Shown here piece after piece: positions 1 to 64,000 of a stretch of DNA of 64,000 bases. Source of the stretch: Macrostomum lignano (lineage: Eukaryota); contig NIVC01002558.1 in assembly GCA_002269645.1 (NCBI GenBank), forward strand, positions 1 through 64,000, read 5' to 3'. The translations under genes and the position numbers were made by a program. The notes under the pieces were generated by a model. It was not told where the DNA came from. It ran no database searches and worked only from the letters and a program-made list of their open reading frames with translations. Positions within the stretch are counted from its first letter, which is position 1, and each line of letters starts with the position of its first letter.

Positions 1-10546: not shown

Positions 10547-11533
10547 CTATTCGAGATCTGCTTTTGGTAACAGTAATCCATTGCCCATAACGTTTGAATT
10601 TAAGAAAATTCCTGAACCTGCTTTTGGTCTCATTTCGAGATATAATCCGCTTCCGTCGTGTTTTTCAATGATATTAAAATCTTTTCCTAATTTATTAAAA
10701 ATTTTCTGAACAGCTGGTCTAAAATTGGATCCAATATTGTCAAAAAATCCTTTAGCTTTCTCACCCGTTTTTTCTAAAGTTTGACCAAATTCATGTAGTT
10801 TATCTGCTACAACTCCACTTCCTTGGGTTGTTCCTTTTAGTACCAAACCATTCCCGTGATTTGTTCCTTGCAAGAGTAAACCTTTTCCGGCTGCTAACCT
10901 AGCTTCTGCATTTCTTTTTTGCTCTGCTGTTGCTGAACTACTATTAATGGTATCAATAAGTTTCTGTTTGAATTGTGCGTCCTGCGTTATTTGCTGTCTT
11001 TGAAATTCTGCATCTCGTTTGGCTTTTTCGTCCGCAGCTTTTTTGTCATTTACTGCTTTTGCAATTCCAGCTGCTCCGCCAGCAACTCCTCCAGCTGCTC
11101 CAATTCCTGCAAAAATTATTGGGAGCAAAGCTGCAAGGGGTAAGATTCCCCCCTGTTTCGCTCTTAACTCTCCTAGCTGTTTTACATTATCATGAATTCT
11201 TTTTCCGGCTAAACCGACTGCTCCAGCTGCACCAAGTCCTAAAAGAAGCGGTAGAATGGGTAGTAATCCGCCGTCCTTTTTAGTGTGAGTCTCCATTAAA
11301 AATTTCACATCGGAGTCTGTCAACCTATAATTTCTGCCGCGATTCTTAAAGGATATTGGCCTTCCTTCTTGTGCATATTTTGCTGCGAGTTTAAATGTAT
11401 CGATGTCGTAGTCAAACTTTTTACCTAATCGATCCAATCTTTTTAACATTGTGTGGCTATGTTTATTATCATCTAGATCTAAAGTATCTACAATTTCTCC
11501 TATAAAATATAAGCGGTCGTTATCTGTGTCCAT
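10547..11533 (-). CDS. Gly-rich virion core/membrane-active precursor protein (adenovirus pX-like segments)
   Basis: GGLLPILPLLLGLGAAG and GGILPLAALLPIIFAGIGAAGGVAGGAAGIAKAV resemble the adenovirus pX C-terminus. Eight GG or GxG motifs followed by hydrophobic residues. Confidence 0.65.
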   Translation of the reverse strand: MDTDNDRLYFIGEIVDTLDLDDNKHSHTMLKRLDRLGKKFDYDIDTFKLAAKYAQEGRPISFKNRGRNYRLTDSDVKFLMETHTKKDGGLLPILPLLLGLGAAGAVGLAGKRIHDNVKQLGELRAKQGGILPLAALLPIIFAGIGAAGGVAGGAAGIAKAVNDKKAADEKAKRDAEFQRQQITQDAQFKQKLIDTINSSSATAEQKRNAEARLAAGKGLLLQGTNHGNGLVLKGTTQGSGVVADKLHEFGQTLEKTGEKAKGFFDNIGSNFRPAVQKIFNKLGKDFNIIEKHDGSGLYLEMRPKAGSGIFLNSNVMGNGLLLPKADLE

Positions 11534-11543
11534 TTTTATATTG

Positions 11544-11942
11544 TTAAAATTTCTTTAATCCTTTTCCACCTTTAATAGTATTTAACATTTTATTAAAATC
11601 CTGAATATCTTTATTACTTATTGGTGCGCTTTTCGTGGGGGTTTCTGTTGGTTGTGCGGCTTGTGCCAGCTTTAAATCTTTTATTGCATTTATTTGTGAG
11701 AGGGTGTCGTTAAAATCTCTCAATTTCTTTAGTTCTTCTGCCGCTCTAGCTGCTTCAATTCCGCCCTTTACGGCGTTGGTTATAGAGCCTGCTGCAGAGC
11801 CAGCTTGCCCTATAAGCCCCATATTGTCTTTAACAAAATTTGCTGCTGTTCCAACCACATCAAAAAGCCCCTCACCTCGGTATTCAACTGGGTCTCCTAC
11901 CTGCAATTCATTCAGATTTTGCATATGTGTAACGTGTGTCAT
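11544..11942 (-). CDS. Small virion core-like protein with an amphipathic segment after a GEG motif
   Basis: YRGEG-LFDVVGTAANFVKDNMGLIG... and C-terminal IKGGKGLKKF. Confidence 0.55.
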   Translation of the reverse strand: MTHVTHMQNLNELQVGDPVEYRGEGLFDVVGTAANFVKDNMGLIGQAGSAAGSITNAVKGGIEAARAAEELKKLRDFNDTLSQINAIKDLKLAQAAQPTETPTKSAPISNKDIQDFNKMLNTIKGGKGLKKF

Positions 11943-11980
11943 TTTTTGTTCTATTTTTAGTAACAGAAAAAGATTGTCTG

Positions 11981-12078
11981 CATTCCATTTAGACCAGATT
12001 TTAGACCAAATTTTTGAAAACGAAAACCAAAACGATAGTCTAGTTTTGTTTGGTCTAAAATCTGGTCTAAATGGAATG
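11981..12078. repeat. Perfect 30-bp inverted repeat with 38-nt loop
   Basis: cattccatttagaccagattttagaccaaa (11981-12010) is the exact reverse complement of 12049-12078. Confidence 0.95.
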
Positions 12079-12160
12079 TTGGGTGGGTAGGTGAGCTGAC
12101 TATAAATAGCTTCTATTCTTTCCGACCCTTCGCGCCTGCGGCGCGGGCAAGGGGTTATAG

Positions 12161-12431
12161 AGTAGTAGTGTATAAAAAGACGCTTCTAGATCAGACCTTA
12201 TTTTAATGACCGTTTTTATGGTCTTAAGAGGGGGGACGCGAGGGGGGTGTTGGGGAGTGTTTGGAAGTGTTGGGAAGTGATTTTTATTGTTAGGGGTGAT
12301 TATGGGTGATTAGATGTGTTAATGGTGTTTAGATGTGTTTTTTTATTTACCCCCCGTGTCCCCCCTCTAGACCCTTAAAACGGTCATTAAAAAAGTGCTC
12401 TGGGTCTAGAAGCGTCTTTTTATATACTACT
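12161..12431. repeat. Polinton terminal region with a nested, inverted ~85-bp copy of the terminus
   Basis: 12164-12246 (agtagtgtataaaaagacgcttctaga...ttttaatgaccgtttt...gaggggggac) matches the reverse complement of 12350-12431. Confidence 0.9.
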
Positions 12432-12637
12432 CAGGGCGTCAAGTTTGATTTTAGGGGCGCTAAGTTGGATACCAGGGGCGCCAAGTTTGATTTTAGGGGT
12501 TCCAAAATGAATGTCAATGGCGCCGCAAATAACTCGCGCGTTGACTTTGCCCGACAACAAAACGTTTCAGTGAAGGACGGGGCACAGACGCGTTGGTTGG
12601 AAATTTACAGCAGCTGATTTCACAGCGTCAAGAGCAG

Positions 12638-12668
<31 letters not shown>

Positions 12669-12851
12669 CTGACGTTAGGAGAGTCAGCCGGGGGGCGCAC
12701 GGAGAGAGTGAGAGAGTCACACCAATATAGATAACAGTGAGCACGCGCAGTTGCCAGTCGCTTTAGATAACAACAGTTGTGAAGCAAATCCGCTAAAGCA
12801 GAAGATTAGACGCACACACACACAGCGCGAAGCAACTCACTGAGCACGAGC

Positions 12852-15441
12852 ATGGCCTGGCAAGACTACGCCGACGAGATCCGGTGGCTGGTGCGCACCG
12901 GGGCGCCAATCTCGGTCACGCAGCTGTTCTACTCGCTCGTGATGCCGACAACCCTGGCCTTCTGTGGCTACCTCGGCAAAGAGGAGCTTGACTCGGCCGG
13001 GCTGGCCATCTCAATCTTCCAGCTGAGCGTGGCCAATTTCGCCAGTGCGGTGCGCTGGGGCATCATGCCGTTCCTGGCGCACACCATGGCCGGCAGCAAG
13101 CCAGCTCGGGTTGGCATCTTCGTGCAGCGCGGCCTGCTTGCCTCCCTGCTGCTGGCCTTCTTCAGCTGGACTCTGGCCTGCAATTCGGCCAATCTGCTCA
13201 TCGCCACGGGCCAGGACCCGGCCATTGCGGTGAACACTGAGATGTACTTCCTGCTGCTCAGTCCGGGTTGCCTTGGCATCATCGCATTCAGAGCTCTAGT
13301 TGCTTATACTGACACGCTGGGCCGGCTGTGGCCAACTCTGCTGGTTCACGTGATCGGGTTCTTAGTTAACCTGCTGCTGCAGTACGTGCTGGTGCTGCAC
13401 ACGGACCTGGGCTTGGCCGGCTCGGCGATTGCTCTGTCTGTCACCCTGGTTCTGCTGGCCGTGTTTCAGGCCATCTTCATCTGGAGGCTGCGGCTGTACA
13501 AGGACACCTGGACGGGCTGGTCGCCGAGGGCCTTCCTGGGCTGGGGCAAGTTCTTCGGCGGCATGCTGCCCGCCATCGGGACCCAGACGCTGTGGATCTT
13601 CGGCACCGAGGTTGGCAATTTTCTAGCCGGACTGCTGGGCAAGTCGGAGATCGCGGCCGAGTCGCTGCTGTTCCAGATCAACTTCCTGGCCTTCCTGCTG
13701 CCCGTGGGGCTGGGCAGTGCCGTCATCGCCAGGGTGGGAGCTTACCTCAGGTGCGAATGGGGACTGGGGATCAAGCTTAGGGTTATTGTGGTGCACCAGC
13801 TGGGATCAAATTAGGGTTATTGTGGTGCACCAGCTAGGATCAAGCTTAGGGTTATTGTGGTGCACCAGCTGGGATCAAATTAGGGTTATTGTGGTGCACC
13901 AGCTAGGATCAAGCTTAGGGTTATTGTGGTGCACCAGCTGGGATCAAATTAGGGTTATTGTGGTGCACCAGCTAGGATCAAGCTTAGGGTTGTTGTGGTG
14001 CACCAGCTAGGATCAGGCTTAGGGTTATTGTGGTGCACCAGCTAGGATTAAGCTTAGGGTTATTGTGGTGCACCAGAGGTTCAATTAGGGTTATTGTGGT
14101 GCACCAGCTGATCAAATTTGGGTTGTTGTGGTGCACCAGCTGATCAAATTAGGGTTATTGTGGTGCACCAGCTGATCAAATTTGGGCTAAACCAACCTCA
14201 GCCAACAGGAGCCGGAGCGGGCCAAGCGGACCTCCCGCGCCAGCCTGCTGTTTATGTCCGTCACCGGCCTGCTGGTTGGCGGCATCTTCATGGCGCTACG
14301 GTTCCAGATTCCCAAACTGTACTCGCTGGACGCGGAGTCCACCAACCTGTTCGTGAGCCTTATGCCGTACCTGGCGGTGTACACCACTCTGCAGCTCATC
14401 GCCTATCCTTGCGTTGCCACCCTGAGAGCCTGCAATCACCATGTAGTTGCCATGGTGATCAACTTTATTGCCTACTATGTGGTAAGTGGGTCGATTTTTT
14501 GGTTGATTTCCCAGCAAACTTACTAAGTCAAATTCCATCGTTGCCCCAGTGAAAGATTCGAGTCCAGGACCTTCACTTCCCTAAGTGACAGATTCGAGTC
14601 TAAAAACTTTATTTCCATGTGAAGGATTCGAGTCTAGGACCTTCATTTTCATAATGAAGGATTCGAGTCCAGGACTTTCAAATTTCTATATTGAAGGATT
14701 CGAGTCCAGGACTTTCAAATTTCTATACTGAAGGATTCGAGTCCAGGACTTTCACATTTCTATATTGAAGGATTCGAGTCCTGGACTTTAAAATTTCTAT
14801 ATTGAAGGATTCGAGTCCAGAACTTTCATTTCTCCACGGATGGATTCAAGTCCAGGACCTTAGGCTTAATTTATATAGTGAAGGAATCGAGTCCAGGACC
14901 TACACCTAAGCGATTCTCAAACACTCAAAACGCAATCTCCTCTACCGCGACACAGGTGAGCCTCCCGCTGGGTGTCTCCCTGACCTTCGCCGCCGGCTGG
15001 GGCCTGCGAGGCCTCTGGGTCGGCTTCGTCTCGGCCTCGGCCACCTTCCTGGTGCTGCTGCTGCTGGCCATGCTGCGCTCCGACTGGCGCCGGCGCTCCA
15101 ACCTGGCGCACGCTGACGCCGAGTTCGAGACCGATGCGGAGGCTCCGCTGGCAGCCGGCGAGCGGGCGCCGCTGCTGATGGCCGAAGAGGACGACGCAGA
15201 GGATTGGCAGCTGCTGGATCGTCAACAGAAGCAGCGGCAGCAGCGAGGCAGCAGCAACCGCCAGGTTTGGTGGCCAGCAGTCCGCGCCAAGCTGCCAGTC
15301 CTGGGCGCGGCAGTTCTGGCGCTGCTGGCCTCGGCGACGATTCGAGTGGTGGCGCCGCCGCGGATTCCGCTGTACCCGATGGCGAATGCCAGCAGCTGGA
15401 ACTCGACGCTGCCTCCGGTAGCGACACTGACTACTAATTAG
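12852..15441 (+). CDS. SLC47A-like: MATE family multidrug and toxin extrusion transporter (SLC47-like); exons 12852-13750, 14202-14481, 14956-15441
   Basis: Hydrophobic 12-TM pattern with FCGYLGKEELDSAGLA, GRVGIFVQRG-type, EVGNFLAGLLG and ARVGAYL motifs. GT-AG junctions keep the frame (GAYLS|QQEPERAK; YYV|VSLPLG). Confidence 0.92.
13767..14180. repeat. Intronic minisatellite, ~39-bp unit containing TTAGGG
   Basis: Unit gatcaagcttagggttattgtggtgcaccagct(g/a)g. Confidence 0.9.
14550..14900. repeat. Intronic degenerate minisatellite, ~40-bp unit
   Basis: Repeated gaaggattcgagtccaggacttt core. Confidence 0.85.
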
Positions 15442-15805
15442 ATGACGAGGCTATTGAGTTCAAAAATTAAGTAATAGTTACTCTTGCCGACTACTTACAA
15501 AGACTGATTGCTTAGCTTTCTAGAGCTTTTATTGCAAACGATTATTTGGAAAAAAATATTGCCATGTCTGCTTCTAGTTTTGCATAACTGAAGCACCTTT
15601 TTCTGTCATAAATGCATTTTGCAATATCTGTTATTACTCTGTACGCATTAGTGTTTTCTTGCAAAGTTAAATGACATATTCAGACAATAAAAGAATTCAC
15701 GAAGAAGCTAACAAGACTACTACTATTCTGAGTTCAGTAGTACAAAAAAGGCTTCTCTAAAAGCAATAAAAGCAGTAGTAATGCATCCTGTTTGTGTCTT
15801 TGTCT

Positions 15806-16180
15806 CTGAGTATGAGTGGCTGAACATGAGTGGCTGAGCATGAGTGGATGAGTATGAGTGGCTGAGCATGAGTGGCTGAGCATGAGTGGCTGAGCATGAG
15901 TGGCTGAGCATGAGTGGCTGAGTATGAGTGGCTGAGCATGAGTGGCTGAGCATGAGTGGCTGAGCATGAGTGGCTGAGCATGAGTGGCTGAGCATGAGTG
16001 GCTGAGCATGAGTGGCTGAGCATGAGTGGCTGAGCATGAGTGGCTGAGCATGAGTGGCTGAGCATGAGTGGCTGAGCATGAGTGGCTGAGCATGAGTGGC
16101 TGAGCATGAGTGGAGGAGTATGAGTGGCTGAGCACGAGTGGCTGAGTATGAGTGGCTGAGTTTGAGTGGCTGAGTATGAG
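15806..16180. repeat. Minisatellite, 14-bp unit
   Basis: (catgagtggctgag)n. Confidence 0.95.
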
Positions 16181-16510
16181 TATCCGAACATCCATTCCCT
16201 CCACATCAGCACAGCCCTCTTGATCCCCAATTATCCAGAGTAAATACCAGATTAAAAAAGCAATTATCAAGACAACGCCAAAAAAGTGTCAGTCACTTTC
16301 CGAGGTGACAACAACAGCAGCCTTCGTGACTCGCTAATGGCCCGCCGAAGCGTCCTGCCTGTCGACTGGAATGCGCCACACCAATGGCGCAGCAGCTGCT
16401 TCGCGACTGACTTGACACCAACTTGCAGTCTGCTGGCTGCCCGCGGTTTGAACTTTGTGAACTGCCGTAAACTGGGGGAGTGTACTAAACCCACAGGCCA
16501 TGCTGACAGA

Positions 16511-19142
<2,632 letters not shown>

Positions 19143-19151
19143 TATCTATCC

Positions 19152-19193
<42 letters not shown>

Positions 19194-19609
19194 ATATCTA
19201 TATATATATATATATATCTATCTAAGTAAACATACTCTAAGCATACTGTTACATGTTATGCAGCAGGACTAGGGAGTTCAGAAATAGAAGCGAGAGAAGG
19301 CCGTCGGTAAAATGAACAAAAAGATTTAGAAGCTGACAGCACCATTTAGTCGTATTTGTTATTGAATTAAATGTGTGTAATATACTGAAGTACGGCACAT
19401 AGGTTCCAAGATATGTTCGCGCATAGTTGCGCTAACAAAGGACTGCTTCTTCCAATATAGTCTTCTATTCTATTAGTTTACAAAGCATTGCAAGGCAACC
19501 CAATAAGACAAGATACATCGATAGATGCATATGTACTGTCTGCATTCCGATTCCCGTGTCTCTCGTTCTATTTGCAAACCCTGTGCACTTTTGAATCTTC
19601 AATCTACCT

Positions 19610-20290
19610 CTACTTATCTCTCAGCCTCTCTCCTTATCTCTCAGCTTCTCTCCTTATCTCTCAGCCTCTCTCCTTATCTCTCAGTCTCTTTACTTATCTC
19701 TCAGCCTCTCTCCTTATCTCTCAGCCTCTCTCCTTATCTCTCAGCCTCTTTACTTATCTCTCAGCCTCTCTCCTTATCTCTCAGCCTCTCTCCTTATCTC
19801 TCAGCCTCTCTACTTATCTCTCAGCCTCTCTACTTATCTCTCAGCCTCTCTCCTTATCTCTCAGCCTCTCTCCTTATCTCTCAGCCTCTCTACTTATCTC
19901 TCAGCTTCTCTCCTTTTCTCTCAGCCTCTCTCCTTATCTCTCAGTCTCTTTACTTATCTCTCAGCCTCTCTCCTTATCTCTCAGCCTCTTTACATATCTC
20001 TCAGCCTCTCTCCTTATCTCTCAGCCTCTCTCCTTATCTCTCAGCCTCTCTCCTTATCTCTCAGCCTCTTTACTTATCTCTCAGCCTCTCTCCTTATCTC
20101 TCAGCCTCTCTCCTTATCTCTCAGCCTCTCTCCTTATCTCTCAGCCTCTTTACTTATCTCTCAGTCTCGCTCCTTATCTCTCAGCCTCTCTCCTTATCTC
20201 TCAGCCTCTCTACTTATCTCTCAGCCTCTCTACTTATCTCTCAGCTTCTTTCCTTACCTCTCACCCTCTCTACTTACCTCTTCCTTTATT
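19610..20290. repeat. Minisatellite, 20-bp unit
   Basis: (tcagcctctctccttatctc)n. Confidence 0.95.
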
Positions 20291-20679
20291 TACTTTCATT
20301 TCTTAGTCTCAGCTAAACACTCCATATTCACGGTTTCTCTATAATAATTAATAGAAAAAAATTCAGACAACCTGAGGCTGCAATACACATACTACTTAGT
20401 CTCCTTGGCCAATGACAGCTCACCAGCCAATCCTTCGAGTCGAAACCGACCATTTTTAGCTCTTTATAATGCGTGTACGCAAAATAATGCGCAATCTAGA
20501 GGCAACTCGGCTGCAATAAAAAACTAAGGTAAGGCCTCTTCAATATTATTTAATGCTAATTTTAAATACGATCATTGTGCGTAGATAGTAGACGATAGTA
20601 AGAGATGGCAAGGGTAGTCAAAGTAAAAAGCCTATGTGTTAATCAAATCTGGAAATTGCCTGATTAAAAAATGAGAGAG

Positions 20680-22445
20680 TGACAAACACAAAGGGAGGAA
20701 ATTGAAAGTGTGACTGACACAGAGGGAGGAATCTGAGAGAGTGACAGACACAGAGGGAGGAAACTGAGAGAGTGACAGACACAGAGGGAGGAAACTGAGA
20801 GAGTGGCAGACACAGAGGGAGGAAACTGAGAGAGTGGCAGACACAGAGGGAGGAAACTGAGAGAGTGACAGACACAGAGGGAGGAAACTGAGAGAGTGAC
20901 AGACACAGAGGGAGGAAACTGAGAGAGTGGCAGACACAGAGGGAGGAAACTGAGAGAGTGACAGACACAGAGGCAGGAAACTGAGAGAGTGACAGACACA
21001 GAGGGAGGAAACTGAGAGAGTGACAGACAAAGAGGGAGGAAACTGAGAGAGTGACAGACACAGAGGGAGAGAATTGAGAGAGTGACAGATACAGGGAGGG
21101 AATTGAGAGAGTGACAGACACAGGGAGGGAATTGAGAGAGTGACAGACACAGGGGGGAAATTGAGAGAGTGACAGACACAGAGGGAGGAAACTGAGAGAG
21201 TGACAGACAGAGAGGGAGAGAATTGAGAGAGTGACAAACACAGAGGGAGGAAATTTAAAGTGTGACAGGCACAGAGGGAGGAAATTGAGAGTGTGACAGA
21301 CACAGAGGGAGGAAACTGAGAGAGTGACAGACACAGAGGGAGGAAACTGAGAGAGTGACAGACAGAGAGGAAGAGAATTGAGAGAGTGACAAACACAGAG
21401 GGAGGAAGTTTAAAGTGTGACAGGCACAGAGGGAGGAAATTGAGAGTGTGACAGACACAGAGGGAGGAAATTGAGAGAGTGGCAGACACAGAGGGAGGAA
21501 ACTGAGAGAGTGGCAGACACAGAGGGAGGAAACTGAGAGAGTGGCAGACACAGAGGGAGGAAACTGAGAGAGTGGCAGACACAGAGGGAGGAAACTGAGA
21601 GAGTGACAGACACAGAGGGAGGAAACTGAGAGAGTGGCAGACAAAGAGGGAGGAAACTGAGAGAGTGACAGACACAGAGGGAGAGAATTGAGAGAGTGAC
21701 AGATACTGGGAGGGAATTGATAGAGTGACAGACACAGGGAGGGAATTGAGAGAGTGACAGACACAGGGGGGAAATTGAGAGAGTGACAGACACAGAGGGA
21801 GGAAACTGAGAGAGTGACAGACACAGAGGGAGGAAACTGAGAGAGTGACAGACAGAGAGGGAGAGAATTGAGAGAGTGACAAACACAGAGGGAGGAAATT
21901 TAAAGTGTGACAGGCACAGAGGGAGGAAATTGAGAGTGTGACAGACACAGAGGGAGGAAATTGAGAGAGTGACAGACACAGAGGGAGGAAATTGAGAGAG
22001 TGACAGACACAGAGGGAGAAAACTGAGAGAGTGACAGACACAGGGAGGGAATTGAGAGAGTGACAGACACAGGGAGGAAATTGAGAGAGTGACAGACACA
22101 GAGGGAGGAAACTGAGAGAGCGACAGACACAGGGAGGGAATTGAGAGAGTGACAGACACAGGGAGGGAATTGAGAGAGCGACAGACACAGGGAGGAAATT
22201 GAGAGTGTGACTGACACAGAGGGAGGAAACTGAGAGAGTGACAGACACAGAGGGAGGAAACTGAGAGAGTGACAGACAGAGAGGGAGAGAATTGAAAGTG
22301 TGACAAACACAGAGGGAGGAAATTTAAAGTGTGACAGACACAGAGGGAGGAAATTGAAAGTGTGACAGACACAGAGGGAGGAAATTGAAAGTGTGACAAA
22401 CACAGAGGGAGGAAATGGAAAGTGTGACAGACACAGAGGGAGGAA
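20680..22445. repeat. Minisatellite, 31-bp unit
   Basis: (aaactgagagagtgacagacacagagggagg)n with variants. Confidence 0.95.
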
Positions 22446-23309
22446 ATTGAACTACCCGCTTAGATTATTAACAGTGGCCGAATGCTTGACTGACTAGCTG
22501 AGGATGTCCAGCAGTTGAGGTTTGCTCATTATTGAAGCTTGATAAGAAAAACCTGACATATTTGCAACAGGCTGTCCATAGTCACCTGGTGTAATCTGTT
22601 GAAGGAGCCGACGGCGTCGGGATGATGACGGAAGGCTTGAGAGACTAGCTGAGAATGTCTGGCGGTTGATTCTTGCCCACTTTCGAGGCTTGATCGGCGA
22701 AACTAGAGAAATCCACATCAGGGTGTCCATAGTCACCTGGTGCCACAGCTGTTGAGGGTCCAGAAGCTCCACTTGGGTGAAGGCTAGTGACCAACGAAGT
22801 CAGAACTGATGCAGACACATGTGTTCGACGTGCTGATGAAATTTGGAGACTTGGCAAGGCTGCACTGAGGCGCAGTGCTAATTGGCGCACAGGGCTGTAC
22901 TGAATACACTAGCACTTATGGGAAGAATCCGACCTTCTGGCAGAATCGTCGAATATCTCGACGGTCCGAAGGGCTGGCGACTTGATTCTTGTTTGAGAAG
23001 GTGCGCAACAAAAAGTTAGCCCGTGTTCTTGAATTTCGTGTGCCTGCGTTGCTCCGTTCCGGCGCAACAAAAAAATTGTCAGGGGGGGGATTTTCCCCCC
23101 CTCTTGGTAGTTCGACGGGCGGAAAAATGGCTTGGTATTCCTACTGTTAATGAGCGTTTCAGCAAGACAGGGTGAAAATTTTGTGCAAAACAACTGCTTT
23201 GAGTGGAAACCACTTCGTTTCTGACTTCTACGAGTTACAGCTGCTACAGACATCGTAGAAGAAATGAGGAGAAAATGGTGAGGGTTTAAAAGTTAGACTC
23301 TAACGGTGA

Positions 23310-24240
23310 GAAGGGAGAGAGTCTATGGAGTGAGAAGAGAGAGAGTCTATGGGGTGAGAAGGGAGAGAGTCCATGGATTGAGACGGGAGAGAGTCTATGG
23401 GGTGAGAAGGCAGAGAGTCTATGGATTGAGAAGGAAGAGAGTCTAGGGGTGAGAAAGGAAAAAGTCTAGGGGTGAGAAGGGAAAGAGTCTATGGGGTGAG
23501 AAGGGTGAGAGTCTATGGGGTGGAAAGGGAGAGAGTCTATGGGGTGAAAATGGAAAGGGTCTATGGGGTGAGAAGGGAGAGAATGTATGGGGTGAGAAGG
23601 GAGAGAGTTTATGGGGAGGGAAGAGAGAGAGAGAGAGAGTCTAGGGGTGAGAAGGGAGAGACTCTAGGGGTGAGAAAGGAAAGAGTCTAGGGGTGAGAAG
23701 GGAGAGAGTCTATGGGGTGAAGAGGAAGAGAGTCTATGGGGTGGGAAGGGAGAGAGTCTATGGGGTGAAAATGGAAAGGGTCTATCGGGTGAGAAGGGAG
23801 AGAGTTTATGGGGAGGGAAGAGAGAGAGAGAGAGTCTATGGGTGAGAAGGGAAAGAGTCTAGGGGTGAGAAGGGAGAGAGTCTATGGGGTGAAAAGGGAG
23901 AGAGTCTATGGGGTAAGAAGGGGGAGAGTCTATGGGGTGAAAATGGAAAGGGTCTATGGGGTGAGAAGGGAGAGAATCTATGGGGTGAGAAGGGAGAGAG
24001 TCTATGGGGTGGGAAGAGAGAGAGTCTATGGGGTGAGAAAAGGAGAGAGTCTATGGGTTGAAAAGGGAAAGGGTCTATGGATTGAGAAGGTAGAGAGTCT
24101 ATGGGGTGAGAAGGAAGAGAGTCTAGGGGGAGAAGCGAGTGAGTCTAAGGTGAGTCTAGGAGAGTCTAAGGGTGAGAAGAGAGTCTAAAGAAAACTCTAG
24201 AAGGGAGACTCGAGGGTTGAGCGAGAGTCTAAACGGCGAG
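23310..24240. repeat. Minisatellite, ~24-bp unit
   Basis: (gagagtctatggggtgagaaggga)n, degenerate. Confidence 0.9.
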
Positions 24241-24615
24241 AAAGGAGAGTCCATTTAGGTTAGACAGATAACGCGGTAGTAAAGTTTCCCTGTACTTCCA
24301 TTAATTATCTCACATCTCATCAGTTTAGACTTGACAACTTCACTAACAAAGCTACTATCTAGATATAGAACAATCGTTTGGTCTTTTCTTAGTCCACAAG
24401 GAAGTCCAAGCGCTTTCCTAGCTTAGCATAAACACAGCGATGGTCAAATACAATACTGCCAAAAAACGGCACAAAAAACACTGCTGACATCAGAGATCTT
24501 GGTCTGATAAGCCCGAACATAACTATTTGCACAGTTAGCACTGAATTTCACCTTTTGTGGCTTGGTAGAAATTGATTTTGACAGGCTGGCAGTCTTTGTC
24601 CTTGGCGGCGTATAG

Positions 24616-25273
24616 CAGGGGTTGGCAAATTCTTTTAAACGTAAACGCCAGATATAAAATCTAGCGCGTGACTGCAGGTTAGAGAGAGGAGAGAAGGATG
24701 AGGAGAGAGGGGAGATGATGGGAGAGAGGAGAGGGGAGATAAGTGGTGGAGTGGAGAAGAGAGGAGAGCGGTGAGAGGAGAGTGGAGATTAGAGGAGGGA
24801 GGAGAGGGGAGAAATGAGAGAGGAGATGAGAGATGAGGGAGAGAGAAAAGGAGGGAGTGGAGACTCGGAGAGGGGATGACAGAGGAGAGGGGAGATTGGG
24901 GAGAGAGGCGAGAAGGGAGAGGAGAGAAGGGAGATGATGGGAGAGAGGAGAGAAGGGAGAGGAGAGAGGGGAGAGGAGAGTGGAGATTAGAGGAGGGAGG
25001 AGAGGGGAGAAATGAGAGAGGAGATGAGATGAGGGAGAGAGAAAAGGAGGGAGTGGAGACTCGGAGAGGGGGATGACAGATGAGAGAAGGGAGATGATGG
25101 GAGAGAGGAGAGAAGGGAGAGGAGAGGGGAGAGGAGGGGAGAGAGGAGAGGAAGAAAAGAATCTAGATAGATTTCTTCTCTCTTCTAGAACTGAGAAGAG
25201 ACGCAAATCTTGAGAGGGCCGGATTGCTATTGTGAAGTTTCACGGACCCGAGGGCCGAACTTGCCGTTCCCTG
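24616..25273 (+). mobile_element. hAT-type MITE with expanded GA-rich core
   Basis: TIRs caggggttggcaaat and acttgccgttccctg. Flanks gcgtatag and gtgcatag (6/8 match). Internal gggccggattgctattgtgaag is shared with the copies at 52485 and 58768. Confidence 0.7.
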
Positions 25274-25978
25274 GTGCATAGGGAAGATTTTCAAACTGGG
25301 GTTATGGATTTGAAATACGAAGCACTTTTAGCTAAAAAGACTGGGCTGAGTCATGCAGCCTCAATTCCGGGGTCTGGGCTGGCGCTCACTCTGGCTGGAA
25401 ACCCTCACCAACCACTCGTGCCCCCCCCCCTTGACGATGTCAGACAAAACGGTGATTCACTGATATCCTGACAAGACTGAGTTACTCGGCGTTTGCTGAT
25501 AGACCATGCAGCCCAGCTTCCAATAGTTTGCTCTGCAAGTTAATTTAAACAAAGATATAGTCAGCAATAATTTCCTCTGAAAGAGACCAGCACCTGGGCA
25601 ATGGACAGTCAACTTGCTGTGCAGGTCTCTGACTCCTGAGCACAATACTGTACGCAGGCACGCGTTCATATACATGCTCACACAGGGTGTACAGCGGTCC
25701 CGACTTGCTGACATGTACACTCCCTGTGCCTTAACAGGGTTGGCCTTCATAAATGGCTGTGAATTGCAGGACAACACGCGCTAGGCCAATTTCGAACAAC
25801 ATGGGGGATTGTTGCTGCTCAGTCCTAGTTGGAGTAGCAGAAGTTGATTAACTTCTATGATAATTCTGCTTTTTCTTGTCTCATGATCTGCTTTTTCACA
25901 CCTGCACACACAGGTTACTCTACTGATAGTAGGCGATTGCGCTCAGTTGCCATCAGCCAAAACACAAGCCGCAGTCTG

Positions 25979-26881
25979 ATGCCTCCGGCTGCACCAAATT
26001 TGGCCACGGCAGCGGTTGTGGCAGCCGTAGTCTTTGCTTCATCAGCTGCTCAATCGCCGCCGACAAATTCGCCGTTGACAATCCGCCGACTGCCGCAGTG
26101 CCTGGTGATCGGCGCCAGAAAGTGCGGCACCAGGGCGCTGCTCGACTTCTTGTCGCTGCACCCGCTGGTGCGGACCGCCCGCGGCGAGGTGCACTACTTT
26201 GACAGGCGGGACTACCGCCAGCTGGGCCTGGCCTGGTACCGCAGGCGCATGCCGCCTAGCCGGTCAGATCAGGTGACTCTAGAAAAGTCCCCGGCCTACT
26301 TTGTGACCCCGTCGGCACCAAGTCGGATTCGCCGGGTCCGGCGCGACATGCGGCTGCTACTGGTGCTGCGGGACCCGGTGCGCAGGGTCATCAGCGACTA
26401 TGCGCAGCGGCTGCACCGGCGGGCCAGTCAGGGCCGGCCGCCGGTGTCGCTGGAGTCGCTGGTGTTCCGACGCGGCGACGGAAGTAGACGGATCGATCCG
26501 CGATCACCGCTAGTGGCCACCTCAGTGTATCACCGGCATCTGGCCCGCTGGCTGGCGGAGTTCCCGCGTCACCAGCTGCATATCGTTGACGGCGACCGGC
26601 TGGTCGAGAAGCCGTTCGAAGAGCTTCGACTGGCTGAACAATTTCTCGGTCTGCCGAGCCGCTTCCGGCCGGAGCAGTTTGTCTACAATGCCAGCAAGGG
26701 CTTCTACTGCGCCAGATGGAGCGACAACTCCGTGCCGCGCTGCCTCGGCCCCGGAAAAGGTCGTCGACATCCGCCGGCGTCGCCGGAGACGCTTGACCGG
26801 CTTAGGGCCTACTTTGATCGCCAAGAGGCCAAGCTGGCAGAACTGCTCCCAGGGCGCAGATTCGCCTGGATGAAGCTGTAG
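25979..26881 (+). CDS. HS3ST: Heparan sulfate glucosamine 3-O-sulfotransferase (HS3ST1/5-like)
   Basis: LPQCLVIGARKCGTRALL (5'-PSB loop), EVHYFDR, EKSPAYFVT, LRDPVRRVISDY (3'-PB), KGFYC...CLGPGKGRRHP. Signal-like hydrophobic N-terminus from ATG 25979; an upstream exon is possible (acceptor at 25913). Confidence 0.95.
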   Translation: MPPAAPNLATAAVVAAVVFASSAAQSPPTNSPLTIRRLPQCLVIGARKCGTRALLDFLSLHPLVRTARGEVHYFDRRDYRQLGLAWYRRRMPPSRSDQVTLEKSPAYFVTPSAPSRIRRVRRDMRLLLVLRDPVRRVISDYAQRLHRRASQGRPPVSLESLVFRRGDGSRRIDPRSPLVATSVYHRHLARWLAEFPRHQLHIVDGDRLVEKPFEELRLAEQFLGLPSRFRPEQFVYNASKGFYCARWSDNSVPRCLGPGKGRRHPPASPETLDRLRAYFDRQEAKLAELLPGRRFAWMKL

Positions 26882-28776
26882 AATAGAAAGCTATTTTAGT
26901 ATAGCTACTCCCAACTGCTGGCATAAGCTAACGACTGCAACAGACTCTACGCAAGGACCACTAGAAGTAACCGTTGTATCAGGACGTAGCGCGCTCAGGT
27001 ATTGAAAAATTATTGAAAGGCCTCTGTCCAACTGAAGCTAAAATTACCAACAGGCGGACAGTAAAGGTTTAAACGGTCGTAATAAAAAGTTGGAAGAGAG
27101 AGAGAGGGAGAAGAGATGTTAAACCGAGGCGAGAGCCAGGCTATATTTAGAAATAATAAAACTGGACCTCTTCATGCGCCACGCGCATGGAGAGGCCTAA
27201 ATTATCGATCGGTGAACTATTTGCAACTGAGTACACACACACAACCAAGCACAAAATAACACGGCCCACTTGGGGCCACATACACAAAAATTTACACAGA
27301 GGAAATAGGAAATGATAGGATTTTTGTCAGTTCATATGCATAAATCTGACAGCCTTAGCTTGTTTGCATTGCAGCTAAACTTTCAATGCTAGTAACTCCC
27401 GATCGGTTAAACTAATAGTTTAGTTTTTGTTTTCTAAAATAGCATAGCAATACCCTGCACGGCTACGGCCCCATGATGCCTCGACAAGTGGAGGCACTTG
27501 AGCATCCTCGTGGTTTCTTCTTCACAGGCGTTTAACTTCTGAGTATATTTTAATCTGTTTAACTTTAACTTCATCAGTTATTAGCACAGTGCTGCAATAC
27601 ATCTTTCGCAATAATGAAGTACTTGTGTCCACTGTATATATGATTGTACATGCAGAGCTTAACCTGAGAAATTCATACGACCATTCTCTCAATAAACAGC
27701 CGCGCCTGAGTTTCAAACCAAATCTATTATAATATTTGGCTAGTCTGCCTGTTTCACCTGTCAAGACAGTCAGTCACTAAGTTTCATAAAAAACATTTTG
27801 AGTCCACGGCATTTGACTTGCCAACAATAACCTTAACCCTAACCTAAACGCTAGCCCAAACACTAACCTAAGCCCTAACCTAAACTGTAATTTTTCTAAT
27901 AGCTAGTTTTCACAAGCTGGAAATGTATTTTTTCGAATTCAATTTCAGTTACATGTAGTTTGCGATTAAAGAACCACTTAAATTAGTTTCTGAAAGGCAT
28001 CCTTTCTTATTCCCAAGCTAACAAGCGCAACTTCCACTAATCGAGGCCTTGAAGCTTTTAACTATAGCTTCTCCATCCCGTACTGTGTCCTAAAATTCAA
28101 TGCACTCCCACCCCCTCTCACCCCCGGATGCTCTGGAACTCAACAACTGAGTCTTTTTTATAACTCCATAAGCAAAACAGCAGTGGATAGAACTACTCCA
28201 AAAATGGGTAGATGCTGATGCAGTCTTATACTAAACGCGTGCAGACCGCATGCGAACATCATCTGCTGCCAGTACGGAGGGGGGGGGGTAAGGGAAGAAG
28301 TGGAAAGGAAAGACAGACAGACACTGTTGCTGCAGCTGCAACCCGCAACCACCTGCTCTGAATTTCACTGCCTCAACGCTGTCTCTACATGTCAATGGCA
28401 CCCAACACCCGTTACTCATTCAGCCAATCAGCATGGGGGATAGGAGTTGAGACCACTTCCTCAGCTAGCCCGTTGTCCTAGCCGTCGACCTCACACCCTA
28501 CACTGTGCGCCCAACCAATCTGCCGTCGCCACGACTGGCTTTGCTCTGAAAACGGCTTCACAATCCCTTCCCCTATCCCAGTCTGTATTCTCTTCCAGAG
28601 CTTCTATTCACATGAAGCAAATACGTTTCTGCTTCCTTCATCCCTCTTCTCCTCCCTCACCATCCATTCAACCAGGCAGTATAGCGAGTAGGCCATATAA
28701 ATTCAGCTAAAATAGACTCGAACAGACCGAAATACGTGGTTCTGTGTTTCAAAAAGACAGAAGAAAATCGACAATA

Positions 28777-29769
28777 ATGTCGGCCGGCGAAAACCCAAAG
28801 AAGCAGACTGACATTGTGCGAACAGCTGCTGTTGCTTCAAAAGCTGAGCGCAAACTATTCCAGCACAGGGACCGGGACTTCCAGATCTGGAACGAGGCTG
28901 ATCAAGAGAAGCCCGGCATAGCGGAGGCAGTTGATCAAGGCAAGGACAATGAGATACAGCTTGGTAATAGCGACAGTGCAGGCAACTGGCCGTGGTCATC
29001 GCAAAAAGTTACTAGCGGTAGTAGCGGCTGCTTTGAGCTGCCCCTGGTGATGCAGCGGCTCAATCCTGAAGCAAAAGACTTTCAGCCTACAAATCCGGAA
29101 CCGACAGAAGAGCGGCAGCACGGCTTGGTGTCTAATCAGTTTGGCACATTCCTGCTGCCTCTGGCTAATCATTTAACACTTCTAGACGTGCGCCGGCCAA
29201 ACCCGATGTGCAAAAATTGTCAGCAGAAGCCAACGGAAGCTGCGACAACAACTGCACCATCAGCAGTGGCCAACACCAGTACCGAGGCCGACAAGCCAGC
29301 TCCGAACCAAGGCGACAAAGTGGCTCGGATTCCCAACTCCAAATCGCCGCGATTCTCCAAGCTTGCCAGGCAAACTTCCTTGCAGCCAGAGGCGCAGCAG
29401 TCACCGCCGCCGCCATCTGTAACGCCAACACAGTCGCAGACGCCTACAGCTAAGGCTAGCAGCTCGCCAATCGCTGTAGTTCGACCTCAGCCGCCAACTT
29501 CTTCAACTAGGCTGCCGCTTGTCTACAGCAGCAACTATCCGGCGCTGCAGGCGCCTGTACTCGCGCCTGGGCCAGCATTCGGGCCTGTGGCGGCCTGCTT
29601 TCCGCCCGTGGCTATGCTGGCTGTGCCGGCCAGACCGCACGGAGTCTTAATGACTGCAGCGCCTGGTTTTCACCATCCGCAGGCGGCTCAGCTGCAGTGG
29701 GTGCAGCTGCAAGCGGGCCAGCCTCCGCTAGCGATGCTGCACCCATTTGTTTGTCCCAGAACTCAGTGA
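28777..29769 (+). CDS. Intronless low-complexity protein with a PAM2 (PABP-interacting) motif
   Basis: Long GC-rich ORF containing QRLNPEAKDFQP, with a Pro/Gln/Ala-rich C-terminus. Confidence 0.6.
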   Translation: MSAGENPKKQTDIVRTAAVASKAERKLFQHRDRDFQIWNEADQEKPGIAEAVDQGKDNEIQLGNSDSAGNWPWSSQKVTSGSSGCFELPLVMQRLNPEAKDFQPTNPEPTEERQHGLVSNQFGTFLLPLANHLTLLDVRRPNPMCKNCQQKPTEAATTTAPSAVANTSTEADKPAPNQGDKVARIPNSKSPRFSKLARQTSLQPEAQQSPPPPSVTPTQSQTPTAKASSSPIAVVRPQPPTSSTRLPLVYSSNYPALQAPVLAPGPAFGPVAACFPPVAMLAVPARPHGVLMTAAPGFHHPQAAQLQWVQLQAGQPPLAMLHPFVCPRTQ

Positions 29770-30848
29770 GGACCTTGTCCTGACGTACCTACAAATCGTA
29801 TGATCTGGTATTGTTTCTGTCTGATTTTTTACTGTTAAAAAGACAGTGAGGTCTTTCTTCGAATTTATGTTAAACTTAGTCTGCGGCGCCTTAAAAAATT
29901 AAGCTCTTTTTTTACCTAAAACTGTATAGTTGTGATTTTTCAATCTAAATGGTTCTCACACTGTCATCATCAACTAAGCATTATTTTGCTATACATTTTG
30001 ATCGTTAATAATATTGATGCTTTTTAACGTAGTCTCAAGAGAACAATATGCACACGCTGCAACAGTGAATCCCAACTCTAACCCCACAATGTCCCTCCAA
30101 TGAGTGCCCAAGAGAAAATGTGAGTAAGCAGGGCTTAGCTGCTGAGGATTATAATTCTAATTATTCCAAAATCTTATTCTTTTATAATAAAGCGGTACTT
30201 CGTGTGCTTCTGACTCTGTTTGTGTTTATCACGTGCTGTTTATCTCTAAACATTTGACAACACAAACAAAATATTAGCGTGAATAACCAGCTTTTTCCAG
30301 TTTTAAAAGAAGATTCACTAATCCTTGTTTGTAGGATTTTATTACAAGAATATGTCATATATATTTGTCAAATCATGGCTGGCAAATGCTAACATTCTTA
30401 GCATAAAAACAGTTTACTATTCACATAAATAATAAATTATTATTAGTGACAATATTACGATTAGTTAAATTTACAAAAACAAACAAGCACAACAAAAAAT
30501 ATGAAGCAAAACACGGTGCGGGTAACCATAATTTAACGCGACTCATCAAATCATATTATAATAAATTGATTTCCGAACATAGAAATTTTTATTTAATAGG
30601 AAAATTCTACAGTAATTTCGAATAATTTTAGACTCTAAATACGAGTATAGCTCATACAGTAGTAGTTCTAACACAAAATGCAGCTGTTAAAATTATACGA
30701 TTATATCATCCAACTTTACAGAGACAAAATGAGAGCAATTGCATTTTCAATAGCTAATAATTGATAAAGCTTTTGAAAAATGCTAAGAGGGTTTCTACTT
30801 GTCCGTATAGTTTGGCTGTCGGAAACAATGGACCAAGATGAACAGACT

Positions 30849-32402
30849 TTATAATGCGGTGTGGCTGCCGCCACCCTTCTCTTGGGCTTTTATCATAGCC
30901 TGAATAGCCCTAGCTCTCATCTCCAGCTCCATAATCTTTAGCTGGCGTCGGGACATGCCATCCAACGACGGCTGCTGCCGAGGCGGCGGCTGCGGTGCCG
31001 GCTCGTCTTCAACGTCGGACAGGTCGACAACTTCGTTCAGGATGACGCTGTCAGCCTCAGCTTCTGCTACGCTGAAATTCAACAGCTTTACTTCTGCGCC
31101 GATTACATCTTCTGACTCTTCGTTCGATACCGCAGCTTCTTCTTCTGTCATTGAGTTCGGCTCCGCCTCAGCCTCCGCCTCTGCCTCAGCCTCCGCCTCC
31201 GTTTCTGATTCAACTGTCGCCTCGGAATCTGCTTCTGCCTGACCTTTTACTGACGATTCTACTTCAGATTTGGAGTCTGCAGTTGCAAACTCGATTGCTT
31301 TAGTATCGTCATCAGCCTCATGGTCTGCCGCTACTTGAGCAGAGAGGGAAGCAGTGAATTTCGCCTCTGTCTGGTCCTCAGTTGTTGTTGAATCTGCAGC
31401 GGCTATCGGAGTGCTGTTGTTAGAAGCAGCTACATTTGCTTCATCAACAACCGCTTTGGCATCCGAATCCAGTTTCTGCCCAGCGGCCAGAGATTCGTCA
31501 GTGTCAGACGAGCTGATTGACGCGGCGCTGTCGCCGGCTAAAATCCGTCGAATTCGTTTGGCCGACATCCCCTGCAGCAGCGGCAGGCAGCGATCGCGAA
31601 GTTTCGTCAACGGCCAACGTCGAAACTCTTCTGGTACAAGAGCGCGAAGCTGCTGACCCCGAGTGGCGCTAAACATCTGGTGCAGCATCTCCGCCCGGTC
31701 GTCCAGGTAGTCAGCGATCGGTCGCAGGGGCGGACAGCCGGGTTCGGAATTGGCTGCATCAGCATCGGAATCACTGTTCTCATAATGGCAAGGAGCGTTG
31801 GAAACGGCGGCTACTGCTGAAGTGGCTGGAGAAGACGGCACTGAGGAGGCTGATGATGCAGACGATGAAGCACTAGATGTCGAGACAGCGTATGAAGTTG
31901 CAAGGCTTTTAGGCGGCAATTCTTTTGAAGCTTTGCTCACTTTTATCTTCTTAGAGGCTTTCAATTTTGCCTTTTTGGCCTTCTTATCCTTTTTCTTCTT
32001 CTTTTTCACTGTCTCCGCTTCAACACTGGACTTCTTAAGCTTCCTATGTTTTCTTGTAGCGTTCGAAGAATCAGAGTGAGACGAGTCATCCTCCAGCTGA
32101 TGACTTCTACTCACTTTGTGCTTTTTCTTGTCTTTCTTCTTTTTCTGCTTATCTTGGACCGCTATGGTCTTTCGTTTAGCTTCGGACTTCTGCTTGTGAT
32201 GATGCCATGGCTTCTCTTTCTGCTTCGAGCTGCGCACCACGGCATCTCTTGAAGATGCTGAGGATTTTGACGACTCGCGCTGCTTCCTGCTAGAGACAAG
32301 AGCTGCCGAGGAAGATTCTATTCGGGCCTGCTTCCGACTCTTGAGCGAGGGCTCAGCTATTGAAGCTGTCGATGGACGCTTGCCGCTACTGAACTGATTC
32401 AT
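30849..32402 (-). CDS. CAAP1: Caspase activity and apoptosis inhibitor 1 homologue
   Basis: LRPIADYLDDRAEMLHQMFS...LVPEEF...LRDRCLPLLQGMSAKRIRRIL and C-terminal QLKIMELEMRARAIQAMIK match the CAAP1 family. K/S-rich N-terminus. Confidence 0.88.
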   Translation of the reverse strand: MNQFSSGKRPSTASIAEPSLKSRKQARIESSSAALVSSRKQRESSKSSASSRDAVVRSSKQKEKPWHHHKQKSEAKRKTIAVQDKQKKKKDKKKHKVSRSHQLEDDSSHSDSSNATRKHRKLKKSSVEAETVKKKKKKDKKAKKAKLKASKKIKVSKASKELPPKSLATSYAVSTSSASSSASSASSVPSSPATSAVAAVSNAPCHYENSDSDADAANSEPGCPPLRPIADYLDDRAEMLHQMFSATRGQQLRALVPEEFRRWPLTKLRDRCLPLLQGMSAKRIRRILAGDSAASISSSDTDESLAAGQKLDSDAKAVVDEANVAASNNSTPIAAADSTTTEDQTEAKFTASLSAQVAADHEADDDTKAIEFATADSKSEVESSVKGQAEADSEATVESETEAEAEAEAEAEAEPNSMTEEEAAVSNEESEDVIGAEVKLLNFSVAEAEADSVILNEVVDLSDVEDEPAPQPPPRQQPSLDGMSRRQLKIMELEMRARAIQAMIKAQEKGGGSHTAL

Positions 32403-32744
32403 TGCGCAGCCAAAACAATAATCTAGAATGCTACTGTAAGTAGCCTAATTCGGATAGTGATGTATATGAATTCTCTTGCGATTTTTTTCTACCATTGGCT
32501 GGCTGGAAGCCGCCTTGTTAGCTGAAATAATTTCGGTAAATTGTTGAACTGTGTCTGCAATGGAAAAATACGCGGATAGTCAGATATTGTAATCCGTAGA
32601 ATCATGTTTTTATACTACTTGCAAAGTAGCTTATATAACCGATCTTTCAGCTACTTGAACAATGCTACAGTAAAAAGTAACTGAATGGTAGTTAAGGACC
32701 AATTATTAATTATGGGACGTTTTTTAAGGTACAAAAGGTACAAT

Positions 32745-33885
32745 TCTCATGGAGAAGTTAAGAGACGATTCTCATGGAGAAGTTAAGAGACGATTCTCAT
32801 GGAGAAGTTAAGAGACGATTCTCATGGAGAAGTTAAGAGACGATTCTCATGGAGAAGTTAAGAGACGATTCTCGTGGAGAAGTTAAGAGACGATTCTCGT
32901 GGAGAAGTTAAGAGACGATTCTCGTGGGCAGTTAAGAGACGATTCTCATGGGCAGTTAAGAGACGATTCTCATGGGGCAGTTAAGAGACGATTCTCATGG
33001 GGAAGTTAAGAAACGATTCTCGTGGAGAAGTTAAGAGACGATTCTCACGGAGAAGTTAAGAGACGATTCTCGTGGAGAAGTTAAGAGACGATGCTCATGG
33101 AGAAGTTAACAGACGATTCTCGTGGAGAAGTTAAGAGACGATTCTCACGGAGAAGTTAAGAGACGATGCTCATGGAGAAGTTAACAGACGATTCTCGTGG
33201 AGAAGTTAAGAGACGATTCTCGTGGAGAAGTTAAGAGACGATGCTCATGGAGAAGTTAACAGACGATTCTCGTGGAGAAGTTAAGAGACGATTCTCGTGG
33301 AGAAGTTAAGAGACGATACTCATGGAGAAGTTAACAGACGATTCTCGTGGAGAAGTTAAGAGACGATTCTCACGGAGAAGTTAAGAGACGATTCTCACGG
33401 AGAAGTTAAGAGACGATGCTCATGGAGAAGTTAAGAGACGATTCTCGTGGAGAAGTTAAGAGACGATGCTCATGGAGAAGTTAAGAGACGATTCTCGTGG
33501 AGAAGTTAAGAGACGATGCTCATGGAGAAGTTAAGAGACGATTCTCGTGGAGAAGTTAACAGACGATTCTCGTGGAGAAGTTAAGAGACGATTCTCATGG
33601 GGCAGTTAAGAGACGATTCTCATGGGGAAGTTAAGAAACGATTCTCACGGAGAAGTTAAGAGGACGAATCCCATGGGGTAGTTAAGGGGACGATTTTCAT
33701 GGGGTAGTTAAGGGGACGAATCTCATGGGGTAGTTAAGGGGACGAATCTCATGGGGTAGTTAAGGGATGATTCTCATGGGGTAGTTAAGGGGACGAATCT
33801 CATGGGGTAGTTAAGGGGACGAATCTCATGGGGTAGTTAAGGGATGATTCTCATGAGGCAGTTAAGGGACGATTCTCATGGGGCG
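32745..33885. repeat. Minisatellite, 25-bp unit (GATTCTCAT family)
   Basis: (agagacgattctcatggagaagtta)n. Confidence 0.95.
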
Positions 33886-34138
33886 TCAGATTATCAAAAA
33901 AAAATATTTCAGATTGATTAAACAATTCATAAGTTTCAACTTTTAACAAATTTGTAAAAATATTTATTTACAAGTCATTTAAATATAGTACAAAAAGTGG
34001 ACGGAATGCACAGGAAAATCTTGTTAAATATCAGGCAGTAAAATCTGTCCAGCGTCAGGCCAGGTGGGTGAGGACTGACACGCACTAAAGCACAATAGAT
34101 AGATCAAAAGACAGCCATCAACAGAGCTGTTGCTTATC

Positions 34139-35157
34139 TCAGTCCTGACGTTGGAACAGCACCCGCTGCAGGTATTCGGCCTGACGCTGCTCCAGCTCCG
34201 CCTCCTGCTGCTGCGCTCGAGCTGCGGCCAACTCAGCCGCTAGGCGTCCGGCCGACCGACCGCGCTCGTCCAATCGGCGAGCCTGCTGCTCGCATTTGGA
34301 CAGCGCTGTTGCTAGGGAGGCCTCCGCGTTGGCAAGCCGACTCTCGGCGGTTGTCAAGCTGGTCTCCAGGCGCTTGACTGAACGGCGTTCAGCGGCTAAG
34401 CGGCGTTCGAGAAGGCTGCACCGGGCCTGAATACCGGTATGGGGATCAATGAGTGCCTGAATATGGGATCAATGAGTGCCGGAATATGGGATCAATGAGT
34501 GCCGAAATATGGGATCAATGAGTGCCTGAATATGGGATCAATGACTGACTGAATATGGGATCAATGACTGACTGAATATGGGATCAATGACTGACTGAAT
34601 ATGGGATCAATGAGTGCCTGAATATGGGATCAATGACTGACTATGGGATCAATCACTGACTGAATATGGGATCGATGAGTGACTGAATATGGGATCAGTG
34701 AGTGACTGAATATGGGATCAATGACTGACTGAATATGGGATCAATGAGTGCCGGAATATGGGATCAATGACTGACTGAGTATGGGATCAATGACTGACTG
34801 ACTATGGGATCAATGAGTGCCGGAATATGGGATCAATGACTGACTGAGTATGGGATCAATGAGTGCCGGAATATGGGATCAATGAGTGCCTGAATATTGG
34901 TAGACTCTCGCCCTCCCCCTTGGTGCGAACTCACTAACCTGAGCTTCGTTAGCCGCCGTCTCAGCTTCCAAGCGGCAGCGCCGCTCCTCGGCCAACTCCA
35001 TTTCGGCCAGGGCCAGCCGTTCGGACACGGTCAGCGGCCGAGCCGATGCCAGCTGCTGCTGCTGCTGCGAGGTGGCGGCCCCGACTGTATCTGTTGCTGA
35101 GCCGCCGCCTAACGATGAGGCGGCCTCTGTATCGAGAGACGCCAGGGCTGCGGCTGA
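34139..35157 (-). CDS. Coiled-coil protein, 3' exons (35157-34939, 34426-34139); first exon not identified
   Basis: In-frame GT-AG junction gives ...LALAEMELAEERRCRLEAETANEAQ|ARCSLLERRLAAERRSVKRLETSL...QRQD*. Confidence 0.6.
34440..34895. repeat. Intronic minisatellite, 23-bp unit
   Basis: (gggatcaatgagtgcctgaatat)n. Confidence 0.93.
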
Positions 35158-35264
35158 CTGAGTGAAACAAAATACCAAATAATCTGTGTATTACAACTGG
35201 ACTGGCCACGGTATAAACTTGTTTTTTACAGACAAATCGGACGCATGGAATTGGGATGATACTG

Positions 35265-35640
35265 GGGCTAGATGGAGCTCCAGCTGAAGATACTGGGCTA
35301 GATGGAGCTTCAGCTGAGGATATTGGGGGCTGGATGGAGCTCCAGATGAGGATACCGGGGGCTGGATGGAGCTCCAGATGAGGATACTGGGGGCTGGATG
35401 GAGCTCCAGATGAGGATACTGGGCTAGATGGAGCTCCAGATGAGGATACTGGGGCTGGATGGAGCTCCAGATGCGGATACTGGGGGCTAGATGGAGCTCC
35501 AGCTGAGGATATAGGGGGCTGGATGGAGCTCCAGATGAGGATACTGGGGGCTGGATGGAGCTCCAGATGAGGATACTGGGGGCTAGATGGAGCTTCAGCT
35601 GAGGATACTGGGGCTGGATGGAGCTCCAGATGAGGATATA
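35265..35640. repeat. Minisatellite, 30-32-bp unit
   Basis: (gatggagctccagatgaggatactggggct)n. Confidence 0.9.
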
Positions 35641-35809
35641 AAAGTACAAAATGCACACATAGTAATAAACATTGTTAACGAGCATCTATTTGAACATTTA
35701 TTCTTGAAAAGTACAGAGACAGAAAATACGAGAAGAGCAGGACGGAATTGGCAGAAATGTTTTAATAAAACAAGACAATATAATTCTTTATTTAAGCAAT
35801 GCGCAGTTT

Positions 35810-36140
35810 TGAGACGATTCTCATGGGGAAGTTGGGGGGTAGTTAAGAGGCAATTCTTATGGGGCAGCCGGGGAGTTAAGAGACTATTGTCATGGGAGGC
35901 AGTTAAGAGACGATTCTCATTGGGGGGGGGGTTAAGACACGATTCTCATAGGGCAGTTGGGGGGGGGCAGTTAAGAGACTATTCTCATGGGGCATTCAAG
36001 AGACGATTATCATAGGAGGCAGTTAAGAGACGATTCTCATGGGGGGTTAAGACACGATTCTCATAGGGCAGTTGGGGGGGGGGCAGTTAAGAGACGATTC
36101 TCATGGGGGGGGAGTTAAGAGACGATTCTCATGGGGCAGT
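35810..36140. repeat. Degenerate GATTCTCAT-family minisatellite
   Basis: Repeated ttaagagacgattctcatggg core. Confidence 0.85.
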
Positions 36141-36147
36141 CAGTGTG

Positions 36148-39026
36148 TCAGGCAGGATACACCAGCTCGCTGATGAAGGCATTCGAATAGCTCGGCAAAT
36201 CCAGCTGCTCGTTCGGCACTCGGATTGGCGATCTGAACGGATTAATCCGCTGAGGCGTCAGAGTCCCAATCCCTAATTTGTCGCACATCACGGCTGACAG
36301 CTCCATGCTGAACTCGCAATAGTCTGTCACATAGGTGCGAATGGCCAGCTTCTGTGCAATGAAAATTTTATATGGGAGGGGTGTCAAGTTTATACACTAC
36401 TGAAAGTAGGATAAATTAATTAACTAATAATAAAAATTTACCTTTAGAAACTCCAGCGTCGCCGGCCAAGAGATGGAGGCGGCAAAGCCGGCATTGAAAG
36501 CCACAATGAGGTCGGGTCTGGCTGGGCACGAGCTCTCTTCATCACCACTGTCGGTAATGCCATCCTGATGCTTTTGATTCAACAGTCCGGCGGCTACCTG
36601 GTGGTAGAGGCCTCTGTACACTGAGACACGAAATCTGCCGTCTAGCTCAGTGTGGACACTCTTGTGTACCGATGGGGACACTTCCTGGTTAGAGGAATGG
36701 CAAGGATAGACAGTTGATACAGGACTTACGTAGAACGGAAAACTTGCGTTTCCTAGAAAAGTTTTGAAGGCTGGTTTTACGCGAACACTGCAACACTGTA
36801 CCAGAGACTGTTTTCCAGAGACAGAGAGAAATAGACATCTTTTATTGCTATATTGAGTTTTTTAAGACTTGTCACACAACCGGCGAGAGGCATTGCTGCC
36901 CATTCCGCCAACTCCCCTGAGCAGGCACACAAGCGCGCGGATACGTACGCAGTCATACGCACAGGCACACACTCACACAGGAGTGTACATCGGCCCTGAC
37001 TTTATTTATCGTTAGGCATGTACACTTCACTGCGCCTTGGGGGTTGGCCCCCAAGGGTGTTAGTTGCACGAGCAGAGCCAAGCCGAGATTTCAATTCAGT
37101 CTCAAATTTATGCGACTGCACTTGGAATCGAGCCTGGGCCGCTGGCACATCAGAGCGCCGCGCCAGACCACTGGGCTACGGCTTCCCTTCAGACAAGCTT
37201 CAAAATAACTGTCTTTAACTTGAAGGGAATAAATTACTGTTAGATTTAAATTGGGGGTTGGTTGTGGGGTGGAGGCGCAATAAGAACGAGAGACGGGGGA
37301 GAGACTGAGCACGTGACCAGGGGTAAAAGGCACACAGACCAGGGGGCAGTAAAAATGAACGGTAGGAATATGCAGTTGAATTTTTGCGAACACACCTTGC
37401 CAACAAGCACCAGCCGGAAGCTGAACCCGGGCGCCAGTTTAGCCAGTTCGCACAGAGCCGGGATGAGTTCCACCTCCTTCTCGACGCCGATCAAGTGTAC
37501 AACAATCCGACGAAGTTGACAAGGCCGATTGTCACCGACTGTTGCAGTCAGCCGTTTGTAAGCGTCGGGAGCGTCAACGGGTAGCCGCTCGAACAGCAGG
37601 TGATAAAGCGTCAGCGGCCACTGCATGAGAACGCAGACTGGCGAGTCGGCAGGCAGCCCCCGCATCTGATAATAATCCGACCAGCTGGATATTCGAGGCG
37701 GCGGCTCCGTTGCCGACACAGTTGACGGCGCCTCGACGAGAACGGCGGCCTCGTCTGGCAGCGCAAACGGATCCGGGTCTGGCGCCAGGTCGCCCGGAAG
37801 CGGCACGCCGCCGATATCTGCGTCGTTGTCGTCGTCGTCAAACGGATGCGGATGGACGCCCAGCCAGGCGTAGCACTCGCGGCGCCACATGCCCCGGCCG
37901 AGAAGGCCGCGCTCCAGCAGAAAGCGGGACAGGCACTGCGGCGAGTACATAGACAATTAAGAGATTTGGGTGTCAACTAGGGGATTTGGATGTTGTTGGG
38001 AAGAGAGGTTATTTCTGCGCATGTTTTTCAATTAAAGATATTTATTTTCTTTATATTTTTTGGTTATTTTGATTAAAACGTACTTTGGTCAGCCCCAACC
38101 CCTGTTTTGAGTGTGCACGACACCCACCCCCCTATTACGTGGGTGCAGGTAGACGCTCACAATATAAAGTTACGGTCTCCCGCTCCAGTGAGAGTGCATA
38201 TGGTTTTTTGGTTGTGGCGTTTTGGCCTTTGGCCATAAAGACAATCTGCTTTTTTCTGAGGATTCAAGTTATTTTCATAACTGTAAAACAACGTAACAAC
38301 AGGTGTCAATTAGGGGATTAGGGTGTCAATTAGGGGATTAGGGTGTCAATTAGGGGATTAGGGTGTCAATTAGGGGATTAGGGTGTCAATTAGGGGATAT
38401 GGGTGTCAATTAGGGGATTAGGGTGTCAATTAGGGGATTAGGGTGTCAATTAGGGGATTTAGGTATCAATTAGGGGATTTGGGTGCAAATTAGGGGATTT
38501 GAGTCTCAATTAGGGGATTTAGATGTCACTTTTGGGTTTTGGGGTGACGATTTTAAGATTTGGGTGTCAATTAGGTGATTAGGATGTCAATTTTTGGATT
38601 TGGGGTGTTGATTTTAGGATTTTGGCTGTCAATTAGGGGATCGAGGCGTTGAATCTGAGATAAGCTGCCAAATGAAAGATTAAAGCACCAAACTGGAGAT
38701 TGCAGCGCCAAATTAAGGATCAACAAAGCCAAATAAAGGGTTGGGTATAATTCAGTGGATAATTCGATTTACCTGAGAATCAAAGGTATCAGCCGTAGTG
38801 ACAGATGCAAAACCAAATGGCAGCTCAGCTAGCGCTGGGGCCCGCTGTCTGAACAGGCGCAGCCTGGCACACCAGGCTTTGTGTGCCAGGCCAGGGTTAT
38901 CTGGCTGGTTGGCGTGCCGCCTCTGACAGGCTTCACTGCAATAATAGACACAGCGGCACTGGCTGCACTGCAGGGCGCTGCTTCGATTTAAGAGGCCTGC
39001 ACAGGTGGAACACTGTGCAAAGAAGG
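36148..39026 (-). CDS. ZMYND15-like: MYND zinc finger protein of the ZMYND15/MSS51 family; exons 39026-38773, 37935-37396, 36684-36442, 36351-36148; upstream exon(s) not found
   Basis: CSTC...CSQCRCVYYCSEACQRRH...HKAWC (MYND), WSDYYQMRGL...SP...WPLTLYH, VHLIGVEKE, PDLIVAFNAGF and INPFRSPIR...SYSNAFI. Splice junctions are in frame. Confidence 0.9.
38305..38640. repeat. Intronic minisatellite, 20-bp unit
   Basis: (gggtgtcaattaggggatta)n. Confidence 0.92.
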
Positions 39027-39766
39027 CTGATGAAAAAGGATTAGAGATCATCCTCTTTGTTCTTTAAAGTTAAGGCAGCAAGTGAATGAAGTCATTCATT
39101 ACAACTATGAACTTGAACTTAATTGTAAATTATAGACTTTTTGGACTTAAGCTATGCATTGTACATGTGAAAAAAGCTTACTAAATAGATTATTCCTAAA
39201 GACTTGGTACCAAAAATAGTATATATATTTAGTGTATTTAGATATATATATTTATCTGTGAATTTAAACCTGCTTAGGGTAATTGGCAGAATAGGTAATA
39301 TTTGCCTAGTGCTAATTCTTATTATTATTATATAATTGTCAGATAGCTTTGTTATGCTTGATAAATTAAATTCTGATATTGGCCACTTAATAGAATTCTT
39401 AGATTATTATTTGTTGTTAGATTTATAATTCAAATGCACTGCAGCATCATGGGTTAAAGTTATTTAATTTACTTTCTCTCTCTCTCTCTTTTTTTCAGTT
39501 AGAATTGAAAAAAAGAATATAAAGATACATAGTAAACTATCTCTCTAAATTATATAATCACCATTTTGGCTAAAATGCCTATAGCCAAACTGGTTTATGG
39601 GCAAAATGGACTATGGGCAAGATGGTCTTAGGGCAAAATGTTCATGGCCAAAATGGTTTGGGGGCAAAACAACTAGAATTCATTTAATCTTTACCTTTCT
39701 TCTTCTTAATCCCTTCTCACCTAGTCCAACTCTATTTTATAGCACAAGTTGCATTATTTTACAGTA

Positions 39767-40553
39767 GGCTCATTCCATATAAGATGGACATATTTGGAAA
39801 ATAGAAAAAAGTCAATATTTTTGCTTGCCATTGCCTAATTAGCCTATTTTTTTTACCAAATGTTTATATTGTGCAATATATACAATCTAAGAATAAAGGA
39901 ATGGTAAAATGTTGGATTAGTATGTTATCAATTGGCAAAAAGTCATTTTTGTAAAAATTTGGACATTTTTCGAAGCAAAAGACATCATTAAGATTTTGTA
40001 CCTTTTAAAAACAAATAGAAAGCTTTTGAAGGTTGAAACAAACTATAGATAAAAGTATAGTACTTGCATCATCAGATAAAAGCATTGGTGACCAAATAAT
40101 CTATTATATTTTTAATGTATTAGTACCTCAAAGTTACTGAATTGACAGAAAAAAATATGTTACGACCATAATGTTACGACCATAAGGCTGCCTTTTCTTT
40201 TGTATCTTTGTTGCCTTTTGAGTTTATATATTCTAATAAAAGAGTATGATTTCTAAAGATGTTCTTAGTCAAATTTTAAAAATGTATTGCAAAATATCAA
40301 AAATGAAAAATGTTATAAGACTTTTACCTTTTAGTTTCTATATGTCAAAAATCCTGTCGTTACGACCATAAGTGTCATTTAAGGTTTAATAGCATCTATA
40401 CTAATGATGATATCTATATGAAACTCTATAAATATATTCTAGACAAAATAATCTTTCATTTAAAATATTGGTTTAGTATATTCTATTATTAGATTTCATT
40501 TTATAAGTAAAAATAACCTGTCATGTTACGACCATGCTTATATGGAATGAGCC
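39767..40553. mobile_element. Non-autonomous TIR DNA transposon with 4-bp TSD
   Basis: Perfect 17-bp TIR ggctcattccatataag / cttatatggaatgagcc, flanked by AGTA on both sides. Internal gttacgaccat motif occurs four times. Confidence 0.75.
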
Positions 40554-40704
40554 AGTACAGTTATTACTGTACTAGAATTTTACTATATATTCTCAAAGAT
40601 GACATTTTTTTATGTTCTTAAGTATACTAGATTTGGTAAAAGTAACAAAAATTGGACTTGACTCAGGATAAGGAAGATAATTTGGGACTATTTTATTATT
40701 TTTA

Positions 40705-40930
40705 TTTCCACATACTAAAAATGTGATGTTTGTTTGTTTGTACGAAATCAATTAGAGAAAAAATGGCTGGACCGATTTTCATGAGACTTGCACTGTTCGA
40801 TCAGAAATTTTCCCGTGACGGTACATGCATCGTGGCTAAGAAATTGCTCGATGCTAAAGGCATTAAATATTCGAAAAACATGCTTTTTTGCAAAGGTCAA
40901 GCAAACTTTTCGACTTGAAATGCATTGTAA
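40705..40930 (+). mobile_element. Probable non-autonomous Helitron/Helentron-type (HINE-like) fragment
   Basis: tccatacta...(gttt)n followed by ggctggaccgattttcatga, a motif arrangement typical of invertebrate rolling-circle non-autonomous elements. The 3' end was not identified. Confidence 0.4.
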
Positions 40931-41334
40931 GAATGCTAAGAGAAAAATTGACTGGTAGAATCTGATTCTGAAATAGATTGCATCATTACTGAATTGTAAC
41001 TCCGACTTGAATTGCGTCACAGCAGTGAAAATGCAGTGTGGAAGCGTAGCACCAGACTTGATTTAGATTGCGTAACTATATTGTTAACTGATACTGACTG
41101 ACTGAGAAATTGATTATGTCATAAATGCCTCGTGTGATTTACTCTATGCTTGCAGTTTTGAAACTTATAATTATAAGTGCTAAAATTCATATTATCAAAA
41201 CGATGAGAGCTAGCCTAGAGGTAAACAGACTGAACTGCTGAATGCAGGGACGATGGTTCGAATTTTGAAAGAGTGGAGTTTTTTTAATTTTTTAATTAAA
41301 GCTTTTTAACGCCAAGACAACTAAAAAATCATGG

Positions 41335-42920
41335 AACCGTCATGTAAAAAATCATAAAAGCGTCATGTAAAAAATCATAGAAGCGTCATGTAAAAAATCA
41401 TAGAAGCGTCATGTAAAAAATCATAGAAGCGTAATGTAAAAAATCTTAGAAGCGTCATGTAAAAATCATAGAATCGTCATATAAAAGCATAGAAGCGTCA
41501 TATAAACAATCATAGAAGCGTCATGTAAACAATCATAGAAGCGTCATGTAAACAATCATAGAAGCGTCATGTAAACAATCATAGAAGCGTCATATAAAAA
41601 GCATAGAAGCGTCATGAAAAAATCATAGGAGCGTCATGAAAAAATCATAGAAGCGTCATGTAAACAATCATAGAAGCGTCATGTAAACAATCATAGAAGC
41701 GTCATGTAAACAATCATAGAAGCGTCATGTAAACAATCATAGAAGCGTCATGTAAAAAATCATAGAAGCGTCATGTAAAAAGCATAGAAGCGTCATGTAA
41801 ACAATCATAGAAGCGTCATATTAAAAATCATAGAAGCGTCATATAAACAATCATAGAAGCGTCATGTAAACAATCATAGAAGCGTCATGTAAGAAATCGA
41901 AGAAGCGTCATATAAAAAGCATAGAAGCGTCATATAAACAATCATAGAAGCGTCATATAAAAAATCATAGAAGCGTCATGTAAAAAATCATAGAAGTGTC
42001 ATGTAAAAAATCATAGGAGCGTCATGAAAAAATCATAAAAGCGTCATGTAAAAAAGCATAGAAGCGTCATGAAAAAATCATAGGAGCATCCTGCAGAAAT
42101 CGTAGAAGCATCATGAAATAATCATAGAAGCGTCATGTAAAAAGCATAGAAGTGTCATATGAAACTCATAGAAGCGTCATTTAAAAAAATCATAGAAGCG
42201 TCATGTGAACAATTATAGAAACGTCATGTAAAAAATCATTGAAGCGTCATGTAAACAATCATAGAAGCGTCATATAAAAATCATAGAAGCGTCATGTAAA
42301 CAATCATAGAAGCGTCATGTAAACCATCATAGAAGCGTAATGTAAAAAATCATAGAAGCGTCATCTAAAAATCATAGAAGTGTCATGTAATGAATCATAG
42401 AAGCGTCATGTAAACAATCATAGAAGCGTCATGTAAACCATCATAGAAGCGTAATGTAAAAAATCATAGAAGCGTCATCTAAAAATCATAGAAGTGTCAT
42501 GTAAACAATCATAGAAGCGTCATGTAAAAAATCATAGAAGCGTCATGTAAACTATCATAGAAGCGTCATGTAAACCATCATAGAAGCGTCATGTAAACAA
42601 TCATAGAAGCGTCATGTAAAAAATCATAGAAGCGTCATGTTAAAAATCATAGAAGCGTCATTTAAAAAAATCATAGAAGCGTCATGTAAACAATCATAGA
42701 AGCGTCATGTAAAAAATCATAGAAGCGTCATGTAAAAAGCATAGAAGCGTCATATAAAACTCATAGAAGCGTCATTTAAAAAAATCATAGAAGCATCATG
42801 TAAACAATCATAGAAGCGTCATGAAAAAATCATAGAAGCCTCATTAAAAACTAATGAAAGTGTCATTTAAAAAATTAAGAAGCATCATGGTAGAATAAAA
42901 GAAGCGTCATGTCAGACATG
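41335..42920. repeat. Satellite array, 24-bp unit
   Basis: (aatcatagaagcgtcatgtaaa[a/c]a)n. Confidence 0.96.
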
Positions 42921-43750
42921 AAAGGTGTCATGTAAAAATTAAATGAAGCTATAGTGCTGGGCTAGGGAGAAAAACTGAGACGTCAAGGCTCACAGAGAAT
43001 AACTGAGATTACGGGGGTGGGGTTTCTGAGATGTCAAAGCAAAAGTCAGAAGCTACTTCAAAGTTCATGTACTTTACTCAATTTTTTTATTACATTTTTT
43101 GTTGGCTCGCCACAGGGGGGGGCGCTGATAGAAGAAGAGTCATGTAAAAAATAAAAGTAGCACAATGTATACATAAAAGAAGAGTCATGTCGAAGTTAAA
43201 AGATTCCTTTGGGAATTGCTACAATGTCAAAGCTTGGTGGAAATCGTTATAGTGCTGTGATTCTTAAAGAAGGAATCACTAAAATGTCAAGGCTTAGGGG
43301 AGAAGAATTGCTGAGATTTCAAGACTTTAGGTTGGGTTAAAGTTAGGTTTAGGTCAGGTGTGGGTTGAGGGTTAGATTTTATCGGGTTTCAAGGTTAACG
43401 GGGGGTTTTTTAGATTTCAAGGTTTATGGGGGCTATCGCTGACATGTTAAGGCTTACGGGGGAAATAGCTGAGATGTCAAGGCTCACGGGGGTATAAATG
43501 AGATTTCAAGGCTAAAGTCAGAAGCTACATGTAGTTTATTGAAAACTTTTTATTACATTATTTGATGCCTCCTCAGGGGAGGGATCGCTGATAAAAAAAG
43601 CGTAATGTAAAAAATAAAAGAAGCTTCATGTCGAAGTGAAGAGATACATTTGGGAATCCCTACAATGTCGAGGCTTGCAGGGAATTGCTATAATGCTGTA
43701 GTAGTGCTATAATGACTCTTAGAGAGAATTATTACTGAAATTTCAATGCT

Positions 43751-43795
43751 TTAGGGTTAGGTTAGGGTTAGGGTTAGGCTAGGGTTAGGGTTAGA
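43751..43795 (+). repeat. Short interstitial TTAGGG-like tract
   Basis: ttagggttaggttagggttagggttaggctagggttagggttag. A degenerate inverse tract lies near 27830-27885. Confidence 0.7.
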
Positions 43796-44359
43796 AGGTT
43801 GACAGATATTTTTAGATTTTCAAGGCTTATTGGGGGCATTGCAGAGATGTCAGGGGGGGAGTTGATATGTTAAAGCTTGTGGGGGGAATTACTGACATGT
43901 CAAGGCTTACAAGTTTTGACAGGAGATTTTTAATATTTCAAGGATACATGTAGCTTAGTAAAAAAACGTGTATTGCATTTCTTTGGCTCCCCAACGGGGG
44001 GCGTAGATTGCTAGTTATAAATACTAATAATATAAATAGGCCTAAGAGGCTAAGTAAAATAAAAATAGGCTGATCAAAACAAAAATTACAACAATATTTC
44101 AAGTTCAACAACTAAATTCCATTTTTGTGATTTTATTTGAAATTTGAAATTGAAATATTTGAAATTCTATTTGAAATAGAATTTTGGTAGTAATAATAGA
44201 AAGTAGAATGGAAAGTAGGACTTTTTGTTGATCAACAATCTTCAGCCAAGATCAACCAAAACTTTTATTTATCGCTGCATCTCTATGCTTTAATCATTTG
44301 CTCTGAAACTTTTATCAATTTTTGACACATATCTAAGGCACACTAGGCCCTTTTGTATG

Positions 44360-44512
44360 CCAAGTTGTATGCCAATAGTGTAATCTAGGTCCCTCTGTAC
44401 GCCAGAAAATTCCAGCGTACATGTATACCATCCAGAGTCTGGCATCTGCAGGTTTTCAACATTTATTCCAATAGAGCTTTTATTGGACAAAATAGCAGAT
44501 GAACTGTCCACC
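44360..44512 (-). other. Isolated exon-like segment encoding an immunoglobulin-domain C-terminal half
   Basis: SIGINVENLQMPDSGWYTCTLEF fits the Ig L-x-I-x-x-x-x-x-x-D-x-G-x-Y-x-C motif. Candidate acceptor at 44513-14; no partner exons were found. Confidence 0.45.
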
Positions 44513-45367
44513 CTAGCAAAGACTTCCAGCAGACAAATTGACAGCAGACAAAATGACCTACACCTGCATGAAACAGCACATACAGAATGATACAGTGCAC
44601 AGAATAGCAAACACCCAGCAGGATTTATTGAATTCACAGTGGTGCATAGCAAAAATCTGATCAAAAAACAATTAAAAAAGGAAGCAAAAATATGTTTAGC
44701 GCATATTTTGCCTTGAAGTTTCAACCTAGAAGCTTAAAAATCTGAATTTTTCTGATCCGATTGTCCAAATTAATTCAGGAATTAAATCCCGGGATCCCGG
44801 GATCGCAAAAACCGAGATTTTGCAATCCCTAGCCCAAACTCTCAAAGTATACTCTGAATTCTGAAATGGACTTTTTAACAATTGTCATTGATTAGGCCTA
44901 GGCCTATTCAAAAACCAGAATTGATTTGTGCGCACGCACATCAGTAACAAGTTTCAGAAAATGAAACGAATACCGTGGCGGTAAAGTTGCGCGTTTGGTA
45001 ATAAATAGTAAGATTTATAAGAATGTGAGCAGTAGCATTTTTTGTAAACAAAACGACTATTTAAATTTAAACTCACAATGAAATTTCCCGGGAAACTTAT
45101 TCAATTCAAGCTATAAGCTATTTCTAATTTACCGATTTTGAATATAAATTTTAATAAAACAACTAAGTTTTAATTAAAATGTCAATAAAATTTACAAGTA
45201 TCGATCTGCTATTTTAAATTAATTTTAGGCCTATGCTGCGTTTTTTCTAAACTTTATGCTGCAAACACTGCGACTCTAGTTAGATCAATGCACGGTTTTT
45301 TATTTGTCAATAACGAATGTACTTGGCGTTTGCGTTATTGGCTTCGTGCATGGCTTGTGCGAATTAA

Positions 45368-45744
45368 GGGCCTTTTCATATTACCAATTCCAGAACCAGA
45401 ATCGGTTCGGAATTCCAAGAAAAACAGTATAACTATTAAACTCTGTTAATGTTTGACTGCCTTAACAACCTAACTTAGCACAATTTTTCACTTTCTTCTT
45501 GGCGATTGTCATTCAATAATAAAAACTACGGTTATCTTCAAGTTTCGTTCGTTTAATTCCAACACCCACCCCCCACCACCCTTGAATAGAGGGCGAAAAT
45601 AATTCCGGAAATAATTAAACGAACGAAACTTGAAGATTGCCAAAACTTTATAGCACGTATTTCCCTCTAGTTATGGAGACAAAAAGTTATACTTCACAAA
45701 TTGGTTCTGGTTCTGGAACCAGAGCAAGCAATATGTAAAGGCCC
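45368..45744. mobile_element. PIF/Harbinger-type MITE
   Basis: TIR gggccttttcatatt / aatatgtaaaggccc (14/15), TAA target duplication on both sides, and an internal perfect 25-bp IR (45534-45558 / 45613-45637). Confidence 0.82.
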
Positions 45745-47224
45745 TAAGTAGGACGGAAACCTCGTTTCTTGTAAAATTTTTGAAGGCAGGTTTTTCCGAA
45801 AAAATACACACGGAGATAGTAAGTTTTCATTTTTTCAGCACAAAAATTGTTATTGCTTTTGATTGGAGGCAGATCCAGTGTTGATCTTTTGATATGTTGT
45901 GCCTTTCTTATTGCTCTATCGATATTCATAAAGCTTTCGTTCAAAAAATTAGGATTTTATGTTTATTTTTTATTCTACGTAAATCTCCTGTACCTAACAA
46001 CCATAAAAATGCATGGCACAGCTCCAATCTTTGGTTTTATGAATCTATATTATCATCTCTGTTACAAATATTTGTTACACAGTCAGCTAAGAATGTTGAA
46101 ATAGACTCAACCTCAAAACAAAACCAAAGAGCTTAGCCATGGCCATGCCATTTTAATGGTTTTTAGGCACAAGGACAAGATACATCCTGCAAATGTACTG
46201 ATATATAGAATAAAAATTAACATAGAATCATAAATTCATAAATGAAATTTGGAAACTATTCTTGTAGGCCTAAACAAAACAGCTAGCTTTTAAAAAAGAC
46301 CACTAAGTGTATACAGTATTAGGAGACCACTGGAAGGTCAAAAGATACTAAAATACTACAATACTAAGATACTAAAAATACTACAGTACAATAGAATTAA
46401 GGGAAATCTTCAAGTTCTAGGCCTAGTTCTAGGCTAGTTTACTGCATTAAATTATTTTCATGTTTTCATGAAATTTTCAGCCTATCTAATAACTGCCAGA
46501 TAGATTCTATCATCTAGTAATACACCTTTCCTAGTTTAATAATACTGATTGATGAATGGCAGGCCTACAATGGCTTGCAGAATAATGTGGCTATCAATAA
46601 CCAACTTCATTTTGTGGATCCTCACAACCCAACTGTCCACACAAACACCATTGAGGAGTCATAGGTAGGTATCAAGGCCAAATTTAGGGCAATACATTGA
46701 TAGTATTAATGATGCTTTATTTGATACCTACCTTAATGAGTACTTGTGATGCCATTTCTTCCTACTGTCAAAAGTGTTTGAGAACTTCCTATATTGGGTT
46801 AGGCACTATTATTGATAGGTCTACTCTGTCTAATGACTAATGACTTCATAGGCCTATTTTACAATTTTTTCATATTCCTGGCCTCTCCCCCCAAATTTCT
46901 AGACAAAAATTATCCTTCCCTTGAAGTTCTAGAAACATCTCTTTATTATAGGCCTACCCCCTCCTTCGGGTGCAGAATGGGCCCCTGAAATAAATTCCTG
47001 GCTTTATTAGGCCTACTAGTTTAGAAAGTGACATATATGCAAAGATTTCTTAGCGTACAACAATGTTATTTGCCATTTGTCAATATATATCCTGGTGTAT
47101 ATAACACTGTAAAACATCATGTCAGTGACACATTTTTAGTCCTAGTATTAAAAGAGATATTGTACTTTTTTCTTCCACTAGACCCAGTGACCCATTATAC
47201 ACATGATCTAAACTATAGGTCACT

Positions 47225-47680
47225 AGCAGTCAAAAGCTACTAGTAGTCAAAAGTCACTGGCAATCAAAAGCCACTAGCAGTCAAAAGTCATTAGCAGTCA
47301 AAAATCACTAGTAGTGAAAAGTCATTAGCAGTCAAAAGCCATTAGCAGTCAAAAGTTACTAGTAGTCAAAAGCCACTAGTAGTCAAAAGCCACTAGCGGT
47401 CAAAAGCCACTAGTAGTCAAAAGTCATTAGCAGTCAAAAGCCATTAGTAGTCAAAAGTTACTAGTAGTCAAAAGCCACTAGTAGTCAAAAGCCACTAGCG
47501 GTCAAAAGCCACTAGTAGTCAAAAGTCATTAGCAGTCAAAAGCCACTAGCAATTGAAAGTCATTAGTAGTCAAAAGCCACTAGCAGTCAAAAGTCATTAG
47601 CAGTCAAAAGCCACTAGTAGTCAAAAGTCATTAGCAGTCAAAAGCCACTAGCAATCGAAAGTCATTAGTAGTCAAAAGTC
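47225..47680. repeat. Minisatellite, 17-bp unit
   Basis: (agtcaaaagccactagc / agtcaaaagtcattagc)n. Confidence 0.93.
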
Positions 47681-47802
47681 GGAAAACCTTTATATTGTCC
47701 TTTTATTAAATGACTTTTGTTGATATTGAAACCTATTTGCATATACCCTTAAACATGGCCATTATTTCAGCTTGACTTTTAAAGTTTAATAAGAAAATAA
47801 CA

Positions 47803-50057
47803 ATGGCTCCAATGTTAAGTGCCTACATGTATGCACTGTTCTCATTCCTGATGGTGATTGCCAACAAGCTGCTGCTCACATCTTACCTATTTCCATCGCC
47901 TGCCTTTCTCTGCCTAACTCAAGTCAGCTCTACCTGCTTGTTTTTGTTAACTGCTCGCACCTTTGGCATTGTCCAATTTGGAGCATCCCTGTCCGATGCT
48001 GCTGGCATATTTCCTCTGCCAATATATTTCTTTGGCAACCTTGTGTTTGGCCTGTCAGGTACACAGGTAAGATAATTTTCAGCAGCCTAAGCCACAAAAA
48101 TATGACTTTTAAGTTACATCCAACAATGGTTTATTTATTAATTTATTCATATTATACTCAGTAGAGTAAGCGCCATATAGCAGATGCAGTTTGGGATAAT
48201 TAGGATTGTAATGACTAGCTAGACGGCTAAAAATGTGAAGGAATAGAGAATCGGTTTAGAATGGCTTTCATACATGCACAACCTTGAGAATCACTCGGCC
48301 GTTTCTATTGGCAACACACACATGTAAGTCGCTATTGGCTGAGAGCAGTCACGTGACTACTATTCCGTCCAATAGCGACTTACATGTGTGTGTGTTGCCA
48401 ATAGAAACGGCCGGGTGAATCCCTAGGTTTCACCAAGCATGCTTGTATTAGTGATCCCAATGTGCATTTTAAATATGACAGTTGGTTCTTTTTGGTGTCT
48501 GTCTACCACTGTCCAGTCCATTTCTGTCTAGGTAAGAGGACGATTCTCATTTAGCAGTTAGGGGACTATTCTCATGCGCTGGTTAGAGGGATTCTCATCC
48601 GGTGGTTAGAGGGATTCTCATCCGGTGGTTAGAGGGATTCTCATGCGCTGGTTAGGATTCTTAAGGGGTGGTTAGAGGGATTCTCATGGGGTGGTTCGGG
48701 GGATTCTCGTGGGGTTGTTAGAGAGATTCTCATGCGGTGGTTAGAAGGATTCTTATGGAGTGGTTCGGAGGATTCTCATGGGATGGTTCGGAGGATTCTC
48801 ATAGGGTGGTTCGGAGGATTCTCATGGAGCGGTTCGGAGGATTCTCATGGAGTGGTTCCGAGGATTCTCATGGAATGGTTCGGAGGATTCTCATTGAGTG
48901 GTTCGGAGGATTCTCATGGAGTGGTTCGGAGGATTCTCATGGGGTGGTTCGGAGGATTCTCATGGGGTGGTTCGGAGGATTCTCATGGGGTGGTTCGGAG
49001 GATTCTCATGGGGTGGTTCGGAGGATTCTCATTGAGTGGTTCGGAGGATTCTCATGGGGTGGTTTGGAGGATTCTCATGGAATGGTTCGGAGGATTCTCA
49101 TGTATTAGTTCGAGTCATCATGCGGTGGTTGGAGGCATTCTCATGCGGTAGTTAGGATTCTCAAGGGGTGGTTAGAAAGATTCTCATGCGATGGTTAGAA
49201 GGATTCTCATGGGGTGGTTCGGGTGATTCTCATGGCGTCATGGGGTGGTTCGGAGGATTTTCATGGAGTAGTTAAAGGCATTCTCATGCGGTAGTTAGGG
49301 CACAGTGGGAATGGCTGATTGTCTACCCGCTGCTTACAGGCTGAAAAGATGCTACTGAATTCCCCTTGAATCACTGCAACCAAACTCGCAGGTGGTCAGC
49401 CTGCCAATGTTCACCGTGCTTCGCCGGCTCTGCATTCTGATGACCTTTATTGGCGAATTGATTTTCCTTCAACGTCGCGGCGACAACAGAGGCGTCGGTT
49501 TAGCTGTCTTTCTCATGCTGCTGGGCGCTTCCATTGCCGCTATAAACGATTTGACCTTTGACCTGGCCGGCTACGCATTCCTAATGCTAAACAATTTATT
49601 CACAGCTGCCTATGGCATCACCGTGAAGTTGAAAACTGGCAATTTAAGCGGATTGTCAAAGTATGGGATCCTGTATCACTGCTGCTCCATCGCTGTGCTG
49701 CCATGTCTGGCACTCAACCTGTGGACTGGCGAGTTCTCCAGAGTGGCAGACTACCGCGGCTGGTCCCTGCCAGTGGTTTGGGCCCTGTTCTGCACCAGCA
49801 ATCTGTTGCAGCTGTTCCTGCTGTACAGCACCATACAATGCACCGCCGACAATGGCCCCTTAACCACCACCGTGATTGGGGTGTTGAAAAATGTTCTAGT
49901 CACCTATCTTGGCATGTTTATAGGTCGGGACTATGTGTTCACGTTGCACAATTTTATGGGCTTGAATGTTAGCACTCTGGGCGGCGTTTTGTACACTTAT
50001 TTGACATTTAAGGCGCCTAAGGTTGAGCCTCAGAAAGGTACCGTCATTGTGCGCTAG
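47803..50057 (+). CDS. SLC35D: Nucleotide-sugar transporter SLC35D (fringe connection / SQV-7 family); exons 47803-48066, 49392-50057
   Basis: VIANKLLLTSYLFPS, FPLPIYFFGNLVFGLSGTQ|VVSLPMFTVLRR, NDLTFDLAGY, TTTVIGVLKNVLVTYLGMFIG.DYVF...NFMGLNVS..GGVLYTYLTF. Confidence 0.95.
48291..48418. repeat. Near-perfect ~48-bp inverted repeat (foldback MITE-like) in the SLC35D intron
   Basis: tcactcggccgtttctattggcaacacacacatgtaagtcgctattgg pairs with 48369-48418. A central gtcacgtgac palindrome lies in the loop. Confidence 0.8.
48540..49300. repeat. Intronic minisatellite, 23-bp unit (GATTCTCAT family)
   Basis: (ggaggattctcatggggtggttc)n. Confidence 0.93.
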
Positions 50058-50204
50058 TCTGCACCGGGTCACTGAGCTGTGACAATATTTAGCTACTCTA
50101 ATTTGTGCGTTCGGGATTCTGTGCTCAGATTTTTATTTACCTTTCTGCTATGCTTCCACATATCCATACAGGTTGGCACAGCTCCTTTGTTGATTCCTTA
50201 TCTA

Positions 50205-50740
50205 TCCCCACACCAATCTCTATCCCTTCCCACACCAATCTCTATCCCTCCCCACACCAATATCTATTCCTCCCCACCAATCTCTATCCCTTCCCACACC
50301 AATCTCTATCCCTCCCCACACCAATCTTTATCCCTCCCCACACCAATATCTATTCCTCCCCACCAATCTCTATCCCTCCCCACCAATCTCTATCCCTCCC
50401 CACACCAATCTTTATCCATCCCCACCAATCTCTATCCCTCCCCACCAATCTCTATCCCTCCCCACCAATCTCTATCCCTCCCCACCAATCTCTATCCCTC
50501 CCCACACCAATCTTTATCCATCCCCACACCAATATCTATTCCTCCCCACCAATCTCTATCCCTCCCCACCAATCTCTATCCCTCCCCACCAATCTCTATC
50601 CCTCCCCACCAATCTCTATCCCTCCCCACCAATCTCTATCCCTCCCCACCAATCTCTATCCCTCCCCACCAATCTCTATCCCTCCCCACCAATCTCTATC
50701 CCTCCCCACCAATCTCTATCCCTCCCCACCAATACCTATC
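50205..50740. repeat. Minisatellite, 20-bp unit
   Basis: (ccccaccaatctctatccct)n. Confidence 0.93.
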
Positions 50741-52484
50741 CATCATTTATTCAATATATTATTGTGCTACTCTGTATAAAATACATTTTTAGTTTTTTTA
50801 ATAAAATAAATAGTCTATAATCAGTAGTATAATCAGTTCCGTGCCTTTGCGCCTGTCAGTATTTGCAGCTTTAAATTAAGCCTATAATTGTTATTTTATT
50901 CAAATAACGTTAAAGCTCTGTTTTGTCTTTCTCACTTTGCTCGGTGTGAAATCCTATTGAATAGTTTTAGGCGCTCCGAGAATAAAGCTCTATCATTCGT
51001 TATTTTCTTTCCTTCCCTCTGTAGTTTAATGCGCGTTGTTTTAAATCGAACAATTTCCTTCTATATCAGTTGTCAATGATTTTTCTAGTTCGCGTCATAA
51101 TTGTACGGCGGAGTGCAGCATACTACTGATTCCTAGTAATATTATTTGCATGCCAGATCAATAAAAATTTGATATGTGCCGGTATTGTTTGCAGAAAGAA
51201 TAAATTGATAGATGATTTTACTTTCATATTTTCTAAATAAAATTGCCCCAGTCAGTGATATAGCATTTACTGTAACTGCTTTATTGTAGCTGTCAAACTT
51301 GAAAAAAAATGAGGATGTAACTAATTTTTAAACCTCTGATATTATCTGCTTTTAATTATTGCGGATTTTAACGTTTTACATTGTTTAAGGTAAAAAATCT
51401 ATGAGGAACTCGTGGCCGCTGTAACACCCTGTGTGAGCGCGTGCGTGCTCACAGAACTCACAGATTTAAACACAGGGAAACAGAATATTCTGTGGATGTA
51501 AAATTGTTGCCCAAATGGCTTAAATAAAACTTGTCTAAATAGAAACTCTAAAATGATGTTTCTTATGTACTTCAGTTGTTGTCCACGTGGCAAAATCTAG
51601 CTTTGTGCTAATGTATTGCGAGTCAGGTCTGATTCAGTAGAGGCAGCATTTGTTACGCCCAGATTTCTATATTCAGATGTATAGTGTGCTACAAATTGCA
51701 ACCTTAGGAAGAAGAGGAAAGAATGAAAAAAGTATAGAGAGGAGATGAGATCTGAGATTCTTGCTGTTTGATATCTTGGGGAGCAGCTGCGTCAGTGGTT
51801 TCTGGGGCTTTACCTCTTGCTCTCTTCCACTGCCCGTCAGTGTCCGGCGTCTTTGTTCAGAGCTTTGCTGCGACAGACAGTGGTATAGCTAGTCTTTGTT
51901 CCTTTCCACTCAATCAATTAAATAGCGTGCGCCACTTATATAGATAGTGTTGTCAATTGGGTGGTTTTTTAGTTACAAAAATGCTGGTTGTGTCGTGTCT
52001 GTCTCTTGTGTGTCTATAACCATGAAGTATAACCATGTTAATAGAGTATTTAGTATAACAAACCTGAGCTGTCAAAGCAGCTGCTATAATCGATTATTAA
52101 AGCATAGAGACTGTGTCAGTTGGTTTCCTGGCTGATTTTATCTGGCTTAGCTCTAACCATGGACTTCTAAAGATAATGAATCTGGACTGGACTCTGCGCT
52201 CGTATTGAAATAGGGAAATCTAGAACTTCCTAAACTGCAAGATTTTCAAGTTAGCTTTAATTTGTTAACGCAGACAGACATAGGGGGGTCAAGGGGGTCG
52301 GCTGACCCCTCAAGAAAAAATCCTGGATCCTAGACGGATCTAGTAAATATCTACTGGATTTTTAACTAAATCTTGAGGTGACGTTAAGATTTTTTCAATC
52401 AAAAACACGAAAGGGTATTATGAAATAAACTTGCGTTTTGCTTTGCTCAAAAATAGGTGAAATCTGAACAAACGTTCACCCAGA

Positions 52485-52754
52485 CTGGGAGTCGGCAAAC
52501 TTTTTTTACCTGAAGGACCAGATAAAGAGCCTAGCTAATGACTGCGGGCCAGATGAGGAAGGAGAGACGAGTGAATAAAGGGGAGAGAGATGAGAGAAGA
52601 GAGGATAAAGAAGGGAGAGAGAGGAGAAAGGAGGTAAAAGAATTGAGAAAAGACCTTAAGCGGGCCGGATTGCTATTGTGAAGGTTCAAAGGAGCCGGAT
52701 AGAGAGGCTTCGCTGGCCGCCTGTGGCCCGCGGGCCGGCGTTTGCCGAGCCCTG
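52485..52754 (+). mobile_element. hAT-type MITE, same family as 24616 and 58768
   Basis: Ends ctgggagtcggcaaac and gtttgccgagccctg, subterminal ggcccgcgggccg, and the shared gcgggccggattgctattgtgaag. No TSD is visible. Confidence 0.72.
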
Positions 52755-53056
52755 CTTAATAGATAGGTGATGTACCTTAACCTTACTCGCACATTCTAAC
52801 AAGTAACCTTCCTCCCTCCAATCCATATTCTACGAGCTAAAATGATTCGATGTCCATGTGGCTTCCTCTACTATAGCTACATGTAGATCCGCTCACTCAT
52901 CCGAGCTGATCTCCTATTGGACAGAAGCAATGCTTGACCAATCCTTCCCGGTCCTGGAGTGTATATGTATATGCATCCAGAATACCCACTAGCCTAGTTC
53001 AGTCCTTGTGTTCAAGCAGAAATTCGAAGCCATACACACGGGCTCACAGAGGGATT

Positions 53057-56000
53057 ATGTTTTTAACTCAACACCCGTCCAAGTTCGCAGCAGCATGGCT
53101 AGTCCTGGCCGCTGTTCTGTTCTCGGGTTCTCTGGTTGTTCTCGGACGAGGCGACAACGTCTGGCGGGACGAGTTGACGCTGCTGCAGGCTCGGGTTGCG
53201 GCCGCCTGTCTGACCAACTTCAGCTACGCCGAACTGGCTGAACAGGTGAGTCAATGCGAGATGTAGGGAGCTCTGTTATCATTAGGCTGGACTTTCTGCC
53301 GCAGGTCAGGGCAAAAGACGGCCGGGCAGCCAGCAGAGGCAAGCAGTCATGTCCGTTCCGCTGACCCCTCGGCACGCTGCAGGCAAACACTCGTAGGGTG
53401 TGTACAGCAGCCCTGACTTTCTCATCGTCCAGGCATGTACACTCTGTGCCTTGGGGGTTGGCCATCATGGGCGAGAATCGCATTGTACGAATCTTCAGGT
53501 TATCCTTTCCTTATCCTTTTTTTCTACAGGGTTTGAAATTTCCGTCAAGTTTCCTCCAAGATCTTCATCTTGGTTCTGCCCCTTTCAGATCTTTTCAGGC
53601 TGAGCATCGCTACTCTCTCAAATCTTCGAGGTAGTTAATTTTATGTGGAGATTTTCTACTGGTTTACAAGTATTTTGCAAAAAATTCAGTTTCTTAGACA
53701 GTTTTGAGTTTTTTCTGAAGATTATAAATCATTCCTTTTCGTTAGTGTAGCAGTTATCAGAGAAATATACTTAATTCGACAAAACATGAACAACCAGTGT
53801 ATATGATTCAGACATGCAGGTATCAAATGCAGCAATAGGGCTTTAGTCCGTTGTAAACCTTGAATTCAACCATTTGACATTTTCGATGCTGCACTGCTTG
53901 CAGGCTTTGCGCATTAATCGTGTTTTGACGCATGCAGCTTTGACCCTGGAGCATTTTATCTCTAAATTCTAATTCAGCTAGCTAATCGTTGTCTGAGCAT
54001 CGTAAATAACTTGACTTGTAAGTATCTTCTATTTCTGTGCTTGCACCAGGACATGATAATACGCGTTTAGGCTCGTGATCTTTGGGCGTAACCTATATGG
54101 TTAATTTATTTTTTGCTAGCGGAAGTCGTTAGGTCTGATTTGGGATGAAAATGCGCTTGAATGAATATCCATCAGAAATGACTTCGTGCACGAGTAAGGC
54201 GGCAAAGAAGAGCAGGACGAAATTGTGAACACGGCAGAACAGTTTTTCATTGAGGACACAAAAAGAGCGGGAAAATTGTCTTTGACGACACAAGAAACAA
54301 CTTGGGCACAAGAGATAACTGAACAGTACATTCTGAAAAAGACACAAGAAACAACTTGGGCACAAGAGATGACTGAACAGTGCATTCTGAAAAAGACACA
54401 AGAAACAACTTGGGCACAAGAGATGACTGAACAGTGCATTCTGAAAAAGACACAAGAAACAACTTGGGCACAAGAAATGACTGAACAGTGCATTCTGAAA
54501 AAGACACAAGAAACAACTTGGGCACAAGAGATGACTGAACAGTGCATTCTGAAAAAGACACAAGAAACAACTTGGGCACAAGAGATGACTGAACAGTGCA
54601 TTCTGAAAAAGACACAAGAAACAACTTGGGCACAAGAGATGACTGAACAGTGCATTCTGAAAAAGACACAAGAAACAACTTGGGCACAAGAGATGACTGA
54701 ACAGTGCATTCTGAAAAAGACACAAGAAATAAGAACTGAAAAATGTTCTTGAAGGCACAAAAATAATGGGAATCTCTCATCCAGTACACGAGATTTTACA
54801 TAGATTGAGTAACTGAAGGCTCAAGAACTAAAAGTCCGTTATTGAAGACAAAAATCATGGAAGCACAAGAGAACTCGGCAATGCAGTGTCCTGGAAGACA
54901 CAAGAGAACTCGGCAATGCAGTGTCCTGGAAGACACAAGAGAACTCGGTAGTGCAGTGTCCTGGAAGACACAAGAAAACTAGGCAGTGCAGTGTCCTGGA
55001 AGACACAAGAGAACTCGGTAGTGCAGTGTCCTGGAAGACACAAGAGAACTCGGCAATGCAGTGTCCTGAAAGACACAAGAGAACTCGTCAGTGCAGTGTC
55101 CTGGAAGACACAAGAAAACTAGGCAGTGCAGTGTCCTGGAAGACACAAGAGAACTCGGCAGTGCAGTGTCCTGAAAGACACAAGAGAACTCGGCAATGCA
55201 GTGTCCTGAAAGACACAAGAGAACTCGTCAGTGCAGTGTCCTGGAAGACACAAGAGAACTCGGTAGTGCAGTGTCCTGGAAGACACAAGAAAACTCGGCC
55301 GTGCAGTGTCCTAGAAGACACAAGAGAACTCGGTAGTGCAGTGTCCTGGAAGACACAAGAGAACTCGTCAGTGCAGTGTCCTGGAAGACACAAGAAAACT
55401 AGGCAGTGCAGTGTCCTGGAAGACACAAGAGAACTCGGCAGTGCAGTGTCCTGGAAGACACAAGAAAACTAGGCAGTGCAGTGTCCTGGAAGACACAAGA
55501 AAACTAGGCAGTGCAGTGTCCTGGAAGACACAAGAAAACTAGGCAGTGCAGTGTCCTGGAAGACTCAAGAAAACTAGGCAGTGCAGTGTCCTGGAAGACA
55601 CAGGAGAACTCGGCAGTGCAGTGTCCTGGAAGACACAAGAAAACTAGGCAGTGCAGTGTCCTGGAAGACACAAGAAAACTAGGCAGTGCAGTGTCCTGGA
55701 AGACACAAGAAAACTAGGCAGTGCAGTGTCCTGGAAGACACAAGAAAACTAGGCAGTGCAGTGTCCTGGAAGACTCAAGAAAACTAGGCAGTGCAGTGTC
55801 CTGGAAGACACAGGAGAACTCGGCAGTGCAGTGTCCTGGAAGACACAGGAGAACTCGGTAGTGCAGTGTCCTGGAAGACACAGGAGAACTCGGTAGTGCA
55901 GTGTTTTGGAAGACAAACGCAGGCTAGCAGACTGCAGTCTTTGAAGATCGCTAAAAGTTCTAGCAAAGGCACTGGTAGCTGTGTGCCAGCAGCAAGATCC

Positions 56001-59000
56001 CCTTGGTGCACGCAGCTTCCCTCATTAGCAACGATGCAAAAGACAGATATTTTTGCCGATGGCGCTACTACAACAATCTTAATAAACTATTAGCATAAAC
56101 CTTGTCAATCACCCTTGGTGCAACAACTGCCACGCGATGGAGTTCACTCGGACGCCATGCGAATTGAAGGCTGAACTTTCTTACGCGTGCGCGTGTTGCT
56201 TGATTTTCCTTGAGAGAATTTGTTATTGCAGTGCGTCATGAAAGGTTGTTGAAGTTCCTATACTAAAAATCAAGACAAGGATAACTTCAGAATCTTATGT
56301 AGCCTGTTTCCAATATCCCACGGCCGTGTTTACACTGAACTGCAGCCTCAACCTCCTGTGCAGCAGATACAGATCGCCTACTTGCCCTGAAGCGAAGCAC
56401 AAATGTCTAAACAAATCAGCCAGACTGTGAAAAGTACCAATTTTGCAGCGAAGCCTTGCGTTAACACATGGCCGACTCCTAAAGGGTACCAACTGCCAGA
56501 ACAGAGCGGCCTGCGTTCAATCAGTCTTCGTGGCAGCAAAAATTGATTTGTCAGCAAGCAAACAGAATGGAAGGATTCTGCATGGTGTCCCACCACTGCA
56601 GCTGGTCCCGATCGAAAGTATAGAAAGAGAAACTGCCTCTAGCTGGGCCTTGTTCAACAATGCCAAGATAAAAATCTCAAGTGGCTATTGATCTCCTAAT
56701 GACACTTTGCACTTTAGCTTTGCGCCCGGCCAGAAATTATTGGAGCTAGAACAGCTAGAACAGCACACACTAAGGGTTACGCTACTAACGCTGTCACGTG
56801 CGGTGTCCTGGTGGGTCCTGCAGTGATATCCTATACTGCCTACACGCAGATTGTGTCCTTGATGTGAGCTGTATCTGGGGCGCTATCAAAAAGTAACGCT
56901 CTTATTCTTTTTGAGTGTGGGATAGGTCTTGCCCGTTCCTGGTACCCCCCTCCCCGATCCACTCCTGACATCGATCCCATTATGAGCTCGATGTCTTTAA
57001 AAGCAATAATGGTTTACACCCTACTGAACTTAAATTGATTTCTGATCTCAAAAATTTTCCAACTCGTCTTCCAGGGCGGAGTTCACAGCGAGTCTGACGT
57101 AGCCGGAGACCAACTGCTTCTTCGTTGCCGTCTCAAAGCTGATTGTGCCGCCGTAAGTGCGCAATGTTATGGTTTTATGTACGCTCTGCACTGTCAGTCG
57201 TTATATTTTCGACCTCGTTAAAAGACGTCTATCTACGAGTATATTACATTTTTTGGATATCAGAATCAATGATGCCAATTCGAGTAGACAACTGCATCAG
57301 GGACTCAGAGTTCTCAAGCTTGGTTTCAAAGACGTGTTCAAACATCACCTAAATAATGGACCTTTGTAGACCTGTCTGGGCTTTAACTGAAGAGAGAACC
57401 TTTACAGATTCCTGAATGATTATAAAAAGGTACGATGCGATTTTCTTAAAAGTAAAGAATCCTAGCCTTAGAAAGTCGTCACAATTATCTGGAAAAATCA
57501 GGAATATCTGTTTCCAGGCCAAGTCTCCAGAGGTCCAAGGCTTAAGTAAAGTGCCAGTCACTCTGCACTAAAATTATTTGAAAAAAACTCTTTATTATGC
57601 AAGGACTACAGGTATAAAAAAGGACTTTCTACCTTCAAATCTACAGTGGTTATTCGGAAGTCCAATAATCTTGCTAGGGGTAGGGTGTAAACCATGGTAC
57701 ACCCTGGTTTGACCATGGGGTTTACGGTAGAAAATTCAGAAGTTTAAAATCCATTAAAAAATAATACAGCGGAGGCATGAGAAATCTGCAATTTTTAGGG
57801 TTCATAACACCAAAAGCTACACAAGACCTTGATTTCAAAGTGAATGCTTGAACCTTTGTTGATTAGAAATTTAGGCTCAGTGAAAGCGCCCAGCAAATAA
57901 GACAACATTGGATCCAACCAACGCTGGATGAGTCAGTGAGTAGCAGCTTATCATTCATCTTGAGCCGAGTTTAAGCCAAAAGCAGTCAAGTTTTCTTTCT
58001 AATTTATTCCGCCGCAGAAGAAACTGCCCGATCTTTTACCAATTTTTCCAATCGCTTCTAGGAGGGGTGACTCACGCCCAGGAAAAAGATTGAGCCGTCT
58101 GTGGAATCTCCAACCCCCATCGATGAATCCCTTCTTCCCCCCACCCCCGCATCGGCTGTCTCCCAGGATGATGAGTAAAGTTACGCTGCGTAAAACAACA
58201 CAACGGCACAACACGATGAAGCATTAGAGGAGTCTGGACTGGCTATAAGCATCATAGTTTTGTTAGCATTATAAGCTGCCGGGCAATGAGGAGGGTCAAA
58301 TGACTCACGCAGTTCCCCACGGAAGTCTGCGACACGAGATTCGTGTACGCTGTTTATCTGTCTTACACGACAGAGCCGATTGCGTCATTCTCAATTGCTT
58401 TTTCCTCCCCGAATCTTTCCTCCGCCCACCAATTGCTGTTGAGCAGTGCTGGAACGCTTCGCTCTGGGATCCGCGGAAAACTCAGGAGGCTGACTGCGAG
58501 AAACTGTGCTCGGTGAGCGCTTAGGCTTTATTTTTCGAAATTCTGTATTTATTAATTTTCTGTTTTTACGTTTCAACTTGAGGGATCTGTCAGGAGTTTT
58601 ATGTTACTAAATTTTGTGCCACTCAGATTGTCATGGAGACAGCCTGTCAGAATGTTAAGCGATTGCAAATCTTGTATGAGTATAAGCGAGTTGAAGTGAC
58701 CCGACATCATACGTGTAAAATTGACATGTCTATTGCTTAGATGGCGTCTGTAGCCCAGTGGTTAGAGCAGAGGTCGGAGAACTCCGACCCGCAAAGCCTC
58801 TTTACCCGGCCCTCGGGTCCCTTGAAACTTCACAAAAGCAATCCGGCCCGCTCAGGGTCTCTTCTCAGCTCTCTTATACCTTCTCTCTCCTCTTCTCTCG
58901 ATCCTCTCTCCACTTGTTTCCCTCCTCTCTCCCCTTTTCTTTCGTTTCTCTTCGCTCCTCTCTCATCTCATCTTCTTTCTTATATCTTCTCTTCTTTCCT

Positions 59001-62000
59001 CTCTCATCTCTCCTCTCATCTCTCTCGCCTTTCCCTCTCTTCTCTCATCTCTCGTTTCATCTTTCATCTTCTTTCTCTTCTCTACTTCCTCTCCCCTCCT
59101 CTCATCTGGCTCGCAGCCATTAGCAAGATTCTTTACCTGGACCTTGAGGAAAACAAGTTTGCCGACCTCTGGGTCAGAGCGTCGGACTCACGACGGAAAG
59201 GTCGGAAGTTCGATTCTCGACTCACTCGGAACAATTTGTGTCCTTGAGCAAGACACTTAACTCTGCATTGTTTCAGTTCACCTAGCTGTAAAATGGGTGC
59301 CAGCATTAGCTGGGGTAATTGAGGCTGTGTGTGGCGACCCCCCCCCCCCCAATCCTTGGACTGAACAGCCGTACGCAGCCTTTAGATAGCTGCACATCTG
59401 TCCATCAGGGCAGGTGTAATAAAAATGCTTGAAAATACACGACCTACAAACTATAGTTGGATCTCAACTCAACGACGCTTGTAATAAATTGCAGCAAAAT
59501 TACCGTGTTGAAATGCAACTGCGGACGCAAAAAAACTTTTTCCAACTTAAGCCACCAGTAAATCGAGAGAGACAGATTGGGTCCTATAGAGCCTGAGAAA
59601 ATTCGGAATAGCGAATGATGCAGCGAGTCGCCTTGCTAAGGACGTTTTTTCCACTTACAGTAGCAGCAGTCGCATATCTACATGCAAAATCTCTACACGT
59701 AACAAAAAAATCGCCACACCGAAGAACTCGACTGGCTGCCTCGGTTCCTGCTGCCAACTGTCGGCACTGTTCCACCAGCCGCAGCCCCCGGAGGTCAGAA
59801 CTCTGCCGCCAGTGCCGCTCGTATCGGTGCGCAACGGCCAGCTGCACTTTGACGGTGTTGACTGGACGAAGCGACGAGGAACAGCGGTGCAGCTGGTGCT
59901 GGCCGTGCAGGCTCGGTTTGATTCTGTCGACTCTGGTGGGCAGACCGGCAGCAGCGGCTGGCGCAACCTCAGCCTGCTGGCCGGCGGTCCCGGACCCGTC
60001 CGGCTGGAGGAGCCCCGGCCGGGCCATCGCTACCAGTTCCGGGCGGCCGCGGTGTCTCCCGATGGCAGTCGGGGCTTTGGAAAACCGTCGGAGCCGCTGA
60101 CGTTGCTGCCATTGCAGTCGACAAGGCCGCCAGCTGTCCGGCTGAGCGGCGGCCCAGCCAGCTTCGATGAGTCGACGGCGGCCGGCTGGGCCAGCGTGGC
60201 CGTCTGGTGGTCGCTGATCAATGGCAGTGTTGGCGACACGGAGTACGGCTTTCAGGTAGGCTGCTTACAGGTAGGTTGCTTACAGGTAGGTTGCTTACAG
60301 GTAGGTTGCTTACAGGTAGGTTGCTTACAGGTAGGTTGCTTACAGGTAGGTTGCTTACAGGTAGGTTGCTTACAGGTAGGTTGCTTACAGGTAGGTTGCT
60401 TACAGGTAGGTTGCTTACAGGTAGGTTGCTTACAGGTAGGTTGCTTACAGGTAGGTTGCTTACAGGTAGGTTGCTTACAGGTAGGTTGCTTACAGGTAGG
60501 TTGCTTACAGGTAGGTTGCTTACAGGTAGGTTGCTTACAGGTAGGTTGCTTACAGGTAGGTTGCTTACAGGTAGGTTGTTTACAGGTAGCGCCTTATCGA
60601 ACTCGTTGCCTATAGCTATAAACAGATTTTGCAGATTTGCCTTTTACATGGTGTAAAAAAATTGGAGTTTACCATAGTTTAAAAAAGTCTTAGTTAAGAA
60701 TAAAGGAATCAACTGAAGTGATGGGAACAACCGAAACTTCTTGCTTGATTTGAATTTGGATACATACTTGTAACAAACGATGTCTCTCAGATTAAACAGA
60801 AGTGTTTTACAGGTTATTCGCAATTTATTTCAACCTTTTCACCCGCTGCTTGCAGGTTAGCTGGGCCAAAGCCGCAGCTGGTGTGGATGAGTCGTCTACT
60901 GCTAATTCAGCTGTGAAGATATCGCAGTCACTGCCTGGAGTGAGTTATGGAGTTGATATTTAGGTAACTATGGTAATTACGATACTTACCCTGCATTGCC
61001 ATTTTCTTTCAACTTTTTCAGACGGCAAGAAGTTACCAGATTGAACAACTTGAGCCCGATTCACTGTATCACATTGAGGTGCGTGTATTGAGCACAGGTC
61101 TATTGAGCACTGTTTCACACAGCTACTAACAGTAGGAATAAAGGGTACTTCAATATTATGATCTAAAACATTGAAAATTCGCCATCCTTTGCGCCGATAA
61201 GCGACTGGCCTTTTAGCTCGTACGAGAAGTTTGTTATAATAAACAAAAAATTTTATAGAATTTCCTGTCAAGTCTATGACTATTCAAGCTTCGTGTAGCT
61301 TGTTGATCTTGTACTGTCAATTTTGATAATTTCTTAAAGAAAATCATGTTTAAAGCAGAACAGCATCAGCCCTGAGAGCCAGCTATCTAATCTAAGATAT
61401 CAGCCTCCCCTGTGAACTTTTTGGCCTACCAACAACTCCCAATTGATCCTTGGCATCTGAGCCTGACGCTTGATGCCTTACGCAGGGACTACTTAAACTA
61501 GTTTAAGTAAATGGCCTTAAGTGGCCTTACGATTAGAAAGTCAGGGCCGCTGTACACCCTGCCTGAGTACAGTATTGGCGCGTATGTTATGTGCTCAGGA
61601 GACTGCAGAATGTCGCCGAAGGTGTTGCGCCAGTGTGCCCGCAGCCCCCCTGCAATTATTGATTATTTCTGACACGCCCAGGTTCGCTCCCTGACCGCCA
61701 GCGGCATCTCAGGCCCGCCCAGCCGCATCAGCGTCAGCACCGCCAGACAGCCACCGCCCGCCACCTCTTGGCTTCAAGACCGGGCAGGTGGGAGCTCCTC
61801 CAAGAGTAGTGACAACGGCGGCTGTCCACCTGACGATGACAAGTCGTATCAAACCTACACGCCGAGGACCAGCTTCGCGGACAATGCTGACGGCGTTGTA
61901 GCCACGGTAGGCCTGCTGACCGCCGGTTCCGGTCAGCCGATATTTCTGTTAGAGTGGCGGCGACGCGTCTGCATCGGGGCGCGCGGCGTTGGCGCCAGCG

Positions 62001-62581
62001 CGGCTTTGTCTGGCGCCATTCTTACGACTGCCCAAGAGGTGACTGCCAAAAGATTGGCTTTCTTATCTTTGTCACGCATGTAGAATTCGAAACTAAATTG
62101 CTCCAAATTTTCGAAAATTTCAAATGCAAACAAATACTATTAGCTAATACCACACACCACAAACCACAAATACTAAAAAGCGGTTTTACTGCTGGTGTAT
62201 CTCGCTTGGCTTGTGTCTGGAAAGTTCATATTAAAACATTAGCAGTATTTGCTAAATAAGTTGGAACCGCACGAACCTCGCTTTCAGCTGCGCAACTCGA
62301 CAGTGCGCCTGGGCGGCCTGGAGTTCAACTGCCACTACTGGGCTCGCCTAACGGCACTGCCCCACCGGCATCGGAAGTCTGTGCCATCGTCGATGCCTGC
62401 GCTGCCAAGGCCGAGGAAAACTGCTGCCGTCGAGTGGTGCTTTGTCACCCCGGCTGACTGCCGTGGCCGGCCTGGCTGCGGACCAGAAAGTGAGGAATCT
62501 GGTGAGAATTATTAATTAGTTAGTTAGTTAGTCAGTTAATTAGTTAGTTAGTTAGTTAGTTAGTTAATTAGTTAGTTAGTC

Positions 62582-62638
<57 letters not shown>

Positions 62639-62697
62639 ATTAGTTAGTTAGTCAGTTAGTCAGTTAGTTAGTTAATTAGTTAGTTAGTTAGTTAGTC

Positions 62698-62746
<49 letters not shown>

Positions 62747-62913
62747 ATTAGTTAGTTAGTCAGTTAGTCAGTTAGTTAGTTAGTCAGTTAGTCAGTTAGT
62801 TAGTTAGTTAGTTAATTAGTTAGTTAGTCAGTTAGTCAGTTAGTTAGTTAGTTAGTTAGTCAGTTAGTTAATTAGTTAGTTAGTCAGTTAGTCAGTTAGT
62901 CAGTTAGTTAGTC

Positions 62914-62960
<47 letters not shown>

Positions 62961-62961
62961 C

Positions 62962-63052
<91 letters not shown>

Positions 63053-63053
63053 C

Positions 63054-63103
<50 letters not shown>

Positions 63104-64000
63104 ATATTTTATATATTATATTTTAGAAAATGCTTTGCTTAGAAACTTAATCAATCACAGCGTGTATGTAGCGAACAAATTGCTTTCGAAAAAAATGCAA
63201 AAATATCAGTTTCACTGCTTCATTGATTTTGCCAAAGCTTCAGTTGAAGGCTGGGTTGAAGCAGAGCCTTCAGATTCTTAGAAGGAACGATTCGCATTGG
63301 CATTAAGCATATTAAGCATATTCTGTAGTACATGTAAACTAAAGTGAATGCACATTTCGTTGACATATACAGTGATGCACAGAGGTTGCACAGTGACCCT
63401 GACTTTCACAGCGCCCGACATTTTACAGGCGTAATACCGCTGAGCTGATCAGCCCTTGTGGTATCCATCTTTCTCTTAATTTGAAAAGCCTAAATGCAGC
63501 TGTTTATGCTTGTATACGAGTATAATAGTCTTTACTGTAATTTTTTGTCTCCTCAGTGCTCACTATAGCTAAGAACTTTCCCACCTGACCAGGTCCACCG
63601 ACGGCACCAACTGGACTTGACGTGCAGCCCCTAGCTGGCTCCGTTCAAAACCAACCCGGCTGCCTTGTTACCTGGCGACAGCCTCATTCCGGATGGCGGG
63701 CTCCATCCGCTTATCGAATCGTCTGGAGTCCCAGGCTGGACGACTCGGTAATTCCGGATGTCTCCGGCGCCTCGCCGCTGCAGCCGCGCATCGATCCGGA
63801 GCGGGCGAGAACAAGAGTGGTTGACAAGGTAAACTACCTTTCGGAAACTACGTTACATTACATTTATTCCTTGAGGGTTCTCTCACAGCTTGGGCAGAGT
63901 TCGAACACAATTCAACATAAATTCATATTTTTCAGACAGTCACACGCCTGACAATACGGCCGCTCAACAGGGCGACTCTTTATATTGTGAAGGTCCGCAG
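53057..64000 (+). CDS. ANOS1-like: Anosmin-1/KAL1 homologue, running off the window. Exons approx. 53057-53245, 57075-57152, 58447-58512, 59725-60255, 60856-60939, 61022-61078, 61682-61906, 62261-62489 (or 62501), 63593-63828, 63936-64000
   Basis: Signal peptide, then a Cys box (QARVAAACL...RCRLKADCAA|CW...CEKLCS|...GCLGSC). FN3 repeat RPGHRYQFRAAAVSPDGSRGFGKPS matches human [25 protein letters not shown]. Later LGGLEFNCHYWARL...FVTPADC matches human LQDLSFSCKYKV...FTTPPC. All junctions are phase-compatible. Confidence 0.85.
54285..54730. repeat. Intronic minisatellite, 54-bp unit (~8 copies)
   Basis: (gacacaagaaacaacttgggcacaagagatgactgaacagtgcattctgaaaaa)n. Confidence 0.95.
54860..55905. 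repeat. Intronic minisatellite, 35-bp unit
   Basis: (gcagtgtcctggaagacacaagagaactcggcagt)n. Confidence 0.95.
58743..59430 (+). mobile_element. tRNA-derived SINE with a CORE-like domain, interrupted by a hAT MITE
   Basis: A box tagcccagtggttagag and B box gttcgattc. 59235-59297 (tgtgtccttgagcaagacacttaac...tcagttcacctagctgtaaaatggg) resembles the MIR/CORE domain. The 3' end is approximate. Confidence 0.75.
58768..59171 (-). mobile_element. hAT-type MITE with TC-rich core inserted into the SINE head
   Basis: TIR cagaggtcgg... / ...gtttgccgacctctg, with 8-bp TSD ggttagag / ggtcagag (7/8). Confidence 0.85.
60256..60590 (+). repeat. 15-bp tandem array starting at an anosmin splice donor
   Basis: (gtaggttgcttacag)n, about 22 copies. 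Confidence 0.96.
62515..63105. repeat. (TTAG)n microsatellite, intronic
   Basis: Directly visible, with TCAG and TAAT variants. Confidence 0.97.

What the first reader, a model, noticed from the sequence alone, without database searches (positions are those of the whole stretch)
10547..11942. Core precursors with repeated Gly cleavage-like motifs and candidate membrane-lytic peptides
Seen: ORF 10547-11533 has eight G-G or G-x-G sites followed by hydrophobic residues (DGG-LLP, QGG-ILP, GKG-LLL, GNG-LVL, GSG-VVA, GSG-LYL, GSG-IFL, GNG-LLL). ORF 11544-11942 has GEG-LFD and GGKG-LKK. Known: adenain-family proteases cut after xGG or xGxG-like sites; adenovirus pX carries GG-ILPLLIP..AAIGA, and pVI releases an amphipathic helix. 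The segment GLFDVVGTAANFV also resembles aurein/citropin-type lytic peptides. Inferred: a protease-processed core and entry system matched to the protease at 1847.
Basis: partly seen in the sequence, partly recalled or inferred. Interest (0 to 1): 0.7.

Follow-up and report, generated by a model that had tools for sequence, protein, structure and literature searches.

The report
Protease-cut entry proteins of flatworm Polinton
Two genes at the end of a virus-like transposon (a Polinton) in an animal genome, probably a flatworm's, encode proteins with conserved Lys/Arg-x-Gly motifs that are likely cut by the element's own protease to release predicted membrane-binding helices, as in adenoviruses; the kind of system is already described, but the basic-residue cutting code and a fixed five-residue tail appear not to be.

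Summary
All ten motifs are present; both ORFs are on the minus strand. They end a high-copy Polinton (at least 124 and 150 matches in the genome) and are under purifying selection (ratios 0.10, 0.14).

ORF328 has 8 Gly motifs against 0.76 expected. It is an adenovirus-pX-like protein with a doubled hydrophobic module, no PLA2 domain and no mu-like basic peptide. ORF132 has homologues in two other Polinton families of this genome and in databases. All 25 aligned keep an N-terminal GxG plus amphipathic helix; 23 end in GxG plus exactly four residues.

Both motif classes share K/R/H two residues before the first Gly (147 of 160 GG sites; 65 of 67 ORF132-family sites).

pX-like and membrane-active adintovirus core proteins are already in print. 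The basic-P4 code and the pVI-like layout with a pVIc-like pentapeptide were not found in my searches. No cleavage or lysis is shown. Verdict: new variant of a known kind.

The parts
10547..11533 (-). ORF328: pX-like internal virion precursor (N-terminal domain, two pX-like modules, coiled coil, amphipathic helices, C-terminal GxG-hhL repeats)
11279..11533 (-). N-terminal domain (residues 1-85), predicted helix-helix-beta hairpin-helix; no fold match found
   Evidence: pLDDT about 90 for residues 31-80
11267..11278 (-). K-D-G-G site (residues 86-89), predicted cut after GG
   Evidence: K86, G88, G89 invariant in 8 of 8 close homologues; 56 of 56 copies
11153..11266 (-). pX-like hydrophobic module 1 (residues 90-127)
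   Evidence: mean hydrophobicity 0.77, not amphipathic
11147..11158 (-). K-Q-G-G site (residues 126-129), predicted cut after GG
   Evidence: G128, G129, P132 invariant in 16 of 16
11039..11146 (-). pX-like hydrophobic module 2 (residues 130-165)
   Evidence: Pfam PF05829 residues 127-158, E=0.01
10838..10894 (-). two lineage-specific GxG-hhL repeat units (residues 214-232), variable among copies
   Evidence: moment 0.42-0.52, shuffle p 0.017-0.027; helices 242-265 and 272-284 predicted at low confidence
10550..10660 (-). three C-terminal GxG-hhL repeats (residues 292-328)
11544..11942 (-). ORF132: pVI-like layout (24-aa leader, GxG, amphipathic helix, long helix, linker, helix, GxG, five-residue tail)
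11817..11876 (-). GEG site (residues 23-25) and amphipathic helix starting at Gly25
   Evidence: G23 and G25 are the only invariant columns in 25 sequences; 13-mer moment 0.41, p=0.005
11547..11573 (-). K-G-G-K|G-L-K-K-F: terminal site and pentapeptide tail
   Evidence: GxG-[LF]-xxx-stop in 23 of 25; tail identical in the second Polinton family
1847..2285 (+). C5/adenain-type cysteine protease, split over two frames in this copy; unbroken in many natural copies
   Evidence: (H64, D79, C116 invariant in 4 of 4)
1..12431 (.). Polinton/Maverick element, right part: ATPase, penton-like, protease, fibre-like, accessory ORFs, broken pPolB, ORF328, ORF132, terminus at about 12431. The contig starts inside the element.

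Best explanation
ORF328 and ORF132 are conserved Polinton genes that likely encode internal virion precursors, predicted to be cut by the element's own adenain-type protease at a basic-P4 code, (K/R/H)-x-G-G|hydrophobic and (K/R/H)-x-G-x|G, which would free hydrophobic pX-like peptides and Gly-initiated amphipathic helices likely used to breach host membranes at entry. Shown: the genes, their context in a Polinton, purifying selection, motif enrichment, conservation, the shared basic residue at -2, and helix amphipathicity. Inferred, with rough odds: packaged virion proteins 0.9; GG sites cut by this protease 0.8; at least some GxG sites cut at Gx|G 0.7; the released ORF132 helix is membrane-active 0.55; the terminal pentapeptide regulates the protease like adenovirus pVIc 0.15-0.2. 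ORF132 would work like adenovirus pVI (leader removed, helix exposed, short tail released). ORF328 would work like the C-terminal part of pX joined to a second amphipathic segment, not like the DNA-condensing mu peptide.
For: Enrichment 8 vs 0.76; 212 vs 24 in 158 homologues. K/R/H at -2: 147 of 160 GG-hh-P sites, 98 of 212 GxG-hh sites, but 27 of 143 control GxG sites (background 0.18); -1, -3, -4 are weaker or absent. ORF132 family: 65 of 67. G23 and G25 are invariant over four groups only 17-33% identical. [KRH]xG(G/xG) occurs 12 times in 875 aa of the five precursor proteins vs 4 times in 4431 aa of 11 other element proteins; 2 of those 4 sit at a PLA2-integrase junction, and the same motif follows the PLA2 domain in 6 of 6 PLA2-bearing pX homologues. 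Non-synonymous/synonymous ratio 0.10 (56 distinct copies) and 0.14 (49). All three Polinton families that carry an ORF132 homologue also carry a protease, and one homologue (P0127) is a protease-pX fusion. Precedents: adenain GG|X and GX|G (PMC4246237), mavirus MVP (PMC6048507), adomavirus LO6 found in low-molecular-weight virion bands (10.1101/341131).
Against: No cleavage, virion or lysis data. Only 4 of 8 ORF328 sites and 1 of 2 ORF132 sites in this copy have a basic P4; the ORF132 N-terminal site is Y-R-G-E-G. The residues after GxG are strongly conserved ([LI][YF]LxP), more than a protease needs, which suggests a binding role. In mavirus two GXG sites were not cut (PMC6048507). Within the genome, motif glycines are no more constrained than other glycines (ratio 0.083 vs 0.10 in ORF328; too few changes in ORF132). 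The ORF132 13-mer has net charge -1 (range -1 to +1 in the family), and the moment is moderate (0.41). The ORF132 homologues fall into only four groups, so the counts are not independent. The family-1 protease itself has no Pfam or PDB hit; its C5 assignment is by motifs and by 27% identity to a sister protease that does hit. Family 3 has an ORF132 homologue but no pX gene was detected in 4 of 4 stretches.
Confidence: 0.6

Rival explanations
1. The GG sites are cut, but the GxG-hh(L) motifs are mainly uncut docking repeats (short beta-strands or turns) that tether the proteins to the inner capsid surface or to each other.
For: Strong conservation after the motif (+3 Leu in 158 of 212; +5 Pro in 104); the last repeat lies a median 10 residues from the C-terminus in 91 proteins; repeat number varies among copies and homologues; P4 is basic in only 46% of GxG-hh sites in the pX family.
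Against: The basic residue sits in the same register as at the GG sites and is absent from control GxG; 65 of 67 in the ORF132 family; the motif marks PLA2 domain junctions. Docking and cutting are not exclusive.
Confidence: 0.2
2. The proteins are processed as proposed, but the amphipathic helices serve assembly (scaffolding, capsid lining or egress), and membrane breach is done by the PLA2-like domain carried on the integrase ORF.
For: The helices are neutral to slightly acidic at their start; a PLA2-like domain is encoded elsewhere in the element; fold searches gave only generic coiled coils.
Against: The helix begins exactly at the predicted cut and is amphipathic in 25 of 25, the arrangement that adenovirus pVI uses. 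The family-1 PLA2-like match is weak (E=0.031) and its activity is untested.
Confidence: 0.13
3. The sites are cut by a different Gly-Gly protease, either the OTU-like domain described for Polinton pPolB or a host Ulp/SENP or deubiquitinase, not by the gene at 1847.
For: Polinton pPolBs carry a predicted active vOTU protease (PMC11161782 passages); many clan CE proteases read GG|X (PMC6048507).
Against: The dual GG|x and Gx|G register is typical of adenain and MVP; a protease-pX fusion exists (P0127); all three families keep a C5-type protease. I did not test the OTU domain of this element.
Confidence: 0.05
4. The motifs are a by-product of Gly-rich composition and local duplication, with no function.
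For: ORF328 is 12% Gly; bare GG/GxG is not enriched; sites 216 and 227 are dispensable repeats.
Against: Enrichment, conservation across proteins 17-33% identical, position-specific basic residue, purifying selection.
Confidence: 0.02

Closest known systems
Adintovirus (animal Polinton) PLA2X, GasderminX and Cupiennin genes; 'Macc' class (PMC8502044; 10.1101/2024.03.25.586562)
   Same: Polinton genes for predicted membrane-active core proteins with a domain like adenovirus pX, beside an adenain gene. Six of the 158 homologues are PLA2 plus pX fusions.
   Different: ORF328 has no PLA2 domain and no gasdermin hit, and has two pX modules; the PLA2-like domain sits on the integrase ORF. The passages I read give no cleavage code for adintovirus proteins. 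Whether ORF132 is their Cupiennin gene could not be tested.
Adenovirus pX (pre-mu), PF05829, cut by adenain (AVP, clan CE family C5)
   Same: GG followed by a hydrophobic Pro-containing module; weak but recurrent Pfam match.
   Different: Below the Pfam cut-off; no Arg-rich 19-aa mu peptide; P4 is K/H/R instead of M/I/L; 328 vs 79 aa.
Adenovirus pVI and its cofactor peptide pVIc (PMC4246237)
   Same: Layout of ORF132: short leader, cut, amphipathic helix, and a second cut releasing a C-terminal peptide that begins Gly-hydrophobic; in this copy it is basic and ends in Phe, matching the pVIc hot spots Gly1', Val2', Phe11'.
   Different: No sequence similarity detected; the tail is 5 residues, not 11, lacks the conserved Cys10', and ends in Asp in the family-3 group.
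Adomavirus LO6 (10.1101/341131)
   Same: pX-like and pVI-like core protein, found in low-molecular-weight bands of purified virions, with potential adenain motifs.
   Different: One fused gene with (M/I/L)xGxG or L(L/R)GG motifs, in a circular fish virus; here two tandem genes with basic P4.
Mavirus virophage MCP C-terminal domain cut by MVP (PMC6048507)
   Same: Repeated GG|X and GX|G cuts releasing short peptides and a candidate amphipathic helix.
   Different: There the sites are on the capsid protein. Here the three MCP candidates carry no [KRH]xG(G/xG) site and the sites are on separate proteins.

Membership tests
Polinton/Maverick (adintovirus) | retrovirus-like (rve) integrase | tested here: met
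   Sister copies: PF00665 E=1.1e-7, 32.5 bits vs cut-off 32.6; lies beyond the start of this contig
Polinton/Maverick (adintovirus) | A32/FtsK packaging ATPase | tested here: met
   PF04665 E=3.3e-7, above cut-off, in a sister copy; window 1-770 aligns to it
Polinton/Maverick (adintovirus) | C5 (adenain-type) protease | tested here: met
   His64, Asp79, Cys116 invariant; 27% identical (E about 1e-10) to the family-3 protease, which passes the PF00770 cut-off; no direct Pfam hit
Polinton/Maverick (adintovirus) | protein-primed family B polymerase | tested here: inconclusive
   1304-aa ORF in a sister copy with B-family-like motifs recognised by eye (recalled); Pfam gave only Endonuclease_7
Polinton/Maverick (adintovirus) | [quoted passage not shown] | tested here: inconclusive
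   490-aa and 290-aa ORFs labelled by size, position and 20-24% cross-family identity; no Pfam hit; not folded
Polinton/Maverick (adintovirus) | terminal inverted repeats and target-site duplication | not tested
   Only the right end is in the window: sharp end at 12431 with varied flanks, ending ACTACT; the two ends were not compared
Adenovirus pX (PF05829) | hydrophobic C-terminal module after GG | tested here: inconclusive
   16.2 bits vs cut-off 25; 8 of 11 homologues hit, best 24.1; an Atlas cluster with 20% Adeno_PX members scores 0.89
Adenovirus pX (PF05829) | Arg-rich mu peptide between two cuts | tested here: not met
   Predicted ORF328 fragments have net charge -1 to +4
Adenain substrates | P4 = Met/Ile/Leu | tested here: not met
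   0 of 160 GG sites and 11 of 212 GxG-hh sites; K/R/H instead
Adenain substrates | Gly at P2 with GG|X and GX|G registers | tested here: inconclusive
   Sequence pattern fits; cleavage is not testable here
Adintovirus PLA2X | N-terminal PLA2 domain fused to pX | tested here: not met
   No PF08398 hit in ORF328; homologue P0011 has it; a PLA2-like domain is on the integrase ORF
Adintovirus GasderminX | gasdermin C-terminal domain before pX | tested here: inconclusive
   No gasdermin Pfam or fold match; the paper's sequences were not visible
Adintovirus Cupiennin | homology to the published Cupiennin gene set | not testable with these tools
   The supplement of PMC8502044 is cut before the sequence files
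Adenovirus pVI | leader, cut, amphipathic helix | tested here: met
   Pattern in 25 of 25; layout only
Adenovirus pVI | sequence homology to pVI | tested here: inconclusive
   No pVI family among the 25 of 29 Pfam families shown at E<=1; no PDB hit; no profile-profile test against pVI was possible
Adenovirus pVI | 11-residue pVIc with Cys10' | tested here: not met
   Tail is 5 residues without Cys in 23 of 25
Aurein/citropin peptides | homology to amphibian antimicrobial peptide families; cationic helix | tested here: inconclusive
   No such family listed; 13-mer net charge -1; the resemblance is recalled, not tested

The most novel reading that the evidence does not exclude
ORF132 is the Polinton counterpart, and possibly the ancestor, of adenovirus protein VI. 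A single small protein would give both the membrane-lytic helix and a minimal five-residue pVIc-like peptide that switches on a maturation protease reading a basic-P4 code. The same code would also release a PLA2 domain from the integrase, making the adenovirus maturation-and-entry circuit a Polinton invention.
Probability: 0.17. Interest if true: 0.72.

Novelty: new variant of a known kind. Interest (0 to 1): 0.42.

Why it matters
The substrates and specificity of the protease that Polintons encode have not, in the papers I searched, been defined, and virions were still unobserved in the papers I read. This locus gives concrete, cheap predictions: a two-register cleavage code with Lys/Arg/His at P4, exact peptide ends, two candidate membrane-binding helices, and a fixed pentapeptide that might act as a protease cofactor. 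Confirmation would support Polintons as entry-competent non-enveloped viruses and would bear on the origin of adenovirus pVI, pX and pVIc. The broad idea is already published, which caps the surprise.

Tried and rejected
ORF132 alone found no database homologue and only Atlas scores of 0.80; homologues appeared only after building a three-family profile.

Locus scans: 0 relatives among 598-600 candidates each in viral and metagenome contigs with two ORF328 alignments. So gene neighbourhoods outside this genome were not seen, apart from one distant contig found with the protease.

Structure: AlphaFold models are poor (mean pLDDT 58.5 and 52.9). Foldseek had no match at E<=0.001 in PDB or BFVD, and VIA gave only coiled-coil matches, best Z 6.5. 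The N-terminal domain was not searched alone. PDB sequence searches gave only E>=0.026 amphipathic or coiled-coil look-alikes (HA2, ApoC-I), which I rejected as generic.

ORF132 and ORF328 profiles are not homologous (probability 2.6%). The SAD_SRA hits in 7 of 25 members are most likely a charged-helix artefact (not tested).

Expression: no RNA holder listed; four laid runs are contigs of uncertain kind; no evidence either way.

Rejected: cutting after GxG (register); the adenain P4 rule; a mu-like DNA-condensing role; aurein homology.

Full report
OBSERVATION. The two ORFs are as described, on the minus strand: ORF132 (11942 to 11544), 10 nt, ORF328 (11533 to 10547), then the broken polymerase gene. 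All ten motifs are present. In ORF328, GG or GxG followed by two hydrophobic residues occurs 8 times vs 0.76 in 5000 shuffles (p=0.0002). None of the 15 other proteins tested is enriched, ORF132 included. Bare GG/GxG (12 vs 9.0) and the strict adenain motif (1 vs 1.7) are not enriched.

CONTEXT. Window 1-12431 is the AT-rich right part of a Polinton; the contig begins inside it. Unaltered sister copies add an MCP candidate, an rve integrase (E=1.1e-7) and an A32 ATPase (E=3.3e-7). The end is sharp at 12431. The genome holds at least 124 matches to ORF328 (122 of 595 candidates scored) and 150 to ORF132 (150 of 272). The protease at 1847-2285 is split over two frames here but unbroken in many copies. 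It keeps His64, Asp79 and Cys116. It has no Pfam or PDB hit itself, but is 27% identical to a sister-family protease that passes the Peptidase_C5 cut-off. Three database proteins related to the sister families are labelled Macrostomum lignano, and one matches, by eye, a sister-family ORF over 110 aa, so the host is probably that flatworm. Earlier scan notes also call it a flatworm.

REAL GENES. Of 60 loci chosen among full-length matches, 56 and 49 distinct copies gave 232 synonymous / 82 non-synonymous variants for ORF328 (ratio 0.10) and 77 / 38 for ORF132 (0.14). The pX region is the most constrained (0.046). The choice of full-length copies biases towards intact frames. Motif glycines are no more constrained than other glycines (0.083 vs 0.10).

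ORF328. Pfam Adeno_PX matches residues 127-158 weakly (E=0.01); 8 of 11 homologues also hit, best 24.1 bits vs cut-off 25; the Atlas points to animal and Preplasmiviricota clusters, one with 20% Adeno_PX members. Two searches gave 158 homologues (150 of 169 hits were listed in the second). 144 of 158 have GG-hh-P, 12 have two or more, and 6 are PLA2 fusions. The layout is: folded N-terminal domain, KDGG, hydrophobic module, KQGG, hydrophobic module, coiled coil, two variable GxG repeats, GSG, amphipathic helices (moment 0.42-0.52, p about 0.02; weaker in some homologues: 7 of 11 reach p<0.05 for the first 18 residues), and three GxG-hhL repeats. Sites 216 and 227 are missing in 4 of 4 closest homologues. 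No predicted fragment has a net charge above +4, so there is no mu-like peptide.

ORF132. A search with the single sequence failed. Searching the genome with a distant pX homologue found a second Polinton family whose pX gene is directly preceded by an ORF132 homologue (28% identity, E=1e-7) ending in the same five residues. A third family has another homologue, its own protease and a separate PLA2 gene, but no detected pX. The three-way profile found 25 database proteins. I aligned 22 of them, leaving out the three labelled Macrostomum, with the three genome ORFs. G23 and G25 are the only invariant columns. The 13 residues from Gly25 are amphipathic in 25 of 25 (p<=0.044), with net charge -1 to +1. 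23 of 25 end in G-x-G-[LF]-x-x-x-stop; the two exceptions have divergent ends. The sequences form only four groups, 17-33% identical between groups, so the independent count is about four.

THE CODE. K/R/H lies two residues before the first Gly in 147 of 160 GG-hh-P sites (M/I/L: 0), in 98 of 212 GxG-hh sites, and in 27 of 143 control GxG sites, at a background of 0.18. In the ORF132 family it is 65 of 67. A common K-x-G frame means Gly at P2 in both classes, the two registers published for adenain, (M/I/L)XGG|X and (M/I/L)XGX|G (PMC4246237), and for mavirus MVP, GG|X and GX|G (PMC6048507). The motif occurs 12 times in 875 aa of the five precursors and 4 times in 4431 aa of 11 other element proteins. 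Two of those four mark a PLA2-integrase junction, and the motif follows the PLA2 domain in 6 of 6 PLA2-pX homologues. Against this: in this copy only 4 of 8 ORF328 sites and 1 of 2 ORF132 sites have a basic P4, and the residues after GxG are conserved enough ([LI][YF]LxP) to suggest docking as well.

MECHANISM (inferred). The two proteins would be packaged inside the capsid. The C5 protease would cut them during maturation, freeing two hydrophobic pX-like N-termini, short G-h-h-L peptides, and two Gly-initiated amphipathic helices. On uptake the ORF132 helix, perhaps with the ORF328 segments and the PLA2-like domain, would breach the endosome. The ORF132 tail starts Gly-hydrophobic and here ends in Phe, like the pVIc hot spots Gly1', Val2', Phe11' (PMC4246237), but is 5 residues long, has no Cys, and ends in Asp in family 3. 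A cofactor role is a long shot. Overall confidence 0.6; rivals are uncut docking repeats (0.2), an assembly role for the helices (0.13), another protease (0.05), and chance (0.02).

WHAT IS KNOWN. Starrett 2021 (PMC8502044; passages; part of the supplement, cut before the sequence files, which may bear on ORF132's identity) describes PLA2X, GasderminX and Cupiennin as membrane-active adintovirus proteins with pX-like domains. Buck 2024 (10.1101/2024.03.25.586562; passages) names the class Macc. Welch 2020 (10.1101/341131; part 2 of 4 and passages; bioRxiv supplements are closed) reports adomavirus LO6 as pX/pVI-like, in low-molecular-weight virion bands, with adenain motifs. I read passages only of PMC4246237, PMC6048507, PMC8097293, PMC7998265, PMC10748475, PMC3671162, PMC5803895, PMC9683012 and PMC11161782. 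Eight searches listed no paper whose title, abstract start or read passages define Polinton protease specificity, a basic-P4 code or a pVIc-like tail; subscription papers are not covered. The scan's index has no look-alike of this sequence; it has similar Gly-Gly precursor ideas for giant viruses, which I did not test.

VERDICT. It works like the adenovirus pX/pVI/adenain system and belongs with the published adintovirus Macc genes. It is not a pX, PLA2X or pVI member by the tested criteria (no mu peptide, no fused PLA2, no 11-residue Cys tail). New variant of a known kind; interest 0.42. Novel case (pVI counterpart with a minimal cofactor peptide): probability 0.17, interest 0.72.

Noticed in passing
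L108:1432-2721 (G000:C87); L030:6161-7420: A PLA2-like domain (PF08398 E=0.031) is in one open frame with the rve integrase, with K-F-G-L-G at the junction; family 2 has R-F-G-L-G. Most of 150 listed matches lie in open frames of about 400 aa. One search listed three papers; the passages read from two do not describe this fusion.
   Followed up: partly
P0127, P0123: Database proteins in which a C5-type protease is fused to a pX-like protein (protease first in P0127; after PLA2-pX in P0123). They may be real fusions or read-through artefacts.
   Followed up: partly
L058:2882-3487 (IMG/VR contig): A virophage- or PLV-like contig has, near its protease, a 201-aa ORF with L-E-G-A-G followed by an amphipathic-looking stretch that aligns weakly to the ORF132 N-terminal site (hhalign 12.9%, E=0.002). 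P4 is Leu there.
   Followed up: partly
window 11971-12431: The element end carries an inverted repeat (12201-12243 / 12350-12392), and contigs of 4 of 4 runs show a form that skips 11971-12124, so this terminus looks partly duplicated as a hairpin.
   Followed up: no
window 8468-9529 (-): An Endonuclease VII domain (PF02945 E=3.3e-7) lies inside the polymerase reading frame.
   Followed up: no
G000:C1830:8800-23300 (L043, L044, L053): Virion genes of two different Polinton families lie next to each other here (two ATPases, two MCP candidates, two ORF132 homologues), possibly a nested or chimeric insertion.
   Followed up: partly
P0017, P0035, P0056, P0060, P0153: Two to four GG-hh-P modules also occur outside the ORF328 clade (12 of 158 proteins have two or more), so pX module duplication seems to recur.
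   Followed up: partly
window 4668-5324 (+): 218-aa ORF with a hydrophobic, probably transmembrane, middle; family 3 has a similarly built ORF. No Pfam hit.
   Followed up: no
window 12852-14526 (+): Host ORFs just beyond the element look like a MATE-type membrane transporter (by eye, recalled).
   Followed up: no
window 17155-18588 (-): 477-aa Gypsy-type LTR retrotransposon integrase ORF (by eye).
   Followed up: no
window 39000-43000 and elsewhere: A second AT-rich stretch (GC 0.28-0.33) with 23-nt tandem repeats; the rest of the window is rich in minisatellites.
   Followed up: no
G000, one search list: Many copies lie within about 15 kb of a contig end, as expected if the assembly breaks at this repeat.
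   Followed up: no

Follow-up and report, generated by a model that had tools for sequence, protein, structure and literature searches.

Fold-back termini nested in the inverted repeats of a Macrostomum lignano Maverick/Polinton and their association with polymerase class

The element and its right terminus

The window, that is, the whole 64,000-nucleotide stretch analysed here (Macrostomum lignano contig NIVC01002558.1), opens within an AT-rich element that terminates at position 12431; the contig begins inside the element, whose own left end is thus missing. The features mapped are as follows.

1..6511: remaining element in the window, with the end of the ATPase gene, a likely penton, a likely protease, fibre-like and unknown ORFs; partly broken
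6512..10461, minus strand: protein-primed family B polymerase, class 1, with an endonuclease VII-like insert; four ORFs in the window copy (broken)
10456..12161: segment between polymerase and fold-back, with ORFs 10547-11533 (minus) and 11544-11942 (minus); common to A- and B-type elements
11981..12078: second perfect inverted repeat, 30-bp arms and 38-nt spacer, just inside the right terminal inverted repeat (TIR) and upstream of a 132-aa ORF
12124..12431: right Maverick/Polinton TIR (308 bp), type A; in other copies the left end agrees with it over precisely these 308 bases and differs beyond them
12131..12145, minus strand: mini-hairpin (6 bp, GCA loop) at the inner TIR edge, common to end types A and B
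12161..12163, plus strand: extra AGT preceding the inner arm
12164..12245, plus strand: inner arm, an inverted copy of the terminus
12240..12349, plus strand: C-free run of 110 nt (the other strand G-free), containing a predicted unpaired loop of about 100 nt
12350..12431, minus strand: outer arm, running up to the integrated terminus (AGTAGT when read inward)

Penton, protease and fibre are presumptive labels based on gene order and motifs. On the host side, a short tandem repeat (12437-12500) adjoins the element, a host MATE-family transporter gene lies at 12852-13814 and onward, some 420 bases from the insertion, and the stretch 15700-63300 holds many long minisatellite arrays with periods of 8-54 nt.

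The element is a Maverick/Polinton: a full copy in C110 carries an integrase, a packaging ATPase, a family B polymerase, TIRs and a 6-bp target duplication, besides a weak double-jelly-roll (DJR) match. The integrase matches rve (PF00665, E 2.9e-7, slightly under the curated cut-off) in the C110 copy, outside the truncated copy of the window, and has 1169 relatives, most of them with PF00665; the ATPase matches Pox_A32 (PF04665, E 3.1e-7) above its cut-off, and the capsid match is DJR-like (PF21738, E 1.5e-4), below cut-off and on a fragment only. The likely protease has no Pfam match. Polymerase motifs are visible in the class-1 polymerase, which has no match to PF03175 in the Pfam scan; 4522 relatives exceed 1000 aa (about 1000-1700 aa) and some carry PF03175, as does the class-2 polymerase introduced below (E 1e-18). 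Searches of solved structures with both polymerases gave no useful match. Judged from other copies, the window copy being truncated, the TIR measures about 280-380 bp and complete elements mostly about 18 kb, and 6-bp target duplications stand immediately outside the TIR, at the outer AGTAGT, in 16 of 21 end pairs. Ranges given for Mavericks in the accessible part of PMC10748475 are 100-1500 bp for TIRs, 5-8 bp for the target duplication and 13-25 kb for length. Pfam scans of 18 window and 13 further ORFs, many of which match nothing, detected no HUH Rep nuclease. The ORF at 10547-11533 (minus strand) encodes 328 aa with hydrophobic Gly/Ala-rich stretches and weak sub-threshold matches to adenovirus protein X and SseC; its product may be a membrane-active virion protein as described for adintoviruses. 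In C110 the middle of the element (about 5.3 kb, penton to unknown ORFs) is tandemly doubled, giving a copy of 23.2 kb, by duplication or assembly error.

At the terminus, a 271-bp fold-back unit is nested in the ordinary 308-bp TIR. The left ends of other copies settle the question, raised by the first-pass annotation of this DNA, of whether the nested inverted repeat belongs to the TIR: it is part of it, at both ends, and a complete element thus carries two fold-backs, one per end. The inverted copy of the last ~82 bp described in that annotation is borne out (12164-12245 against 12350-12431, about 85% complementary), as is the second terminal start pointing outward, AGTAGTAGT, which begins the inner copy at 12161-12169 and reads toward the host. 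The true terminus, compared with this longer start, is AGTAGT only (ACTACT, 12426-12431), and host flanks differ directly after 12431 in every independent copy. Of 14 distinct arm pairs from diverged copies, 13 retain the GT adjoining the inner arm, the 14th being out of register; a second family, described below, has it too. The loop had been reported to lack C, which is correct, the exact run being 12240-12349; it is composed of degenerate 9-10-nt repeats and reaches at least 100 nt in 38 of 40 aligned ends. Positions 12155-12437 are predicted to fold with -65 kcal/mol on each strand (z -11.8 and -14.1), about 100 nt staying unpaired, and none of 200 shuffles folded equally well.

The 26-letter arm pattern has 213 matches in the 764-Mb genome and none in the control, the 40 best matches are all collinear with the window, and the family comprises about a hundred such ends. 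An assembly artefact or fold-back read, which the first-pass annotation had named as a finding that would undo its reading, is excluded by these copies elsewhere in the genome and has a negligible probability: the same ~15% difference between arms recurs across insertions with different flanks, and contigs from four public runs include the arms, the arm-loop joins and the host junction, even if no single one spans the whole stretch.

Two smaller repeats accompany the unit. The exact 9-nt core of the mini-hairpin is found in 57/57 type-A and 33/35 type-B ends, the same motif having served as the end-finding anchor. Both arms of the repeat at 11981-12078 were found in 41 of 50 loci checked, some of them overlapping; it occurs independently of end type, in most type-A and some type-B copies, and a variant skipping 11972-12123, and with it this repeat, appears in contigs of all four public runs.

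Two end types and two polymerase classes

Copies picked by their integrase exposed ends with unrelated arms, and 92 distinct ends, found via the TIR inner anchor (three anchor hits lacking an outer arm were left out), fall into two types. Type A, that of the window, comprises 57 ends, all of which fold from base 1 with 66-81 long-range pairs around a loop of 90-143 nt that holds 0-2 G when read from the 5' end. Type B, whose pattern has 56 genome matches, comprises 35; here 31 ends fold with 53-77 pairs starting at base 9-19, around a loop of 55-82 nt with 6-9 G in the same reading, so that the last 8-18 nt are left unpaired, and four ends lack the long stem. Since it was TIR sequence that led to many of these ends, the set is biased toward intact ones, a bias from which the polymerase-picked set described below is free. 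Type-B arms are unrelated to type-A arms, the common parts being only the first bases, the C/A-rich repeats and the GCA mini-hairpin at the inner edge, and no type-B end has an inner AGTAGT. A loop free of C and a second AGTAGT, both reported as traits of the terminus, therefore hold for the end type of the window and fail in its sister type. The fold is predicted to be more stable on the 3'-end strand in 47/57 type-A and 34/35 type-B ends, a bias that could be mutational in origin.

One insertion with an intact 6-bp target duplication has no long stem at either end (L105; L102/L104/L109), so the long stem is not strictly needed for integration. Two left ends without an outer arm, C1051 and C3031, were considered as a third end type and rejected, since they share more than 600 flanking bases and thus represent a single insertion with its hairpin lost. 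Lacking a target duplication, C2834, whose left end is type B and whose right end is type A, was taken to be a chimera. At L088 (C904:20400-21600) a left end is followed by a degenerate tandem second loop and inner arm and then by sequence typical of right ends.

End type follows polymerase class. Polymerase-side ends of class-1 elements are 29 type A and no type B, and those of class 2 are 14 type B and one type A, the sole exception being C2322, where a type-A end is joined to polymerase 2 (Fisher p 1e-10, an overstated value, as there are two lineages and some insertions are counted twice). When 20 stretches were picked by polymerase 1 alone, four had no recognisable terminus and the 16 that had one were all type A, with the stem running from base 1 and 67-79 pairs; polymerase-2 stretches yielded five polymerase-side termini, type B or B-like, and six stretches gave none. 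All nine type-B polymerase-side ends compared lack a match to the polymerase of the window. Polymerase 2 has 1206 aa, 46 genome matches and 22% identity to polymerase 1 over 166 residues. The association rests on two lineages plus family 2, the copies within them being kin.

The surroundings of these two segments are held in common. Between polymerase and end, the window and eight type-B copies share 84-95% DNA identity across 1.4-1.7 kb, the alignment reaching 12161-12163 in five of them and stopping at 11973 in three; left of 6524, identity is 78-99%. The only parts that do not align between the types are the polymerase (6525-10455) and the fold-back (12162-12431), and the replaced part of the TIR almost coincides with the interval 12161..12431 singled out in the first-pass annotation. 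Many type-B copies have an integrase and a capsid that are 95-100% identical to their type-A counterparts, and with an integrase so nearly identical across end types the arms are unlikely to be integrase sites. Among family 1 copies, several versions of the sequence just inside the polymerase-side TIR exist, with no relation to end type, and there are copies, such as C506 and C581, whose two ends both carry integrase-side sequence.

Paired change of the arms and the possible role of the fold

The two arms change together. In type A, 14 of 75 pairs are changed on both sides (0 of 500 shuffles; 25 of 52 distinct TIRs, all diverged subtypes included), and in type B 17 of 77 (1 of 500 shuffles; all 29 distinct TIRs), or 15 two-sided changes when the four stem-less ends are removed (2 of 500); these shuffle controls ignore the kinship of the copies, and the pairing structure is taken from one member. 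In 12 of 14 distinct pairs the outer arm differs from its own inner arm by 0-3 mismatches per 26 nt and from the arm of the window by 2-6, under near-identical polymerases; two pairs are out of register. Copying from arm to arm can be seen: C3750 and C1307/C904, the latter being a single insertion sampled twice, have an inner arm overwritten with letters of the outer arm, and the C2245 end bears a 19-nt run-on copied from within the inner arm, as expected of a folded 3' end. In the subtype of the window the same two alleles segregate at mirror sites, and at mirror site 10/259 a mismatch occurs in 18 of the 50 ends (Fisher p 0.06, not significant). Arm pairing is thus kept over long time scales and loosely over short ones, as template switching would give. 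Predicted folding, paired arm changes and arm-over-arm overwriting together support the earlier proposal that a single end may form a stem-loop of about 270 nt.

Taken together, these observations are best explained if the fold-back is the replication origin matched to the polymerase, which we consider probable, and the chances that this origin segment acts as a folded single strand appear roughly even. Under this explanation the 270-bp unit, the outer part of the TIR at both ends, would be exchanged together with the polymerase gene. Strand displacement would leave an end single-stranded, and the 3' end of the displaced strand would fold locally back on itself, presenting a duplex at the priming triplets in type A and beside them in type B with no need to await the opposite end, which lies 18 kb off. 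Such a fold would give the matching polymerase its duplex and shield the 3' end, and the folded inner arm could be copied to mend or lengthen a 3' end that had been trimmed, a step that would at the same time preserve the likeness of the arms; as the type-B tip is unpaired, this repair step is inapplicable there. The two unpaired loops of one strand, being complementary to each other, could in addition nucleate an end-to-end panhandle that keeps both TIRs alike. Weighing against this explanation are the stem-less insertion, the exception C2322, the unpaired type-B tip, the mismatches at mirror site 10/259 and the foldless family 3 described below.

Retroviral integrases remove a 3' dinucleotide. 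Since the inner arm carries a GT past the integrated end, free ends may be two bases longer than integrated ones. It is tempting to go further, as a tentative and on balance doubtful proposal, and to suppose a two-part module, polymerase plus fold-back origin 1.7 kb away, that would be swapped pairwise on a common capsid and integrase body, with ends that rebuild a duplex origin locally and an inner arm that records the untrimmed end; each end of a free genome would then have two more bases, which the integrase would trim and fold-back copying would restore.

A polymerase-specific origin could also act as double-stranded DNA, the arms being inverted binding sites for the complex of polymerase and terminal protein or for a partner, with folding incidental. 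Such an origin would explain the polymerase link equally well, and the 9-10-nt repeats of the loop could set a spacing; yet loop length varies (90-143 nt), arm letters vary under near-identical polymerases with each outer arm tracking its own inner arm, and arm-to-arm copying implies that the fold forms, which makes this alternative rather unlikely. The same copying lends itself to another account, in which template switching or fold-back synthesis at linear ends made the inverted duplication and refreshes it in each lineage, the polymerase link being descent only. The mechanism is a known one, and template switching alone homogenises inverted arms without selection, according to the accessible parts of PMC8604942 and PMC3820800; conversion and run-on events occur here, and the stem-less insertion and the foldless family 3 (below) are in keeping with a dispensable by-product. 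It is nevertheless unlikely, because the same end-anchored architecture arises from three unrelated sequences, is kept in 57/57 type-A and 31/35 type-B ends, and remains linked to the polymerase across the intervening 1.7 kb common to both types.

Parvoviruses such as AAV have hairpin ends that occur in flip and flop forms, and an end folding on itself with its last base paired, as in type A, resembles them. A 3' end that folds and primes its own synthesis in a rolling hairpin would account for the pairing of the very last base with continuing template in type A and family 2 and for the 19-nt run-on, and such a mode is proposed for palindromic ends of virophages as well as polinton-like viruses (PLVs) in the accessible text of 10.64898/2026.07.28.741278. 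Hairpin transfer, however, would leave both loop orientations, and none of 40 aligned ends is flipped; a search with three junction patterns, limited to the subtype of the window, gave 0, 0 and 9 matches, with no flip among those read. The flip-flop inversion of the loop that the first-pass annotation proposed to look for thus finds no counterpart among the aligned copies. With an unpaired tip in type B and a protein-primed polymerase in both types, the rolling hairpin is improbable. Still less credible, and very improbable in our judgement, are two opposed working origins or a self-moving 271-bp mini-element. Either might be read from a unit that opens and closes with terminal triplets, and two opposed protein-priming origins had indeed been suggested; as a conserved feature they find no support, given that type-B ends fold without an inner AGTAGT and that target duplications lie at the outer AGTAGT in 16 of 21 pairs. 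The first-pass annotation was right to deny a separately inserted mini-element: the flanks of the 271-bp unit form no target-site duplication, and no solo unit occurs among the 92 distinct ends, found as they were via the TIR inner anchor, or among the 40 best matches. Cytosine deamination may be considered as the source of the C-free loop, but in simple strand displacement it is presumably the other strand that would stay exposed longest, and G-free repeats of the same kind also lie outside the loop in types A2 and B.

Related systems and other element families

The likeness to Mavericks/Polintons (adintoviruses) is extensive: a protein-primed polymerase, an RVE integrase, an A32-type ATPase, TIRs, 6-bp target duplications and AG...CT ends. 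In protein-primed replication a single strand is displaced, whose ends are thought to anneal as a panhandle (accessible parts of PMC11886824 and 10.64898/2026.07.28.741278), and PMC11886824, in its accessible part, states that panhandles lack direct evidence even in adenovirus and PRD1. The two TIRs of one element are near-identical here, as correction through a panhandle predicts. The first-pass annotation had set the fold-back against pairing of the two opposite ends; here the TIR also pairs the two ends of the element, so that the fold-back is no substitute for it and the two coexist. The difference is that within each TIR the outer part recurs as an 80-bp inverted copy, with a loop of 55-143 nt between the two. 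The accessible text of PMC8502044, PMC10748475, PMC12220804 and 10.1101/2022.07.12.499685 contains no passage on a hairpin or palindrome at Maverick ends, and this structure is not described in the accessible parts of PMC11296320 and 10.1101/2022.07.28.501842.

Two published systems come close from different sides. In virophages and PLVs of Halocafeteria seosinensis, 52-nt palindromes lie within the TIR, are tied to the kind of replication gene and have a proposed hairpin role (10.64898/2026.07.28.741278, accessible part). In common with the present case, the palindrome sits in a TIR adjoining the target duplication and goes with a replication gene; as far as that text extends, the palindromes were sought with a gap of at most 10 nt and accompany mostly replication genes other than the protein-primed polymerase pPolB. 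Here, by contrast, the arms measure 80 bp and the loop 55-143 nt, the element is an animal-type Maverick with pPolB, and two versions exist for two pPolB classes. Nematode Polintons share one body with either of two barely alignable polymerases, pPolB1 or pPolB2, a situation like that found here, and their TIRs are called 'highly conserved' (PMC10748475, accessible part), whereas in M. lignano the outer 270 bp of the TIR is replaced along with the polymerase. Nematode swaps under conserved TIRs would, on this comparison, count against reading the fold-back as a polymerase-matched origin.

More distant parallels concern the ends themselves. Streptomyces has protein-capped linear ends whose 3' single strand folds back, hairpins with GNA loops and fold-back repair of trimmed ends (PMC5449611, accessible part), an analogy that would support the polymerase-matched origin as the best explanation. 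According to the same text, Streptomyces telomeres hold several short palindromes in the first 170 nt and use dedicated Tpg/Tap proteins; the present ends have a single long stem, and it is on the 5'-end strand that their GCA hairpin reads. Casposons, as described in the accessible part of PMC4046053, are likewise self-synthesizing elements with palindromes inside their TIRs, but are prokaryotic and use a Cas1 integrase. Terminal palindromes and polymerase swaps are each already published. Neither a long fold-back nested in the TIRs of animal Mavericks nor a coupling of such a structure to polymerase class was found in the literature covered, which was mostly open and did not include Repbase, Dfam, the founding papers of 2006-2007 or supplements, so that an earlier mention is possible.

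Maverick replication is known only as a model, and the fold-back makes the question of its origin testable. One element body with two polymerases and two unrelated ends that share the same kind of fold amounts to a natural paired comparison, which points to the origin and to what the polymerase may read, be it shape, sequence or both, and yields the predictions that flip-flop is absent and that free ends are two bases longer; it also bears on the exchange of replication modules among polinton-like viruses.

Within the same genome the structure recurs unevenly. Family 2, whose integrase is about 60% and whose polymerase about 50% identical to those of the class of the window, has a 25-bp stem flush with the terminus, seen at five ends. 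Family 3, with AGTAGTAG ends and its own polymerase (16.8 kb, 413-bp TIR, 6-bp duplication), served as the negative control and has no such fold (z 0.9, 0.5, 0.1, -1.6, -2.7). Short hairpins are all that is seen in a fourth group, whose ends read ACTACTA; the fold-back is therefore not general to Mavericks. Beyond M. lignano, an alignment-based search gave 80 metagenome and 4 viral loci, mostly short; a local inverted repeat was present in 1 of these 84, away from any recognisable end, and an integrase-based scan of viral contigs gave no match.

Some further elements were noted along the way. Members of the ACTACTA group (C491:285031-295129, C558:479036-488550 and C173:199634-208632; L261-L269) are 9-10 kb long, with a PF03175 polymerase, TIRs of 920-1180 bp and 6-bp target duplications, and their TIRs hold several GCA-loop mini-hairpins resembling the one at the inner edge of the TIR in the window. 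A reading of the elements of about 8 kb found with the integrase P0170 as non-Mavericks was rejected because the same integrase occurs in the 16.8-kb family 3. They have a family-3-type integrase, very many copies and tandem-repeat TIRs, and are possibly shortened Mavericks (C754:359768-368175 and C10:1493946-1502139; L132-L133, L138-L139). A further family, with a class-1-like polymerase at 48% identity and open frames of up to 1276 aa, is present in C25, C176, C1449, C2071, C781, C4675 and others.
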